A DNA stretch of 64,000 nucleotides from an uncultured Bacilli bacterium (GCA_934098455.1 CAKOOU010000001.1:199933-263932), one strand, 5' to 3'; positions 1-64,000 are shown, numbered from the stretch's first letter. The notes: a model not told the origin generated them from the letters alone. Program-made: numbers and translations.

Positions 1-507
1 TATCATAAAGGTTTGTATCTTTCTAGTTTAAAAAATAAAGACTTATTATCTAATGCTAGTACTCTAACAGGACCTAAACCATGGGGATGTTCACTATATA
101 GTATACCAATGCAAATTTATCAAGCTAACGGACTGGATTGTAGCGGTTTTGTTACATGGGCTATGTATAATGGTGGATTTGATGTAGGTGATGTTGGAGC
201 AGGAGATTATAAAGAATTAACAGATGAATTATCAGACCTTGGACCACATAATAAAATTACTTTTGATTTTATGAAAACTGGCAAATATAAAGTAGGAGAC
301 TATATCGCAAAAAATGGACATGCTGCATTAATTATTGGAATAGATGATAATAATATTTACACAGCAGAATCGCTAGGAAAAGGACTTCGAGCAAAAACAT
401 ACGAAAGATATAATGGTATAGTCTACAATCCAATATTAGATTATACAATAGATATGGATAACATATATCCAAATGGAGAAGGAAATTATCAAATAATGTG
501 GAACTAA
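1..507 (+). CDS. NlpC/P60 (C40) cell-wall peptidase, C-terminal part (5' end outside window)
   Basis: Frame 1 is open from nt 1. Catalytic Cys context 'GLDCSGFVTW' with downstream 'NGHAALIIG' His is typical of NlpC/P60. Confidence 0.8.
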   Translation, partial: YHKGLYLSSLKNKDLLSNASTLTGPKPWGCSLYSIPMQIYQANGLDCSGFVTWAMYNGGFDVGDVGAGDYKELTDELSDLGPHNKITFDFMKTGKYKVGDYIAKNGHAALIIGIDDNNIYTAESLGKGLRAKTYERYNGIVYNPILDYTIDMDNIYPNGEGNYQIMWN

Positions 508-533
508 AAAATACAGACGTAATAATCTGTATT

Positions 534-1478
534 TTAATCTGCATATTTACTAGTTAAATTAAAATGTTCTTCTAAAGTAATCCAATCACCATTATTATAT
601 AACTTAGTAGCCAAATCTTCACCAACGTATCTCAAATGCCAACTTTCATATTTATAACCGGTTATACTTTCTTTACTTTTTGGATATCTAAGAATAAATC
701 CATATCTCCAAGCATTTTCATTAACCCATTTACCCTCACTAGTATATTGAAAATCATCACTAATACTATTTAAATCAAATGCAAGTCCTGTTTGGTGTTC
801 AGAATAGCCTGGTCTAGCACTATAAGTATCAGCAGCAAGTTTACCATCTCTATTAACATACTTATTATATAAACTTTCTTGTAAACTATAACTTCTATAA
901 CCACTCTGTATCCAAATATTCATACCCAAACTAGCCATATCAGCTTTCATCAATTTATATTTTTCATAAGCATCAACATTTATACATTCACTACAATAAT
1001 TTAAACCAGTCGCATCCTTATATGTATTTGTTGGAACATAATCTTTTGGTAATGGATAAGATTTATTAACAATTAATATTCCATCAATAATTTTTAATCC
1101 CTCTGTATTACTAGAAACACTAACATCCTGCTTCTTTTTTGTAGTAGTTGTCTTCGTAGTGCTAGTTGTAGTTGTAGAAGTTGTTGTACTAGAAGTAGTA
1201 CTTGTTGATGTAGTAGAAGATGTTGTTCTATTATCTTTTTTCTTTATTGTATTACCAATCTTAACATCTTTATTATTATTTACATTATCTATCAATTTAA
1301 TTCCTCCTACTTTTAAAATATAAAAAATAAGAAAAATTATTACAGCAATCAAAATCTTATTAACAACATTTCTATTAAATTTAAAATTAGATTTAACTAA
1401 AGCAACTACAATAACAACAATAGGTAAACAAACACCAAATAAATAAAATATAATATTAAATAAATTTTTCATAAACAC
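534..1478 (-). CDS. VanY-type (M15B) D-alanyl-D-alanine carboxypeptidase, membrane anchored
   Basis: N-terminal TM helix, a pure Thr/Ser linker (TSSTTSTSTTSSTTTSTTTTSTTKTTTT), and motifs 'SGYRSY', 'YSEHQTGLAFD', 'ESWHLRYVG'. Confidence 0.85.
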   Translation of the reverse strand: MFMKNLFNIIFYLFGVCLPIVVIVVALVKSNFKFNRNVVNKILIAVIIFLIFYILKVGGIKLIDNVNNNKDVKIGNTIKKKDNRTTSSTTSTSTTSSTTTSTTTTSTTKTTTTKKKQDVSVSSNTEGLKIIDGILIVNKSYPLPKDYVPTNTYKDATGLNYCSECINVDAYEKYKLMKADMASLGMNIWIQSGYRSYSLQESLYNKYVNRDGKLAADTYSARPGYSEHQTGLAFDLNSISDDFQYTSEGKWVNENAWRYGFILRYPKSKESITGYKYESWHLRYVGEDLATKLYNNGDWITLEEHFNLTSKYAD

Positions 1479-1480
1479 TC

Positions 1481-2893
1481 CTAATTATTAATATGATGAT
1501 GAACTTCTGGACTACTTTCATCAAGACCTAAGAAAGTATAACCATTTTCCAACCCATAATTTATTATTTTTCTAACACTTTCTATGTTAGCCTTCTTTAT
1601 ATCATGCATTAATACAACTGAATTATCATGTTTTTCTATTTCATCAATAACATTTTGATATATCTTTTCTGAATCTTTATATTTAGTATCAGTACTATCA
1701 ATATTCCAATCAAAATAAATATAACCTTTATCAATCATAGTCTTAGCAATATCACTTACAACACCTTTATTAAATCTACTAATTGTATTACTACTTCCAC
1801 CAGGAAATCTAAACATTTTAGTATAAGTACCAGTTTGTTCAAATATTATTTGATTCATTTGATTAAAATCATCAACATAATTATCAACACTTTCATATAT
1901 TTTGCCATAATTATGACTATATGTATGTACTGCAATTGAATGGCCGTTTTCATATTCTTTCTTTATCAAATTTTGGTAGCTACTAAATTGATTTGTAACA
2001 AAGAATGTTGCCTTTACATTATATTCGTCTAAAACATTTAATATACTTTCAGTATAACAGCCAGGTCCATCATCAAAAGTCAAATAAATAACTTTCCCAT
2101 TCTTAGGTATCTTACTTATATCACTATAAACTATGACTTTTCTAGAAATAGTATTCTTATTTCCAAATGTATCAACTACACTATAACTAATATTATACTC
2201 TCCATCTTTGTTTGTATCAACATTATTTATAACATTTACTTTATCAGTAATATCACCATCACAATTATCACTAGCAGTATAACCTCTATCTTTATATTCT
2301 TGATTTTTATATACATAAACTGTATCACCACCAACTAAATTAATTGTTGGCTTTTCATTATCTTCATATTCAATATTACGTATTTTAGTTCTTTTATTAC
2401 CAGAACTATCAACAACACTATAATATACTTTACTATTTCTTACTTCTACTTCTACTTTATCGGTAATATCGCCATCAACATTATCGTAAGCACTATACCC
2501 ATCTTCAATATATTCCTTATTAGGACAAATAGATTTCTTAGTATTTTCTAATTTAATTATAGGACTTTCATTATCAACATATTTAATTTCTCTAGTTATT
2601 ACTTTATTATACTTACCATACTTTATATTATAATTTAAAAAATATTTATTATCTTTCTTTTCTTCATATTTATTAACTTTAACTCTGTCACTTAAATCTT
2701 TACAAAATATTTTTATATATTTATTACAATATTCTGCCTTAAAACCCTCATCTTTATATGTACTACCAACATTCAATTCTTTATATTCTTTACCAATTAA
2801 TGTAAAATATACTTTTTTAGGTCCCAAAATTATAGACAAACAAAAAATTATTCCAACTAGAAAAGAAAGTATTATTACGTATTTTGTTTTCAT
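1481..2893 (-). CDS. Polysaccharide (peptidoglycan-type) deacetylase with two Ig-like repeats
   Basis: N-terminal TM; repeats carrying 'DNVDGDITDKV' and 'DNCDGDITDKV'; NodB motifs 'YLTFDDGPG' and 'HTYSHNY'. Confidence 0.85.
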   Translation of the reverse strand: MKTKYVIILSFLVGIIFCLSIILGPKKVYFTLIGKEYKELNVGSTYKDEGFKAEYCNKYIKIFCKDLSDRVKVNKYEEKKDNKYFLNYNIKYGKYNKVITREIKYVDNESPIIKLENTKKSICPNKEYIEDGYSAYDNVDGDITDKVEVEVRNSKVYYSVVDSSGNKRTKIRNIEYEDNEKPTINLVGGDTVYVYKNQEYKDRGYTASDNCDGDITDKVNVINNVDTNKDGEYNISYSVVDTFGNKNTISRKVIVYSDISKIPKNGKVIYLTFDDGPGCYTESILNVLDEYNVKATFFVTNQFSSYQNLIKKEYENGHSIAVHTYSHNYGKIYESVDNYVDDFNQMNQIIFEQTGTYTKMFRFPGGSSNTISRFNKGVVSDIAKTMIDKGYIYFDWNIDSTDTKYKDSEKIYQNVIDEIEKHDNSVVLMHDIKKANIESVRKIINYGLENGYTFLGLDESSPEVHHHINN

Positions 2894-2930
2894 ACACCCT
2901 CACTTTACTATATAGAATAATTAACAATTA

Positions 2931-3575
2931 TTAAGATTCACTTATTATTATAAAAGCTCCAAAAGTTTCTATAATTATGCTCGTTACTAACATTAATGTT
3001 ATAGCTGTATCACTTAAAAATTCTCTATCTACAATTCTATTTGCTATCAAAGAAATTATTAGTGCTACCAATCCTAATATAGCTATAATAACACCTATTG
3101 GAAGTAAACTATTTTTCTTTTTATTTTTAACATATTTAGCATTTTCTAACTTAGTAATATTATTAATTTCTTCTACTATATCTTTTTCATTTTTTTCTTG
3201 TTCACTAATATTATTATCTTCAATATTTACATAATTATCAGGAAATTCTATCTTTTCATCTAAATTAATTATTTTTTCTTCTACTATTATATCTTTTTTT
3301 GTAACTTCTTTATTTTCTACTTTCTTTGTAGTATTCTTTTTAGTTGTATTCTTTTTAGTATTATCACTAACTTTTTTTACACTTTTATTATTAGTAGAAC
3401 TTTTTGTACTAGCTTTCTTACTATCATTACTATTTTTAGTATTAATACTTTTTTTATTAGTAGAATTTTTTTTCACTGAAGTATTTTTAGTAGTAGTTTT
3501 TTTAGTTGTATTACTATTATTAGTTGATTTTTTCTTAGTCGTATTTTTAATTTCTTCATCTTTTTTATTAGCCAT
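2931..3575 (-). CDS. Hypothetical tail-anchored protein with Lys/Thr/Asn/Ser-rich basic low-complexity N-region
   Basis: ~95 aa of KKxTTKKNT-type low complexity, an acidic middle, and two C-terminal hydrophobic helices. No signal peptide and no LPXTG. A GGTG-type SD (aggtga) lies 6 nt upstream of the ATG. Confidence 0.5.
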   Translation of the reverse strand: MANKKDEEIKNTTKKKSTNNSNTTKKTTTKNTSVKKNSTNKKSINTKNSNDSKKASTKSSTNNKSVKKVSDNTKKNTTKKNTTKKVENKEVTKKDIIVEEKIINLDEKIEFPDNYVNIEDNNISEQEKNEKDIVEEINNITKLENAKYVKNKKKNSLLPIGVIIAILGLVALIISLIANRIVDREFLSDTAITLMLVTSIIIETFGAFIIISES

Positions 3576-3710
3576 ACCATATCACCTAATATCATTATAG
3601 ATAAAAACACCTATTTTTTCAACTAAAAAATTGTAATTTTTATTTATTTTTCATATAATTAATTGACTAAAAAAAAGAATTGTGTTTTATTATTGTTAGG
3701 AGATGATATA

Positions 3711-4769
3711 ATGAAAAAATATTTTAAATGTTTTATACTTGCATTAGTTATGATAATGTTATCAATTATAACTGTTAATGCAAAAAGTTCAAAGGATTTA
3801 TTTCAAGCTGGAGATAAAGTTTCTATTGATGAAAAATTAGATGGAACATCTTTTATTGCTGGAAATGAAATCAATGTTAATAATATAATTGATGGAATTA
3901 GTTTTGTTGCTGGAAACAAATTAACTTTCAACGCAAATCAAGAATATGTTATAGGTGCTGGAAATGAAATAACTATAGAAAAAGATATAGAAAAGGATTT
4001 ATTCTTAGCAGCAAACGATATTAAAGTTAATGGTAATGTTCTAAGAGATACTTATTTAGCAGCAAATACAATTACAATAAATGGTAACCTTAATAGAAAC
4101 AGTTATGTTTATGCTAGTGAAGTTACTTTAAAAGGTACATTTAATGGTAACGTAACAGTTTATGCTGCTAATATAAATATTGAAGGAGCAAAAATAACTG
4201 GTACACTAAAATATAATAAAGATGCAGTTATAGATGGTTTAAATGACACTATCAAAACTAAAGTATATAATTCTACTTCAAATAAAATGACATTTAAAGA
4301 ATATATTTATGCTATAGTTTCAAAATATGTTCACATAACTATGTTAGCAATAGTATTAGTATTTGCTTGTGAAAAATTATTTAAAAAATCTTTAAAACAA
4401 ACAGAAGATTTAACTACTAAAAAAACTGCTATTCTTTGTGGAAAAGGTTTCTTATTATTAATTGGTGTTCCAATGGTAGCATTAATGTTATTAATGACTG
4501 GTATATTCTCATCAGTAGGTGTAATAGGTGGAATAATTTATGGTATTTTAGTTTACATTGCAAACATATTTACAGCTTATACAATAGCACATAAACTAGA
4601 TAAGAAATATTTTAAAAAGAATATGAATAGTTATATCTTAATGATAGTAGGTTTATTTATAATTTATGTTTTAAGTTATATACCATATATTGGTGGATTT
4701 GTATCATTATTAAGTCTATTATTTGGATTAGGTATATCTGGAAATATGATTATAGAAATGAAAAAGTAA
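3711..4769 (+). CDS. Signal-peptide protein with beta-helix (bactofilin/polymer-forming-like) repeats and a C-terminal multi-TM domain
   Basis: ATG at 3711 is preceded by 'taggaga' (the ORF-track TTG at 3663 is unlikely). Repeats of type 'IAGNEINVNN', 'VAGNKLTFNA', 'LAANDIKVNGN', 'LAANTITINGN'. About 4 C-terminal TM helices. Confidence 0.5.
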   Translation: MKKYFKCFILALVMIMLSIITVNAKSSKDLFQAGDKVSIDEKLDGTSFIAGNEINVNNIIDGISFVAGNKLTFNANQEYVIGAGNEITIEKDIEKDLFLAANDIKVNGNVLRDTYLAANTITINGNLNRNSYVYASEVTLKGTFNGNVTVYAANINIEGAKITGTLKYNKDAVIDGLNDTIKTKVYNSTSNKMTFKEYIYAIVSKYVHITMLAIVLVFACEKLFKKSLKQTEDLTTKKTAILCGKGFLLLIGVPMVALMLLMTGIFSSVGVIGGIIYGILVYIANIFTAYTIAHKLDKKYFKKNMNSYILMIVGLFIIYVLSYIPYIGGFVSLLSLLFGLGISGNMIIEMKK

Positions 4770-4810
4770 TTAAAGAAGCATCATTTGTTTCTTTTTTTAT
4801 GTTATGAATT

Positions 4811-4900
4811 CCGACTAATTTAAAGTGAATCTATTGACTAATTTAAAGTGAACCTATTGACTAATTTAAAGTGAACCCCTTGACTAATTTAAAGTCAAAA
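4811..4900. repeat. Four tandem 23-bp repeats (TTGACTAATTTAAAGTGAACCTA consensus)
   Basis: Units at 4811-4833, 4834-4856, 4857-4879 and 4880-4900. The last unit is a palindrome, TTGAC-TAATTTAAA-GTCAA. They lie between convergent genes. Confidence 0.9.
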
Positions 4901-4926
4901 GAAAAAAGGCCACAATTTATGGCCTT
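4897..4926 (-). terminator. Intrinsic terminator of clpB
   Basis: AAGGCC / GGCCTT stem (4906-4911 / 4921-4926) with a 9-nt loop. On the minus strand it is followed by a U-run (TTTTTTCTTTT). Confidence 0.6.
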
Positions 4927-4933
4927 AAATTAA

Positions 4934-7048
4934 TTATTTAGTAATATAAAATTCTCCATTATTATTAACATCAATGTTGACATTACTTCCAAAAACAATT
5001 TCATCATTAATTAATGCATTCGCTATTAAAGTTTCAATATTTCTACTTACATAACGTTTAATAGGTCTAGCACCAAAATTAATATCAAAACTATTTTCAA
5101 TAATAAATTCTTTTGCTCTGTCACTTACAGTTAGAGTTAATTGTTTATCTCTTAAACGTAATTCAATATTTTTAATAATATTGTTAAGAATTTCATGAAC
5201 TACTTCTTTATCAAGTGGTTTAAATACTATAATTTCATCAATTCTATTAATAAATTCAGGTTTAAATGTATGTCTAATAGCCTCATCAACTTTATCTTTA
5301 TAATTATCATCATTATTTAAAATATATTCACTACCTAAATTACTAGTCATAATAATGATTGTATTTTTAAAATCTACAGTTCTACCTTGACCATCAGTTA
5401 TACGACCGTCATCAAGTATTTGAAGCAATATATTAAATACGTCTTTATGAGCTTTTTCTATTTCATCAAATAAAACTATACTATAAGGATTACGTCTAAC
5501 AGCTTCGGTTAATTGACCGCCTTCATCATAACCAACATATCCAGGAGGAGCTCCAACTAAACGTGAAACACTGTGACTTTCCATATATTCACTCATATCA
5601 ATTCTTATCATGTGTTTTTCATCATCAAATAATTCATATGCTAGAGTTCTAGCAACTTCAGTTTTACCTACACCTGTAGGACCTAAGAACATAAATGAAC
5701 CAATTGGACGATTAGGGTCTTTAATGCCAGCGCGGGCACGTTTTATAGCTTCACTAACAAGTTCCAAAGCTTCATCTTGACCTTTAACACGTTTTTTCAT
5801 ATTTTCATATAAATGAATTAATTTATCTTTTTCTCCGCCAACAAGTTTAGCAACTGGAATATTAGTCCACTTAGAAATAATTTTAGCAATAGACTCATCA
5901 TCAACAACATCACTTAATATTGAACGTTTATTGCTGTTATTCAATTCTTCCAATTCACGTTTTAATTCTGGTATAACACCATGACGTAATTTAGCAGCAG
6001 TTTCTAAATCATAATTATTTTCAGCAACCTCTAATTCATAAGACTTTCTTTCAATTTCTTCTTTCTTTTTAGAAATCTTATCATTAATAATTTTTTCATC
6101 TTCCCAATCATTTCTAAGTTGTTTTTCTCTAACTTTTAAATCTTCAAGCTTTTTATCAATCTCAATAACTCTATTCTTACTTAGTTCATCTTTTTCATGT
6201 TTTAAAGCTTGTTTTTCAACTTCTAATTGCATTATTTTTCTAGATAGAGTATCAAGTTCAACAGGAACACTTTCCATTTGAACTTTAATAGTAGCACAAG
6301 CTTCATCAACTAAATCAATTGCCTTATCTGGTAAAAATCTACTAGTTATATATCTATCAGATAATGTTGCAGCAGCAACTAAAGCTTTATCTTTAATACT
6401 TACACCATGGAATACTTCAAATCTATTTTTTAATCCACGTAGTATTGTAATTGTATCTAATACAGTAGGTTCATTAACCTGTATCTTTTGAAAACGTCTT
6501 TCTAGCGCTCCATCTTTTTCAATATATTTTCTATATTCATTTAAAGTTGTAGCACCTATACAATGAATTTCACCACGGGCAAGCATAGGTTTTAACATAT
6601 TACCAGCATCCATTGCACCTTCTAATGCACCAGCACCAACTATCATGTGAATTTCATCAATAAATAAAATTATTTCACCATTACTGTCTTTAATTTCTTT
6701 TAAAACAGCTTTTAATCTTTCCTCAAATTCACCACGATATTTAGCACCAGCAACTAAAGCGCCCATATCAAGTTCCCAAACATGCTTGTTCTTTAAACTA
6801 TTAGGTACATCTCCCTTAACAATTCTAAGAGCAAGGCCTTCAACGATTGCGGTTTTACCAACACCAGGTTCGCCAATTAAAACTGGATTGTTTTTAGTTT
6901 TTCTAGATAAAACACGAGTTATATTACGTATTTCATCATCTCTACCTATAACTGGTTCAATCTTACCATCCATAGCTAGTTTAACAATATCTCGTCCATA
7001 TTTTTCAAGTGGTTTCTTTAAATTCTCTTCATAAGGATTTTGTTCCAT
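4934..7048 (-). CDS. clpB: ClpB disaggregase lacking the N-terminal domain
   Basis: Start 'MEQNPYEE' with 'ggagga' SD (the ORF-track TTG at 7084 is unlikely). Two AAA+ modules ('[15 protein letters not shown]', '[15 protein letters not shown]') and a long coiled-coil M-domain between them. The alignment begins at the position equivalent to about E. coli residue 150. Confidence 0.9.
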
Positions 7049-7073
7049 AAATATTCCTCCATTTCTAATAAAT

Positions 7074-7101
7074 ATTATACTCAATAATTAGCACTTGTCA
7101 A
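7074..7101 (-). promoter_or_regulatory. Sigma-A type promoter of clpB (TTGACA-16-TATAAT on minus strand)
   Basis: The minus strand reads TTGACA (7101-7096), a 16-nt spacer, then TATAAT (7079-7074). The -35 box sits inside the CIRCE spacer. Confidence 0.6.
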
Positions 7102-7114
7102 GTGATAGTGCTAA
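7088..7114. promoter_or_regulatory. CIRCE (HrcA operator) inverted repeat
   Basis: TTAGCACTT-N9-TAGTGCTAA versus the consensus TTAGCACTC-N9-GAGTGCTAA. It overlaps the clpB promoter. Confidence 0.75.
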
Positions 7115-7128
7115 CAAAATAAAATTAC

Positions 7129-7156
7129 TTGACAATATACCAATTTATGGTAATAT
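7129..7156 (+). promoter_or_regulatory. Promoter of the TetR gene (TTGACA-16-TAATAT with TG extension)
   Basis: TTGACA at 7129-7134, TGg at 7148-7150, TAATAT at 7151-7156. Confidence 0.5.
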
Positions 7157-7158
7157 TA

Positions 7159-7183
7159 AAGTGTAAATAACACTTGTTATTTA
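7159..7183. promoter_or_regulatory. Overlapping palindromes, candidate TetR auto-operator
   Basis: AAGTGT-aaata-ACACTT (7159-7175) and TAAATAAC-actt-GTTATTTA (7164-7183), immediately downstream of the -10 box. Confidence 0.35.
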
Positions 7184-7200
7184 AAAAGGGGAGATTAAAT

Positions 7201-7791
7201 ATGAGTGCTGTAAAAATAAAAAAAGAAGATCTAATAAAAGGGTCAATAAAAATAATAAGAGATGAGGGCGACAGTAATTTATCTGCAAGAAATTTAGCTA
7301 AAGTAGTAGGATGTTCTACTCAACCAATATTTAGATTATTCACGAACATGGATGAATTAAAAAGAACTGTATATGATGATGTTTATGAACTTCAAAAAAA
7401 ATACTTATTAAAAGGAAATGAACATCAAGTACCATTTATTGGAGTAGGATTATCCTATATAGATTTTGCTACAAAAGAAAAGAATTTATTCAAATTCTTA
7501 TTCATGTCATCATTTACGAAATATAATAACATATTAGAAATGGCGGATAATGATGATGGAAAAAAATATACAGAAATGATAATTAAATCTACAGGATTAA
7601 GCCCAGAATCATCAAAACAAATATATATTAATACATGGCTAATTATACATGGTATCGCTTCTATGATGGCAACAACAAATTCAAAATTAACAAAAGATGA
7701 TATAGAAACAATTATATTTGATGCATTCAAAGGATACAGACAAGTATTAATGAATAAAGAATTAAACACAAAATACAAAAAAGCTAGCTAA
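7201..7791 (+). CDS. TetR/AcrR family transcriptional regulator
   Basis: ATG at 7201 follows 'aaaaggggag'. N-terminal HTH 'LSARNLAKVVGCSTQPIFRLFTNMDEL'. The 3' end overlaps hisS convergently by 8 nt. Confidence 0.8.
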   Translation: MSAVKIKKEDLIKGSIKIIRDEGDSNLSARNLAKVVGCSTQPIFRLFTNMDELKRTVYDDVYELQKKYLLKGNEHQVPFIGVGLSYIDFATKEKNLFKFLFMSSFTKYNNILEMADNDDGKKYTEMIIKSTGLSPESSKQIYINTWLIIHGIASMMATTNSKLTKDDIETIIFDAFKGYRQVLMNKELNTKYKKAS

Positions 7792-8977
7792 TTGAAGCTA
7801 GTTTTTCTATAAGTTCATCATAACTCAAATTATCTATTATAATTTCATTTTTATTATTTTTAATTAAATATTTATAATTAAAACTTTCTATAGTATACTT
7901 ACTTTTACCACTATAATTTATTTCAGAAATAAATCCCATATTTCTTAAATTTAAACATAAACTAAAATCATCAAACAAAATATTATAATCAATTATTCTT
8001 TCAATATCTTTCAATAAATTTTTTCTATATAATATGTCTATTAATCTTTCTAAACCAATCGCAAATCCAATAGCATTTATTTTTTTACCATCGTCAGTTT
8101 TAACAATGTTATTGTAACAACCTCCACCACAAATTGTATTAGCACATCCAAGTTCCTCAATATTTGTTTTTATTTCAAATACTATATCAGTATAATAATT
8201 AAGTCCTCTAACTAGATTTTTATTCACAACATAATTTATATTTAATGTATCAAGCATTTTCAAAATCTTATCAAAATTATATTTTGACTTTTCATTAATA
8301 TAATTTTCAATTTTTGGAGCATTTAATACTATATCAGAACGTTTATCAATTTTACAATCCAATATTCTAATAGGATTCTTTTTAAATCTTCTTTTACAAT
8401 CATCACATAATTCATTTATATAAGGTTTAAAATATTTCTTTAAAGCAATTTCATATTTGGTTCTATTCTCATAACTTCCTAAATTATTAATATGAACTTT
8501 AATTTCTTTTAATCCTAAATTTTTTAAAATTCCAACAGCTAAACTAATTATTTCAACACTTGAATAAATTGAATTATTATTAAACATTTCTACACCAAAT
8601 TGTTGAAATTCTCTATATCTACCATTCTCTATTTTTTCATGTCTAAACATAGAACCATAATAATAAAACTTTTCAACATTATTATTTTTATATAATTCAT
8701 TTTCAAGATAGCTCCTAATTACTCCGGTTGTTCCTTCAGGTCGAAGAGAGATGTCATCATTATTTTTATCTATAAAATTATATAATTCTTTAGAAACTAC
8801 ATCAGTATTTGTCCCAATTAATTCATGATATAAAGAAGTATCTTCAAAAATAGGAGTCCTAATATATTTAAAATTATAAATAGTACAATTTTTTATTATC
8901 TTATTAATAACATATTGCCAAGCAATACCATGACTACCATATATGTCATATGTACCATCTTTTTTAGAAAAACACAT
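7784..8977 (-). CDS. hisS: Histidyl-tRNA synthetase (divergent motif 3)
   Basis: Start 'MCFSKKDGTYDIY' with 'aaagggga' SD. Contains 'LRPEGTTGVIRSY' and motif 2 'FRHEKIENGRYREFQQFGVE'. Motif 3 reads 'GGGCYNN' instead of GGGRYD. Also has 'GFAIGLERL' and a short C-terminal anticodon-binding-like domain. Confidence 0.7.
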   Translation of the reverse strand: MCFSKKDGTYDIYGSHGIAWQYVINKIIKNCTIYNFKYIRTPIFEDTSLYHELIGTNTDVVSKELYNFIDKNNDDISLRPEGTTGVIRSYLENELYKNNNVEKFYYYGSMFRHEKIENGRYREFQQFGVEMFNNNSIYSSVEIISLAVGILKNLGLKEIKVHINNLGSYENRTKYEIALKKYFKPYINELCDDCKRRFKKNPIRILDCKIDKRSDIVLNAPKIENYINEKSKYNFDKILKMLDTLNINYVVNKNLVRGLNYYTDIVFEIKTNIEELGCANTICGGGCYNNIVKTDDGKKINAIGFAIGLERLIDILYRKNLLKDIERIIDYNILFDDFSLCLNLRNMGFISEINYSGKSKYTIESFNYKYLIKNNKNEIIIDNLSYDELIEKLASIS

Positions 8978-9074
8978 ATAATTCTCATCCCCTTTCTTAA
9001 AAGCACGGAAAATGATTATAATAAAATTTAAACGATTTGTCAAATAAAAAATATTTTGATATTATAAAATAGTG

Positions 9075-9740
9075 ATGAAAATGAAAAAGAAAGATAAACT
9101 TAAAATATTATATGAAGATAAATCAATAATTGTTATATCTAAACCAAGTAATTTATTAACAATAGGAACCAATAAGGAACATAATAATACACTATACAGA
9201 AAAGTATCAGAATATGTAAAAAAACAACATAAAACTAATAAAATATTTATCGTACATAGATTAGATAAAGATACTAGTGGAATAATAATATTTGCAAAAA
9301 CAGAACAAGCAAAAAGAATACTACAAAGAAATTGGGATAAATTTAAAAGAAAATATATAGCATTAGTAGAAGGAATAGTAACAAAAGAAGATACTATTAA
9401 AAATTACTTAGCAGAAACAAAATCATTAAAAACTTATATTACAAATGATAAAAAAATTGGGAAACTAGCAATAACGAAATATAAACCAATAAAAAGTAAT
9501 AAAGAATACACTTTATTAAATATTGAAATATTAACAGGAAGAAAAAATCAAATAAGAGTTCATATGGAAAATATTAATCATCCAATTGTAGGAGATAAAA
9601 AATATAATTCAAAAAAGAATCCAATAAGAAGAATGTGTCTACATGCAACATATCTAGAATTTATACATCCAATAACAAATAAAAAAATAATAATAGAAGA
9701 TAAATATCCAACTATATTTGACAAATTAATTAATAATTAA
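9075..9740 (+). CDS. RluA-family pseudouridine synthase
   Basis: 'HRLDKDTSGIIIFAKT' catalytic Asp motif and 'GRKNQIRVH'. No S4 domain. The start is ambiguous (GTG 9072, ATG 9075 or ATG 9081). Confidence 0.85.
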   Translation: MKMKKKDKLKILYEDKSIIVISKPSNLLTIGTNKEHNNTLYRKVSEYVKKQHKTNKIFIVHRLDKDTSGIIIFAKTEQAKRILQRNWDKFKRKYIALVEGIVTKEDTIKNYLAETKSLKTYITNDKKIGKLAITKYKPIKSNKEYTLLNIEILTGRKNQIRVHMENINHPIVGDKKYNSKKNPIRRMCLHATYLEFIHPITNKKIIIEDKYPTIFDKLINN

Positions 9741-9813
9741 TGTAAACAATAAAATAAATATATTTTAAACAAGTAAAATATGATAAAATTATGTTAAGAA
9801 ATGGAGAGTACAT

Positions 9814-11562
9814 ATGAAAAATACCAATACACTTTTAAAAGAATTAAATGATATGATAGAAAATAAAAAGAATAATATAAAAGATACTAAAAACAATAAA
9901 AATATAGTAACTAAAGCATTTGAAATATTATCAAGTTTAAAAAAAGAAAATAACGTAGAGGCAATCAATGAATTTGAAGAGGCAATGAATAATAAAGAAA
10001 ATGGAATCCAAAAAGAATATTCAAACAAGAATTATGATGGAGCAATAAACAGATTAAAAGGTTTTATAAATAAATATAATAAGAATAAAGATAATATATT
10101 ATTTATTGATAAGGAAATTATTACAGAAATTTTAAGTTCAAAAATGTATTCTGGAATAGAAATAAATAATATAAATGAAAAAATAAAAGAATATGAAACT
10201 AATATTGAAAAAAATAAAGAAAATATTGACCCTAGTAAATATAATGAGTATAAAGAAAATTTAAAAGATTTAGTATCTTTAAAAAATAAAATATTTAATT
10301 TATTTGACGAGTTAATAAAAATAGTTGGAAACAATATAGAAGATAATGAGTATTGGACAAAAGAGGCTGTTAAAATAGAATCAGAAATTAAAGAAAAATA
10401 TGGAGAAGAAGTATCTTCAAAATTAGTAAATAAAGTAAATGATATCAGTAAACACTACTCAAATGCTCTTCATTATGAAAATATTATTGAAGTAAATGAA
10501 TATTATGAAATATCAGGAATAAACAAAAATAATAATAAAGAAGATATAAAAGAAGATAACATAGAAACAGACACTAATAAAAATACCAACACAGAAGCAA
10601 TAAATAATGATATTCCTAAACTAACAGGTGAAGTATTAGAAGAAGAAAATGATAAAAAAGAAGAAATTAAAGAAGAGAATAAAGAAGGAAAACCACTTGG
10701 ATTAGAAGGTAAAGTTGAAGAACCTGAAAAAGACAAAAAACCTATAAAGAAAAGATGTAAAGTAAAGAAAGTAATAAAAGATGCAAAAGAATGGTTTGAA
10801 AAACACCCTGTAATAAAAAGAATAGTTTTAGGATTGGCATTATGTTTAACAATACATATGGGACTATCTGCATTAATGGTAGTAAACAGTGCATTATGGA
10901 CAGCTCTAGGTGGAAAAGGAGCAATGTGTGGATTCCTTCATATGGTAAATCTAGGTTTATCAAAAGTAACAACTTTAGGAACATTCAAATATGTTGCAGA
11001 GAGTGGACATTACGTTAATGCAGCAGGAAGCGTACTTTATGAAGCAGTTGCACCAAAAATAATAGAAGCATTAACTGAGTTAGCGATTTCAATACCATTA
11101 TCTAAACATATAATAAATAAAATAAAAAATGTAGGTAAGAAACAAGAACAACCAAAAGAGCCTGAAAATAAAGAAGAGCCAAAAGATAAAAAAATAGAAG
11201 AATTAGAGCAAAGAATAAAAGAACTTGAAGAAAAGTTAAAACAAAAAGACAACGAAATAAATAATTACAAAGATAAATATAAAACTGCTCTAACTACAAC
11301 TAAAGAATCATTATTATTACAAGAAAAAAACAAACAACAAAATTATAATGCAGATGATTTCTTAACACAAAATGATATCGAAGCAAGAAATAAAAGAAAA
11401 TATAAATTATTAGATGACTTATTAAAAGCAAAAGAAGAATATAAAAATAATCCAACAGAAGAAAATAAAATTAAAATAGAAAAACTGCAAGTTAGAATTA
11501 ATAATCTAGAAAATAGTAAAAACTATGTAGAAGATAAAATAGAAAAAGGAAAAGGAAAATAA
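9814..11562 (+). CDS. Hypothetical coiled-coil / membrane / coiled-coil protein (582 aa)
   Basis: 'ggagag' SD. Lys/Glu/Asn-rich predicted coiled coils flank a Gly/Ala-rich hydrophobic core ('IVLGLALCLTIHMGLSALMVVNSALWTALGGKGAMCGFLHMVNLGL'). I recognise no family. Confidence 0.5.
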   Translation: MKNTNTLLKELNDMIENKKNNIKDTKNNKNIVTKAFEILSSLKKENNVEAINEFEEAMNNKENGIQKEYSNKNYDGAINRLKGFINKYNKNKDNILFIDKEIITEILSSKMYSGIEINNINEKIKEYETNIEKNKENIDPSKYNEYKENLKDLVSLKNKIFNLFDELIKIVGNNIEDNEYWTKEAVKIESEIKEKYGEEVSSKLVNKVNDISKHYSNALHYENIIEVNEYYEISGINKNNNKEDIKEDNIETDTNKNTNTEAINNDIPKLTGEVLEEENDKKEEIKEENKEGKPLGLEGKVEEPEKDKKPIKKRCKVKKVIKDAKEWFEKHPVIKRIVLGLALCLTIHMGLSALMVVNSALWTALGGKGAMCGFLHMVNLGLSKVTTLGTFKYVAESGHYVNAAGSVLYEAVAPKIIEALTELAISIPLSKHIINKIKNVGKKQEQPKEPENKEEPKDKKIEELEQRIKELEEKLKQKDNEINNYKDKYKTALTTTKESLLLQEKNKQQNYNADDFLTQNDIEARNKRKYKLLDDLLKAKEEYKNNPTEENKIKIEKLQVRINNLENSKNYVEDKIEKGKGK

Positions 11563-11563
11563 A

Positions 11564-11842
11564 ATGGAAAAAGAAACATTAATAACATTAGACGATAACA
11601 CTGAATATGCTTTATTAGATGAAACAACTATAGATGATACAAAATATTTCTTTGCAGTAAGAATAGACCCAACTACAAAAAATCCAACAACCGAATATGA
11701 AGTATTTGAAGAAGAAGTTGATGGCGAAGACATATATATGAACGCAATAGATGAAAGCGATTTCAAACAAGCAATACTATTAGATTTCACTAATAATTAT
11801 ATGAATACAGTAATGGATATAATGGATGATAAGACTGAATAG
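11564..11842 (+). CDS. Small acidic protein, DUF1292-like
   Basis: The ATG lies 1 nt after the upstream stop. The pattern 'ITLDDNTEYALLDE..DDTKYFFAV...EYEVFEEEVDGEDIYMNAIDESDF' resembles the YrzB/DUF1292 family. Confidence 0.45.
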   Translation: MEKETLITLDDNTEYALLDETTIDDTKYFFAVRIDPTTKNPTTEYEVFEEEVDGEDIYMNAIDESDFKQAILLDFTNNYMNTVMDIMDDKTE

Positions 11843-11851
11843 TCTTTTTTC
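11831..11851 (+). terminator. Intrinsic terminator
   Basis: AAGACT-gaat-AGTCTT followed by TTTTT. It overlaps the stop codon. Confidence 0.55.
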
Positions 11852-11860
11852 TTATAAAAT

Positions 11861-11878
11861 GTTAAAAAAATGTAAATA
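11861..11878 (+). promoter_or_regulatory. Copy 1 of recurrent motif GTTAAAAAAATGTAAATA
   Basis: 18/18 identical to the copy at 20104-20121 and near-identical to 14515-14531. It sits between a terminator and the T7SS substrate operon. Confidence 0.4.
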
Positions 11879-11967
11879 GAATATTTAAAATTATACATTA
11901 ATTTAATGAATTATTTAGTTTTTTAAATAAATATGTTATTATTTTATAGTAGGAGAGGATAAAGTTT

Positions 11968-12255
11968 ATGGCAAAATATGTATGTGATTTTGATAAAGTG
12001 AATAATACAATAAAAAAATTAAATAATTACAAAGATAATATTTCAAAATCAATAAAAAAATACAATGAAGAAATAGATAATATAGCATCTGGATATCAAG
12101 GTACTGCAAGAGATATTATGATACAGAAAATAAATATGAATATAGAAAACATGAAAAAAATAATAGAAAATATAAACAATATAATAAATCATATTGAAAA
12201 AAGTAGTAAAAAAATTTATGAAGCTGAAGAAAAATTATCCTCACTAAAAATATAG
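11968..12255 (+). CDS. Small all-helical protein (95 aa), WXG100/Lap-like candidate T7SS accessory
   Basis: 'aggagagg' SD, ~95 aa, predicted helix-turn-helix hairpin with central 'SGYQGTARD' (an aromatic-x-G turn). It lies directly upstream of an LXG-like effector. Confidence 0.5.
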   Translation: MAKYVCDFDKVNNTIKKLNNYKDNISKSIKKYNEEIDNIASGYQGTARDIMIQKINMNIENMKKIIENINNIINHIEKSSKKIYEAEEKLSSLKI

Positions 12256-12263
12256 GTGGTATT

Positions 12264-12554
12264 ATGAATTTTAACGTAGATGATTATGAAATATTTGATT
12301 TATTAAAAAGTAGTAATTCAATAGAAGATATGTATTTTAACATAAATCTAAACTCTATAAAAAATGAAATTATGGATTTATGTAGCGAAGAGTATTTTTA
12401 TGGACCAATATCAAATAATGTGAAAGAAAGTTACAATAAAATAGATAAAGAAGCTAAAAATATTATTAATCGTTTAAAAAATATTTCTTCATTAAGTACT
12501 AATTTTAAATTTAATTATAAAATTGCTGATAAAAATGCTAGTAATAGGAGTTAG
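12264..12554 (+). CDS. Small helical protein (96 aa), candidate second T7SS targeting partner
   Basis: 'taggtgg' SD. Its size and position match the second small partner gene of LXG operons. It has no TM segment and no signal peptide. Confidence 0.4.
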   Translation: MNFNVDDYEIFDLLKSSNSIEDMYFNINLNSIKNEIMDLCSEEYFYGPISNNVKESYNKIDKEAKNIINRLKNISSLSTNFKFNYKIADKNASNRS

Positions 12555-12556
12555 AA

Positions 12557-13537
12557 ATGAATTTTAATTATGAAATAGATATTTCCAATATTTTTAATAA
12601 ATGTAACGAATTAACATATAGCATTTCAGATAATGTTTGGAGTGGACAATCTAAAGAAAATTTTCTTAAACAATTTGAAAATTTTATAAATGAATATAAA
12701 GTAACTATGGAAAAACAAGTGGAATTATTGAATTCAATAAACGTAAAATATTCAAAATATATAGAAGAAAAAAAAGAATTAGAACAAAAAAATAAAATGC
12801 TTAATACTTATACAAATCAACTTAACAAATTAAAAGATAATATTTTAGATAATGTTGTAGCCATTAAAATAAAACATGACATTAATAATTTAAAAATATA
12901 TATTGATAATAATCTAAAAAAAATAGAAAATATAAAAAAACAAATAATTGAAGATATAGAGCAAATAAAAAAATTAGGAAAAAATAAGAATATTTTAATA
13001 ACTGGAATTACTATTCCTGAAAGAAATGATGCGCCTGTTACTACAGATGGAGTATCTAGCAAGTGGTATAGTAGCGACGATAACTGGTATTGGAGAGGTG
13101 GAAATATTAACCAATGCACGGGCTACGCTTTTGGAAGATTTAATGAAATAGCAGCAGCAAATGGGTGTAGAATATTAGATAGCAATAAAAGTATGGGGAA
13201 TGGGAAAGATTTTTATAGCGTGGGTACATCATACGGATTTAATACTTCTAATAAAATAGAGGATATACAAAATGGTGACACAATATCTTGGGCTTATAGT
13301 AACGCTCCATACGGACACGTATCAGTAGTAGAAAATGTTACAAAAAATAAAAATGGTGAAATAACTTCAATAACAATATCAGAAGGAAAAATGTATAATG
13401 GCACAGGTGCAATTAAATACAAAAAAACAACATATACAGGCCCTAATGCACTAAATGATTTAAAAAATCGTTCAATAAGACGTGGAAGTGAAAGTATATT
13501 CCAAGGATTAGTTCACCAAACAAAAAATAAGGAGTAG
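12557..13537 (+). CDS. WXG/LXG-like N-terminal helical domain fused to a CHAP peptidoglycan amidase/endopeptidase
   Basis: No signal peptide. The N-terminal ~150 aa are helical with 'VWSGQSKENF'. The C-terminal CHAP domain has Cys 'NQCTGYAFGRF' and His 'YGHVSVVE'. Confidence 0.7.
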   Translation: MNFNYEIDISNIFNKCNELTYSISDNVWSGQSKENFLKQFENFINEYKVTMEKQVELLNSINVKYSKYIEEKKELEQKNKMLNTYTNQLNKLKDNILDNVVAIKIKHDINNLKIYIDNNLKKIENIKKQIIEDIEQIKKLGKNKNILITGITIPERNDAPVTTDGVSSKWYSSDDNWYWRGGNINQCTGYAFGRFNEIAAANGCRILDSNKSMGNGKDFYSVGTSYGFNTSNKIEDIQNGDTISWAYSNAPYGHVSVVENVTKNKNGEITSITISEGKMYNGTGAIKYKKTTYTGPNALNDLKNRSIRRGSESIFQGLVHQTKNKE

Positions 13538-13541
13538 AATT

Positions 13542-14513
13542 ATGATTAAGTTTTTAATTGATACAGAAAATATGAATATAATAAAAGATAAACTTAAAAT
13601 AATTGATAATGATTTTTGTGATTTTTCAAACGATTTGAATAGTATATCTATAGGAGACGATGAATTTGATTTTAAAGGAGCGATTAATTCAATTATTGGA
13701 AATGCTGAAATATGTTCACAAAAGATTAACACTGCAATAAATAACTTAAATGAAATAGTAAATACACATACACAAATTCAAAATTCTAGTAGTTTAGATT
13801 TAGAATTTATTAATAATTATAATTTTTCAAATGTTCAAAATACTAATACAAAACAGCATAATGAAAAATATGTTGTGAAAAAAGGAGATACCTTATCACA
13901 TATTGCACAAAAATATAATTTAAGAGTAGAAGATATTGCTAAAGCAAATAATATAAAAAATGTAAATTTAATAATTACAGGTTCAGTATTAAATATTCCA
14001 AATTCAAAAAATAAGAAAAAAGAAGAAAAAATTGAAGTATTGAATGTTAACACTAAAATGAACAATAAGGTACAACAAGAAAATAATAATCAAAATAATT
14101 ATACATATAAATCCGTTGGTAACTTTAAGGTGACTAATAATAACAAAAAATATAATTTGAGTTCTGAAGAGTACAATGTTTTATGTGCAATTGTTGCTGC
14201 AGAATGTGATAAATCATCAGATGATGCTTTAGCAGTGATTTCAGTAATTTTAAATAGGTGTGAAAATAGCGCTTGGATTAACTCTCATGGTACATCTCCA
14301 TACAAACAAGCAACTGCAAAAAATCAATTTGTAGTATTTCAAGAGGGTTATTACAAAAAATATTTGGGAGATAATTGTCCTAAAAATGTAAAACAAGCTG
14401 TTAGCGATGCTTGTAATGGAATAAGAAATAACAAATTTTTATCTTTTAGGTCTAACTCATCAACAGGATATAGCAATAACTTAATAACAACAAGTGGTAA
14501 TAGATATAAATAA
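13542..14513 (+). CDS. Helical N-domain + LysM + SleB/CwlJ-type cell-wall hydrolase
   Basis: No signal peptide. The N-terminal ~95 aa are helical with 'FDFKGAINS'. LysM is 'YVVKKGDTLSHIAQKYNLRVEDIAKANNI..LNIP'. The hydrolase_2-like region is 'LCAIVAAECD..ALAVISVILNRCEN..KNQFVVF'. Confidence 0.7.
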   Translation: MIKFLIDTENMNIIKDKLKIIDNDFCDFSNDLNSISIGDDEFDFKGAINSIIGNAEICSQKINTAINNLNEIVNTHTQIQNSSSLDLEFINNYNFSNVQNTNTKQHNEKYVVKKGDTLSHIAQKYNLRVEDIAKANNIKNVNLIITGSVLNIPNSKNKKKEEKIEVLNVNTKMNNKVQQENNNQNNYTYKSVGNFKVTNNNKKYNLSSEEYNVLCAIVAAECDKSSDDALAVISVILNRCENSAWINSHGTSPYKQATAKNQFVVFQEGYYKKYLGDNCPKNVKQAVSDACNGIRNNKFLSFRSNSSTGYSNNLITTSGNRYK

Positions 14514-14514
14514 T

Positions 14515-14531
14515 GTAAAAAAATGTAAACA
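14515..14531 (+). promoter_or_regulatory. Copy 2 of recurrent motif (GTAAAAAAATGTAAACA)
   Basis: Direct heptamer repeat ATGTAAA-aaa-ATGTAAA, about 25 nt upstream of the esx promoter -10 box. Confidence 0.4.
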
Positions 14532-14555
14532 TAAAATATAATAATCAAAATATTA

Positions 14556-14564
14556 TGATATAAT
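14556..14564 (+). promoter_or_regulatory. Extended -10 promoter element (TGATATAAT) for the WXG100 pair
   Basis: TG at 14556-14557 and TATAAT at 14559-14564, 25 nt upstream of the 'aggagg' SD of the 14590 ORF. Confidence 0.5.
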
Positions 14565-14589
14565 CTAATTAACATAGGAGGTAATATTT

Positions 14590-14889
14590 ATGAACAATGG
14601 CTTACATGCTGAAACTGAATCTATTTATCAAGAAGGCAACAATACAATAAATAATTCTGAAAATTTTTCAAATTTGATAATGAATTTAAACGACAATGTA
14701 AACGAATTAATGGGAATATGGAATGGACCCTCTGCAAATATTTTTAAATCTGAATGTGATAGACAAATTGTAGAATTAAGAGAATTTAATAATATATTAA
14801 ATACAATGGGACAAAATATTGTTAAAGGTTCTCAAATGCTAGATGATGCAGAAAATCAAAATATTGCAGATGCAAAAAAACTATTTTAG
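14590..14889 (+). CDS. esxA: WXG100 family protein (EsxA-like)
   Basis: 99 aa with a canonical central 'GIWNGPSANIF' W-x-G turn, a helical hairpin, and a strong 'taggaggt' SD. Confidence 0.75.
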   Translation: MNNGLHAETESIYQEGNNTINNSENFSNLIMNLNDNVNELMGIWNGPSANIFKSECDRQIVELREFNNILNTMGQNIVKGSQMLDDAENQNIADAKKLF

Positions 14890-14898
14890 GAGGTAAAT

Positions 14899-15198
14899 AT
14901 GAACGAGTTTGAACAAAAAGATTTTGCCAGCGCTAGAGCATATGCAGAGTCAATAAAAAATGCCGCTGATAATATCTTAGAAATATTTAATGATATAGAT
15001 AATTCCATGAAAAGATTGTATGGTGAATTTTGGCAAAGTAGCGGAGCAGACGTTTCCAATGGAAGATATCAAGAGCTTAGAACTAATTATGAAAATTTTT
15101 ATAACAAAGTTATAGCAATGAAAAATCATATAGATACTGTAACTAGCAGAAATGAAAATACTGACTCATCAGTAGGAAATATGTTGGGAAATATATAA
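14899..15198 (+). CDS. WXG100-like partner protein (non-canonical turn)
   Basis: 99 aa with 'taggaggt' SD. The central 'EFWQSSGADV' reads W-xxx-G rather than W-x-G. It is adjacent to the EsxA-like gene. Confidence 0.6.
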   Translation: MNEFEQKDFASARAYAESIKNAADNILEIFNDIDNSMKRLYGEFWQSSGADVSNGRYQELRTNYENFYNKVIAMKNHIDTVTSRNENTDSSVGNMLGNI

Positions 15199-15228
15199 AA
15201 CAATAAAAAAATCTTATTGTTTTTTTTA
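15199..15228 (+). terminator. Intrinsic terminator after the WXG100 pair
   Basis: AACAATAA-aaaaatc-TTATTGTT followed by TTTTTTT. Confidence 0.65.
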
Positions 15229-15273
15229 TTATAGTACTTTATAATTATAATAGATAGAAAGTAGGAAAACTAT

Positions 15274-18200
15274 ATGAAGTTCATTATCACAAATAGAAAA
15301 AAATTATATGTTAATGATATTGTGGAATACAATGAAAATTGGATAAAAGACAATAATGAAAACAATATAGTAAAAATTAATTATGCCAACAACGAATTTA
15401 TAGGTTATTCTAATAAAAGATATAAATTTTGTGATAATGATGTTCAGGATAAAGAAGTAGAAAAACTAAAATTAATTAGTGGAAATCAATATAAAATAAA
15501 TGACGTAGAAGAAAACAATGACATAACGCTTTATGTTTTAAATGAAAACAAAATAGAAACAAAGATTTTTTTTGTTGATGTAAATTTCAGTATTTCAGGA
15601 AATTCATCTGTTAGTTCTGAAATTATTATTAATAAAGAAGAATATAATTATTGTCAATTAAATTTTAAAAAAGATGGTAACAAATATAAACTTACCATAA
15701 AAGATAGTCCAATAACAATATATTTAAATAATGATGCAATTATAGAAGATAACATAGATTTAAAATTTGGAGATATCTTATTTATAGATGGTATATACCT
15801 AACAATAATTAATAATAAATTATTTATATATAATTATAATAATGATTTCATTGTAAAAAAATTAAAAGAAATTATTAAAGATAATTATCAATATGAAAAT
15901 TATATTGAAAAAAATGTAAAAACAAATAATAATACTAAATATAAAACATTTAAAAGAGTACCAAAAATACAGAGAAAAATTGAAACTAAAACATTTAACA
16001 TAGATTCTCCTAGTCAAGTAGAATTAAAGGAATCTATGCCATTATTTTACACGATGTTACCAATGTTTATGATGTCTATGACTTCGCTAATATCTGTTGC
16101 AAATATAATTGATGGAGTAACATTAAAAGAAAAAACATTTGAAGAAAGTATACCAAATTTAATTATATCAGGCAGTATGATTATAGCAATGCTAGCATAC
16201 CCAATATTGATTAATATATATTCTAAACGAAGAGAGAGTAAAAGAGAAATAAAAAGAATAGAAGAATATAAAGATTATATTTATGAACAAAAAAGAAAAA
16301 TACTAGAAGAAATGGAATTTCAAAAGAATATTCTTTTAAACAATTATTACGATACAAAACGTTCAGTAGATATAATCTTAAATTACAATAATGAATTATG
16401 GGAAAGAAAAAAACATTTTGAAGATTTTTTATCTATTTCACTAGGTAGTGGTAACGTTAAACCACAAATAGAATTAAAAATACCAGAAGAACATTTTAGT
16501 ATAGATAAAGATAAGTTAAGAATACAACTTCTTAAATTAAAAGAAGAAACAAAATACATAAAAGATGCGCCTATTGTATTTGATTTTCAAAAGAACAATA
16601 TTTCATCTTTTATTAGCAAAGATACTGAAATTATATATAAGTATGTAGATAGTTTCTTAATAAGGTTATTTGCAGTGTGTTCACCTTTTGACCTTAAAAT
16701 TGCTATATTTACAAATAAAGAAAACAAAAAATATTGGTGGAAATATTCTAATTTGCCATATTTATGGAATAACTCAAATAATTTAAGATTTTTTGCAAGT
16801 GATAAAACTTCTTATTCAAAAGTTGTAAACTATTTAGATGAAGAATACAGATTAAGAAATAACAATATAGAAAATAAAGATAACTTATGCAAATACATTT
16901 TATTTATTGATGATACAACTGCTATAAAAAATATTCCAATTATTAATGAGATGATGAAACAAAACAATAATGATTTCATTATAATATTTTTAACAGACAA
17001 TATAGATAAATTACCAAGCGAATGTAATAACTTTATATATTTAGATAAAGAAAAAAGTAAATATATTTCAAATGTTAATAAAGATTATATAGAAATGGAT
17101 TTTACACCAGACTATATAAACTATGATTTTTCAGATTGTATTTTGAATTTATCAAATATAGATTTAGACTCTTTTTCAAATAAATATATTTTACCAAAAA
17201 AATATGGCTTTTTAGAAATGTATAATTCAAAAGACATACAAAGCTTAAATATAAATAGTATTTGGAATTCAAATAAAATAAAAGATTCATTAGCAGTACC
17301 AATTGGTATAGATGAAAATGGAGAAATAATTGATCTTGATTTACATGAAAATGCACATGGACCACACGGATTAGTTGCTGGTATGACAGGAAGTGGAAAA
17401 TCCGAATTATTAATTACTTACATTTTGTCATTAGCAGTTAATTTCAGTCCATTAGATGTTCAATTTGTTTTAATAGATTATAAAGGTGGTGGATTGGCAA
17501 ATACATTTTATAATTCAAATATAGGAATGATTTTACCTCATGTTATAGGAGTTATAACAAATATTGACAATGCTTTCATTAATAGAAGTTTAACATCATT
17601 AAATAGTGAAATTACAAGAAGACAAAAATTATTTGCTGAAATTAGTATAAAATATAATGAAGGTAATTTAGATATATATAAATATAAAGCCTTATCAAAA
17701 ATATATAATGATATTCCACCACTAAGTCATTTATTTATAATTAGTGATGAATTTGCCGAGTTAAAAACTAAAAATCCAGAATTTATAGATAAATTAATTT
17801 CTATAGCCAGAATAGGTAGGTCACTAGGGATTCATCTTATATTAGCAACTCAAAAACCAAGTGGAATAGTTGATTCGCAAATATGGAGCAATTCAAAATT
17901 TAGAATATGTCTTAAAGTACAAGATAAAAATGATTCAAATGAAATAATAAATATACCAGATGCAGCATATATTAATGAAGTTGGAAGATTTTATTTACAA
18001 GTTGGATATAATGAATTATTTTTAAAAGGTCAAAGCGCATATAGCGGCGTAGAATATACTAATGATTCAGATGATGCAACAAATGAAAGCATAGATTTTA
18101 TTAATAATTATGGAGAATCATTCTTTAAAGTATTTACATTTGAAAAAAAAGAAAAAAAGAATCTCGGTAAAGAAGTAAATAATATTGTAAAAGCCATAAT

Positions 18201-19794
18201 AAACTATTCAAAGGAAAATAATTATAACATAAAACAATTATGGACAGAAATAATACCAAATAAAATATATTTTGAAGATCTTATTGTTAAATATAATTTT
18301 ACAAAAAACAATAATATTAAAACAATAATAGGAGAATATGATGCACCAGATTCGCAAAAAAAAGACTTGGCTACTATTGAATTAATTGGTAAAGGCAATA
18401 CAATTATTTATGGTATTATCGGGTCAGGAAAAGAATTAGTTTTAGAAACTATAACACATTCATTGATTAATTATTATAATTCAGATGAAATAAATTTATA
18501 TTTGTTAGACTTTGGTTCAGAAACATTATCGCTGTTTAAAAATACTCCACAAGTCGGAGATGTAGTTTTCATAAATGAAAAAGAGAAAATAATTAATTTA
18601 TTCAAATATATATCAAGTGTATTAAATGTAAGGAAAAAAATGTTTAGAGAATATAATGGAGATATTATTAATTATAATAAAGAAAACAACAATAAAATTT
18701 CAAATATTATAATAATAATCAATTTATTAGAAAATCTTTTTGATAATTATCCATCATTAGAAGAAGAATTTACTTCAATATTAAAAGAATGCAATCGATA
18801 TGGTATTTCTTTTGTTGCAACAACCAATGGAATAAATGGCATTAGAAATAAAATTACACAATACTTTTTGCAAAGTATAGCACTAGAATTAAAAGATAAA
18901 TATGATTATGCTAGCATATTTAATAAAAAAGTAAACGTTATACCAAATAAATATAAAGGTAGAGGAGTTATTTTATATGACAAGCCATACGAATTTCAAA
19001 CATGTTTAATATGTAAAGAAGACATAGACGAAAATGATTATATAAAAGCACTCAATAAAAAACTTGTTAATGCCGGAAATGAAAAAGTTAAACGAATACC
19101 AGTTTTACCTGAAAAAGTAACTTTTGATATCATAAAAAACAAATTGATTAATAATAAAATAATTCCTATAGGAATAGAAGTTGAAAATTTAACAATATTA
19201 AATTATGAGTTTACAACAGAAAAAGTTAATGTAATAACTTCTATGGACAACAATTTTATGTATAATATGATACATAGTTTAGAAAAAAATATTATGTCAT
19301 TTAAAAATAATACATTATTTATATTAAATTCAAATAAAAAATATAACAATATTAATAACTTAAATATTATAGATAAAGACTATTATATATTTATAAAAGA
19401 ATTAAAAAATTACATAAAAAAATCTCCTTTAGAAATAACTACATACATTATATTAATAGGAATTTATGAAATATATAATAATTTCAGTATTCTCGAGAAA
19501 AAAGAATTTAAAAATGTATTGTCAGAATTAAATAAAAAAGATAATTTTTCTGTAATAATTGTTGATAACTATTATGATTTGAAAAAATTAGAATTTGAAG
19601 AATTTTATAAGGGATGTATAGATAATAATAAAGGCATATGGATAGGAAATGGAATTGGAGATCAAATGCTATTTAGAGTTAATAGAATACCAAGAGAATA
19701 TAGAGATAATATAAATAATAGTTATGGTTTTGTTATAGAATCTGGCAATATAAAAAAAATAAAATTGATAGATTATTACGGTGATGAAAAATGA
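15274..19794 (+). CDS. essC: EssC/YukB FtsK-SpoIIIE family T7SSb ATPase
   Basis: 1506 aa with two TM helices (about aa 255-315). Contains '[24 protein letters not shown]' (Walker A), '[13 protein letters not shown]', and '[19 protein letters not shown]'. The second P-loop is degenerate ('[10 protein letters not shown]') and the third module has no P-loop, as in other EssC proteins. Confidence 0.9.
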   Translation: [1506 protein letters not shown]

Positions 19795-20045
19795 TAGATA
19801 AGTTAAATATTCAAATAATTATTCCTTATATATATAAAAAATATGATTTATTAATACCAATCAATCAAACAATAGGTCAAACAATTTATACAATAATAAA
19901 AGGATTAAATATTTTAAATAATGACATATTTAAAGAAAATAATAGTTTAAATTTATATAATGCATTAGATGGGAAAGTATATAAATTAGATGAGATAATA
20001 AATGATACAGATATTAAAAATGGAAGTATTCTAATTTTGGCTTAA
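19791..20045 (+). CDS. esaB: YukD/EsaB-like ubiquitin-fold T7SS protein
   Basis: 84 aa with an ATGA overlap with essC. Pattern 'YDLLIPINQTIGQ...' with a C-terminal 'DIKNGSILIL'. Confidence 0.6.
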   Translation: MIDKLNIQIIIPYIYKKYDLLIPINQTIGQTIYTIIKGLNILNNDIFKENNSLNLYNALDGKVYKLDEIINDTDIKNGSILILA

Positions 20046-20080
20046 AAACACAATAACAAAAATACAATATTGTGTTTTTA
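20044..20080 (+). terminator. Intrinsic terminator ending the T7SS operon
   Basis: ACACAATA / TATTGTGT stem with a 12-nt loop, followed by TTTTT. Confidence 0.65.
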
Positions 20081-20103
20081 ATTGAATATAAAACTTATAA
20101 AAC

Positions 20104-20121
20104 GTTAAAAAAATGTAAATA
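20104..20121 (+). promoter_or_regulatory. Copy 3 of recurrent motif GTTAAAAAAATGTAAATA
   Basis: Identical 18-mer to 11861-11878. It lies upstream of tagO, about 35 nt before an extended -10 box (TGTTATATT, 20155-20163). Confidence 0.4.
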
Positions 20122-20182
20122 ATAATAAAAAAGATAGATTATTGCAATTTAACATGTTATATTGATTATGAGGAAGTGAACT

Positions 20183-21232
20183 ATGAATATAGAAGTAAAC
20201 AATGTAAATATATTTTATATTATATTAATAACATTTATTTCATCATTAGTATTAGTACCATTAATAAGAGATATTGCAATACATATTAATGCAATGGATA
20301 TACCAGACAAAAGAAAAGTACATAAAAAGCCTATGCCAAGATTAGGAGGACTTGCTATATTTCTATCATTCTTAGTAGGTTACATGTTTTTTGCTCCACT
20401 AACAACGCAAATGATATCCATACTAATTGGTAGTTTTCTTATTGTATTATTAGGAATAATTGATGATATCAAACCTCTCAAGGCTACAACCAAACTTTGG
20501 GGACAAATATTAGTGTCACTTATTCTAGTATTTTATGGTAATGTTTATATTAATGAATTATCATTTTTAGGAATGAATATAAATTTAGGATTATGGGCAT
20601 ATCCATTATCATTATTTATAACTGTTGCATGTATAAATTCTATTAACTTAATAGATGGTTTAGATGGTCTAGCTGCTGGTACTAGTTCAATATATTTTAT
20701 AACAATTATTATAATTTCCATATTATTAGGAAGAACAGATAGTTTAGGATTTATACTTTGTCTCATAATGTTAGGATCTACTCTAGGATTCTTGAAATAT
20801 AATTTTAATCCAGCTAGCATTTTTATGGGAGATACAGGAAGTATGTTTTTAGGATTTATGGTTGCAGTAATATCGTTATTAGGATTCAAAACAGCAACAC
20901 TAACATCATTCCTTATTCCAATTTTAATATTATTTATACCAATATTAGATACATTATTAGCAATACTTAGAAGATTAATAAAAGGTGAATCTATTGGAAA
21001 ACCAGATAAAGAACATGTACATTTTCAATTATTAAATAAAACTTCATCCGTAAAAAAAACAGTATTAATAATATATTTTATAAATGCATTATTTAGTGCA
21101 GTATCAGTTCTATATGCAATAGGTAAAACAAATATCGCAATTGCTTTATATTCATTATTAATGCTAATATCTATAATATTTATATTTAAAACAGATATTT
21201 TATATAAACACGACAAAACTAGCAAAAAATAA
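20183..21232 (+). CDS. tagO: UDP-GlcNAc:undecaprenyl-phosphate GlcNAc-1-P transferase (TagO/WecA, MraY-like)
   Basis: Polytopic. Contains 'DIPDKRKVHKKPMPRLGGLAIF', 'NLIDGLDGLAAG' and 'IFMGDTGSMFLGF'. Confidence 0.85.
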   Translation: MNIEVNNVNIFYIILITFISSLVLVPLIRDIAIHINAMDIPDKRKVHKKPMPRLGGLAIFLSFLVGYMFFAPLTTQMISILIGSFLIVLLGIIDDIKPLKATTKLWGQILVSLILVFYGNVYINELSFLGMNINLGLWAYPLSLFITVACINSINLIDGLDGLAAGTSSIYFITIIIISILLGRTDSLGFILCLIMLGSTLGFLKYNFNPASIFMGDTGSMFLGFMVAVISLLGFKTATLTSFLIPILILFIPILDTLLAILRRLIKGESIGKPDKEHVHFQLLNKTSSVKKTVLIIYFINALFSAVSVLYAIGKTNIAIALYSLLMLISIIFIFKTDILYKHDKTSKK

Positions 21233-21246
21233 TATGCTAGTTTTTA
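21217..21246 (+). terminator. Intrinsic terminator/attenuator after tagO
   Basis: AACTAGCA / TGCTAGTT stem with a 10-nt loop, followed by TTTTT. Confidence 0.5.
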
Positions 21247-21270
21247 ATTGCTTTATTAATCTCTTTCTAG

Positions 21271-21291
21271 TACAATATTGCTAGAAAGAAG
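21271..21291 (+). promoter_or_regulatory. -10 box plus conserved leader (TACAATATTGCTAGAAAGAAG), copy 1
   Basis: The 18-nt AATATTGCTAGAAAGAAG is identical to 24341-24358. It includes the -10 box and the SD. Confidence 0.45.
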
Positions 21292-21299
21292 TTGATATA

Positions 21300-21635
21300 A
21301 TGAATAGCCTAATAGTTTACTTATTACCAAGTATAATTGGAATTAAAGTATATGAAGTATTAACAAAAAATAAAAATATTAAAGATATAATAATTAATTA
21401 TTTATCACTAATACTATTATCAAACTTTATTTTAATGATTATACTTTATATAAAAAATAAATTTGAATATAATCTAACAGAATTTATAGAATCTAATATG
21501 TCATTTTCTATAAAATACATATTAATATCCATAGTTATAAATATAATATTAGGGTATATATATAGCATCATGAATAAAAATGTATCTTTTAAACTTGAAA
21601 GGATTAATCAAGATGAAAAAGGAAAAAAGGAATAA
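21300..21635 (+). CDS. Small membrane protein (111 aa, ~3 TM)
   Basis: Hydrophobic ORF at the operon start. I recognise no family. Confidence 0.5.
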   Translation: MNSLIVYLLPSIIGIKVYEVLTKNKNIKDIIINYLSLILLSNFILMIILYIKNKFEYNLTEFIESNMSFSIKYILISIVINIILGYIYSIMNKNVSFKLERINQDEKGKKE

Positions 21636-23139
21636 TATTATATGTATTATATTAACTCTAATAGCGCTAATAATATTTTATACTTGTATATATATTAATA
21701 AAAATTTTAGTGGTTTTTCTTTTGAACAAATACTATATAGTGTAGTTAATAGTAAAGGAACTAGTATTAATGCATTAAAAGATGGAATAATATTTGTAAC
21801 TATACTTACTATAATAACATTTGTTATTTTATATACAATAGTTAAATTAAATCATAAATATTTAGAAAATAAATATAGATTAACAATAAAAATAAAAAAT
21901 AAAACTTATTTAATAGATGCATTATATTTAAGAAAGAAAAGATTGTTATTTTATTCAATACTTTTAATATTTATAAGCTTATATAATAGTTACACAAATT
22001 TAGGTATAAAAGAATATATTGAATTCCAAAATTCTAAGTCAACTTTAATAGATGATAATTATGTTAATCCCAAAGATGTTAATATAACATTTCCAGATAA
22101 AAAACAAAATTTAATTTATATATTTGTAGAATCTTTAGAAACTAGTGCTACATCCTTAACAAATGGTGGAGACGTAGAAAAATCATATATTCCTAATTTA
22201 GAAAATATTGCACTAAATAATATAAATTTTAGCAACAAAAATAATTTAGGAGGAGCAAAGAACTTAAGTCTAACTACATGGACGGCAGCAGGAATGGTAG
22301 CGCAAACTTCTGGAATACCTTTAAAAGTAATAGATGGAAATGAATATAGAGGTTATGGTGAATCTTTACCAGGCGCAACAAGTATAGGTGATATTTTAGA
22401 AGATAATGGTTATAAAAATTATTTATTATTAGGTTCTGATGCTTCATTTGGTGGTAGAAAAGATTACTTTACGTACCATGGAGATTATGAAATATATGAC
22501 TTATATTATGCTAGAAATAATAAATGGATAGATAAAGATTATTATGAATGGTGGGGCTTTGAAGATAGAAAATTATTTTTGTTTGCAAAAACAGAATTAA
22601 AGAGAATTTCAAAGAATGAAGAACCTTTTAACTTTACTATACTAACTGCAGATACGCATTTTTATAATGGCTATCAAGATAAAAAATGTAAAAATGAATT
22701 TGATAGTGATTATGCTAATTCTTATTATTGTTTAGATGGTATGTTAAATAATTTTATTAAGTGGATAGAAAAACAAGATTTCTATAAAAATACTACAATA
22801 ATAATAACAGGTGATCATTTAACAATGCAAAATGGTTTCTTTAATGAAGATAATTATACTAGAACTATTTATAATACTTTTATAAATTCAAAAATTACAT
22901 CAAGTAATTACAAAAACAAATCATTTACAACACTAGATATGTTTCCTACAACTTTAGCATCTTTAGGAGTAAAAATTGATGGAGATAAGTTAGGTTTAGG
23001 TACAAATTTATTTTCAAACGAACAAACTTTAATAGAAAAATATGATTATAATTATGTTAATAAAGAAATAAAAAAGAAATCTTTTTATTATGATAATGTA
23101 ATATTAGGTAATTCTTACTACGAAATGAAGAAAAAATAA
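21613..23139 (+). CDS. LtaS/GacH-like sulfatase-fold phosphoglycerol transferase
   Basis: N-terminal TM helices plus an extracellular alkaline-phosphatase-superfamily domain ('IYIFVESLETS', 'ILTADTHF', 'IIITGDHL'). The start could be 21580 or 21613. Confidence 0.7.
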   Translation: MKKEKRNNIICIILTLIALIIFYTCIYINKNFSGFSFEQILYSVVNSKGTSINALKDGIIFVTILTIITFVILYTIVKLNHKYLENKYRLTIKIKNKTYLIDALYLRKKRLLFYSILLIFISLYNSYTNLGIKEYIEFQNSKSTLIDDNYVNPKDVNITFPDKKQNLIYIFVESLETSATSLTNGGDVEKSYIPNLENIALNNINFSNKNNLGGAKNLSLTTWTAAGMVAQTSGIPLKVIDGNEYRGYGESLPGATSIGDILEDNGYKNYLLLGSDASFGGRKDYFTYHGDYEIYDLYYARNNKWIDKDYYEWWGFEDRKLFLFAKTELKRISKNEEPFNFTILTADTHFYNGYQDKKCKNEFDSDYANSYYCLDGMLNNFIKWIEKQDFYKNTTIIITGDHLTMQNGFFNEDNYTRTIYNTFINSKITSSNYKNKSFTTLDMFPTTLASLGVKIDGDKLGLGTNLFSNEQTLIEKYDYNYVNKEIKKKSFYYDNVILGNSYYEMKKK

Positions 23140-23155
23140 AGAAAGAAATGATACA

Positions 23156-24235
23156 ATGAGAAAAAATATATTAATTAGTGCCAATACATTATGCATTGGA
23201 GGAATAGAAAAATCACTAATAAATTTATTAAAAAATATTGATTTAAAAAAATATAATGTAGATTTAATATTAGAGCATGCAACAGGTGAATTACTAAATG
23301 AAGTCCCTACAAATATAAATATACTAGAATACAAACCCTATAATTTAAAAATAAAAATATTACAAAAAATACTAAATTTATTAAAACAAACAAGATACAA
23401 ATTAACTTTAAAAAATGCATATGATATTTCTATATGTTATGCAACTTATTCTTATCCAGATAATTTTATAACAAGATTAGCAAGTAAAAATAGAATTTTA
23501 TTTATTCATAGTGATTATACAAAATTATATAACGTAACAGAATTATTAGAATTTTTTAACACAAGACACATAACTGAATTTAATAAAATAATTTTTGTAT
23601 CAAATGAATCAAAAAATAATTTAATAAAACATTACCCAAGTATTGTGGGTAAATCTATAGTTATTAACAACATAATTGATATAGAAAAAATAAAAAAACT
23701 ATCAGAAGAAAAAATAGAAAATGTATTTAACAAAAAAGATATAAATTTATTATTTGTAGGAAGATTAGAAGAAAGTTCAAAAAACATAATGTTTCAACTA
23801 TCAAAAATACAAGAATTAAAAAAAACATATAAGAACATAAAATTATATATAATTGGAGATGGACCGGATAAAGAAAAGTACATAAATTATATAAATGATA
23901 ATAAATTAAATGATAAAATAGTTATGTTGGGGCAAAAAAGCAATCCATATCCGTACATTAAAAAGTGCGATTATTTATTACTAACGAGCAATTATGAAGG
24001 ATATCCAGTAATATTTAATGAAGCAATTACATTAAAAAAAGATATAATATCAACTATTAAAATAAGTGATAATTATACCTGCATAGGAGATAATTTTGGC
24101 TTCTTAATTTCAAAAGACAACTTTGTTTTAGAAATACAAAAAATATTAGATAACAAATTACATAACAATAATAAAATAAATATAGAAGATATTAACAATA
24201 AAAGAATTAATGATATAGAAGAGTTAATAAATTAG
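23156..24235 (+). CDS. GT4-family (GT-B) glycosyltransferase
   Basis: 'CIGGIEKSLINLL' N-terminal motif, 'FVGRLEESSKN', and 'SNYEGYPVIFNEAITL' (EX7E). Confidence 0.8.
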   Translation: MRKNILISANTLCIGGIEKSLINLLKNIDLKKYNVDLILEHATGELLNEVPTNINILEYKPYNLKIKILQKILNLLKQTRYKLTLKNAYDISICYATYSYPDNFITRLASKNRILFIHSDYTKLYNVTELLEFFNTRHITEFNKIIFVSNESKNNLIKHYPSIVGKSIVINNIIDIEKIKKLSEEKIENVFNKKDINLLFVGRLEESSKNIMFQLSKIQELKKTYKNIKLYIIGDGPDKEKYINYINDNKLNDKIVMLGQKSNPYPYIKKCDYLLLTSNYEGYPVIFNEAITLKKDIISTIKISDNYTCIGDNFGFLISKDNFVLEIQKILDNKLHNNNKINIEDINNKRINDIEELIN

Positions 24236-24244
24236 TTTGCTTAG

Positions 24245-24273
24245 AAAATTCAGAGTAATTCTGAATTTTTTTT
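24245..24273 (+). terminator. Intrinsic terminator
   Basis: AAAATTCAG-agtaatt-CTGAATTTT followed by TTTT. Confidence 0.65.
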
Positions 24274-24337
24274 ATTAAAAAACTTAATATATTATATATT
24301 AATACAACAAAATCTTTAAAAACTATTTTATTTATAT

Positions 24338-24358
24338 TATAATATTGCTAGAAAGAAG
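24338..24358 (+). promoter_or_regulatory. -10 box plus conserved leader (TATAATATTGCTAGAAAGAAG), copy 2
   Basis: Same 18-mer as at 21274-21291, directly upstream of the ATG at 24366. Confidence 0.45.
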
Positions 24359-24365
24359 GTTTAAT

Positions 24366-25301
24366 ATGAATAATATAAAATTTAGTATTATAGTACCGGT
24401 ATACAATGTAGAAAAATATATAAAAAAATGTATAAACAGCATATTAAATCAAACATATAAAAATTATGAAATAATAATTATAAATGATGGTTCAACAGAT
24501 AAATCAAAAAAAATATTAGAAACCTATAAAAATATAAACAATGTAAAAATAATTAATCAAACAAACAAAGGATTATCTGTTGCAAGAAATATAGGAATAA
24601 AAAGTGCAAGTGGTGATTATTTATTATTTGTTGATAGTGATGATTACATAGATAATGACTTATTAGAAAACTTAAACAAAAATATAACAGATGAAGAAAT
24701 AATTAGATTTCAAACAAGAACTGTTGATGAATCATATAATGTATTAAAAGAATATAATGAAATGCCTTTTGATACAATGACAGGAAATGAAGCATTAGTT
24801 TACATATTAAATTATCATTTTATTGAAAACACTTGGCTTTATTGTTATAATAAAATATATATAGAAAAAAATAATTTTAAATTTGATCAAGGATTTATAC
24901 ATGAAGATTTCGGATTGACTCCACTTATACTTGCAAATACAAAATCTATAAAGTCAATAAACTATATTGGATACAATTATTTAATAAGAAATAATAGCAT
25001 ATCTAATTCAAAGGATATAAATAAAGTTAGAAAAAAATGTAATGACTTTATGGAATTAGGTTTAAGAAATATTAATATTATTAAAAAATTAGATATATCA
25101 AATAAAGAATTATTATTAAGCTATATAGCAAATTCTATATTAATAAAAGGAAAAGAATTAGATAAATTATCTAGAACAGAGTATTTAAAACAAATAAAAG
25201 AAAATAATATAAATGAATACTTACTTAATAATACAATAAAAAGAAAAATAAAAAGATTAATTTTTAAAGTAAATTACAATTTATATTTGATGGTGGTATA
25301 A
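24366..25301 (+). CDS. GT2-family glycosyltransferase
   Basis: 'FSIIVPVYNVEKYIKKCINSILNQTY', 'IIIINDGSTDKS' and 'FVDSDDY'. Confidence 0.85.
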   Translation: MNNIKFSIIVPVYNVEKYIKKCINSILNQTYKNYEIIIINDGSTDKSKKILETYKNINNVKIINQTNKGLSVARNIGIKSASGDYLLFVDSDDYIDNDLLENLNKNITDEEIIRFQTRTVDESYNVLKEYNEMPFDTMTGNEALVYILNYHFIENTWLYCYNKIYIEKNNFKFDQGFIHEDFGLTPLILANTKSIKSINYIGYNYLIRNNSISNSKDINKVRKKCNDFMELGLRNINIIKKLDISNKELLLSYIANSILIKGKELDKLSRTEYLKQIKENNINEYLLNNTIKRKIKRLIFKVNYNLYLMVV

Positions 25302-26254
25302 TGACAAAAATAAGCATAATAATTACAGTTTATAATAGTGAAAAATATATTACAAAATGTTTAAATAGTATAAAAAAACAAACATTAGAAGATTTTGAAG
25401 TTATTATAATAAATGATGGCTCAACAGATAAATCTAAAAATAAAATTGAAAAATTCACTACAGATAAAAGATTTAGATTATATAATAGAAAAAATTGTGG
25501 TATAGGAGCATCTAGGAACTTTGGAATAAAAAAAGTAAAAAGCGATTATGTAATGTTCTTAGACAGTGATGATTATATAGAAAAAGATACCTTAGAAGTA
25601 TTATATAATAAAATAACAAAAGATAAATTAGATATAGTAGTATGTGATTATTATGAAGAACAATATGAAAGTAAAACCACTAAAGAAATAAAAATAAAAG
25701 ATTTTAAAAATACAACATTAATAGAAAGTCCAGATTTATTATTACATATAAATAAATCTCCATGGAATAAATTGTTTAGATATGAACTTATAAAAGATAT
25801 AGAATATCCATCAGATTTAAAATATGAAGATTCAGTATTTATATGTTTATCATTAAAAAAAGCAAAAATTGGTAAAGTAAATAAATGTTTAAATCATTAT
25901 ATAATACATGGTAATAGTGAAACAACAACTATGGATAAAAGAGTATATGATATATTAACAATTGTAGATAACATAAGAAAAGATTATGATAAAGAAGATA
26001 ACAGCATAAAAGAATATATCGACGAGATGACACTACAAATATTAACAACTTATACAGTTCAACAAAGATATCAAATAGATAAAAATATTAGAAATGATTT
26101 TATAGAGAAAGTATTTGATTACTTAAATAAAAATATACCAAATTATAAAACAAATAAATATTTTAAAAATAGAAAATTAAAAGGAATAGTAGAAAAAAAC
26201 AAGAGTATAACAAAGATATATTGTAATATATATACTAAATTACATAGAAAGTGA
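25301..26254 (+). CDS. GT2-family glycosyltransferase
   Basis: 'ISIIITVYNSEKYITKCLNSIKKQT', 'INDGSTDKS' and 'FLDSDDY'. The start overlaps the upstream stop. Confidence 0.85.
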   Translation: MTKISIIITVYNSEKYITKCLNSIKKQTLEDFEVIIINDGSTDKSKNKIEKFTTDKRFRLYNRKNCGIGASRNFGIKKVKSDYVMFLDSDDYIEKDTLEVLYNKITKDKLDIVVCDYYEEQYESKTTKEIKIKDFKNTTLIESPDLLLHINKSPWNKLFRYELIKDIEYPSDLKYEDSVFICLSLKKAKIGKVNKCLNHYIIHGNSETTTMDKRVYDILTIVDNIRKDYDKEDNSIKEYIDEMTLQILTTYTVQQRYQIDKNIRNDFIEKVFDYLNKNIPNYKTNKYFKNRKLKGIVEKNKSITKIYCNIYTKLHRK

Positions 26255-26260
26255 GATATT

Positions 26261-27061
26261 ATGTTAGGAAGAATATTAAAGAATTTTAAAAGATACTCAT
26301 TCTTAATGGGAGAAATGGTATCACGTGATTTTAAAGTAAAATATAAAAGAAGTGTACTAGGTATAGTATGGAGTTTACTATATCCATTACTTCAAATGAT
26401 AGTTATGGCCATAGTATTCAGTCAGATGTTTAAAATGAGAATTGAAGGAGTCAATTACTTGGTTTATTTAATGACTGGTCTTGTTATGTTTAACTATTTT
26501 AATGAGGCAAGTAATAGCGCTATGACAAGTGTTGTAAGTAATTTTAATTTAATGAATAAAGTATATATACCAAAGTATATATTTCCATTATCAAAATGCT
26601 TATTTGTAGGAATTAATTTCTTACTAACATTAATACCTTTATTACTAATAATTTTATTTACAGGAGATGCTACAACACATTGTACAATAAATATATATTA
26701 TTTGTTATTACCATACGCTTATATTTGTATGTTCTTATTTACAGTAGGAATGGGATTTTTATTATCAACTATTTCAGTATTTTTAAGAGATATTTTCTAT
26801 ATTTATGGAATAGTACTTACAATATGGCAATATTTAACGCCAATATTCTATGAAATAAGTATGATAAATCCAAAATTACAAGTGTTATTTAAATATAACC
26901 CATTGTATCAATTTATAGATTTTACAAGACAGATAATATTATATAACAAAATTCCAAGCGGAGAAGCATGGATAATGTGTGGATTGAGTGGAATACTAGT
27001 ATTCATGCTAGGAAGTATAATATTTAAATCAAAACAAGATAAATTTATCTATTATGCTTAA
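26261..27061 (+). CDS. tagG: ABC-2 type polysaccharide/teichoic-acid exporter permease (TagG/Wzm-like)
   Basis: 'RDFKVKYKRSVLGIVWSLLYPLLQM' and 6 TM helices. Confidence 0.8.
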   Translation: MLGRILKNFKRYSFLMGEMVSRDFKVKYKRSVLGIVWSLLYPLLQMIVMAIVFSQMFKMRIEGVNYLVYLMTGLVMFNYFNEASNSAMTSVVSNFNLMNKVYIPKYIFPLSKCLFVGINFLLTLIPLLLIILFTGDATTHCTINIYYLLLPYAYICMFLFTVGMGFLLSTISVFLRDIFYIYGIVLTIWQYLTPIFYEISMINPKLQVLFKYNPLYQFIDFTRQIILYNKIPSGEAWIMCGLSGILVFMLGSIIFKSKQDKFIYYA

Positions 27062-27074
27062 GGAGGACAAAAAT

Positions 27075-27815
27075 ATGATAACATTAAAAGATGTATCTAT
27101 GAAATTTGATTTAGGAATAGAAAAAGATTTTTCATTTAAACAAGCATTTATAAATATTTTAACACCAAAAAAACATAAAAAGAAAAAAGAGTATTTTTAT
27201 GCTTTGAGTGATGTGTCATTTCATATTAACAAAGGTGAAGTAATTGGACTTATAGGCTCAAATGGTGCAGGTAAATCCACATTATTAAAAGTTGTAAGTG
27301 GAGTTATGAAACCAACTAAAGGAACAGTTGAAGTTAATGGAGTAATATCGCCCATGATAGAACTAGGAGCAGGATTTGATTTAGAATTAACTGCAAGAGA
27401 AAATATATACTTGAATGGCGCTGTGATGGGATATTCTAAACAGTTTTTAGACGAAAAATTTGATGATATAGTTGAATTCTCAGAATTAAGAGATTTCTTA
27501 GACGTACCAGTAAAAAATTTCTCATCCGGTATGACAGCAAAGTTAGCATTTTCAATTGCAACAATAGTTAACCCAGAAATACTAATTGTTGATGAAATTT
27601 TATCTGTTGGAGATATAAAATTTCAAGAAAAAAGTAAAAATAAAATGTTAGAAATGATAAAAGGTGGAACTACGGTGTTATACGTTTCTCATTCATTAAA
27701 ATCTATTGAAGAATTATGCGATAGAGTAATATGGCTTGAACATGGTAAAGTTGTTGAAATTGGTGATACTAAAGAAATTTGTGATAAATATTATCAAAAA
27801 CAAATGGGAAGTTAG
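27075..27815 (+). CDS. tagH: ABC exporter ATP-binding protein (TagH/Wzt-like, no C-terminal carbohydrate-binding domain)
   Basis: 'aaggagg' SD, Walker A 'GSNGAGKST', signature 'FSSGMTAKLAFS', and Walker B 'ILIVDE'. Confidence 0.85.
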   Translation: MITLKDVSMKFDLGIEKDFSFKQAFINILTPKKHKKKKEYFYALSDVSFHINKGEVIGLIGSNGAGKSTLLKVVSGVMKPTKGTVEVNGVISPMIELGAGFDLELTARENIYLNGAVMGYSKQFLDEKFDDIVEFSELRDFLDVPVKNFSSGMTAKLAFSIATIVNPEILIVDEILSVGDIKFQEKSKNKMLEMIKGGTTVLYVSHSLKSIEELCDRVIWLEHGKVVEIGDTKEICDKYYQKQMGS

Positions 27816-27826
27816 GATGATTAAAA

Positions 27827-30130
27827 ATGGATTATAAAAAAAGACCAGGAAAGAATATAACAACAATTGGTGACTTATTAAATAAAAATATAAAACCAAC
27901 AATTTCAATAATAACTCCATTTTATAATGGTGGAGAAACATTATTAGAAACAGCAAATTCAGTGATAAGTCAAACTTATCCATTTTTTGAATGGATAATT
28001 GTTAATGATGGTTCACCAGATAAAGAATCTGTAAAAAAATTAGAAAATGTTTCAAAGATTGATAGTAGAATAAAAGTATATCATAAAGAAAATGGTGGTC
28101 CATCAGACACAAGAGATTTTGGCATAAAAAAATCTTCTAAAGATACTAAATATATATTCTTCTTAGATTGTGATGACATAATGGAAAATACAATGTTAGA
28201 AGTTTTATATTGGACATTAGAAACACACAAAGATGCCTCTTTTGCTTATACAACAATGGTAAATTTTGGTGATAGAGAATTTATTTGGGAACAATATTTA
28301 ACAGTAGAAAAAGAAAAAAGAGATAACTTAATTTGTATAAGCACAATGATAAGAAAAGAAGATTTATTAAAAGTTGGATGCTTTGAAATAAAAGAAAAAG
28401 CAATGTATGAAGATTGGAACTTATGGCTAAAACTTCTTGCAGCAGGTAAAAAGCCTATAAGAGTTAATGCTCCAATATTTTGGTATAGAATTAATAGTAC
28501 AGGAGAATTTCAAAGAGCGAAACAAAATAATGATAAAGCAATGGCTTTAATTAATGGAACAGCAAGTACTATAAAAAAAGATGTAGAAATAATTCAATTT
28601 CCTAGAATTAATAAAAAATACGAAATAAAAGATTTAAAAAATACGACATTGCCAGAATACAAATGTAATAAAAAGAAAATCTTATTTATATTACCGTGGA
28701 CAGTATTAGGTGGTGCAGATTTATTTAATTTAGAACTAATAAAAGGATTAGATAAAGAAAAATTTGATCCAATTGTTATAACAACACTACCTAGTACAAA
28801 TGATTTAAGAAATGAATTTACAAGTGTAGTATCAGAATATTATGATTTAACAACATTTTTAGACACTAGTGATTATTTAAGTTTTGTAGATTACATAATT
28901 GATTCAAGAAAAGTAGATTCTATTTATGTAAGCAATAGCAAAATTGGATATTATATGTTACCATTTATAAAAAATAAATATAGCAATATTAAAATAGTAG
29001 ATTATATTCATTCTATAGACCCTAAAGATTTACAAGGTGGATTTGGAAGGTGTTCAAAAGATGTAGATGATTATATTGATAAAACTTACTGTTGTAATAA
29101 TTTTACTAAAAAAGAATTAAAAGAAAAATTTAATAAAGAAAATGTGGAAACTTTATATATTGGAACAGATGAAAAAAGATTTGACAAAACAAAATTTAAT
29201 AAAGAAGAACTTAAACAAAAATATAATATTCCATCAAATAAAAAAATAATAACATTCATTGCAAGATTATCTGAAGAAAAAAGACCAGAATTATTTGTAA
29301 AAATAGCCAAAAAAATATTAGAAACTAGAAATGATATTCATTTCGTTATAGCTGGTGATGGAAATCTATATAAAAAAGTAAGAAGTTCAATTAATAAAAA
29401 TTTTACTATGTTAGGTTCTATTAACACACCAGAAGAAATATATGCAATAAGTGATATTACCGTAAATTGTTCTTCATTAGAAGGATTAGCCTTAACTTCA
29501 TACGAATCACTTGCAATGGAAGTACCAGTTATTTCAACATCAGTTGGAGGACAAAAAGAATTAATCGATGATACTGTCGGTGGAATAGTTGAATTTAATC
29601 CAAAAAATGAAACAAAAGAAATAAAAGATTATGTAGATAAAATAAATAATGTGCTAGATAATTTAGAAATATTATCAAAAAATTGTAGAAAGAAAATATT
29701 AGAAGGATTTACATTAAATCACATAATTACTCAGTTTAATAAAATCTTTAATAATTTAGAACCAAGAAAAAATATAGCCAAAAATGATAATAAATTAATT
29801 TTTGAATTAGCACTAGATAGTACAAATGCAGAACATATCAATAATGTAAAATATTATTATAAAACAAAATTTGATTTAGATTATGATAATATAAAAGATA
29901 ATAAAATAGAATTAACTTTAAAACAAAGAATAAAAAATAAATGTTATAGAATATGTACAAAATATAATTGTGTTAAGGAAGCAAAAAATATATTAAATTT
30001 AATATATCAAACATATAAAATAACTTTTGGCTTGTTAACTAATATAATATATTTTATAAAATTTTTAGTATTAAGTATTTGTTCATGCTTTATAATATTG
30101 ATTAAAATATTAGGTGGTAAATATGAATAA
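27827..30130 (+). CDS. Bifunctional GT2 + GT4 glycosyltransferase with a C-terminal hydrophobic tail (polymerase-type)
   Basis: N-terminal GT2 ('ISIITPFYNGGETL', 'VNDGSPD', 'FLDCDD'). C-terminal GT-B ('FIARLSEEKRP', 'SSLEGLALTSYESLAMEVPVISTSVGG'). Terminal TM 'IIYFIKFLVLSICSCFIILI'. Confidence 0.75.
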   Translation: MDYKKRPGKNITTIGDLLNKNIKPTISIITPFYNGGETLLETANSVISQTYPFFEWIIVNDGSPDKESVKKLENVSKIDSRIKVYHKENGGPSDTRDFGIKKSSKDTKYIFFLDCDDIMENTMLEVLYWTLETHKDASFAYTTMVNFGDREFIWEQYLTVEKEKRDNLICISTMIRKEDLLKVGCFEIKEKAMYEDWNLWLKLLAAGKKPIRVNAPIFWYRINSTGEFQRAKQNNDKAMALINGTASTIKKDVEIIQFPRINKKYEIKDLKNTTLPEYKCNKKKILFILPWTVLGGADLFNLELIKGLDKEKFDPIVITTLPSTNDLRNEFTSVVSEYYDLTTFLDTSDYLSFVDYIIDSRKVDSIYVSNSKIGYYMLPFIKNKYSNIKIVDYIHSIDPKDLQGGFGRCSKDVDDYIDKTYCCNNFTKKELKEKFNKENVETLYIGTDEKRFDKTKFNKEELKQKYNIPSNKKIITFIARLSEEKRPELFVKIAKKILETRNDIHFVIAGDGNLYKKVRSSINKNFTMLGSINTPEEIYAISDITVNCSSLEGLALTSYESLAMEVPVISTSVGGQKELIDDTVGGIVEFNPKNETKEIKDYVDKINNVLDNLEILSKNCRKKILEGFTLNHIITQFNKIFNNLEPRKNIAKNDNKLIFELALDSTNAEHINNVKYYYKTKFDLDYDNIKDNKIELTLKQRIKNKCYRICTKYNCVKEAKNILNLIYQTYKITFGLLTNIIYFIKFLVLSICSCFIILIKILGGKYE

Positions 30131-31820
30131 GATTAAAGAAAAATATAAATTATCTTTAATGATAGTGTTATATATGTTTTCAATATGCGTTTTATATAAT
30201 ATATTCAAACTATTTAAAATAGTGCATTGCCTAAATATAATACAATGTATTTCTGTAATAATTCCATTATTGTTGTATTTTAAAATATCAAAAAAGAATA
30301 CAAAAATAATAACTATTACTACATATTTACTTTTAATACTAATATTACCTTTTATGTTTACAAAAACATATGACTTAACTGTGGATGGAAATTCATATCA
30401 TAAAACTGCGATAGGTTTTATGAATGAAGGATGGAATCCAATATATGAATCTAGTAGTGATTTTAATAGTAGAACATTAGGTAAATTAAGTGAACATACA
30501 AAAGATTCAAATTCATTAAACAAAGTTGATTTATGGATTGATCATTACCCAAAAGCATCATACTTTATAGAAACAGTAATTTATTCATACACAAATAATA
30601 TTGAAAGTGGAAAGTGTATAACTATATTATTAGATATATCTTTAGTACTATTAGTACTATCAATATTGGAAGATAAGATAGGTAAAACAAAAGCAATTAT
30701 TATAAGTATATTAATTGGTTTGAATCCAATAGTTTTAAGTCAAATGTTTACATTTTATGTAGATGGATTAATGGGCATATTATTTGGAATTGAATTGCTA
30801 TTACTATATCAAACTAAAATATATGAAAAAAAATACGATTTAAATTTCTTATATTTAATGTGTTGTTGTGGAATATTTGTTAATTTAAAATATACGGGAT
30901 TATTATATTCTGGTTTAATCGCAGCAGTACATTATTTCTACTATCTAATAAGAAACAAAAAAAATAGATTTGAAACTTTTAAAAATATGACTATAAAATT
31001 TTCAATTATATTTATAATAGCAATAGGATTTATAGGATGTAGTTCTTACATCAAAAACACAATAGATCATCATAATCCTTTATACCCAATAATTGGAGAA
31101 GACAAAGTTGATATAATTACAATGATGTATCCAGATAATTATGACAAAATGAATGGATTAGAAAGATTTGTAAATTCAATATATAGTAGGACAGAAAATT
31201 TAGGTAGAAATAAAGGAAATACAACAATTAAAAATCCTTTCAAGATATATAGTTCAGAAATGGATACAATAGCACTACCAGACACAAGAATAGGCGGATT
31301 TGGGCCTTTATTTGGTATAGTTACATCTTTTACTATTCTACTTTTAATAATCTTAATAGCAAAAAAAATAAAAAAAGAGAAATTGGATATTAATATAAAT
31401 ATCATATTATTTAGTATTTCAATTATATTGAGTATGATATTAGTAGGAGAAAGTTGGTGGGCAAGATACGTTCCTCAATTCTATTATCTAATATTTATAG
31501 TAATGTTTATATTTTATAAAAATATAAAAAATGAAAAATTAAATAATATATTTATGTCTATATTAATAATAGCTGTATTAACTAATTCATCATTATTTAT
31601 ATACAACAGAATGAAAGATATAAATACATTTAAAAATATACAAGAGGATTTAAATTATTTGTCTAATCAAAATAATAATGAATTAATGTTGTCGAATCCT
31701 GAATTATATGGTTATTATTACAATTTAAAAGATAAAAATATTAAATATATTACTAACAACAATTTAAAAGAAGAGGAAATAAGATATATCTACTCATGGA
31801 GGATGAAGTTAAAATTATGA
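30123..31820 (+). CDS. Polytopic membrane protein, candidate GT-C-type glycosyltransferase
   Basis: About 12 TM helices with loop regions. ATG at 30123 follows 'aggtgg'. The stop overlaps the ubiA-like start (ATGA). I recognise no family by eye. Confidence 0.4.
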   Translation: MNKIKEKYKLSLMIVLYMFSICVLYNIFKLFKIVHCLNIIQCISVIIPLLLYFKISKKNTKIITITTYLLLILILPFMFTKTYDLTVDGNSYHKTAIGFMNEGWNPIYESSSDFNSRTLGKLSEHTKDSNSLNKVDLWIDHYPKASYFIETVIYSYTNNIESGKCITILLDISLVLLVLSILEDKIGKTKAIIISILIGLNPIVLSQMFTFYVDGLMGILFGIELLLLYQTKIYEKKYDLNFLYLMCCCGIFVNLKYTGLLYSGLIAAVHYFYYLIRNKKNRFETFKNMTIKFSIIFIIAIGFIGCSSYIKNTIDHHNPLYPIIGEDKVDIITMMYPDNYDKMNGLERFVNSIYSRTENLGRNKGNTTIKNPFKIYSSEMDTIALPDTRIGGFGPLFGIVTSFTILLLIILIAKKIKKEKLDININIILFSISIILSMILVGESWWARYVPQFYYLIFIVMFIFYKNIKNEKLNNIFMSILIIAVLTNSSLFIYNRMKDINTFKNIQEDLNYLSNQNNNELMLSNPELYGYYYNLKDKNIKYITNNNLKEEEIRYIYSWRMKLKL

Positions 31821-32680
31821 AAAATTATTTAAAATTGTTAAGAATTAAACATTGGCTAAAAAATGGATTAGTTCTATTACCATTATTTTTTGGCAAAAGC
31901 ATATTTAATTTAAATAAAATATATTCTGTTTTAATTGCCTTTGTAATATTTTCTTTTATATCTTCTATTGTATATATAATAAACGATATTAATGATATAG
32001 AAGCAGACAGAAACCATCCAAAAAAGAAAAAAAGACCACTAGCTAGTGGAAAGGTTTCTATTAAAAATGCAATATTAGTACTAATATTATTAATGATATT
32101 ATCCATATCATTAATAATATATATATATAATAAAACAACTAATATATTTATTATTCTAATACCATTATTGTACTTAATATTAAATATTTTATATTCAACA
32201 AAACTAAAACATATTCCTATCATTGATGTAGCAATATTAGTATCAGGTTTTGTATTAAGAGTATACTATGGAGGAATAGCATCAAATATCGAAATATCTT
32301 CTTGGTTATATTTAATGATAATGTTTGGTTCATTTTACCTAGGATTTGGAAAAAGAAGAAATGAAATGAAACATAATAATACTAGAAAAGTATTAAAATA
32401 TTACAACAAAGAATTTTTAGATAAAAATATGTATGTTTCTTTAGGATTATCAATTATAAGTTATTCACTATGGTGTGTAGATCCTTTAACTAAATTAAAT
32501 ATATCATCAAATTATTTAATATTAACAATACCATTAGTAATGATGATATTTCAAAAATATAGTTTAATAATTGAAGGAGATTCAGATGGAGATCCAATTG
32601 AAGTAATACTAAATGATAGATTATTGATTTCATTAATTACTGCGTACATTATTGTTATGATATTCATTATTTACATATAA
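31817..32680 (+). CDS. UbiA-family polyprenyl-phosphate 5-phosphoribosyltransferase (DPPR-synthase-like)
   Basis: 'NDINDIEADRNHPKKKKRPLASG' matches the NDxxDxxxDRxHPxKxxRPxAxG signature of Rv3806c-type enzymes. About 8 TM helices. Confidence 0.65.
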   Translation: MKNYLKLLRIKHWLKNGLVLLPLFFGKSIFNLNKIYSVLIAFVIFSFISSIVYIINDINDIEADRNHPKKKKRPLASGKVSIKNAILVLILLMILSISLIIYIYNKTTNIFIILIPLLYLILNILYSTKLKHIPIIDVAILVSGFVLRVYYGGIASNIEISSWLYLMIMFGSFYLGFGKRRNEMKHNNTRKVLKYYNKEFLDKNMYVSLGLSIISYSLWCVDPLTKLNISSNYLILTIPLVMMIFQKYSLIIEGDSDGDPIEVILNDRLLISLITAYIIVMIFIIYI

Positions 32681-32795
32681 GTATTAATAAATTTAAAGAA
32701 AGATAGGTTCTAAATATTCTAGTGGGAAGTTTAAAACTCACTTTTAGATATTTTACTGGGGAGTTTTCATAAGAAAACAACATATTTTAGTGGAA

Positions 32796-32826
32796 AGATG
32801 ACTAAGTAATTAGTTGTCTTTTTTTA
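32796..32826 (+). terminator. Intrinsic terminator closing the first glycan module
   Basis: AGATGACTA / TAGTTGTCT stem (two G-U pairs) followed by TTTTTTT. Confidence 0.5.
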
Positions 32827-32861
32827 TGTTAAAATTTTTATAAGAAATGGAGGTATAAAAA

Positions 32862-33362
32862 ATAAAAAAAATTGAAACAATATTAGGATTAGAAAAATAT
32901 AAAATTTTAAATATTGAAGAAAAAAATGATAATGATAAGACAATTAAAATAATAGAAGTAGAAAGTAAAATCAAAAAGCATAAGTGTCCTTGTTGAGATG
33001 AATATACAAGTAGTATACATGATAAATTAAAACCAATAAGTTTAAAATACTTAAAATTATTTGAACAAGATACTAAAATAATTATAAAGAAAAAGAGATT
33101 TATTTGTCATAAATGTAAAAAGAAATTTACTGAGAGTGTAGATTTAAATGATAGAGGAAAAAATATTTCAAATAAATTAGAACAAAAAGTGCTAAAAGAA
33201 TTAATGGATTATAATTTAAGCATAAAATGGATTGCAAAAGAAAATGGAATTAATTCAGAAAGTGTTAGAAAGATATTAAAAAGGGCAATGATAAATTATC
33301 CTAAACAAGTAAAAAACTTACCAAGAGTAATTTCTTTTGATGAGTTTAAGGCAGATACTTAG
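32862..33362 (+). mobile_element. ISL3-family transposase remnant (N-terminal zinc-finger/HTH part only)
   Basis: Translates to 'IKKIETILGLEKYKILNIEE..HKCPC*DEYTS..RFICHKCKKKFTE..ISFDEFKADT*'. The start codon is ATA, there is an in-frame TGA at 32994-32996 inside the CPxCG finger, and the ORF ends where the DDE domain should begin. Confidence 0.7.
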
Positions 33363-33389
33363 TATGAAAAGAGAAAGTAGGTATTAAAA

Positions 33390-33557
33390 ATGGTAATTAC
33401 AAGAACTTCATTTAGGATAAGTTTATGTGGTGGTGGAAGTGATATAAAATCATTTTATGAAAAACATGGAGGATGTGTATTGAGTACTACAATAAACAAA
33501 TATATGTACATAACTACTCATCCATCATTTGAAAAAAAACAACAGTTCTTAAACTAA
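33390..33557 (+). pseudogene. GHMP-kinase (HddA-like sugar kinase) 5' fragment, 55 codons
   Basis: 'MVITRTSFRISLCGGGSDIKSFYEKHGGCVLSTTINKYMYI' is the N-terminus of GHMP sugar-1-kinases. It is truncated after 55 aa. Confidence 0.6.
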
Positions 33558-33562
33558 GTAAA

Positions 33563-34627
33563 ATGTCAAAAAATGATATTATATATAATGAAAAATGTAT
33601 AAAAATAATTTATAAAGATAAAATAATAAATTTTCCATTCCAAACAAATATTCATGAATTAGACAAAGAAGAATTTATAGATTGTTTATATGACTTATTT
33701 AATAAAGAAGAAAAAGATAAATATGATAATTTTTTAGACATGCTTTATGGAAAATTTGGCAAATCAATAACAGAAAAATTTTTAAAACCATATAATGAAA
33801 AATTATATGCTGTAGATTTAAAAGAATTAGACGTTGATGCTATGGGAAGATTCTTCCCATATGCAAACATCAAAGATATAATTAGTAATATGAAAGAACA
33901 CAAAGTAAATTCATATAATAATACATTTTTATATCCAAAAAATGGAGCAGGAAGCTTTATAAATTTTTTATATGAAGAATTAGATAAAAATAAAGTATTA
34001 TTAAACACTTCAATAACAAAAATAGACGAAGATCAGAAAATAGCATATTTATCAAACGGAGATAAAATTGAATATGAATATGTTATTAATACTATACCAT
34101 TAAATAAATTTTTACTATTATTTAACAATTATAATGAATTACAAAAAAGATTATCTTACAATAAAGTATTAGTATTTAATTTAGGTTTTAATAAAAAATC
34201 TGAAAAGTTTACAAAAGAACATTGGTTATACATACCAGATAAAAATATTAATTTTTATAGATGCGATTTTTATAATAATATTTTAGGACAAGAAAAACTA
34301 AGTATGTATATTGAAATTGGATATAACAAAAATGACAATATTACAAAAGAAGAAATTGATAAACAATTAGAGTTAACATTAGATAATTTACTTAAACTAA
34401 ATATTATTGATGAAAATACAAAATTAGAAGAATATGTTTCTATAAATATAGATCCAGCATATGTACACATTAATATCGAAACGACAAAAGAGATTGACGA
34501 ATTAAAAGAAAAATTATTAAATAATAACATATATACAATAGGTAGATATGGAGCTTGGATTTATAATTCTATGGAAGATTCTATGTTAAAAGCAAAAGAA
34601 TTAGCAGAAAAATTACAAGAAAGATAA
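33563..34627 (+). pseudogene. FAD-dependent oxidoreductase (UDP-galactopyranose-mutase/amine-oxidase-like) lacking the N-terminal dinucleotide-binding segment
   Basis: It has the middle and C-terminal regions ('FPFQTNIHEL', 'KPYNEKLYAVDLKELD', 'IYTIGRYGAWIYNSMEDSM') but no GxGxxG Rossmann start. It lies just after the gene fragments. Confidence 0.5.
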
Positions 34628-34705
34628 GAAAATTCTCTTTTTTTATTTAAAAGAATTTAGAAATTTGATATTATAAATATATAAAAGAAAGCAGGTAATG
34701 CAAAT

Positions 34706-35803
34706 ATGAAAAATATAGACATTAGTATTATCATTACACATTATAATCAAAATCAATATTTAAAAAATTGTATTAACAGCATATTAAAACAAAAAGACAT
34801 TACATATCAATTAATTATAATTGATGATTGTTCAGATAACTTTGATAGAACAAAAATAGAAAATTATATAAAAGATAATAAGAAGGAAAATTTAAAATCA
34901 ATAATAATTATTGAGAATAAAGAAAATATAGGGACAACAAAAAGTTTAAATAAAACATTAAAAAACATAGAAGGAGATTATTCTGTGTTCGTAGCAGCAG
35001 ATGATGAGCTTAATAAGGATAACTGTCTTATAGAAAATATTAATTACCTTAAAAACCATAATTTTGATATATTAATTACACAACAAAATATGATGGATAA
35101 TAATTTAAAAAATTTATATTACAAATATGTTGAACCTCAATTTATTAAAATAATTGAATCAAGAAATAATGAAGCTATATTTAATCTTTTATCCAAAGGG
35201 TGTTTTTTTCCAGCTGGTGCAACACTGTATAAAAGTAGTTATATAAAGAAATCTCAATTCGATGAAGAATGTAGACTAATCGAAGATTGGACAACATATT
35301 TGCGAGCATGTTTGTTAAATACAAAAATAGGCTATCATAATATAACAACCATTAACCACAGAGATGGTGGCTTAAGCCACAGTGCAGAAACAACAAAATC
35401 ACACGAAGAATTTATACAAGATATATACACAATATATTGTAAATATTTAATTCCAAACATGAAACATATGTCATTTAGCAATAGAATATGGGTTACGAGA
35501 AGTTTCAAATATTATAAAGACAGATTTGGAACATCAAAGTTGAAAATAAATAAAGAGTATAGTTTTACAAGATATATACTCATAGTATGGTACACACTAA
35601 TAAGAATAAAAAATTATGTAGATTCAAGAACGTTTTTAAATGTAACATTATTATTATTAATATTAGACTATAATTTAAATTCAAACTTTATACATGCTAT
35701 TTTTAAGATATACACTTCAATATGTTCAATTTTTATGATATTTAATATAATATATAAATATTTTGAAAAAAACAAGAAGAATAAAGAAAGTCAGAGGAGA
35801 TAG
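34706..35803 (+). CDS. GT2 glycosyltransferase with a C-terminal membrane tail (paralog A)
   Basis: 'ISIIITHYNQNQYL', 'IIIDDCSD', 'VAADDEL', 'IEDWTTYLR' and 'HRDGGLSH', with 2-3 C-terminal TM helices. Confidence 0.8.
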   Translation: MKNIDISIIITHYNQNQYLKNCINSILKQKDITYQLIIIDDCSDNFDRTKIENYIKDNKKENLKSIIIIENKENIGTTKSLNKTLKNIEGDYSVFVAADDELNKDNCLIENINYLKNHNFDILITQQNMMDNNLKNLYYKYVEPQFIKIIESRNNEAIFNLLSKGCFFPAGATLYKSSYIKKSQFDEECRLIEDWTTYLRACLLNTKIGYHNITTINHRDGGLSHSAETTKSHEEFIQDIYTIYCKYLIPNMKHMSFSNRIWVTRSFKYYKDRFGTSKLKINKEYSFTRYILIVWYTLIRIKNYVDSRTFLNVTLLLLILDYNLNSNFIHAIFKIYTSICSIFMIFNIIYKYFEKNKKNKESQRR

Positions 35804-35806
35804 GAA

Positions 35807-37126
35807 ATGAAACCAAAATTCACGGTAGTACTAGCACACTATAACCAAATGCAATTAATAAAGGAAGCTATATATAGTATATTAAAACAAAAATATGATA
35901 GAATAGAATTGATAATTACAGATGATTGTTCCAAATATTTTAATAGGGAAGAAATCACAAAATTTATTGAGAACAATAAAAAAGGAAATTTAGAAAATTA
36001 TTTTATAATAAAAAATAATGAAAATATCGGAACCGTAAAAACATTAAATAAAGCAGTAAGAAAAGCAACGGGAGATTATATTTTATTCTTTGCAGCAGAT
36101 GATAAATTATATGATGAAAATGTTTTAGAGAATTTTGTTAATTCGTTTAATGAAACAGAAAGAATTATAACTGCCCAAAGTATAATGTGTGATAAGAATC
36201 TCGATAAACATTTTGAAAAATATGTTAATGAAAAAAAGGCATTAGAAAATAATATGAAAAGTAGTAAGGAATTATTTGAAATAATGAGTGAAAACTGTAT
36301 TTATTCTTCAGGTGCTACAGCATATGATATTAACATTATAAAAAAATATAATTATTTTGATGAAAAATATAAATTGATAGAAGATTGGACGTTTTGGTTA
36401 AAAATTTTGAACGCCGGAGAAAAAATATATTATCATAACTTTAGTGCTTTACTTCATAGAGATGGAGGTGTGAGTCACTATAATTTAAATAAAAAATTAC
36501 CTCCGCACGTTATTCAATATTACAAAGATTTACTTAATGCGTATAAATACAATGTAATGCCTTTCATAAATGAAATGAGTGAAAATAATAAAATAAAGGT
36601 AATTACAAAATATCTATTTTCATTAAAAATCTTTAGTGAAAGAAGTAGTGAAATTCAAGAAGAATATTATGAAGAACGAATATTATTTTTTGATAAATAC
36701 AAAATAGATGAAGAAAAATATAGAACTAGTATCGAAAAAGCAAATAATCACATTAAATTAACGAATTTTATAAAAGAGGATTTAAAACTTAAATTGATCA
36801 AACCTTTAAAAACTAATAAAATCTTAAAATTTTCTTTTGTTGAAAATGTGTTATTATGTGATATTATACATCAATTTGCAAAAATAAATAATACAATAAT
36901 CTTTTTAATTCTTATATTTAATATAATCCCATTATATTTTTTGATGAAAGAAATAGATTATCAAGATTACATTGTAAATGACGCTCTAGTTCTAGGCTCT
37001 ATATTAACAACATCATTCACAAGATTTTTTGATGATCCGTTTGTTTTAATTATTATGTTTGCTGTTGTCACAATAATTATATATTATATATTATATATTA
37101 TATTTAATTTGAGAAAGGAAAAATAA
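35807..37126 (+). CDS. GT2 glycosyltransferase with a C-terminal membrane tail (paralog B)
   Basis: 'FTVVLAHYNQMQLI', 'ITDDCSK', 'FAADDKL', 'IEDWTFWLK' and 'HRDGGVSH', with C-terminal TM helices. Clearly paralogous to the upstream gene. Confidence 0.8.
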   Translation: MKPKFTVVLAHYNQMQLIKEAIYSILKQKYDRIELIITDDCSKYFNREEITKFIENNKKGNLENYFIIKNNENIGTVKTLNKAVRKATGDYILFFAADDKLYDENVLENFVNSFNETERIITAQSIMCDKNLDKHFEKYVNEKKALENNMKSSKELFEIMSENCIYSSGATAYDINIIKKYNYFDEKYKLIEDWTFWLKILNAGEKIYYHNFSALLHRDGGVSHYNLNKKLPPHVIQYYKDLLNAYKYNVMPFINEMSENNKIKVITKYLFSLKIFSERSSEIQEEYYEERILFFDKYKIDEEKYRTSIEKANNHIKLTNFIKEDLKLKLIKPLKTNKILKFSFVENVLLCDIIHQFAKINNTIIFLILIFNIIPLYFLMKEIDYQDYIVNDALVLGSILTTSFTRFFDDPFVLIIMFAVVTIIIYYILYIIFNLRKEK

Positions 37127-37127
37127 A

Positions 37128-38072
37128 ATGAAAAAAATATTAATAACTGCTGCAGGAACTGCAACTACATGGCATTTTTGTCAAATTATAAATGAATATT
37201 TTAAAGATAAATACGAAATACATTTAACAGATATCAATGAAGAATATTTAGTTCCTTCAACAATATATTGTCATAAATTTCATAAAGTACCACCAATATT
37301 CGCAGATAATTATGAAGAAAAAATTTATGAAATAATTAGAGATGAAAAGATAGATATCATAATTCCTTTAATTGATTTTGATTTATCAACCTTTTCAAAA
37401 GATAATCAAAATTTAAAAAAATTGAATTGCTACACTACTGCACCGGTTAAAAAAACAGTAGAAACATTATCAAACAAAAAAACAATGCATAATTTTCTTT
37501 CAGAAAATGGTATATTAACTCCTAAAGTTTTTAATGAAAAAGAAATAAAAGACGAAGACTTATATATATTAAAACCTGTTACAGGATTTGGCTCTACTGG
37601 TGTAAAAAAAGTGCAGGGTAAAGAAATAAAAAATAGTAGTTTTAATTTTAACAATTATATTATACAAGAATGTTGTGATGATCATGAAGAAATAACTGCA
37701 GAAATATATAACGGAAAAACCATTAGTATATTTCAAAGAAAAAGAGTGGCTACTAAAGCTGGAGTATGTACTAAAATGGTTCCTGTTTATTATGAGGAAA
37801 TTGAACAAGCTATAAAAAAATTAGTAAATATTATAGAATGTCCAGAAGCATTTTGTATTCAATTTATGAAAACTAAAGATAATCATTGGGCTTTAATAGA
37901 TTGTAACTTAAGAATAGGAGCTGGTACTGCATTATCAACAAAAATTGGTTTTCAATTAGTAAGAGCATTGCTAACTTCACTTTTAAATGAAAATGTACCA
38001 GAGGATTTATTTAAAATAGACAAATCAATAAAAAGTGTGTTAAGAGTATATGAGGAAATTGTTATAAAATGA
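37128..38072 (+). CDS. ATP-grasp family ligase
   Basis: A pre-ATP-grasp Rossmann-like N-terminus ('KKILITAAGTA') and a central 'LYILKPVTGFGSTGV' fit the size and topology of ATP-grasp carboxylate-amine ligases. Confidence 0.55.
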   Translation: MKKILITAAGTATTWHFCQIINEYFKDKYEIHLTDINEEYLVPSTIYCHKFHKVPPIFADNYEEKIYEIIRDEKIDIIIPLIDFDLSTFSKDNQNLKKLNCYTTAPVKKTVETLSNKKTMHNFLSENGILTPKVFNEKEIKDEDLYILKPVTGFGSTGVKKVQGKEIKNSSFNFNNYIIQECCDDHEEITAEIYNGKTISIFQRKRVATKAGVCTKMVPVYYEEIEQAIKKLVNIIECPEAFCIQFMKTKDNHWALIDCNLRIGAGTALSTKIGFQLVRALLTSLLNENVPEDLFKIDKSIKSVLRVYEEIVIK

Positions 38073-38728
38073 TATATTTTATAGATTTAGATGGAACTCT
38101 AATAAATAGCAAACAACGACATTGTATACTGATGAAAAAGATATTGAAAAAAGAAAAATTAGATCATAATTTTAATGAAAAATCTTATTTTCAAAAGAAA
38201 GAAGATGGAATGAATAATTATAATTATTTGATAAAAGAACTAAAAATTAATAAAAGTCAAGCAAAAAAAATATGTAAAAAATGGGTAAGACATATTGAGG
38301 ATATTAAATATATAAAATCAGATAAATTATATCGCGACACAACAGATTTCTTGGAAAATATAAGAAAAAAGAATAAAAATAAAATAGTATTTTTAACATC
38401 ACGAAAAAAATATATTAATTTAATATTAGAATTAAAAAAACTCAACATTATAAAATATGCAGACAAAATAATTAAAGTTTCTACTAAAAATGCAGGAAAA
38501 GAAAAGGAAAAATATATAAATAAATTCATAAAAAAAAATCAACATAATTCTTACGTTTTAATAGGTGACAGTGAAGCAGAAATTTATGCTGCTCGTAAGA
38601 GCAATATTTCATATTTTATTTTAAATAGAGGATTTCGTTCTGAAAAGTTTTTAGAAAACTATAATATTAAAACATATAAAAACTTGGAAACGATTTATGA
38701 AAGGATAGTTACAAATGAAGAATTGTAA
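38069..38728 (+). CDS. HAD-superfamily hydrolase
   Basis: Motif I 'FIDLDGTL', motif II 'FLTSR', and motif IV 'IGDSEAEIYAA'. ATGA overlap with the upstream gene. Confidence 0.7.
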   Translation: MIYFIDLDGTLINSKQRHCILMKKILKKEKLDHNFNEKSYFQKKEDGMNNYNYLIKELKINKSQAKKICKKWVRHIEDIKYIKSDKLYRDTTDFLENIRKKNKNKIVFLTSRKKYINLILELKKLNIIKYADKIIKVSTKNAGKEKEKYINKFIKKNQHNSYVLIGDSEAEIYAARKSNISYFILNRGFRSEKFLENYNIKTYKNLETIYERIVTNEEL

Positions 38729-39143
38729 AATAGTTAATTTTAATGAAATAACAGATCACAGAGGTAAAATGATACCAATTGAATATCCAAAACAATTGGA
38801 ATTCCCATTGAAAAGAATATATTACATATTTGATGTAAAAGATGGAGTGAGAAGAGGATACCATTCTCATAATGATTTAGAACAAATATTAATAGCAGTT
38901 CACGGAAAAGTAAAAGTATTGATTAAAATTCCATATGAAGAAGAAATTGTTGAGTTAGATAGTCCAAATAAAGGATTATACATAGGCCCAATGATATGGA
39001 GAGAAATGTTTGATTTTGAAAATGAAGCAGTGCTTGTTGTTTTAGCCAGTCACGAATATGATGAAAATGATTATATAAGAGATTGGAATGATTATTTAGA
39101 AAAAGCAAAAAAATATTTTAATGAAGGTAGTGATAAAAAATGA
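38715..39143 (+). CDS. dTDP-4-keto-6-deoxyhexose 3,4-ketoisomerase (FdtA/QdtA, WxcM-like cupin)
   Basis: 142 aa with '[10 protein letters not shown]', 'RIYYIFDV' and '[22 protein letters not shown]'. Confidence 0.75.
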
Positions 39144-40225
39144 TAAGTTTTGGAAGATTAGATTTAATGCATAATGAAATAAGAAGTGAAATAGACTATG
39201 CTATAAAAAGAGTGCTAGATAACAGTTATTATATTGATGGTCCATTTTTAAAACAATTTGAACAAGAATGGGCTGAATATTGTGGTACGAAATATTGTGT
39301 AGGTGTAGGAAATGGTTTAGAAGGAATAAAATTATCTTTACTAGCCTTAGGCATAAAAGAAAATGAAGAAGTAATAATTCCCTCACATACATTTATTGCA
39401 ACAGCTTTAGCAGTTTCAAATTGTGGTGCAAAGCCAGTATTTGTTGAAGTTAATGAAGATGATTGTCTTATCAATCCTGATAAAATAGAAGAAAAAATAA
39501 CTGATAAAACAAAAGCAATAATTGTAGTACACTTATATGGACAATGCTGTGAAATGGATAAAATAATGGATATTGCAAAACGTCACAATTTAAAAGTAGT
39601 TGAAGATGCAGCTCAAGCACATGGAGCAACATACAAAGGAAGAAAAGCTGGTTCACTTGGGGACATAGCAGAATTTAGCTTTTATCCAGGAAAAAATTTA
39701 GGATGTTTAGGTGATGGTGGTTGCATAACTACAAACGACAAAGAATTAGCTGATAAAGTAAGAGAATTGAGAAATTATGGTTCAAATCAAAAATATATAC
39801 ATAACGAAAAAGGTTTTAATTCCAGATTAGACGAATTACAAGCCTCTATTCTTTCAGTAAAATTGCCATATTTGGATAAATGGAATAAAGATAGAAGAAG
39901 AATTGCTTCAAGATTTAACAATGAAATAAAAAATGAAAAAATAAAATTACCAGTTGAGAATGTTGATAATTACCATGTATATCATCAATATGTTGTACAA
40001 GTTGATGATAGAGAAAATTTTCAAGAGTATTTAAAAAAATATGACATACCGACTATGGTTCATTATCCAAGAGCAATACACAAACAAAAAGCTTATGAAG
40101 AATTTAATAAATTGGATTTACCAATAGCTGAAGAACTAGCAAGTAAAGTAGTTAGTTTACCTATGTATTATGGATTAAGTGATGAAGAAATAAATTATAT
40201 TATAGATAAAATCAATAAATATTAG
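39140..40225 (+). CDS. DegT/DnrJ/EryC1 PLP-dependent sugar aminotransferase (FdtB/QdtB-like)
   Basis: '[10 protein letters not shown]' and '[16 protein letters not shown]' (PLP lysine). Confidence 0.85.
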
Positions 40226-40233
40226 GAGGAAAT

Positions 40234-41106
40234 ATGAAAGGAATTATTTTAGCAGGCGGAAAAGGAACAAGACTTTATCCATCAACAATATCTGTATCAA
40301 AGCAATTATTACCAATATATGATAAACCAATGATTTATTATCCTATATCAACTCTGATGCTTGCAGGAATTAAAGACATATTAATAATATCTACCCCTCA
40401 AGATATTGCACAATATCAAAGTTTACTAGGTTCAGGTGAAAGAATAGGCGTGAATTTCACATATAAAATTCAAGAAAAACCAAGAGGTTTAGCAGAAGCA
40501 TTTATTTTAGGTGAGGAGTTTATAGGAAATGATAACGTATGTTTAATATTAGGCGACAACGTATTCTATGGTCAAGGTTTCTCAGACATATTTAATAGAA
40601 TAAAAAAAGAAAAAAATCCTGCAACAATATTTGGATATCAGGTAAATAATCCAAAAGCATTTGGAGTTGTCGAATTTGATGATGACGGAAATGTAATATC
40701 TATTGAGGAAAAACCAGAAATCCCTAAATCAAAATATGCAGTTCCAGGATTATATTTTTATGATAATAGCGTTATAGATATAGCAAAAAAAGTTAAACCA
40801 TCATCAAGAGGAGAGCTTGAAATAACTGCAGTTAATAATGAATACTTAAAAAGAAAGCAATTGAAAGTAGAATTATTATATAGAGGCATTGCTTGGTTAG
40901 ACACTGGTAGTCCTAGCAATATGCTTAAAGCAGGAATGTTTGTTGAAACAGTACAATCCAGACAAGGATTATATATTGCCTGTATTGAAGAGATTGCTTG
41001 GAGACAAGGTTTTATAACAACTGAACAATTAAAACAAATAGGAGAAGAGTTAAAACAAACGGAATATGGTAAATATATTTTATCAATAGCAGAGGAGGAA
41101 GAATAA
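40234..41106 (+). CDS. rfbA: Glucose-1-phosphate thymidylyltransferase
   Basis: '[37 protein letters not shown]'. Confidence 0.9.
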
Positions 41107-41107
41107 T

Positions 41108-42118
41108 ATGAAGTTTTTAATAACTGGAGGAGCAGGATTTATAGGAAGTAATTACTTACATTATGTAGTGAATAAGTACCCAGAAGATAAATTTATATGC
41201 TTAGACGCATTAACATATGCAGGAAATTATAACAATATAAAAGAACTAGAAAATAAAGATAATTTTGAATTCGTAAAGGGCGATATTAGAGACAAAGAAT
41301 TGGTAGAAAAATTATTTGAACAATATAAATTTGACTATGTAATTAATTTTGCTGCAGAGAGTCATGTTGATAATTCTATTAAAAATCCTAACCTTTTTGC
41401 AGATACAAATATATTAGGTACAATGACTTTATTAAACGCATCAAAAAAATATGGTATTAAAAGATATCATCAAGTATCAACAGATGAAGTATATGGAGAT
41501 TTACCGCTAGATAGGCCTGATTTATTATTTACAGAAGATACACCAATACATACATCAAGTCCATATTCTGCCAGTAAAGCAGGAGCAGATTTACAAGTTT
41601 TAGCATATGCAAGAACTTTTAAATTACCAGTAACAATATCAAGATGTTCTAATAACTATGGTGCATATCAATTTCCAGAAAAATTAATACCTGTTGTAAT
41701 ATCAAAAGCACTAAATGATGAACCTATTCCTGTATATGGAAAAGGTGAAAATGTTAGAGACTGGATACATGTTCATGATCACAATGTTGGCGTTGATATG
41801 ATTGTAAGAAATGGTAGAGATGGTGAAGTATATAATTTAGGAGGACATTCTGAAAGAACCAATTTAGAAGTAGTAAAAACAATATTAAAACAATTAGATA
41901 AACCAGAATCATTAATAACATATGTAACAGATAGACCAGGACACGATTTAAGATATGCAATTAATTCTGAAAAGGTAGAAAAAGAACTTGGATGGAATAG
42001 AACTTATACATTTGAAGAAGGTATTAAAGAAACAATTAATTGGTATGTAAATAATCAAGAATGGATAGAAGACATTAAAAGCGGAAAATACAAAGAAAGT
42101 TATAATGAAAAAAAATAA
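41108..42118 (+). CDS. rfbB: dTDP-glucose 4,6-dehydratase
   Basis: 'GGAGFIGSN', 'QVSTDEVYG' and 'YSASKAGADL'. Confidence 0.9.
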   Translation: MKFLITGGAGFIGSNYLHYVVNKYPEDKFICLDALTYAGNYNNIKELENKDNFEFVKGDIRDKELVEKLFEQYKFDYVINFAAESHVDNSIKNPNLFADTNILGTMTLLNASKKYGIKRYHQVSTDEVYGDLPLDRPDLLFTEDTPIHTSSPYSASKAGADLQVLAYARTFKLPVTISRCSNNYGAYQFPEKLIPVVISKALNDEPIPVYGKGENVRDWIHVHDHNVGVDMIVRNGRDGEVYNLGGHSERTNLEVVKTILKQLDKPESLITYVTDRPGHDLRYAINSEKVEKELGWNRTYTFEEGIKETINWYVNNQEWIEDIKSGKYKESYNEKK

Positions 42119-43424
42119 AATAAATTTATTATTCCTAATTAATGATCTGTTTGTAAATAATTTTGAAACTATTTATTATGAATGTTTAAAAAATGAAACT
42201 TTTTCAGTTACTGTAGTCGCGACAGATTCTTTAGAAACAGAATACAAAGATTACATAAGTGGAGAAGAAATAAGAAAATATATTATTAAAAGTGGTATAA
42301 AATGTATTAACAGTTTTAATAAAAAAACAAAGAAGCATATTGATCTTTCTGAATATAATCCAGATTATATATTTGTTTCAAATCCTTATGATATATATAG
42401 GACATCGAAATATTCTTCATTTAATTTATCTTTAATAGCAAAAGTATGCGATATTGAATATGGTGCAATCATTGTTAAAGATGATGAAAATTTTATTTTA
42501 AATAATACATATTATTATAATTGCTATAGACATTTTATTTTTGATAGGAAAGAGAAAAGTTTATCAAAAGAATTTATGAAAAATAAAGAAATTAATTCCA
42601 AGTTTTATCCTATAGGATGTTTAAAAATGGATAAATACTATAATGACTATAAAAAAAATAAATATTGGAACAAATTATTTCCAGCAAATAATAATCTTAA
42701 AATAGTTTATAAACCAAGATGGACAATAAAAGATGAAAAATATTTTTTTGAATTTTTCTCAAATATACTGAATTTTACAAAAAATAACAATTTACAATTA
42801 TTCATATTAGAACACCCCTTACTCAAATCAGAATTAAAATATAAAGGATTATTAGAAAAATATAAAAATATGATTCAAGAATTTATAAGCGAAAACATTA
42901 AAGTATATAATGGTGGTGATTTTTTAGATTATGTTATAGATGGCGATGTTTTGATAGCTGAACCCACATCATTAATAGCAGAATTCTCTTTGACACAAAA
43001 AAATATAATAATGATTGGAGATTATACTAGCTTAAATGATTTTGGAAAATCAATAATTAAAAAAAATTATTGTACTAATTCATGGAAAAAAACTGAAATA
43101 ATATTAAAAAATATATTAGAAAAAAATAAAAAAATAGTAAGCATAAAAAAATTAAAAGAAAATAATAGTACAAAAAAATTATTGAATTACATACAAGAAG
43201 ATTATTATTCTGATAATTTTAATAAAAATTATTATCAAGAAAAACTCAAAAAAATAACAAATGAACTCAATAATATAAAAAAAATATTAAAACAAGGATA
43301 TTATGAAAATGGAATAATAAATTCTTCTCAATCACTATATAAAGAAATAGATGAATTATTGAAATTATGGTCAGACGAAACTACTAGATTAAAAATATTT
43401 GAAGAAACACACAAAAAAGAGTAG
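42105..43424 (+). CDS. TagB/TagF-like CDP-glycerol glycerophosphotransferase family protein (tentative)
   Basis: The C-terminal half pattern 'KIVYKPRWT ... LFILEHPLL ... DGDVLIAEPTSLIAEF' resembles Glyphos_transf (YAPTxR ... HP ... D.LITDYSS). Confidence 0.45.
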   Translation: MKKNKINLLFLINDLFVNNFETIYYECLKNETFSVTVVATDSLETEYKDYISGEEIRKYIIKSGIKCINSFNKKTKKHIDLSEYNPDYIFVSNPYDIYRTSKYSSFNLSLIAKVCDIEYGAIIVKDDENFILNNTYYYNCYRHFIFDRKEKSLSKEFMKNKEINSKFYPIGCLKMDKYYNDYKKNKYWNKLFPANNNLKIVYKPRWTIKDEKYFFEFFSNILNFTKNNNLQLFILEHPLLKSELKYKGLLEKYKNMIQEFISENIKVYNGGDFLDYVIDGDVLIAEPTSLIAEFSLTQKNIIMIGDYTSLNDFGKSIIKKNYCTNSWKKTEIILKNILEKNKKIVSIKKLKENNSTKKLLNYIQEDYYSDNFNKNYYQEKLKKITNELNNIKKILKQGYYENGIINSSQSLYKEIDELLKLWSDETTRLKIFEETHKKE

Positions 43425-43453
43425 TAAAAAGAAAAAATAATAAAATAAAAATG

Positions 43454-43476
43454 AAAGCATTAAATTGCTTTTTTCT
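43454..43476 (+). terminator. Weak intrinsic terminator
   Basis: AAAGCA-ttaaat-TGCTTT followed by TTTC. Confidence 0.4.
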
Positions 43477-43527
43477 TATTTATATCTTATAATTTATATA
43501 TATACTTAAAAAAAGGAGTCTAACTTT

Positions 43528-45324
43528 ATGAATACTAAATATATACACTTCTGTTGGTTTGGTGGAAGACCACTATCAAAATTAACTAAAAAATGTATTG
43601 AATCATGGAAAAAATATTTGCCTGATTATGAAATAATAAAATGGGACGAAACAAATGTAGATTTTAATGAATGTCCTTTCGTTAAAGAAGCTTATGAAAA
43701 TAAAAAATGGGCTTTTGTAGCAGATTATGCAAGAACAAAAGCAATATATAATATGGGTGGAATATATTTTGATACAGATATGTTAATAACAAAACCAATA
43801 GATTTTTTAAGAGATGAAGAAACATTTTTAGGATTAGAAGATTCATTCATGGTAAATTCTGCAGTATGGGGTGCAAGTAAACCTAAAACATATTTTGCAA
43901 AAAGAATGTTAGACTTTTATCAAAGTCAAGAACATTTCGATAAAAATAATTTATTTAAAATGTCTATACCAAGAATAATGACTAGAATATTAAACGAATT
44001 AGGACTAGACCATTTATCAAATGAAATACAACATTTACCACATAATATAACTATCTATCCAAGAGAATATTTCTATCCATTATCATTTAACTTTAAAGAA
44101 AATTTATTTACTGAAAACACTTGTATGATACATTATTTTGATGCAAGTTGGTTTGGCAAAAAAGAAAAATTAAAAATATCTTTAAATAGAAAGTTTGGAG
44201 AAAAAAATGTTGACAAACTAAATAAAACTTATAAAAAAGTTAGACATTTAGGTGGAATAGTAATTAGAAAATTTTTATACAAACCAGCAAAATATTTCAA
44301 ATATACTTACTTAAATGGTGGAAAATACAAACGTGATATTGAAGTAGGAATAGAAGCATTAAAAAAGATTAATAATGATTATATAGTTATGCATAATCCA
44401 GATTGGCTAGGAATAACAAGTGCAACAATAGAATTATTTGATAATAATAGAGTACCATGCGGAGAATTCTTTAGAAAAAGAGACATAAGAAAATTTGGTG
44501 ACTTAATATTAGAACAAAATATAACACAAGTTATTTTTAGTGCAATGTGCTTAGGATGGAAAGAATTAGCATATTATTTGAAAAGGAAAAATCCAAATAT
44601 AAAAATAAAATGTTTCTGGCATGGAAGCATCTCACAAGTATCAGAACCATATGGTTGGGAAAGAAATTTAGAACTTATAGATATGGCTAAAGATGGAACA
44701 TTAACAACATTTGGTACATGTAAAGAATCATTAATAAAATTTTATGAAAATTTAGGAATAGATGTGAGTTTTATTAGAAACAATGTCATACTTCCTAAAA
44801 AAATAAAACATACAGAACCAGATAATTTAGTGATAGGATTATATGCGGCAAAAAAAGATGATTGGAGAAAAAATCTATTTGCACAAATAGCAGCAGTATC
44901 ATTAATAAAAAATGCTACAATTGACATAATTCCAATGGATTATGAAGCAGCATCATTTGCAAGCAATCTAGGTTTAAAAGTCACTGGATTAGATAAAGCA
45001 ATCCCAAGAAATGAATTATTAGATAGAATGTCCAAAAACACATTAAACTTATATGTCACATTTTCAGAATGTGCTCCAATGTTACCATTAGAGTCATTTG
45101 AAACAGACACTATATGTTTAACAGGAAACAATCATCATTATTTTAAAAATACTGAATTAGAAAAATATTTAGTAGTTAATAACGAAGAAAGTCCGGTAGA
45201 GATTTCAAAAAAAATTAAATTATGTTTAAAAAACAAAGAAGAAATATTAAAACTTTACAAAATATGGAAAAAAGAAAATGATAAATTAAGTATTCAAAGT
45301 GTAAAAGAATTTATAGAAAAGTGA
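43528..45324 (+). CDS. GT32-like DXD glycosyltransferase (N-terminus) fused to an uncharacterised GT-B-like domain (C-terminus)
   Basis: N-terminus: 'IHFCWFGGRPL', 'SWKKYLPDYEIIKWDE' and 'GGIYFDTDM'. The C-terminal ~330 aa are paralogous to the next ORF. Confidence 0.65.
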   Translation: MNTKYIHFCWFGGRPLSKLTKKCIESWKKYLPDYEIIKWDETNVDFNECPFVKEAYENKKWAFVADYARTKAIYNMGGIYFDTDMLITKPIDFLRDEETFLGLEDSFMVNSAVWGASKPKTYFAKRMLDFYQSQEHFDKNNLFKMSIPRIMTRILNELGLDHLSNEIQHLPHNITIYPREYFYPLSFNFKENLFTENTCMIHYFDASWFGKKEKLKISLNRKFGEKNVDKLNKTYKKVRHLGGIVIRKFLYKPAKYFKYTYLNGGKYKRDIEVGIEALKKINNDYIVMHNPDWLGITSATIELFDNNRVPCGEFFRKRDIRKFGDLILEQNITQVIFSAMCLGWKELAYYLKRKNPNIKIKCFWHGSISQVSEPYGWERNLELIDMAKDGTLTTFGTCKESLIKFYENLGIDVSFIRNNVILPKKIKHTEPDNLVIGLYAAKKDDWRKNLFAQIAAVSLIKNATIDIIPMDYEAASFASNLGLKVTGLDKAIPRNELLDRMSKNTLNLYVTFSECAPMLPLESFETDTICLTGNNHHYFKNTELEKYLVVNNEESPVEISKKIKLCLKNKEEILKLYKIWKKENDKLSIQSVKEFIEK

Positions 45325-45331
45325 GGATAAA

Positions 45332-46216
45332 ATGATAGAACAATTAGAAAATTATAAAAATAAACAAGAAATAGTATTATTACCTCGCTTTGATTTAGAT
45401 TTAAAAGATAGCTTAGAATATACTTTAAAAAATGTAATAGAAATAGACAAAGTTGAAGAGGATAATAAAATAATAGAATTAATAAATAATTCTAAAATAA
45501 AAAAAATATATCTAGTTGGTAATAATGATTTTTATAGATTCATTTTACCAAGATTAAAAAAAGAAATAACTGTATGTTGGATATTTAGAGATTCATTTTC
45601 TAACTTATCTAATGGAGGAACAAGATATTACTTAGAATGTATATTTGAATACATTGATAGAAATCTTATAGAAAGTATAGGATGCATAAATGAAGATACA
45701 CTTACAGTACTTGAAAATGCAGGGTACAACTGTGAATTAATTAACTTAAATGTTAAAAGTAAAAAAACAAAATATAAAGACTCTAATTCTATAGGAATAT
45801 TAAGTAATGATTTTGACCCAAATAACAACTTTTATAATCAATTAGCATCATTAACTTTTGTAGACTATGATATATGCAAGTTTAATTATGTTATGAAAGC
45901 AACAAAAAACTTTATAGAATTCTTTAAATTAAATTGTAAAAAAGAAACAAACATAGATGAAGTAATGAAAGATAATTTTGTAAATTTATACATAAATTTT
46001 ACAAACACAAATATAGAATTGATTAAAAAAAGTTTCAATTTAGGAATACCATGTTTAGTCGGAAACACAACATATTTTGATAATAACAAATATTTAAAAG
46101 AACATTTAGTAGTAAAATCAGATGACGATATAAATGAAATAGTAGACAAAATAAATTTTGTTAAAAATAATAGAGAAAAAATAATGAATGAATATTCTAA
46201 ATTAGAATGTTTGTGA
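45332..46216 (+). CDS. Hypothetical protein, stand-alone paralog of the C-terminal domain of the upstream gene
   Basis: Compare 'LGIPCLVGNTTYFDNNKYLKEHLVVKSDDDINEIVDKI' with the upstream 'TDTICLTGNNHHYFKNTELEKYLVVNNEESPVEISKKI'. Confidence 0.5.
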   Translation: MIEQLENYKNKQEIVLLPRFDLDLKDSLEYTLKNVIEIDKVEEDNKIIELINNSKIKKIYLVGNNDFYRFILPRLKKEITVCWIFRDSFSNLSNGGTRYYLECIFEYIDRNLIESIGCINEDTLTVLENAGYNCELINLNVKSKKTKYKDSNSIGILSNDFDPNNNFYNQLASLTFVDYDICKFNYVMKATKNFIEFFKLNCKKETNIDEVMKDNFVNLYINFTNTNIELIKKSFNLGIPCLVGNTTYFDNNKYLKEHLVVKSDDDINEIVDKINFVKNNREKIMNEYSKLECL

Positions 46217-46236
46217 AAAATATATAAACTTATTGC

Positions 46237-47409
46237 TTATTTGCAAATTAGTTTATATATTTTTATTTTAAATTTTTCAACTAATATATTAAATTTATTT
46301 TTATATAAATAACTAATAAAAAATGATAATATAATAAATATTGTAAGTCCAAAAAAAGTTGAATAGTAATAATAATAACATTTATAATATAATACACTAG
46401 TTAATTTTAAGATAATGGTATATAAAATAGGCCAATGGAATAAATATATTTCAACTGAATATTTACCAAATACATTAAATAATTTAAAAGATAATATTTT
46501 TTTTATTATTTTTGATGATAAAATAAATATAAAAATTAAAGATGTTGAAACATTTCTTACAATAGTTACAGAATCTCCACCCAAATTTGGCAAAATATCA
46601 AATAATTTTGTCAAAGGTTGATAAAGTGTAGAATTAGAATTTAAATAACAATAACCAGATAAATATATTATTAAAATAGTAATAATTATCTTTTTATATA
46701 ACTTAATACATTCAAAATTCTCTTTATTCTTAATATATTTTTTAGCAAGTATTAAACCCATAATAAAATAAAAATTATTAGTATTAAAAAACATAATTAA
46801 TAAAAAATAATAAAACCAAATGTTTTTTTCAAATCTTTTTGAAAAAAGTAAAATTATAATATAAATTAAAATACTCCCAAAAAATTCTCCAGACATTGTC
46901 CATAGCGGAGGATTATATGTTGCATTAGATTTTATGAAAGTACTAAATAAAGAATCTTTTATTAAATTAAATATATTATAATTAAGATTTTGATAATAAC
47001 TAGAATTTAATAAATTATCCAATAAATTATAATTAATAAATACTTTACCTAAAATATAACCAAAGATAGAAGAAAACAATATAGGAAAAAATAAATCTAA
47101 ATACCTTTTAATTATTTTTTTACCACATATCTTTTCTAAATTACCATCATTACTTACATAAAATGAATATGTAATTAAAAAACCGCTTATCATAAAAAAT
47201 AAAGAAACTGCTAAACTGCCTCCATATCCAAAAATGTTAAAAGGAGAACTAATAATCTTATGTAGCAAACTAGTGTTATTGGTATAATCAAATCCGACAC
47301 CGTTAACCAAGATTGGATAAAAGCATAATGCAAAGTGATGTAATAACACCAACATTGCTAAAATACCTTTAAAATTTGTTATAAAATTTAATTTTTTTTG
47401 ATTTTGCAT
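46237..47409 (-). CDS. Acyltransferase family 3 (O-acyltransferase) membrane protein
   Basis: About 10 TM helices with an N-terminal 'GILAMLVLLHHF' motif. It is the only minus-strand gene in the glycan locus. Confidence 0.7.
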   Translation of the reverse strand: MQNQKKLNFITNFKGILAMLVLLHHFALCFYPILVNGVGFDYTNNTSLLHKIISSPFNIFGYGGSLAVSLFFMISGFLITYSFYVSNDGNLEKICGKKIIKRYLDLFFPILFSSIFGYILGKVFINYNLLDNLLNSSYYQNLNYNIFNLIKDSLFSTFIKSNATYNPPLWTMSGEFFGSILIYIIILLFSKRFEKNIWFYYFLLIMFFNTNNFYFIMGLILAKKYIKNKENFECIKLYKKIIITILIIYLSGYCYLNSNSTLYQPLTKLFDILPNLGGDSVTIVRNVSTSLIFIFILSSKIIKKILSFKLFNVFGKYSVEIYLFHWPILYTIILKLTSVLYYKCYYYYYSTFFGLTIFIILSFFISYLYKNKFNILVEKFKIKIYKLICK

Positions 47410-47504
47410 TGTATTAAATCACCCACCTAAAATTATAATACAAGAAAAATAAATAAATTGCAATTAAATGTCTTATAAAGTATACTATATATAGGTGATT
47501 TGAA

Positions 47505-49667
47505 ATGAACAAAGAAAAAGTTATAAAAGTATTAAAATTTCTAGGAATATGTATAATATCTTACTGTGGAATATTTATATTGAATAATATTAGAAATATA
47601 ATTAGTATAATATTAAAAAGTAATAAAGGTATAACTTTTATATCTATTCCTATAATATTATCTTTAATAATATTTATGTTTTATATTTATAAAGTTAAGA
47701 AAAAAAACAAATACTTTAATATAGCGTTTATATTAATGTTATTATTTTATAATACTTGCAATGGAGTTTTTTACTCAGCAGACATAACTACATTTTTCAT
47801 ATTATATTTAGTTTTATTAATATTTACATTTAGATTGTATCTTAATAACAAAAATTTTTCATTATCTTTAATTGCAGGTTTTTCAATAACAATATTACTA
47901 ACTTTAATTATAGGATTATTAGGAATGTTAAAACTAGTAAAATATTTATTAGTAATATATGCAATATATAATCTAATATATTTTTATAAAAATCAAAAAA
48001 GACTCAATATAAAAAATAATTTAAATAATTTTTTTGATAAAGAATTATTAATGTTTACTATATTATTTATAATTGCAATAGTTGGTGGCGTAGGAAGATT
48101 TGTGCACGTATATGACGAATATTCGCATTGGGCATATGATGCCAAGGCAGTTATAAATTATGATAAATTTACAACATCAAAAGAAATAATGTCTAAAAGT
48201 AGAGGTTATGCACCTATATTAACTTCATGGTATTATATAACAGCACAATTCTCAAAAGGATTTAATGAATCTAATTTATATATTTCGCTTGCAATATTTA
48301 TTTCTATATATTTAATGAGTATAACAATAAATAAAAAGAACAATAATTATTCATTCTTTTCAATTATATTCGCATACATGTCATGTTTTATTTTAGGAGG
48401 AGTTTATTCTTTTGATAATTTATATGCAGATTTAGCATTTGGCGCCGTATTTGGTGCTACACTTATAACTATATTTATCAAAGATGATAATAAAAAAATA
48501 TTAATGATTCCATTATTAATACTATTAACTCTTATTAAGCCAAGTGGATGCACTGCATCATTTACAATATTGCTAATTATAATGTTGAAATATTTTGTTG
48601 ATAATAGCTCAAAAAAATTAATTGAAAATATTAAAAATTTCATGAAGGAATATTGGAAATATATTCTAGCAACAATTATTTGTTTCATTGGATGGAGACT
48701 GTATGTAGCAATAACTTCAAAAATAAATACAGAGTTCTTTACACTAGATTTGAGACCAAGAGGACTTTATTCTGATTTAGCAGATAAATTAAATAAAAAT
48801 TTTATAAGTAATTTTATAACTCTAATAATTAATACATTTGATGAACAATTATTATTTGGAAATATTAATATAACTTTATATCAATTTTTAATAATTATTT
48901 TTACATTATTATTTATACTTATTAAGCAAATTAATAACAATTATAATAAAACTATTAAATATACAATAATATTATTATTTTCGTACATAGTATTTTTTGC
49001 ACTAACAACATTTTCAATATTTTATGCATTATCATACTATGAAGCAACAATTATAGCTTCATTTGGAAGATATTTAAACTCTATCCATATAGCGTTTATT
49101 ATGTTAGCTTTATATTTATTTAATCAATTACATAATAATAAAAAATATAGTTCTCAAACATTAGTAATATTATTAATATCTTTAACTTTATTAACAAATA
49201 GCAAACAAGTATTTTATTTTGTTTTAGATATAAAAGAAAGAAATGCAACACATGAAATAAGTGATAAATTAAGTGATAAGTTTACTGAATTGAACAATAA
49301 GACATCAAAAAATAGCAAAGTTTTTGTAATTGATCAAGAAGATAAAGATGGTATAATGGCAATGTGGTATGCAAGATATTATGCATTTCCAAGAAAGATA
49401 AATGCATCAAGTTCAGCTATAGCATGGAAAGTAAAAACAGAAAAAAATAAAGATGATTTGCAAGACTGGGGATTAACAAGAAATAAATTTCTTACAGAAC
49501 TAAGAAAAGAGAAATTTGAATATTTATATTTTTACAGTATTGACGATGAACTCATAAATTTATTAAAAGAGGATTTTGTTGTATATGATAGTAATTCAAA
49601 AGTATATAAAATAATATATAAGGGAAAAAAAATTAAATTTGAACCTGTATATAACATAATAAAATAA
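47505..49667 (+). CDS. Large polytopic membrane protein with a C-terminal soluble domain, candidate GT-C glycosyltransferase/polymerase
   Basis: 720 aa with about 14 TM helices, a loop 'GRFVHVYDEYSHWAYDAK', and a ~130-aa hydrophilic C-terminus. I recognise no family by eye. Confidence 0.4.
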   Translation: MNKEKVIKVLKFLGICIISYCGIFILNNIRNIISIILKSNKGITFISIPIILSLIIFMFYIYKVKKKNKYFNIAFILMLLFYNTCNGVFYSADITTFFILYLVLLIFTFRLYLNNKNFSLSLIAGFSITILLTLIIGLLGMLKLVKYLLVIYAIYNLIYFYKNQKRLNIKNNLNNFFDKELLMFTILFIIAIVGGVGRFVHVYDEYSHWAYDAKAVINYDKFTTSKEIMSKSRGYAPILTSWYYITAQFSKGFNESNLYISLAIFISIYLMSITINKKNNNYSFFSIIFAYMSCFILGGVYSFDNLYADLAFGAVFGATLITIFIKDDNKKILMIPLLILLTLIKPSGCTASFTILLIIMLKYFVDNSSKKLIENIKNFMKEYWKYILATIICFIGWRLYVAITSKINTEFFTLDLRPRGLYSDLADKLNKNFISNFITLIINTFDEQLLFGNINITLYQFLIIIFTLLFILIKQINNNYNKTIKYTIILLFSYIVFFALTTFSIFYALSYYEATIIASFGRYLNSIHIAFIMLALYLFNQLHNNKKYSSQTLVILLISLTLLTNSKQVFYFVLDIKERNATHEISDKLSDKFTELNNKTSKNSKVFVIDQEDKDGIMAMWYARYYAFPRKINASSSAIAWKVKTEKNKDDLQDWGLTRNKFLTELRKEKFEYLYFYSIDDELINLLKEDFVVYDSNSKVYKIIYKGKKIKFEPVYNIIK

Positions 49668-49683
49668 AAAGGAGTTAAACAAA

Positions 49684-50484
49684 ATGAAAAAAATGACAGA
49701 AAAAGAAGCAAAACAATGTATGATTAATATATTATCTTATATCGATAATATATGTAGAAAAAATAAAATAAATTATAGTATATATTACGGTTCTCTTATT
49801 GGAGCAATAAGACATAAAGGTATTATTCCATGGGATGATGATATAGATATTATTCTATTAAAAGAGGATTATGACAAATTGATAAAAATATTAAAAACTC
49901 AAAACAACGAATATAAAATTCTTGATGAGACAACAGATACAAAATGTGTTTTGCCATTTGCAAAATTAGTAAATACTAAAACTTATATAGAACAAGATAA
50001 TATGAATAAAGATAATAATATGGGATTATTTGTAGATATATTTTGTTTTAATAATTTTCCTGACAAAGACAAAAAGTTATATTACAAAAAAATTATTTTT
50101 TATAAATTATTGATAGATGGTTTAAACTATAAAAATTTTAAAAAAGGAGAAGACTATTACTATTTAAAAAAGATAAGAAATATTATTGCGAAAATATTCG
50201 GAAAAAAATATTTGATGAAAAAATATATAAAATTATGTAATAAATACAATAATTGCAAAACGAATAGAGTTATTTCAAATTGGCCAGAATATTATAATCC
50301 ATTAGAAAAAGAAATTGTAAATAAAAGTGAATTTAAAAATTTTATAAGAGTAGACTTTGAAAATATAAAAGTAATGATAACAAAAGATTATGATGTATTA
50401 TTAAAAAGATATTTTGGTGATTATATGACTCCACCACCTAAAGAAAAAAGAATCAATCATGGATTTAATGCTTATTGGAGGTAG
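49684..50484 (+). CDS. licD: LicD-family phosphotransferase (phospho-alcohol transferase)
   Basis: 'YYGSLIGAIRHKGIIPWDDDIDI' DXD-type LicD signature, and 'ggag' SD. Confidence 0.8.
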   Translation: MKKMTEKEAKQCMINILSYIDNICRKNKINYSIYYGSLIGAIRHKGIIPWDDDIDIILLKEDYDKLIKILKTQNNEYKILDETTDTKCVLPFAKLVNTKTYIEQDNMNKDNNMGLFVDIFCFNNFPDKDKKLYYKKIIFYKLLIDGLNYKNFKKGEDYYYLKKIRNIIAKIFGKKYLMKKYIKLCNKYNNCKTNRVISNWPEYYNPLEKEIVNKSEFKNFIRVDFENIKVMITKDYDVLLKRYFGDYMTPPPKEKRINHGFNAYWR

Positions 50485-50485
50485 T

Positions 50486-51568
50486 ATGGAAAATAAAATA
50501 AATTTTACAGTTGGTCCAGTACAAATGGATGATGAAACAAGAAAAATTGGAATGAATCAAATACCTTATTTCAGAACAAGTGAGTTTTCTAATTTAATGT
50601 TAGAAAATGAAGAACTAATAAAAAAATTTTCTATAGCACCAGAAAACAGTAGAGCAGTATTTATGACTGGATCTGGAACAGCATCAATGGAAGCAACTGT
50701 ATTAAATTGCCTAACGAAAGATGATAAAGTGTTAGTTGTAAATGGTGGAAGTTTTGGTAAAAGATTTGTAGAATTACTAAAACTATATGAAATACCACAT
50801 GTTGAAATAAAATTAAATACAGGAGAACAATTAACTAGTGAAATCTTAGAAGATTATAATGATAAAAGTTTTACAGCATTCATGATAAATATACATGAAA
50901 CTTCTACAGGTGTTAGATATGATTTAGATTTAATTGGTAATTTTTGTAAAAAAAACAACCTATTATTAATAGTTGATTCTATAAGTTCATTTTTAGCAGA
51001 TGAAATAGATATGACTAAAAATAAAATTGATGTATTAATAATAGGCTCGCAAAAAGCGCTTGCATGTCCTCCAGGTATTTCAATAATTGTATTATCAGAA
51101 AGTGCAATTAATAAAATATATAAAAATGATGCAAAATGCTACTACTTAAATTTAAAAAGTGCATTAGAAAATCAAAAAAGAGGACAAACACCATTCACTC
51201 CAGCAGTAGGAATTTTAATTCAAATAAATAGTAGATTAAAATTAATTGACAAAAATGGCGGAGTAAAAAAAGAAATAGAAAAAACAAAACATTTAGCAGA
51301 ATATTTTAGAAGCAAAATAAATAATTTTCCATTTAAAATGGTAACAGATTTTCCATCAAATGCAGTCACATCTTTATATTCTCTAAATAATAGAGCTAAT
51401 GAGATATTTTTAACACTAAAAGATAATTATAATATATGGGTATGTCCTAATGGTGGAGAATTAAAAGATAAAATTTTTAGAGTAGGACACATAGGACACT
51501 TAACTGAAAAAGATTACGATGAATTAATTAATGCATTAGAAGATATGAATAAAAAAGGACTATTATAA
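50486..51568 (+). CDS. Class V (AGXT/SerC-like) PLP aminotransferase
   Basis: 'FTVGPVQM', 'GSGTASMEA' and 'IIGSQKALACPPG' (PLP lysine). The ATG lies 1 nt after the licD stop. Confidence 0.75.
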   Translation: MENKINFTVGPVQMDDETRKIGMNQIPYFRTSEFSNLMLENEELIKKFSIAPENSRAVFMTGSGTASMEATVLNCLTKDDKVLVVNGGSFGKRFVELLKLYEIPHVEIKLNTGEQLTSEILEDYNDKSFTAFMINIHETSTGVRYDLDLIGNFCKKNNLLLIVDSISSFLADEIDMTKNKIDVLIIGSQKALACPPGISIIVLSESAINKIYKNDAKCYYLNLKSALENQKRGQTPFTPAVGILIQINSRLKLIDKNGGVKKEIEKTKHLAEYFRSKINNFPFKMVTDFPSNAVTSLYSLNNRANEIFLTLKDNYNIWVCPNGGELKDKIFRVGHIGHLTEKDYDELINALEDMNKKGLL

Positions 51569-51585
51569 AAATTAAAGAGGTACAA

Positions 51586-52899
51586 ATGAAAAAAGTAATT
51601 ACATATGGAACATTCGATTTATTACATTACGGACACATAAAATTATTAGAACGAGCTAAAGCGTTAGGAGATTATTTAATAGTTGGTATAACTTCAGATG
51701 ATTATGATAAAACAAGAGGAAAAATAAATAATCAGCAATGTTTAGCGGAAAGAATACAAAATGTAAAAGAAACAGGATTAGCAGACTTAATAATAATTGA
51801 AGAATATGAAGGTCAAAAAATAGATGATATTAAAAGATATGATATAGATATATTTACTGTTGGCTCAGACTGGGAAGGATTCTTTGATTATTTAAAAGAA
51901 TATTGTGAAGTTGTATATTTACCTAGAACTAAGGGTGTTTCAAGTACACGATTAAGAAGTGAAAATAGAGAATTAAAAATGGGAATAGTAAGTGATTCAG
52001 CTAATTATATCTCAAAATTTCAAAAAGAAGATAAATATGTTAATGGAATAGAATTTATAGGAATATGTACTAATAATCTAGAAAATATGAGTAAAGAAAT
52101 AAAGTCATTACCAATTATTACCAATAATTATGATGAATTATTAAATAAGGTTGACGCACTTTTTATAAAGTCTGACTATGAAAAACGATATAACCTTATA
52201 AAAAAAGCATTAATAAAAGGTAAAAGTGTATTATGTGAATCACCTATCTCATTAAACAAAAAAGAATGCGAAGAATTATTTGAATTAGCTGAAAATAATG
52301 ATTGTGTTTTAGTAGAAGGAATAAGAACAGCATATTCAACTGCCTACGAAAGACTACAATTATTAATAAAATCTGGTAAAATTGGAAAAATACTAAATGT
52401 TTCTGCAACATGTACAAGTATGACAAAAGATTATAGAAAACATAATCATAGTTTATACGAATGGGGTTCCAATGCCTTATTACCTGTATTTCAAATACTA
52501 GGAACACAATATAAGAATAGAAATATAATTACATATGACTCAAATGGAGATGCATTTACTAAAATAGATTTTCTATATGATAATGCTTGTGCAACAATTA
52601 TAGTAGCAGAAGGAGCAAAATCTGAAGGAAGTCTAGTTATTACTGGAACTAAAGGATATATTTATGTACCAGCACCATGGTGGAAAACAGATTATTTTGA
52701 AGTAAGATATGAAAACACAAATGAAAATAAAAGATACTTTTACCAATTAGATGGTGAAGGTATAAGATATGAATTAGTTGAATTTGCAAGAGCAGTAAAA
52801 ACAAAAAAATCTGATATTTATATTTCTAAAAATATAAGTATGGAAATTTGTAAAATAATGGAAGATTTTAAAAATGATAAAGATATAAATAGAATATAA
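51586..52899 (+). CDS. Fusion: TagD-type cytidylyltransferase (N-terminus) + Gfo/Idh/MocA oxidoreductase (C-terminus)
   Basis: N-terminus: 'ITYGTFDLLHYGHIKLLERAK' (HxGH) and 'RTKGVSSTRLR' (RTxGISTT). C-terminal ~300 aa have the Gfo/Idh/MocA layout ('LKMGIVSDS', 'KSVLCESPISL'). Confidence 0.7.
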   Translation: MKKVITYGTFDLLHYGHIKLLERAKALGDYLIVGITSDDYDKTRGKINNQQCLAERIQNVKETGLADLIIIEEYEGQKIDDIKRYDIDIFTVGSDWEGFFDYLKEYCEVVYLPRTKGVSSTRLRSENRELKMGIVSDSANYISKFQKEDKYVNGIEFIGICTNNLENMSKEIKSLPIITNNYDELLNKVDALFIKSDYEKRYNLIKKALIKGKSVLCESPISLNKKECEELFELAENNDCVLVEGIRTAYSTAYERLQLLIKSGKIGKILNVSATCTSMTKDYRKHNHSLYEWGSNALLPVFQILGTQYKNRNIITYDSNGDAFTKIDFLYDNACATIIVAEGAKSEGSLVITGTKGYIYVPAPWWKTDYFEVRYENTNENKRYFYQLDGEGIRYELVEFARAVKTKKSDIYISKNISMEICKIMEDFKNDKDINRI

Positions 52900-52914
52900 A
52901 ATGGAGTAGAAAAT

Positions 52915-53628
52915 ATGAAAGAAAAAATTTTATTAATAATTCCTTCATACAACGAAGAAAAAAATATATTAAAAGTTTATAATGAAATAAATACTTATAA
53001 CAAACAAAACAAAATAAAATATGATTATATATTTATAAATGATTGTAGTACTGATAAATCAGAAAAGATATTTAAAGAAAATAATATTAATCACATAAAC
53101 TTAATTCACAATTTAGGAATAGGTGGAGCAGTACAAACAGGATATAAATATGCATTAGAAAACAATTATGATATAGCAATCCAATTTGATGGTGATGGAC
53201 AACACGACATTAATTATGTAAGTAAAATAATTGAACCAATTATCAATAAAAAATCAAATATGGTAATAGGCTCAAGATTTATTGATGATTCAAGTGATTT
53301 TAAATCAACCAAAATGAGACAATGTGGAATAACTTTAATATCTTTCTTTATAAAATTATTTACACATAAAAAAATACATGATACAACTAGTGGATTTAGA
53401 GCAGTTGACAAAAAACTAATTACTGAATTTGCAAAATATTATCCAATAGAATATCCAGAACCAGTATCAACAGTTACAATATTAAAAAAAGGATATACTA
53501 TTTCAGAAGTTGGTGTAAGTATGAATGAAAGAAAAGAAGGAACATCATCTATCAAAACATGGAAATCAGTATATTACATGATAAATGTAATATTATCAAT
53601 AATAGTCACAGGCATAAGGAGAAGTTAA
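52915..53628 (+). CDS. GT2 polyprenyl-phosphate glycosyltransferase (GtrB/GacI/DPM1-like)
   Basis: 'LLIIPSYNEEKNI', 'INDCSTDKS' and 'FDGDGQHD', with a C-terminal TM. Confidence 0.8.
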   Translation: MKEKILLIIPSYNEEKNILKVYNEINTYNKQNKIKYDYIFINDCSTDKSEKIFKENNINHINLIHNLGIGGAVQTGYKYALENNYDIAIQFDGDGQHDINYVSKIIEPIINKKSNMVIGSRFIDDSSDFKSTKMRQCGITLISFFIKLFTHKKIHDTTSGFRAVDKKLITEFAKYYPIEYPEPVSTVTILKKGYTISEVGVSMNERKEGTSSIKTWKSVYYMINVILSIIVTGIRRS

Positions 53629-53629
53629 T

Positions 53630-53986
53630 ATGACAGGTAAACTATTAATCTATTCAATAATAATAACTCTATTTATAATATTAGTAATATTAAATATATT
53701 AAAAAAAGGTAGAATGAATATTAAGTATTCTTTAGTATGGTTAGTTGCATTTGGATTATTATTAATATCTTTACTAGTACCAAATCTATTAAATGTAATT
53801 ACTAAATTTTTAGGCTTTAATTTATCATCAAATTTAATAATTGTATTCTTTATAGGTATACTTGTAGTAATAAATATTTCTATGACAATTATTATATCTG
53901 GCCAAACAGAAAAAATTAAATTACTAGTACAAGAAGTATCTATGTTAAAAAAAGAGGTAAAAGAAAATGAGAAATCAAAAAAGTAA
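53630..53986 (+). CDS. DUF2304/GacJ-like small membrane protein
   Basis: 118 aa with 3-4 TM helices plus a charged coiled C-tail. It immediately follows the GtrB-like GT2, as in gacI-gacJ pairs. Confidence 0.6.
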   Translation: MTGKLLIYSIIITLFIILVILNILKKGRMNIKYSLVWLVAFGLLLISLLVPNLLNVITKFLGFNLSSNLIIVFFIGILVVINISMTIIISGQTEKIKLLVQEVSMLKKEVKENEKSKK

Positions 53987-55103
53987 AAATTTATTAATTT
54001 TTTCTGGTTATCACTTACCTCATCTTGGTGGTATTGAAAGATATACAGATAATTTATCACAAGAATTTAAAAAATTAGGATGGAATATAACAATTGTCTC
54101 TTCAAACTATGATAACTTAAAAACAGAAGAAGATATTAATGGTATAAAAAACTATAGAATACCAATATATAATTTATTTAAATCAAGATATCCCATTCCA
54201 AAACATAATAAAGAGTTTAAAAATATATTTAAAGAACTAGACAAAAAAGAATATGATGCAGTGATTGTAAATACAAGATTTCACTTAACTACAATGGTTG
54301 GAGCAAAATATGCAAAAAAACATAACATTCCAGTATTCTTAATAGAACATGGTTCAGAACATTTAACAATAGATAATAAAGTATTAGATTTTTTTGGAGC
54401 AATATATGAACATTGTTTAACACACTTTGTAAAAAAATATGTAAATTATTATTATGGAGTTTCATTGGGTGCTTGTGAATGGCAAAAACATTTTGGAATA
54501 AACTCTGATGGTGTGTGGTATAATTCAATCAACGAATTCTATGATGTAAACAAAATAAAAAAGAATGAAAAGAAAATAATTATAACTTATGCAGGAAGAA
54601 TATTAAAACAAAAAGGAGTTTATGAATTATTAGAAAGTTTTGAAAATCTTAGTAAACAATATAACAATATAGAATTACATTTAGCTGGAAACGGTAATCA
54701 ACTAGATATATTAAAAGAAAAATACAAAGATAATAAAAATATTATATTTGAAGGAAAATTGGACTTTAAAGAGTTAACAAAATTATATGAAAAAACAAAT
54801 ATATTTGTATATGCGCCTTTATGGCCAGAAGGATTACCTACTTCAATATTAGAAGCTGGATTAATGAAATGTGCAATCATATCTTCACCACAAGGTGGAA
54901 TAAAAGAAATAATAAACGATAAACAAAATGGTATAATGATTAATTCAAAAAAAGAATTAGAAGATGCTTTAGAATTGTTAATCAATAATAAAGATTTAAG
55001 AAATAAATATAGTGAAGAAATATATAGAACTGTATGTGATAAATTCTTATGGAAAAACACAGCAAAGAAAATAGAGAGTGATATAAATGAAAGAATCAAA
55101 TAA
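53967..55103 (+). CDS. GT4-family glycosyltransferase
   Basis: 'PHLGGIERYTDNL', 'YAGRILKQKGV' and 'PLWPEGLPTSILEAGLMKCAIISSPQGG'. Confidence 0.8.
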   Translation: MRNQKSKNLLIFSGYHLPHLGGIERYTDNLSQEFKKLGWNITIVSSNYDNLKTEEDINGIKNYRIPIYNLFKSRYPIPKHNKEFKNIFKELDKKEYDAVIVNTRFHLTTMVGAKYAKKHNIPVFLIEHGSEHLTIDNKVLDFFGAIYEHCLTHFVKKYVNYYYGVSLGACEWQKHFGINSDGVWYNSINEFYDVNKIKKNEKKIIITYAGRILKQKGVYELLESFENLSKQYNNIELHLAGNGNQLDILKEKYKDNKNIIFEGKLDFKELTKLYEKTNIFVYAPLWPEGLPTSILEAGLMKCAIISSPQGGIKEIINDKQNGIMINSKKELEDALELLINNKDLRNKYSEEIYRTVCDKFLWKNTAKKIESDINERIK

Positions 55104-56325
55104 TATAAAAAAAAATATTGTTTGGAATACAATAGGTGTTTTAACAATATCATCAACTTCATTATTATATACACTAATATTAACACACTTTTGTAATTTG
55201 AAAGATGTAGGAATATTTTCGTTCGCATTTTCTTTTGCATGTATGATGATAACATTAGCTTCTTTTGGAGGAAGAACAATTCATATAACTGATAGTAATA
55301 ACAATAATTCTAACATTTCATATATAATAACAAAATATATTACTGTTTTGATAACTTTTTTAATAGTTTTGATATATATAGCTATTAAATCTTATTCAAT
55401 TACAAAAACAACATTAATAATAATACTGTGTTTATTTAAGTTCTTTGAAGAAATAAGCGACGTATATTATGGAGTACTTCAAAAAGAAAACTATTTATAT
55501 AAAGTTGGAATATTTCAAACGGTAAAATCAATCATAAATATAATTTTATTTACTTTAATAATTGTGTTTTCCAAAAATATTATACTATCAAGTTCATCTA
55601 TTTTAATTGTAAATATTTTATTTGCTTTAATAATAGAAAGGCATGCTGCAAAAACAGCAAATAATTGGAAATTTGAAATAAAGACAAAAGAAATAAAAAA
55701 TATACTATATCAAAATTTTTATGTTTGTTTTTTTACATTTCTAACTTCATATATAATTAGTTCACCAAAATACGCAATAGATAAGTATTTGATAGATGAT
55801 ATGCAAGCTATATTTAACATAATTCTTATGCCAGCAACTTTTATATATTTGTTAGCGGGATTCATTCTAAGTCCATTTATGGTGGAAATATCAAAGGAAA
55901 TAGAAAAGAAAGAGTATGATAAATCAAAAAAAAGAGTAATTAAAATAATTAGTATTATCTTATTATTAGGAATAATATCACTCATAGGTTGTTATTATTG
56001 TGGAATACCTATTTTAAATATAATTTATGGCATAGATTTAACTGCTTATAAATTTGGATTTTTAATAATCATTTTAGGTTCTATAATGTACTCTATTTCA
56101 GTAGCTATTTCAACTATATTAATTGCTTACAGGGAACTAAAAATACAAACCATTATATCACTAGTACTTTCTATATTAAGCTATTTAATTTGTAATATAT
56201 TAGTAAAAAAACTGAGTATAACAGGAGGATGTTATGCCTACCTAATTGTTGTTTCTTTAAGAGCTTTAATATATATTATTTTATTTTTAAGTGTTATAAA
56301 AAAAAGAAAGAGAGGTAATAATTAA
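55087..56325 (+). CDS. wzx: Wzx-type (MOP superfamily) polysaccharide flippase
   Basis: 412 aa with about 12 TM helices and the N-terminal pattern 'NIVWNTIGVLTISSTSLLYTLILTH'. Confidence 0.7.
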   Translation: MKESNNIKKNIVWNTIGVLTISSTSLLYTLILTHFCNLKDVGIFSFAFSFACMMITLASFGGRTIHITDSNNNNSNISYIITKYITVLITFLIVLIYIAIKSYSITKTTLIIILCLFKFFEEISDVYYGVLQKENYLYKVGIFQTVKSIINIILFTLIIVFSKNIILSSSSILIVNILFALIIERHAAKTANNWKFEIKTKEIKNILYQNFYVCFFTFLTSYIISSPKYAIDKYLIDDMQAIFNIILMPATFIYLLAGFILSPFMVEISKEIEKKEYDKSKKRVIKIISIILLLGIISLIGCYYCGIPILNIIYGIDLTAYKFGFLIIILGSIMYSISVAISTILIAYRELKIQTIISLVLSILSYLICNILVKKLSITGGCYAYLIVVSLRALIYIILFLSVIKKRKRGNN

Positions 56326-57056
56326 TGAGTATACCAAAAAAAATTCATTATTGTTGGTTTGGAGGGAATCCATTACCAGAATTAGCACAAAAATGCATAG
56401 ATAGTTGGAAAAAATATTTGCCTGATTACGAAATAATAAGATGGGATGAAAGCAATTTTGATTTTTCTATTAATGATTATGTTAGAGAAGCATATGAAAA
56501 TAAAAAATGGGCTTTTATAACAGATTATGTAAGATTATATGTTTTATATAATTACGGCGGTATCTATATGGATACAGACGTAGAAGTCTTAAAACCATTT
56601 GATGAATTATTAACACACAAGGCATTTTCCGGTTTTGAAGATAAAATAAATATACCTACTGGTATAATCGCATCAGAAAAACATAATAAATGGATTAAAT
56701 ATTTATTAGATTATTATAAAGATAGACATTTTATTGTTGATGGAAAAATAAATTATACTACAAATGTATTAATAATAACTGAAATGACAAAAAAGAAATA
56801 CGGCTTAAAGCAAAATAATACTTATCAAGATTTAAAAGATGTAGTTTTTTATCCAAATGACTATTTTTGTCCAAAAGATCATATTAATGGAGAAATATAT
56901 TTAACTGATAACACGTACTGTATTCACCATTTCTCTGGTTCTTGGCAATCTAAAGGAATGAAATTCAGAGAAAAAGTTTTTAGGACAATACACAAAATTT
57001 TTGGTAGGAAAGTATCAGACTTTATGTATAAATTATACAAAAAGATTGTAAAATAG
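56325..57056 (+). CDS. GT32-like DXD glycosyltransferase (paralog of the 43528 N-domain)
   Basis: 'IHYCWFGGNPL', 'SWKKYLPDYEIIRWDE' and 'GGIYMDTDV'. Confidence 0.75.
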   Translation: MSIPKKIHYCWFGGNPLPELAQKCIDSWKKYLPDYEIIRWDESNFDFSINDYVREAYENKKWAFITDYVRLYVLYNYGGIYMDTDVEVLKPFDELLTHKAFSGFEDKINIPTGIIASEKHNKWIKYLLDYYKDRHFIVDGKINYTTNVLIITEMTKKKYGLKQNNTYQDLKDVVFYPNDYFCPKDHINGEIYLTDNTYCIHHFSGSWQSKGMKFREKVFRTIHKIFGRKVSDFMYKLYKKIVK

Positions 57057-57064
57057 GTAATAAA

Positions 57065-64000: not shown

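Follow-up and report, generated by a model that had tools for sequence, protein, structure and literature searches.

The described systems closest to the present locus are type VII secretion systems (T7SS) in which a large protein is exported with small helical partners, and secretion systems associated with a cell wall hydrolase. The nuclease EsaD has EsaG as its immunity protein and EsaE as its chaperone, and FlgJ is a wall hydrolase exported by the flagellar type III system. Multiple small helical partners are known for EsaD (EsxB, EsxC and EsxD) and for the LXG toxins (Lap1 and Lap2); the characterised LXG cargos in a 2026 review are an NADase, a lipid II phosphatase, membrane-depolarising proteins and an ADP-ribosyl cyclase, or are of unknown activity (PMC13492133). 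In Lap1, an FxxxD motif close to the end of helix 2 is needed for LXG export (PMC9600955). In Staphylococcus aureus, the CHAP hydrolase EssH is needed for type VIIb (T7SSb) secretion and EsaA assembly; its 24-aa Sec signal peptide is canonical, and it is stated explicitly to be no type VII substrate. The same paper discusses EtgA as a wall hydrolase exported by the injectisome type III system (PMC13059805).

Export by a T7SS of its own wall-cutting enzymes has not yet been shown in Firmicutes. The locus described here suggests such export. It is found in a 64,000-nucleotide stretch of DNA (the window) from an uncultured low-GC gut bacterium. Two predicted peptidoglycan hydrolases are encoded beside a type VIIb system and are probably its substrates, by way of WXG100/LXG-like N-domains. 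Taken as one statement, i.e. a T7SS-exported hydrolase pair on WXG100/LXG-like carriers that acts on the producer's own wall, the reading has a probability of about 0.55. A first-pass annotation of this DNA regarded the arrangement as uncharacterised, which agrees with the literature that could be searched.

Gene order and secretion machinery

All ORFs described in the first-pass annotation were found again at the same positions. Two helical ORFs of ~95 aa are 5′ of the hydrolase genes, and a WXG100 pair and essC are 3′, as had been proposed. The genes are on the plus strand and every ORF is preceded by a GGAG-type ribosome-binding site. Intergenic distances are 8 nt between p95 and p96, 2 nt between p96 and the gene for the CHAP protein (12557–13537), and 4 nt between this gene and that for the LysM protein (13542–14513). 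The LysM protein gene is separated from wxgA by 76 nt, wxgA from wxgB by 9 nt and wxgB from essC by 75 nt; at its stop codon, essC shares 4 nt with p84. The remaining ORFs at the locus are antisense and inside genes. Since gene order is preserved among homologues with 37–90% identity in other species, the genes are real and not chance ORFs. GC content is uniform.

EssC (1506 aa, 15274–19794) is a genuine FtsK/SpoIIIE-type T7SSb ATPase. It scores 882.4 bits against TIGR03928 (T7_EssCb_Firm; cutoff 778.4), and its TM-like windows are within residues 261–461. The EsxA-like WXG100 protein wxgA (14590–14889) has an I-W-N-G turn and matches Pfam WXG100 with E=6.8e-6 and 26.7 bits, just under the 27.3-bit cutoff, and TIGR03930 with 30.8 bits. 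Its EsxB-like partner wxgB (14899–15198), also a WXG100 protein, similarly falls just under this cutoff (E=1e-5, 26.1 bits) and is conserved in orthologous loci at 51–56% identity. The small ubiquitin-like 84-aa ORF p84 (19791–20045) matches Pfam UBL_ZFAND1 (1.1e-4) and, weakly, YukD (E=0.04). Its position straight after essC is conserved in L007, L010, L012 and L040, and it is probably an EsaB/YukD analogue. No match to EsaA, EssA or EssB was found among the locus ORFs or in the scan of window ORFs that were large or unannotated, and these components, which may lie elsewhere in the genome, are also absent from the orthologous loci.

The 95-aa partner p95 (11968–12255) belongs to the WXG100 family (PF06013, 30.9 bits, above the 27.3 cutoff) and is a paralogue of wxgA: the hhalign probability with the wxgA family is 88%, and reciprocal HMM hits are 1e-5 to 1e-9 in a set of 1018 ORFs. 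The turn is Y-Q-G in the window copy and W-x-G in orthologues, which were found in seven lineages. A C-terminal YxxxE in the window p95 is not conserved among these orthologues.

The 96-aa partner p96 (12264–12554) has no Pfam match, and it is WXG100-like on the basis of HMM cross-hits with wxgB (5e-4 and 5.5e-5, same ORF set). It has a turn with invariant F45-x-G47, and near the C-terminus Y85-x-x-x-D89 (12516–12530), probably within a helix, is invariant in 7/7 orthologues. Six columns are invariant in the alignment of the seven p96 orthologues, and four of these correspond to F45, G47, Y85 and D89. The YxxxD resembles in sequence both the export arm of T7SSa (YxxxD/E) and the FxxxD of Lap1. 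By analogy with Lap1, p96 is proposed to be an export-arm or targeting factor. With respect to the Lap families themselves, neither Lap1 (DUF3130/TIGR04197) nor Lap2 (DUF3958) is among the best 25 of 63 Pfam matches of p95, among the Pfam matches listed for p96 (E up to 1), or among the complete NCBIfam matches of both proteins (E up to 1).

Hydrolases, carriers and export

The CHAP protein was proposed to consist of a helical N-domain with a W-x-G turn followed by a CHAP domain, and Pfam, the AF2 model and invariant residues agree with this. The carrier N-domain (residues 1–140, 12557–12976) is WXG100/LXG-like. It displays a short first helix, a W-x-G turn and two long helices (9–22, 33–91 and 96–140 in the AF2 model); W28-S-G30 lies in the first turn (12638–12646), and W28 and G30 are invariant across homologues. 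The predicted amidase/endopeptidase domain (residues 178–326, 13088–13537) matches Pfam CHAP (PF05257) at residues 178–277 with 46.4 bits and E=5.8e-12 (cutoff 26). Cys187 (13115–13117), His254 (13316–13318) and Glu276 are invariant across homologues, in keeping with the catalytic Cys and His that had been suggested.

Similarity of the carrier to known families is below Pfam cutoffs. Alone, it matches WXG100 with E=0.0019 and 18.9 bits (cutoff 27.3), and the best member of the carrier family with E=1.3e-4. The LXG model (PF04740) reaches E=0.068 with the N-domain by itself and E=0.19 with the full-length protein, i.e. 12–13.5 bits with a cutoff of 26.5, and matches one of six carrier-family members. 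There is a weak link to p95 (hhalign 34%). The carrier is LXG-like in architecture, with a helical N-domain, a variable C-terminal enzyme and two small helical ORFs upstream, and not in family membership; it is not a Pfam LXG protein.

The second hydrolase has three parts, as shown by AF2, Pfam LysM and Foldseek: a helical N-domain of ~90 aa, a LysM domain and a SleB-like fold, the order given in the first-pass annotation. The N-domain (residues 1–91, 13542–13814) is modelled as a hairpin of helices 8–33 and 44–91 (pLDDT 81–93), with a turn that has no W-x-G. It has no Pfam WXG100 or LXG match and is linked to the p95 family by hhalign (88%, E=2.9e-6) and by an HMM cross-hit of 4.5e-5 in the 1018-ORF set. 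The LysM peptidoglycan-binding domain (residues 108–153, 13863–14000) matches PF01476 at residues 110–153 with E=3e-14 and 53.1 bits, and Foldseek and PDB searches also return LysM matches for it.

The C-terminal domain (residues 195–323, 14124–14513) is a predicted SleB/CwlJ-type (Hydrolase_2) lytic transglycosylase-like enzyme. The assignment proposed earlier stands at the level of fold: Foldseek matches the SleB catalytic domain 4fet with probability 1.0 and TMt 0.59 (4fet/4f55 range, 0.97–1.0 and 0.57–0.59). It does not stand at the level of the Pfam family for the window protein, which scores a sub-threshold 19 bits against PF07486 (cutoff 27, residues 227–306); a homologue (L015) passes with 32.2 bits. 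The PDB-sequence profile search reaches SleB at E of about 0.07 only. Glu221 (14202–14204) is invariant across homologues. The domain is 60–66% identical to more than 280 other proteins, and some homologues of the C-domain also carry a phage-tail-lysozyme (PF18013) or CW_7 domain.

Neither hydrolase has an N-terminal hydrophobic signal or a TM segment, as first claimed. Kyte–Doolittle maxima over 19 residues are 0.42 and 0.86, and N-terminal maxima over 10 residues are 0.36 and 0.45; Sec-type paralogues reach 2.4–3.4 over 12-residue windows. The ORFs as listed are maximal, and therefore an upstream extension cannot hide a signal peptide. About 20 paralogues of the SleB-like domain in related metagenome-assembled genomes (MAGs) begin with a signal anchor, and essC is not encoded within 10 kb of them. 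The N-domains match no family outside secretion: WXG100 and LXG give the sole family-like signals, together with the profile links to the WXG100 proteins of the locus. No solved type VII substrate matches the CHAP carrier or the hairpin by sequence profile or whole-model Foldseek.

An alternative is that the two proteins are not T7SS substrates and that the linkage to essC is incidental. The N-domains might then be regulatory coiled coils of the PcsB/EnvC type under FtsEX, and the CHAP protein does show a weak whole-model Foldseek match to PcsB, which has a coiled coil and CHAP (E=0.02, TM about 0.25); however, PcsB carries a Sec signal peptide and both hydrolases lack one. Alternatively, they might cross no membrane at all and be laid down on a spore by the mother cell, like CwlJ, SafA and SleL, which have no signal. 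CwlJ lacks a signal peptide, Hydrolase_2 and LysM are characteristic domains of proteins of the spore cortex and coat, PDB matches include SleB, SleL/YaaH and SafA, and the N-domains are under the Pfam WXG100 and LXG cutoffs. However, the window showed no sporulation gene, the related MAGs are low in GC and labelled Bacilli or Tenericutes-like, and the signal-anchored paralogues of the SleB-like domain are of a vegetative type. The invariant W-x-G, the profile links to the WXG100 proteins of the locus and the invariant p96 YxxxD also argue against an incidental linkage, as does the conservation of gene order described below. This alternative appears quite improbable.

Still more improbable is that the enzymes are cytoplasmic and reach the wall only by lysis or an unrelated, holin-like route, for example in programmed lysis or fratricide. 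Endolysin-like enzymes without signals do occur in phages, and the missing signal peptides and the PF18013 or CW_7 context of some C-domain homologues could be read in this way. However, there is no holin, integrase or phage gene at the locus, GC content does not vary, and the module lies on the chromosome and keeps its synteny with essC and the WXG100 genes across species. Export by the adjacent T7SS, proposed for these muralytic enzymes in the first-pass annotation, is supported by synteny with essC, the modular carriers, the p96 motif and the signal-anchored paralogues.

Recurrence in other lineages and target of the enzymes

The module is a quartet consisting of the WXG100-like p95, p96, a WxG carrier with a hydrolase, and a hairpin with or without a hydrolase. 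Seven lineages of uncultured gut Bacilli have it; essC, with p84, adjoins it in four of the seven, and does not in L009 and L039. The C-domain of the carrier varies and is CHAP, NlpC/P60 (L007, L009 and L039) or papain-like (P0146). The C-terminal part of the hairpin protein is LysM-SleB, a domain of no assigned kind, or is missing. In L007 and L012 a stand-alone 119-aa hairpin homologue follows the NlpC/P60 carrier; the L007 ORF was considered as an immunity candidate and rejected, as it is a homologue of the carrier hairpin. In several species the locus adjoins genes for wall-polymer biosynthesis.

Between the window and L010, identities are 46% for the CHAP protein, 48% for the LysM protein, 47–56% for EssC and 45 and 53% for wxgA and wxgB. 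The hydrolases diverge about as fast as the secretion machinery and are conserved like core genes. Within species there is almost no variation: an identical LysM protein is present on 23 contigs, and the 90% clusters contain two or three members each. As the first-pass annotation held, no immunity gene is interleaved, the gaps in the hydrolase module being 2–8 nt, and none was found within or beside the module in any essC-linked locus.

The most likely target of the enzymes is the producer's own wall. A self-acting role is favoured because the short gaps leave no room for an immunity gene, because the hydrolases diverge like the machinery with almost no variation within species, because EsaA, EssA and EssB were not detected among the locus and scanned window ORFs, and because wall-polymer biosynthesis genes neighbour the locus in several species. 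A possible mechanism begins with a helical bundle in the cytoplasm, formed by the CHAP carrier, the hairpin of the LysM-SleB protein, p95 and p96. The p96 YxxxD, placed beside the WxG turn of the carrier, would constitute a composite signal for EssC. The CHAP endopeptidase/amidase and the SleB-like glycan-strand cutter would then be exported jointly or in succession, and LysM would hold the latter, a presumed lytic transglycosylase, on the wall. Cutting of the cell's own peptidoglycan may clear a way through the wall for T7SS cargo, in a system whose locus here has no recognisable EsaA conduit. Alternatively, the task may be general remodelling of an autolysin type.

An antibacterial role is possible, though less likely. 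The proteins would be bacteriolysin-type effectors that are exported by the T7SS and lyse Gram-positive competitors from outside, with the producer guarded by its own peptidoglycan chemistry or by a distant immunity factor. FemABX-like factors confer immunity to lysostaphin and zoocin A, and one distant module (L041) adjoins two FemAB genes; however, these are on the opposite strand, the contig is short, and FemAB proteins also serve housekeeping functions. The exchange of C-terminal enzymes on an unchanging N-terminal carrier is a hallmark of antibacterial polymorphic toxins, and most characterised large T7SSb substrates are antibacterial toxins (PMC10765036, PMC13492133). A T7SSa-secreted cell wall glycosidase toxin with Tap partners, EatA, exists, and NlpC/P60 is among the predicted mycobacterial type VII toxin domains (PMC13444075). 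On the other hand, no immunity gene was found with the module at essC-bearing loci, the one look-alike in L007 being the hairpin homologue, and the hydrolases are core-gene-like and nearly invariant within species.

The self-acting reading has an extended form, which is tentative. The locus would represent a minimal T7SSb, of EssC, a ubiquitin-like protein and WXG100 proteins without EsaA, EssA and EssB, that has a co-exported endopeptidase and lytic transglycosylase pair as its conserved primary cargo on an undescribed WXG-type carrier and hairpin. It would thus be a Sec-independent, self-contained means of delivering autolysins to the cell's own wall. On this reading the secretion machine would drill its own path and perhaps serve cell wall turnover generally.

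Comparison with known systems

The LXG toxins TelA–D of Streptococcus intermedius, with Lap1 and Lap2, have much in common with the module. In both T7SSb settings a helical N-domain of ~150 aa precedes an enzyme, two helical ORFs of ~100 aa are directly upstream, one partner has an aromatic-xxx-D motif (FxxxD in Lap1, YxxxD in p96), there is no Sec signal, and EssC and WXG100 genes are in the locus. The two differ in that Pfam LXG, DUF3130 and DUF3958 are not matched here (for p95, among the best 25 of 63 Pfam matches) and the turn is WxG instead of LxG. In addition, the window locus has neither an immunity gene nor a DUF4176 chaperone, the presumed cargo cuts peptidoglycan, and what appears to be a third partner is joined to another hydrolase. 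The genes here are upstream of essC and are conserved in the manner of core genes.

The EsaD–EsxB–EsxC–EsxD complex of S. aureus also combines a large substrate with several small partners, WXG100 or WXG100-like, from neighbouring genes (PMC13492133), whereas one presumed partner here is itself fused to an enzyme. EatA with TapA1/A2 (ESX-4, Mycobacterium abscessus) is a type VII-secreted cell wall glycoside hydrolase; its N-domain is helical, and two small accessory proteins belong to the system. However, it belongs to a T7SSa of Actinomycetota, its target is arabinogalactan, an adjacent gene encodes a lipoprotein immunity factor, and its antibacterial role is demonstrated. FlgJ and EtgA are muralytic enzymes without Sec signals, each exported by the very apparatus that it lets through the peptidoglycan. 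The likeness is by analogy only, as the secretion systems, protein folds and bacterial envelope are unrelated to those of the window locus.

EssH is likewise a CHAP wall hydrolase of a T7SSb locus with a non-catalytic N-terminal domain, and the two share a proposed role, opening of the wall for secretion. Unlike EssH, the window hydrolases have no signal and are on WXG-like carriers, and a lytic-transglycosylase-type enzyme accompanies CHAP; EssH works with EsaA, which was not found in the window locus. If it acts on the producer's own wall, the enzyme pair would be a T7SS counterpart of EssH, yet self-exported, as FlgJ is by the flagellar apparatus.

The locus and its two wall hydrolases

The T7SSb module is a block of eight genes on the + strand (11968-20045), all of which are preceded by a GGAG-type ribosome-binding site. 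Genes for the small helical proteins p95 (11968-12255) and p96 (12264-12554) come first and are followed by those for a CHAP protein of 326 aa (12557-13537), a LysM protein of 323 aa (13542-14513), two WXG100-type proteins of 99 aa each, wxgA (14590-14889) and wxgB (14899-15198), and EssC (1506 aa, 15274-19794). The last gene, p84 (19791-20045), encodes an 84-aa ubiquitin-like protein and overlaps the essC stop codon. The first-pass annotation had described the same series, from the two small helical ORFs to essC, with no immunity gene interleaved, and both points stand. Gaps within the p95-p96-CHAP-LysM block are 8, 2 and 4 nt, and the other ORFs of 11968-20045 are antisense and lie only inside genes, as expected for AT-rich DNA (the GC content of the window is 18-29%); there is therefore no space for an immunity gene in the block. 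A phage or lysis origin of the locus is unsupported, because there are no phage genes in it and its composition is uniform. An Rfam scan of the window gave no matches. A promoter/terminator scan found 98 promoter-like sites versus 106 expected, and DNA of 22% GC makes such a scan uninformative.

3′ of the T7 locus, positions 20183-62007 appear to form one long + strand block of wall or surface glycopolymer genes. It holds a GT4 WecA/TagO-like gene, an LtaS-like sulfatase, many glycosyltransferases, an acyltransferase and a 1083-aa O-antigen-ligase-GT4-WecG fusion; the fusion protein is also encoded 5′ of the T7 module in two related loci (L007 and L010).

The CHAP domain is identified by Pfam at residues 178-277 (E=6e-12), and Cys187, His254 and Glu276 are invariant across homologues. 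The LysM protein has a clear LysM domain (E=3e-14). Its C-domain matches Hydrolase_2 at 19 bits, which is sub-threshold, and one homologue is above the Pfam cutoff. In a structure comparison the AlphaFold model matches the catalytic domain of SleB (4fet, probability 1.0, TMt 0.59), and E221, the glutamate of the AAE motif, is invariant. Judged on maximal ORFs as listed, neither hydrolase has an N-terminal Sec/TM signal (10-residue hydropathy maxima of 0.36 and 0.45), and neither has a TM segment, all 19-residue windows being ≤0.86. These values, together with the domain, fold and residue matches, confirm the earlier description of a CHAP enzyme and a LysM-SleB/CwlJ-type hydrolase that both lack a hydrophobic N-terminal signal and a TM segment.

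About 20 paralogues (~250 aa) of the SleB-like domain from related MAGs have a classical N-terminal signal anchor (MRKTVSNLLVIGTQLLIVGLFF..., hydropathy 2.4-3.4), and essC is absent within 10 kb of them. Thus, the SleB-like catalytic domain is normally extracytoplasmic and Sec-routed. In the T7-module protein a helical domain takes the place of the signal anchor.

The SleB-like C-domain of ~130 aa shares 60-66% identity with more than 280 proteins (P0026-P0126 among the hits) with many other N-terminal architectures, and some homologues carry phage-tail-lysozyme (PF18013) or CW_7 domains. It is a domain of high mobility in gut Firmicutes. Two comparison loci (L013, 9039-10732; L014, 1111-3789) have tandem arrays of LysM-containing proteins of 257-311 aa, of which only the last (298 aa) has a Hydrolase_2-type domain. 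The array proteins lack both a signal peptide and a helical carrier; in all of them the N-terminus is Gly-rich and contains a conserved '...RYQ...' motif (e.g. MSVSTMFDGNGGGNRVSRYQ). A pair of genes in L039 (17507-19187), encoding 263 aa with a C-terminal LysM and then 298 aa without a Pfam match, resembles these arrays in gene sizes.

Helical N-domains and small partners

The AlphaFold2 model of the CHAP protein shows helices at residues 9-22, 33-91 and 96-140. Its first turn, which contains an invariant W28-S-G30, is modelled with low confidence, and pLDDT is ~90 in the long helices. This N-domain (residues 1-140) is termed the carrier. The N-domain of the LysM protein, termed the hairpin, is predicted as a helix-turn-helix (helices 8-33 and 44-91, pLDDT 81-93). 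The carrier alone matches WXG100 at E=0.0019 and LXG at E=0.068, both sub-threshold, and its best family member reaches 1.3e-4 with WXG100; the hairpin matches neither family. Of the small proteins, p95 is above the Pfam WXG100 cutoff (30.9 bits), and wxgA and wxgB are slightly below it (E ~1e-5).

Profile comparisons link these proteins to one another. With hhalign, p95 pairs with wxgA and with the hairpin at 88% each and with the carrier at 34%. Cross-matches of family HMMs among 1018 ORFs are 1e-5 to 1e-9 for p95/wxgA, 5e-5 to 5e-4 for p96/wxgB, and 4.5e-5 for p95 against the hairpin. By these links, p95 and p96 resemble a duplicate copy of wxgA/wxgB that has diverged, and the hairpin resembles a p95-like domain. 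Sequence-profile searches of the PDB with both N-domains gave only coiled-coil noise and retrieved no T7 substrates. Whole-model Foldseek searches also returned no T7 substrate, the matches being dominated by catalytic and LysM domains and generic coiled coils. The 'WXG/LXG-like' label first given to the N-domains is thus upheld in part: predicted fold and remote profile links place them as probably WXG100-superfamily-like, yet outside Pfam LXG. A phmmer search of 1.84 billion representatives with the carrier N-domain recovered just the query and a single distant relative, P0146; the carrier family is therefore narrow and fast-evolving. A word-indexed homology search with a 95-aa hairpin query gave no matches.

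When seven p96 orthologues (~25-60% identical) are aligned, just six columns are invariant, and four of them make up two motifs, an F-x-G turn (F45, G47) and a C-terminal-proximal Y-x-x-x-D (Y85 to D89), which reads NYKIAD in the window; the motif Asp aligns with an invariant Asp of wxgB. The YxxxD is like the YxxxD/E export arm of T7SSa substrates, and also like the FxxxD near the end of helix 2 in Lap1, which is essential for LXG toxin export and is not needed for complex formation (PMC9600955). A C-terminal 'YEAEE' in p95 was considered as a YxxxE signal and rejected, as the Tyr is not kept in orthologues.

Apparatus and conservation of the module

EssC is of the genuine Firmicute type (TIGR03928, 882 bits versus a cutoff of 778), and p84 matches UBL_ZFAND1 (1e-4) and YukD (0.04). 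The canonical wall-spanning and membrane components EsaA, EssA and EssB were not detected in the locus or in the large or unannotated window ORFs scanned, and besides essC and the 84-aa ubiquitin-like gene, orthologous T7 loci hold just small helical proteins. From the T7 locus, these scanned ORFs and the orthologous loci, the T7SSb here is possibly minimal.

Directly 5′ of the module (9814-11842) are ORFs of 582 and 92 aa, separated by 1 nt, for which Pfam and NCBIfam gave nothing significant. The 582-aa ORF starts with a helical or coiled-coil part, continues with a hydrophobic segment rich in Gly and Ala (TM-like 19-residue windows begin at residues 333-343) and ends in a Lys/Glu-rich coiled-coil tail; the 92-aa ORF is acidic. 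They were considered as T7 core components and rejected: they were seen solely in loci of the window's own species, with none in orthologous loci of other species, and hence lie outside the conserved module. They could be species-specific T7 cargo, e.g. a membrane-acting toxin and its partner, or be unrelated.

Identical proteins in identical order are found on more than 20 human-gut metagenome contigs, Hadza samples included. Homologues at 37-64% identity occur in six further uncultured Bacilli lineages (L040; L010/L011; L007/L008/L012; L009; L039; and L041, a short contig), and in every one of them the quartet is in the same order: p95-like protein, p96-like protein, WxG carrier with enzyme, and hairpin with or without enzyme. 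The window, L040, L010 and L007/L012 have the essC and 84-aa genes next to the quartet; the quartet of L009 and L039, together with wxgA and wxgB, is situated between dnaJ and polC. In L010/L011 (12900-17441) essC is broken into three ORFs of 868, 242 and 349 aa. The essC region of L040 (3554-8077) contains two, of 334 and 1164 aa; of these, just the 1164-aa ORF has an FtsK/SpoIIIE match, and the 334-aa ORF has no Pfam match. Pseudogenisation, programmed frameshifts or assembly errors may account for these splits.

In the window, L040, L010 and L007 the carrier is joined to CHAP; L007, L009 and L039 have it with NlpC/P60, and P0146 of L041 has it with a papain-like domain, whose Peptidase_C70 match is marginal. 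The hairpin is found as a LysM-SleB-like fusion, with an unrelated C-domain (L041), and as a stand-alone protein of 119 aa (L007/L012). Two quartet units are in tandem 5′ of essC in L007/L012. The 119-aa ORF after the NlpC/P60 gene there was considered as an immunity gene and rejected, as it is a homologue of the hairpin N-domain.

More distant Bacilli MAGs have clusters (L015, 9365-12391; L016, 47-5563; L017, 8759-10703) in which WXG100-like small ORFs are found among hairpin-SleB-like, WxG-CHAP and WxG/hairpin proteins with unannotated C-domains; essC is absent within 10 kb. These clusters suggest that helical-carrier wall enzymes form a wider family.

For a PcsB-like regulated hydrolase the sole hint is a weak Foldseek match, and for a signal-less spore-coat-type enzyme such as CwlJ or SafA it is the names of the families. 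Neither reading accounts for the invariant WxG, the WXG100-like partners, the YxxxD and the recurrent essC linkage.

Proposed export, probable site of action and known systems

Export of the two muralytic enzymes by the T7SS, as the first-pass annotation proposed, is a prediction supported by the comparative and structural-prediction evidence; the probability that the CHAP and LysM proteins are T7SS substrates is put at about 70-80%. In the proposed mechanism, p95, p96, carrier and hairpin would form a helical bundle in the cytoplasm, for which LXG-Lap1-Lap2 and EsaD-EsxB-EsxC-EsxD (PMC13492133) are the analogues. The p96 YxxxD, placed beside the carrier WxG, would create a composite surface read by EssC, and both enzymes would then be exported. 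LysM would keep the lytic transglycosylase on peptidoglycan, and CHAP or NlpC/P60 would cut stem peptides.

The odds are slightly better than even for the combined claim that the T7SS exports the hydrolases and that the producer's own wall is their main target. An own-wall role is favoured because no essC-linked locus has an immunity gene; the hydrolases diverge about as fast as the machinery (window versus L010: CHAP 46%, LysM 48%, EssC 47-56%, wxgA/wxgB 45/53%) and are nearly invariant within species; their genes are 5′ of essC, among core genes; EsaA, EssA and EssB are not detected in the locus or the window ORFs scanned; and the T7 locus adjoins wall-polymer biosynthesis genes in several species. 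An antibacterial function is possible, as C-domain swapping on constant carriers is a signature of polymorphic toxins. FemABX-like factors can give resistance to peptidoglycan endopeptidases, and two FemAB-family genes (L041, 4156-6727, - strand) are immediately beside the distant P0146 carrier/hairpin module; these could be immunity genes or plain housekeeping genes. There is also a precedent in EatA, a wall glycosidase toxin secreted by T7SSa, which has Tap partners and a lipoprotein immunity protein (PMC13444075). For the favoured own-wall role the precedent is EssH of S. aureus, a CHAP hydrolase needed for T7 secretion and EsaA assembly; it differs in leaving by the Sec route and is expressly excluded as a T7 substrate (PMC13059805).

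How T7SSb substrates pass the thick Gram-positive wall is an open question according to reviews of 2023 (PMC10765036) and 2026 (PMC13492133). EssH is the sole characterised T7-associated hydrolase and is described as specific to S. aureus loci, Lactobacillales being without homologues (PMC13492133, PMC10765036). The 2026 review of Lactobacillales lists no peptidoglycan-hydrolase toxin and states that, for CHAP proteins of some T7 loci, a connection with secretion is not established (PMC13492133). A 2012 survey of polymorphic toxins tied NlpC/P60 and glucosaminidase toxin domains to T6SS/PVC, not T7SS. The early view that two muralytic folds on WXG-like carriers are uncharacterised agrees with the searchable literature, where no peptidoglycan hydrolase was found as a T7SSb substrate and targeted searches gave no closer case, absence there being no proof.

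The module is conserved and compact, and its two muralytic activities, which complement each other, appear to be T7 cargo in their own right. If so, peptidoglycan hydrolases would join the T7SSb substrate repertoire, and a new carrier/partner family with a YxxxD signal would tie T7SSb to the T7SSa export arm. EssC and a few small proteins would offer a minimal system for dissecting substrate recognition. In the human gut microbiota there would be either a pathway for autolysins that does without Sec or bacteriolytic weapons of a new, contact-independent class. Compared with known systems, the module is of a familiar kind, a predicted T7SS helical-carrier substrate with small partners; the cargo class and the carrier/partner family would be new, and the apparatus is apparently minimal.
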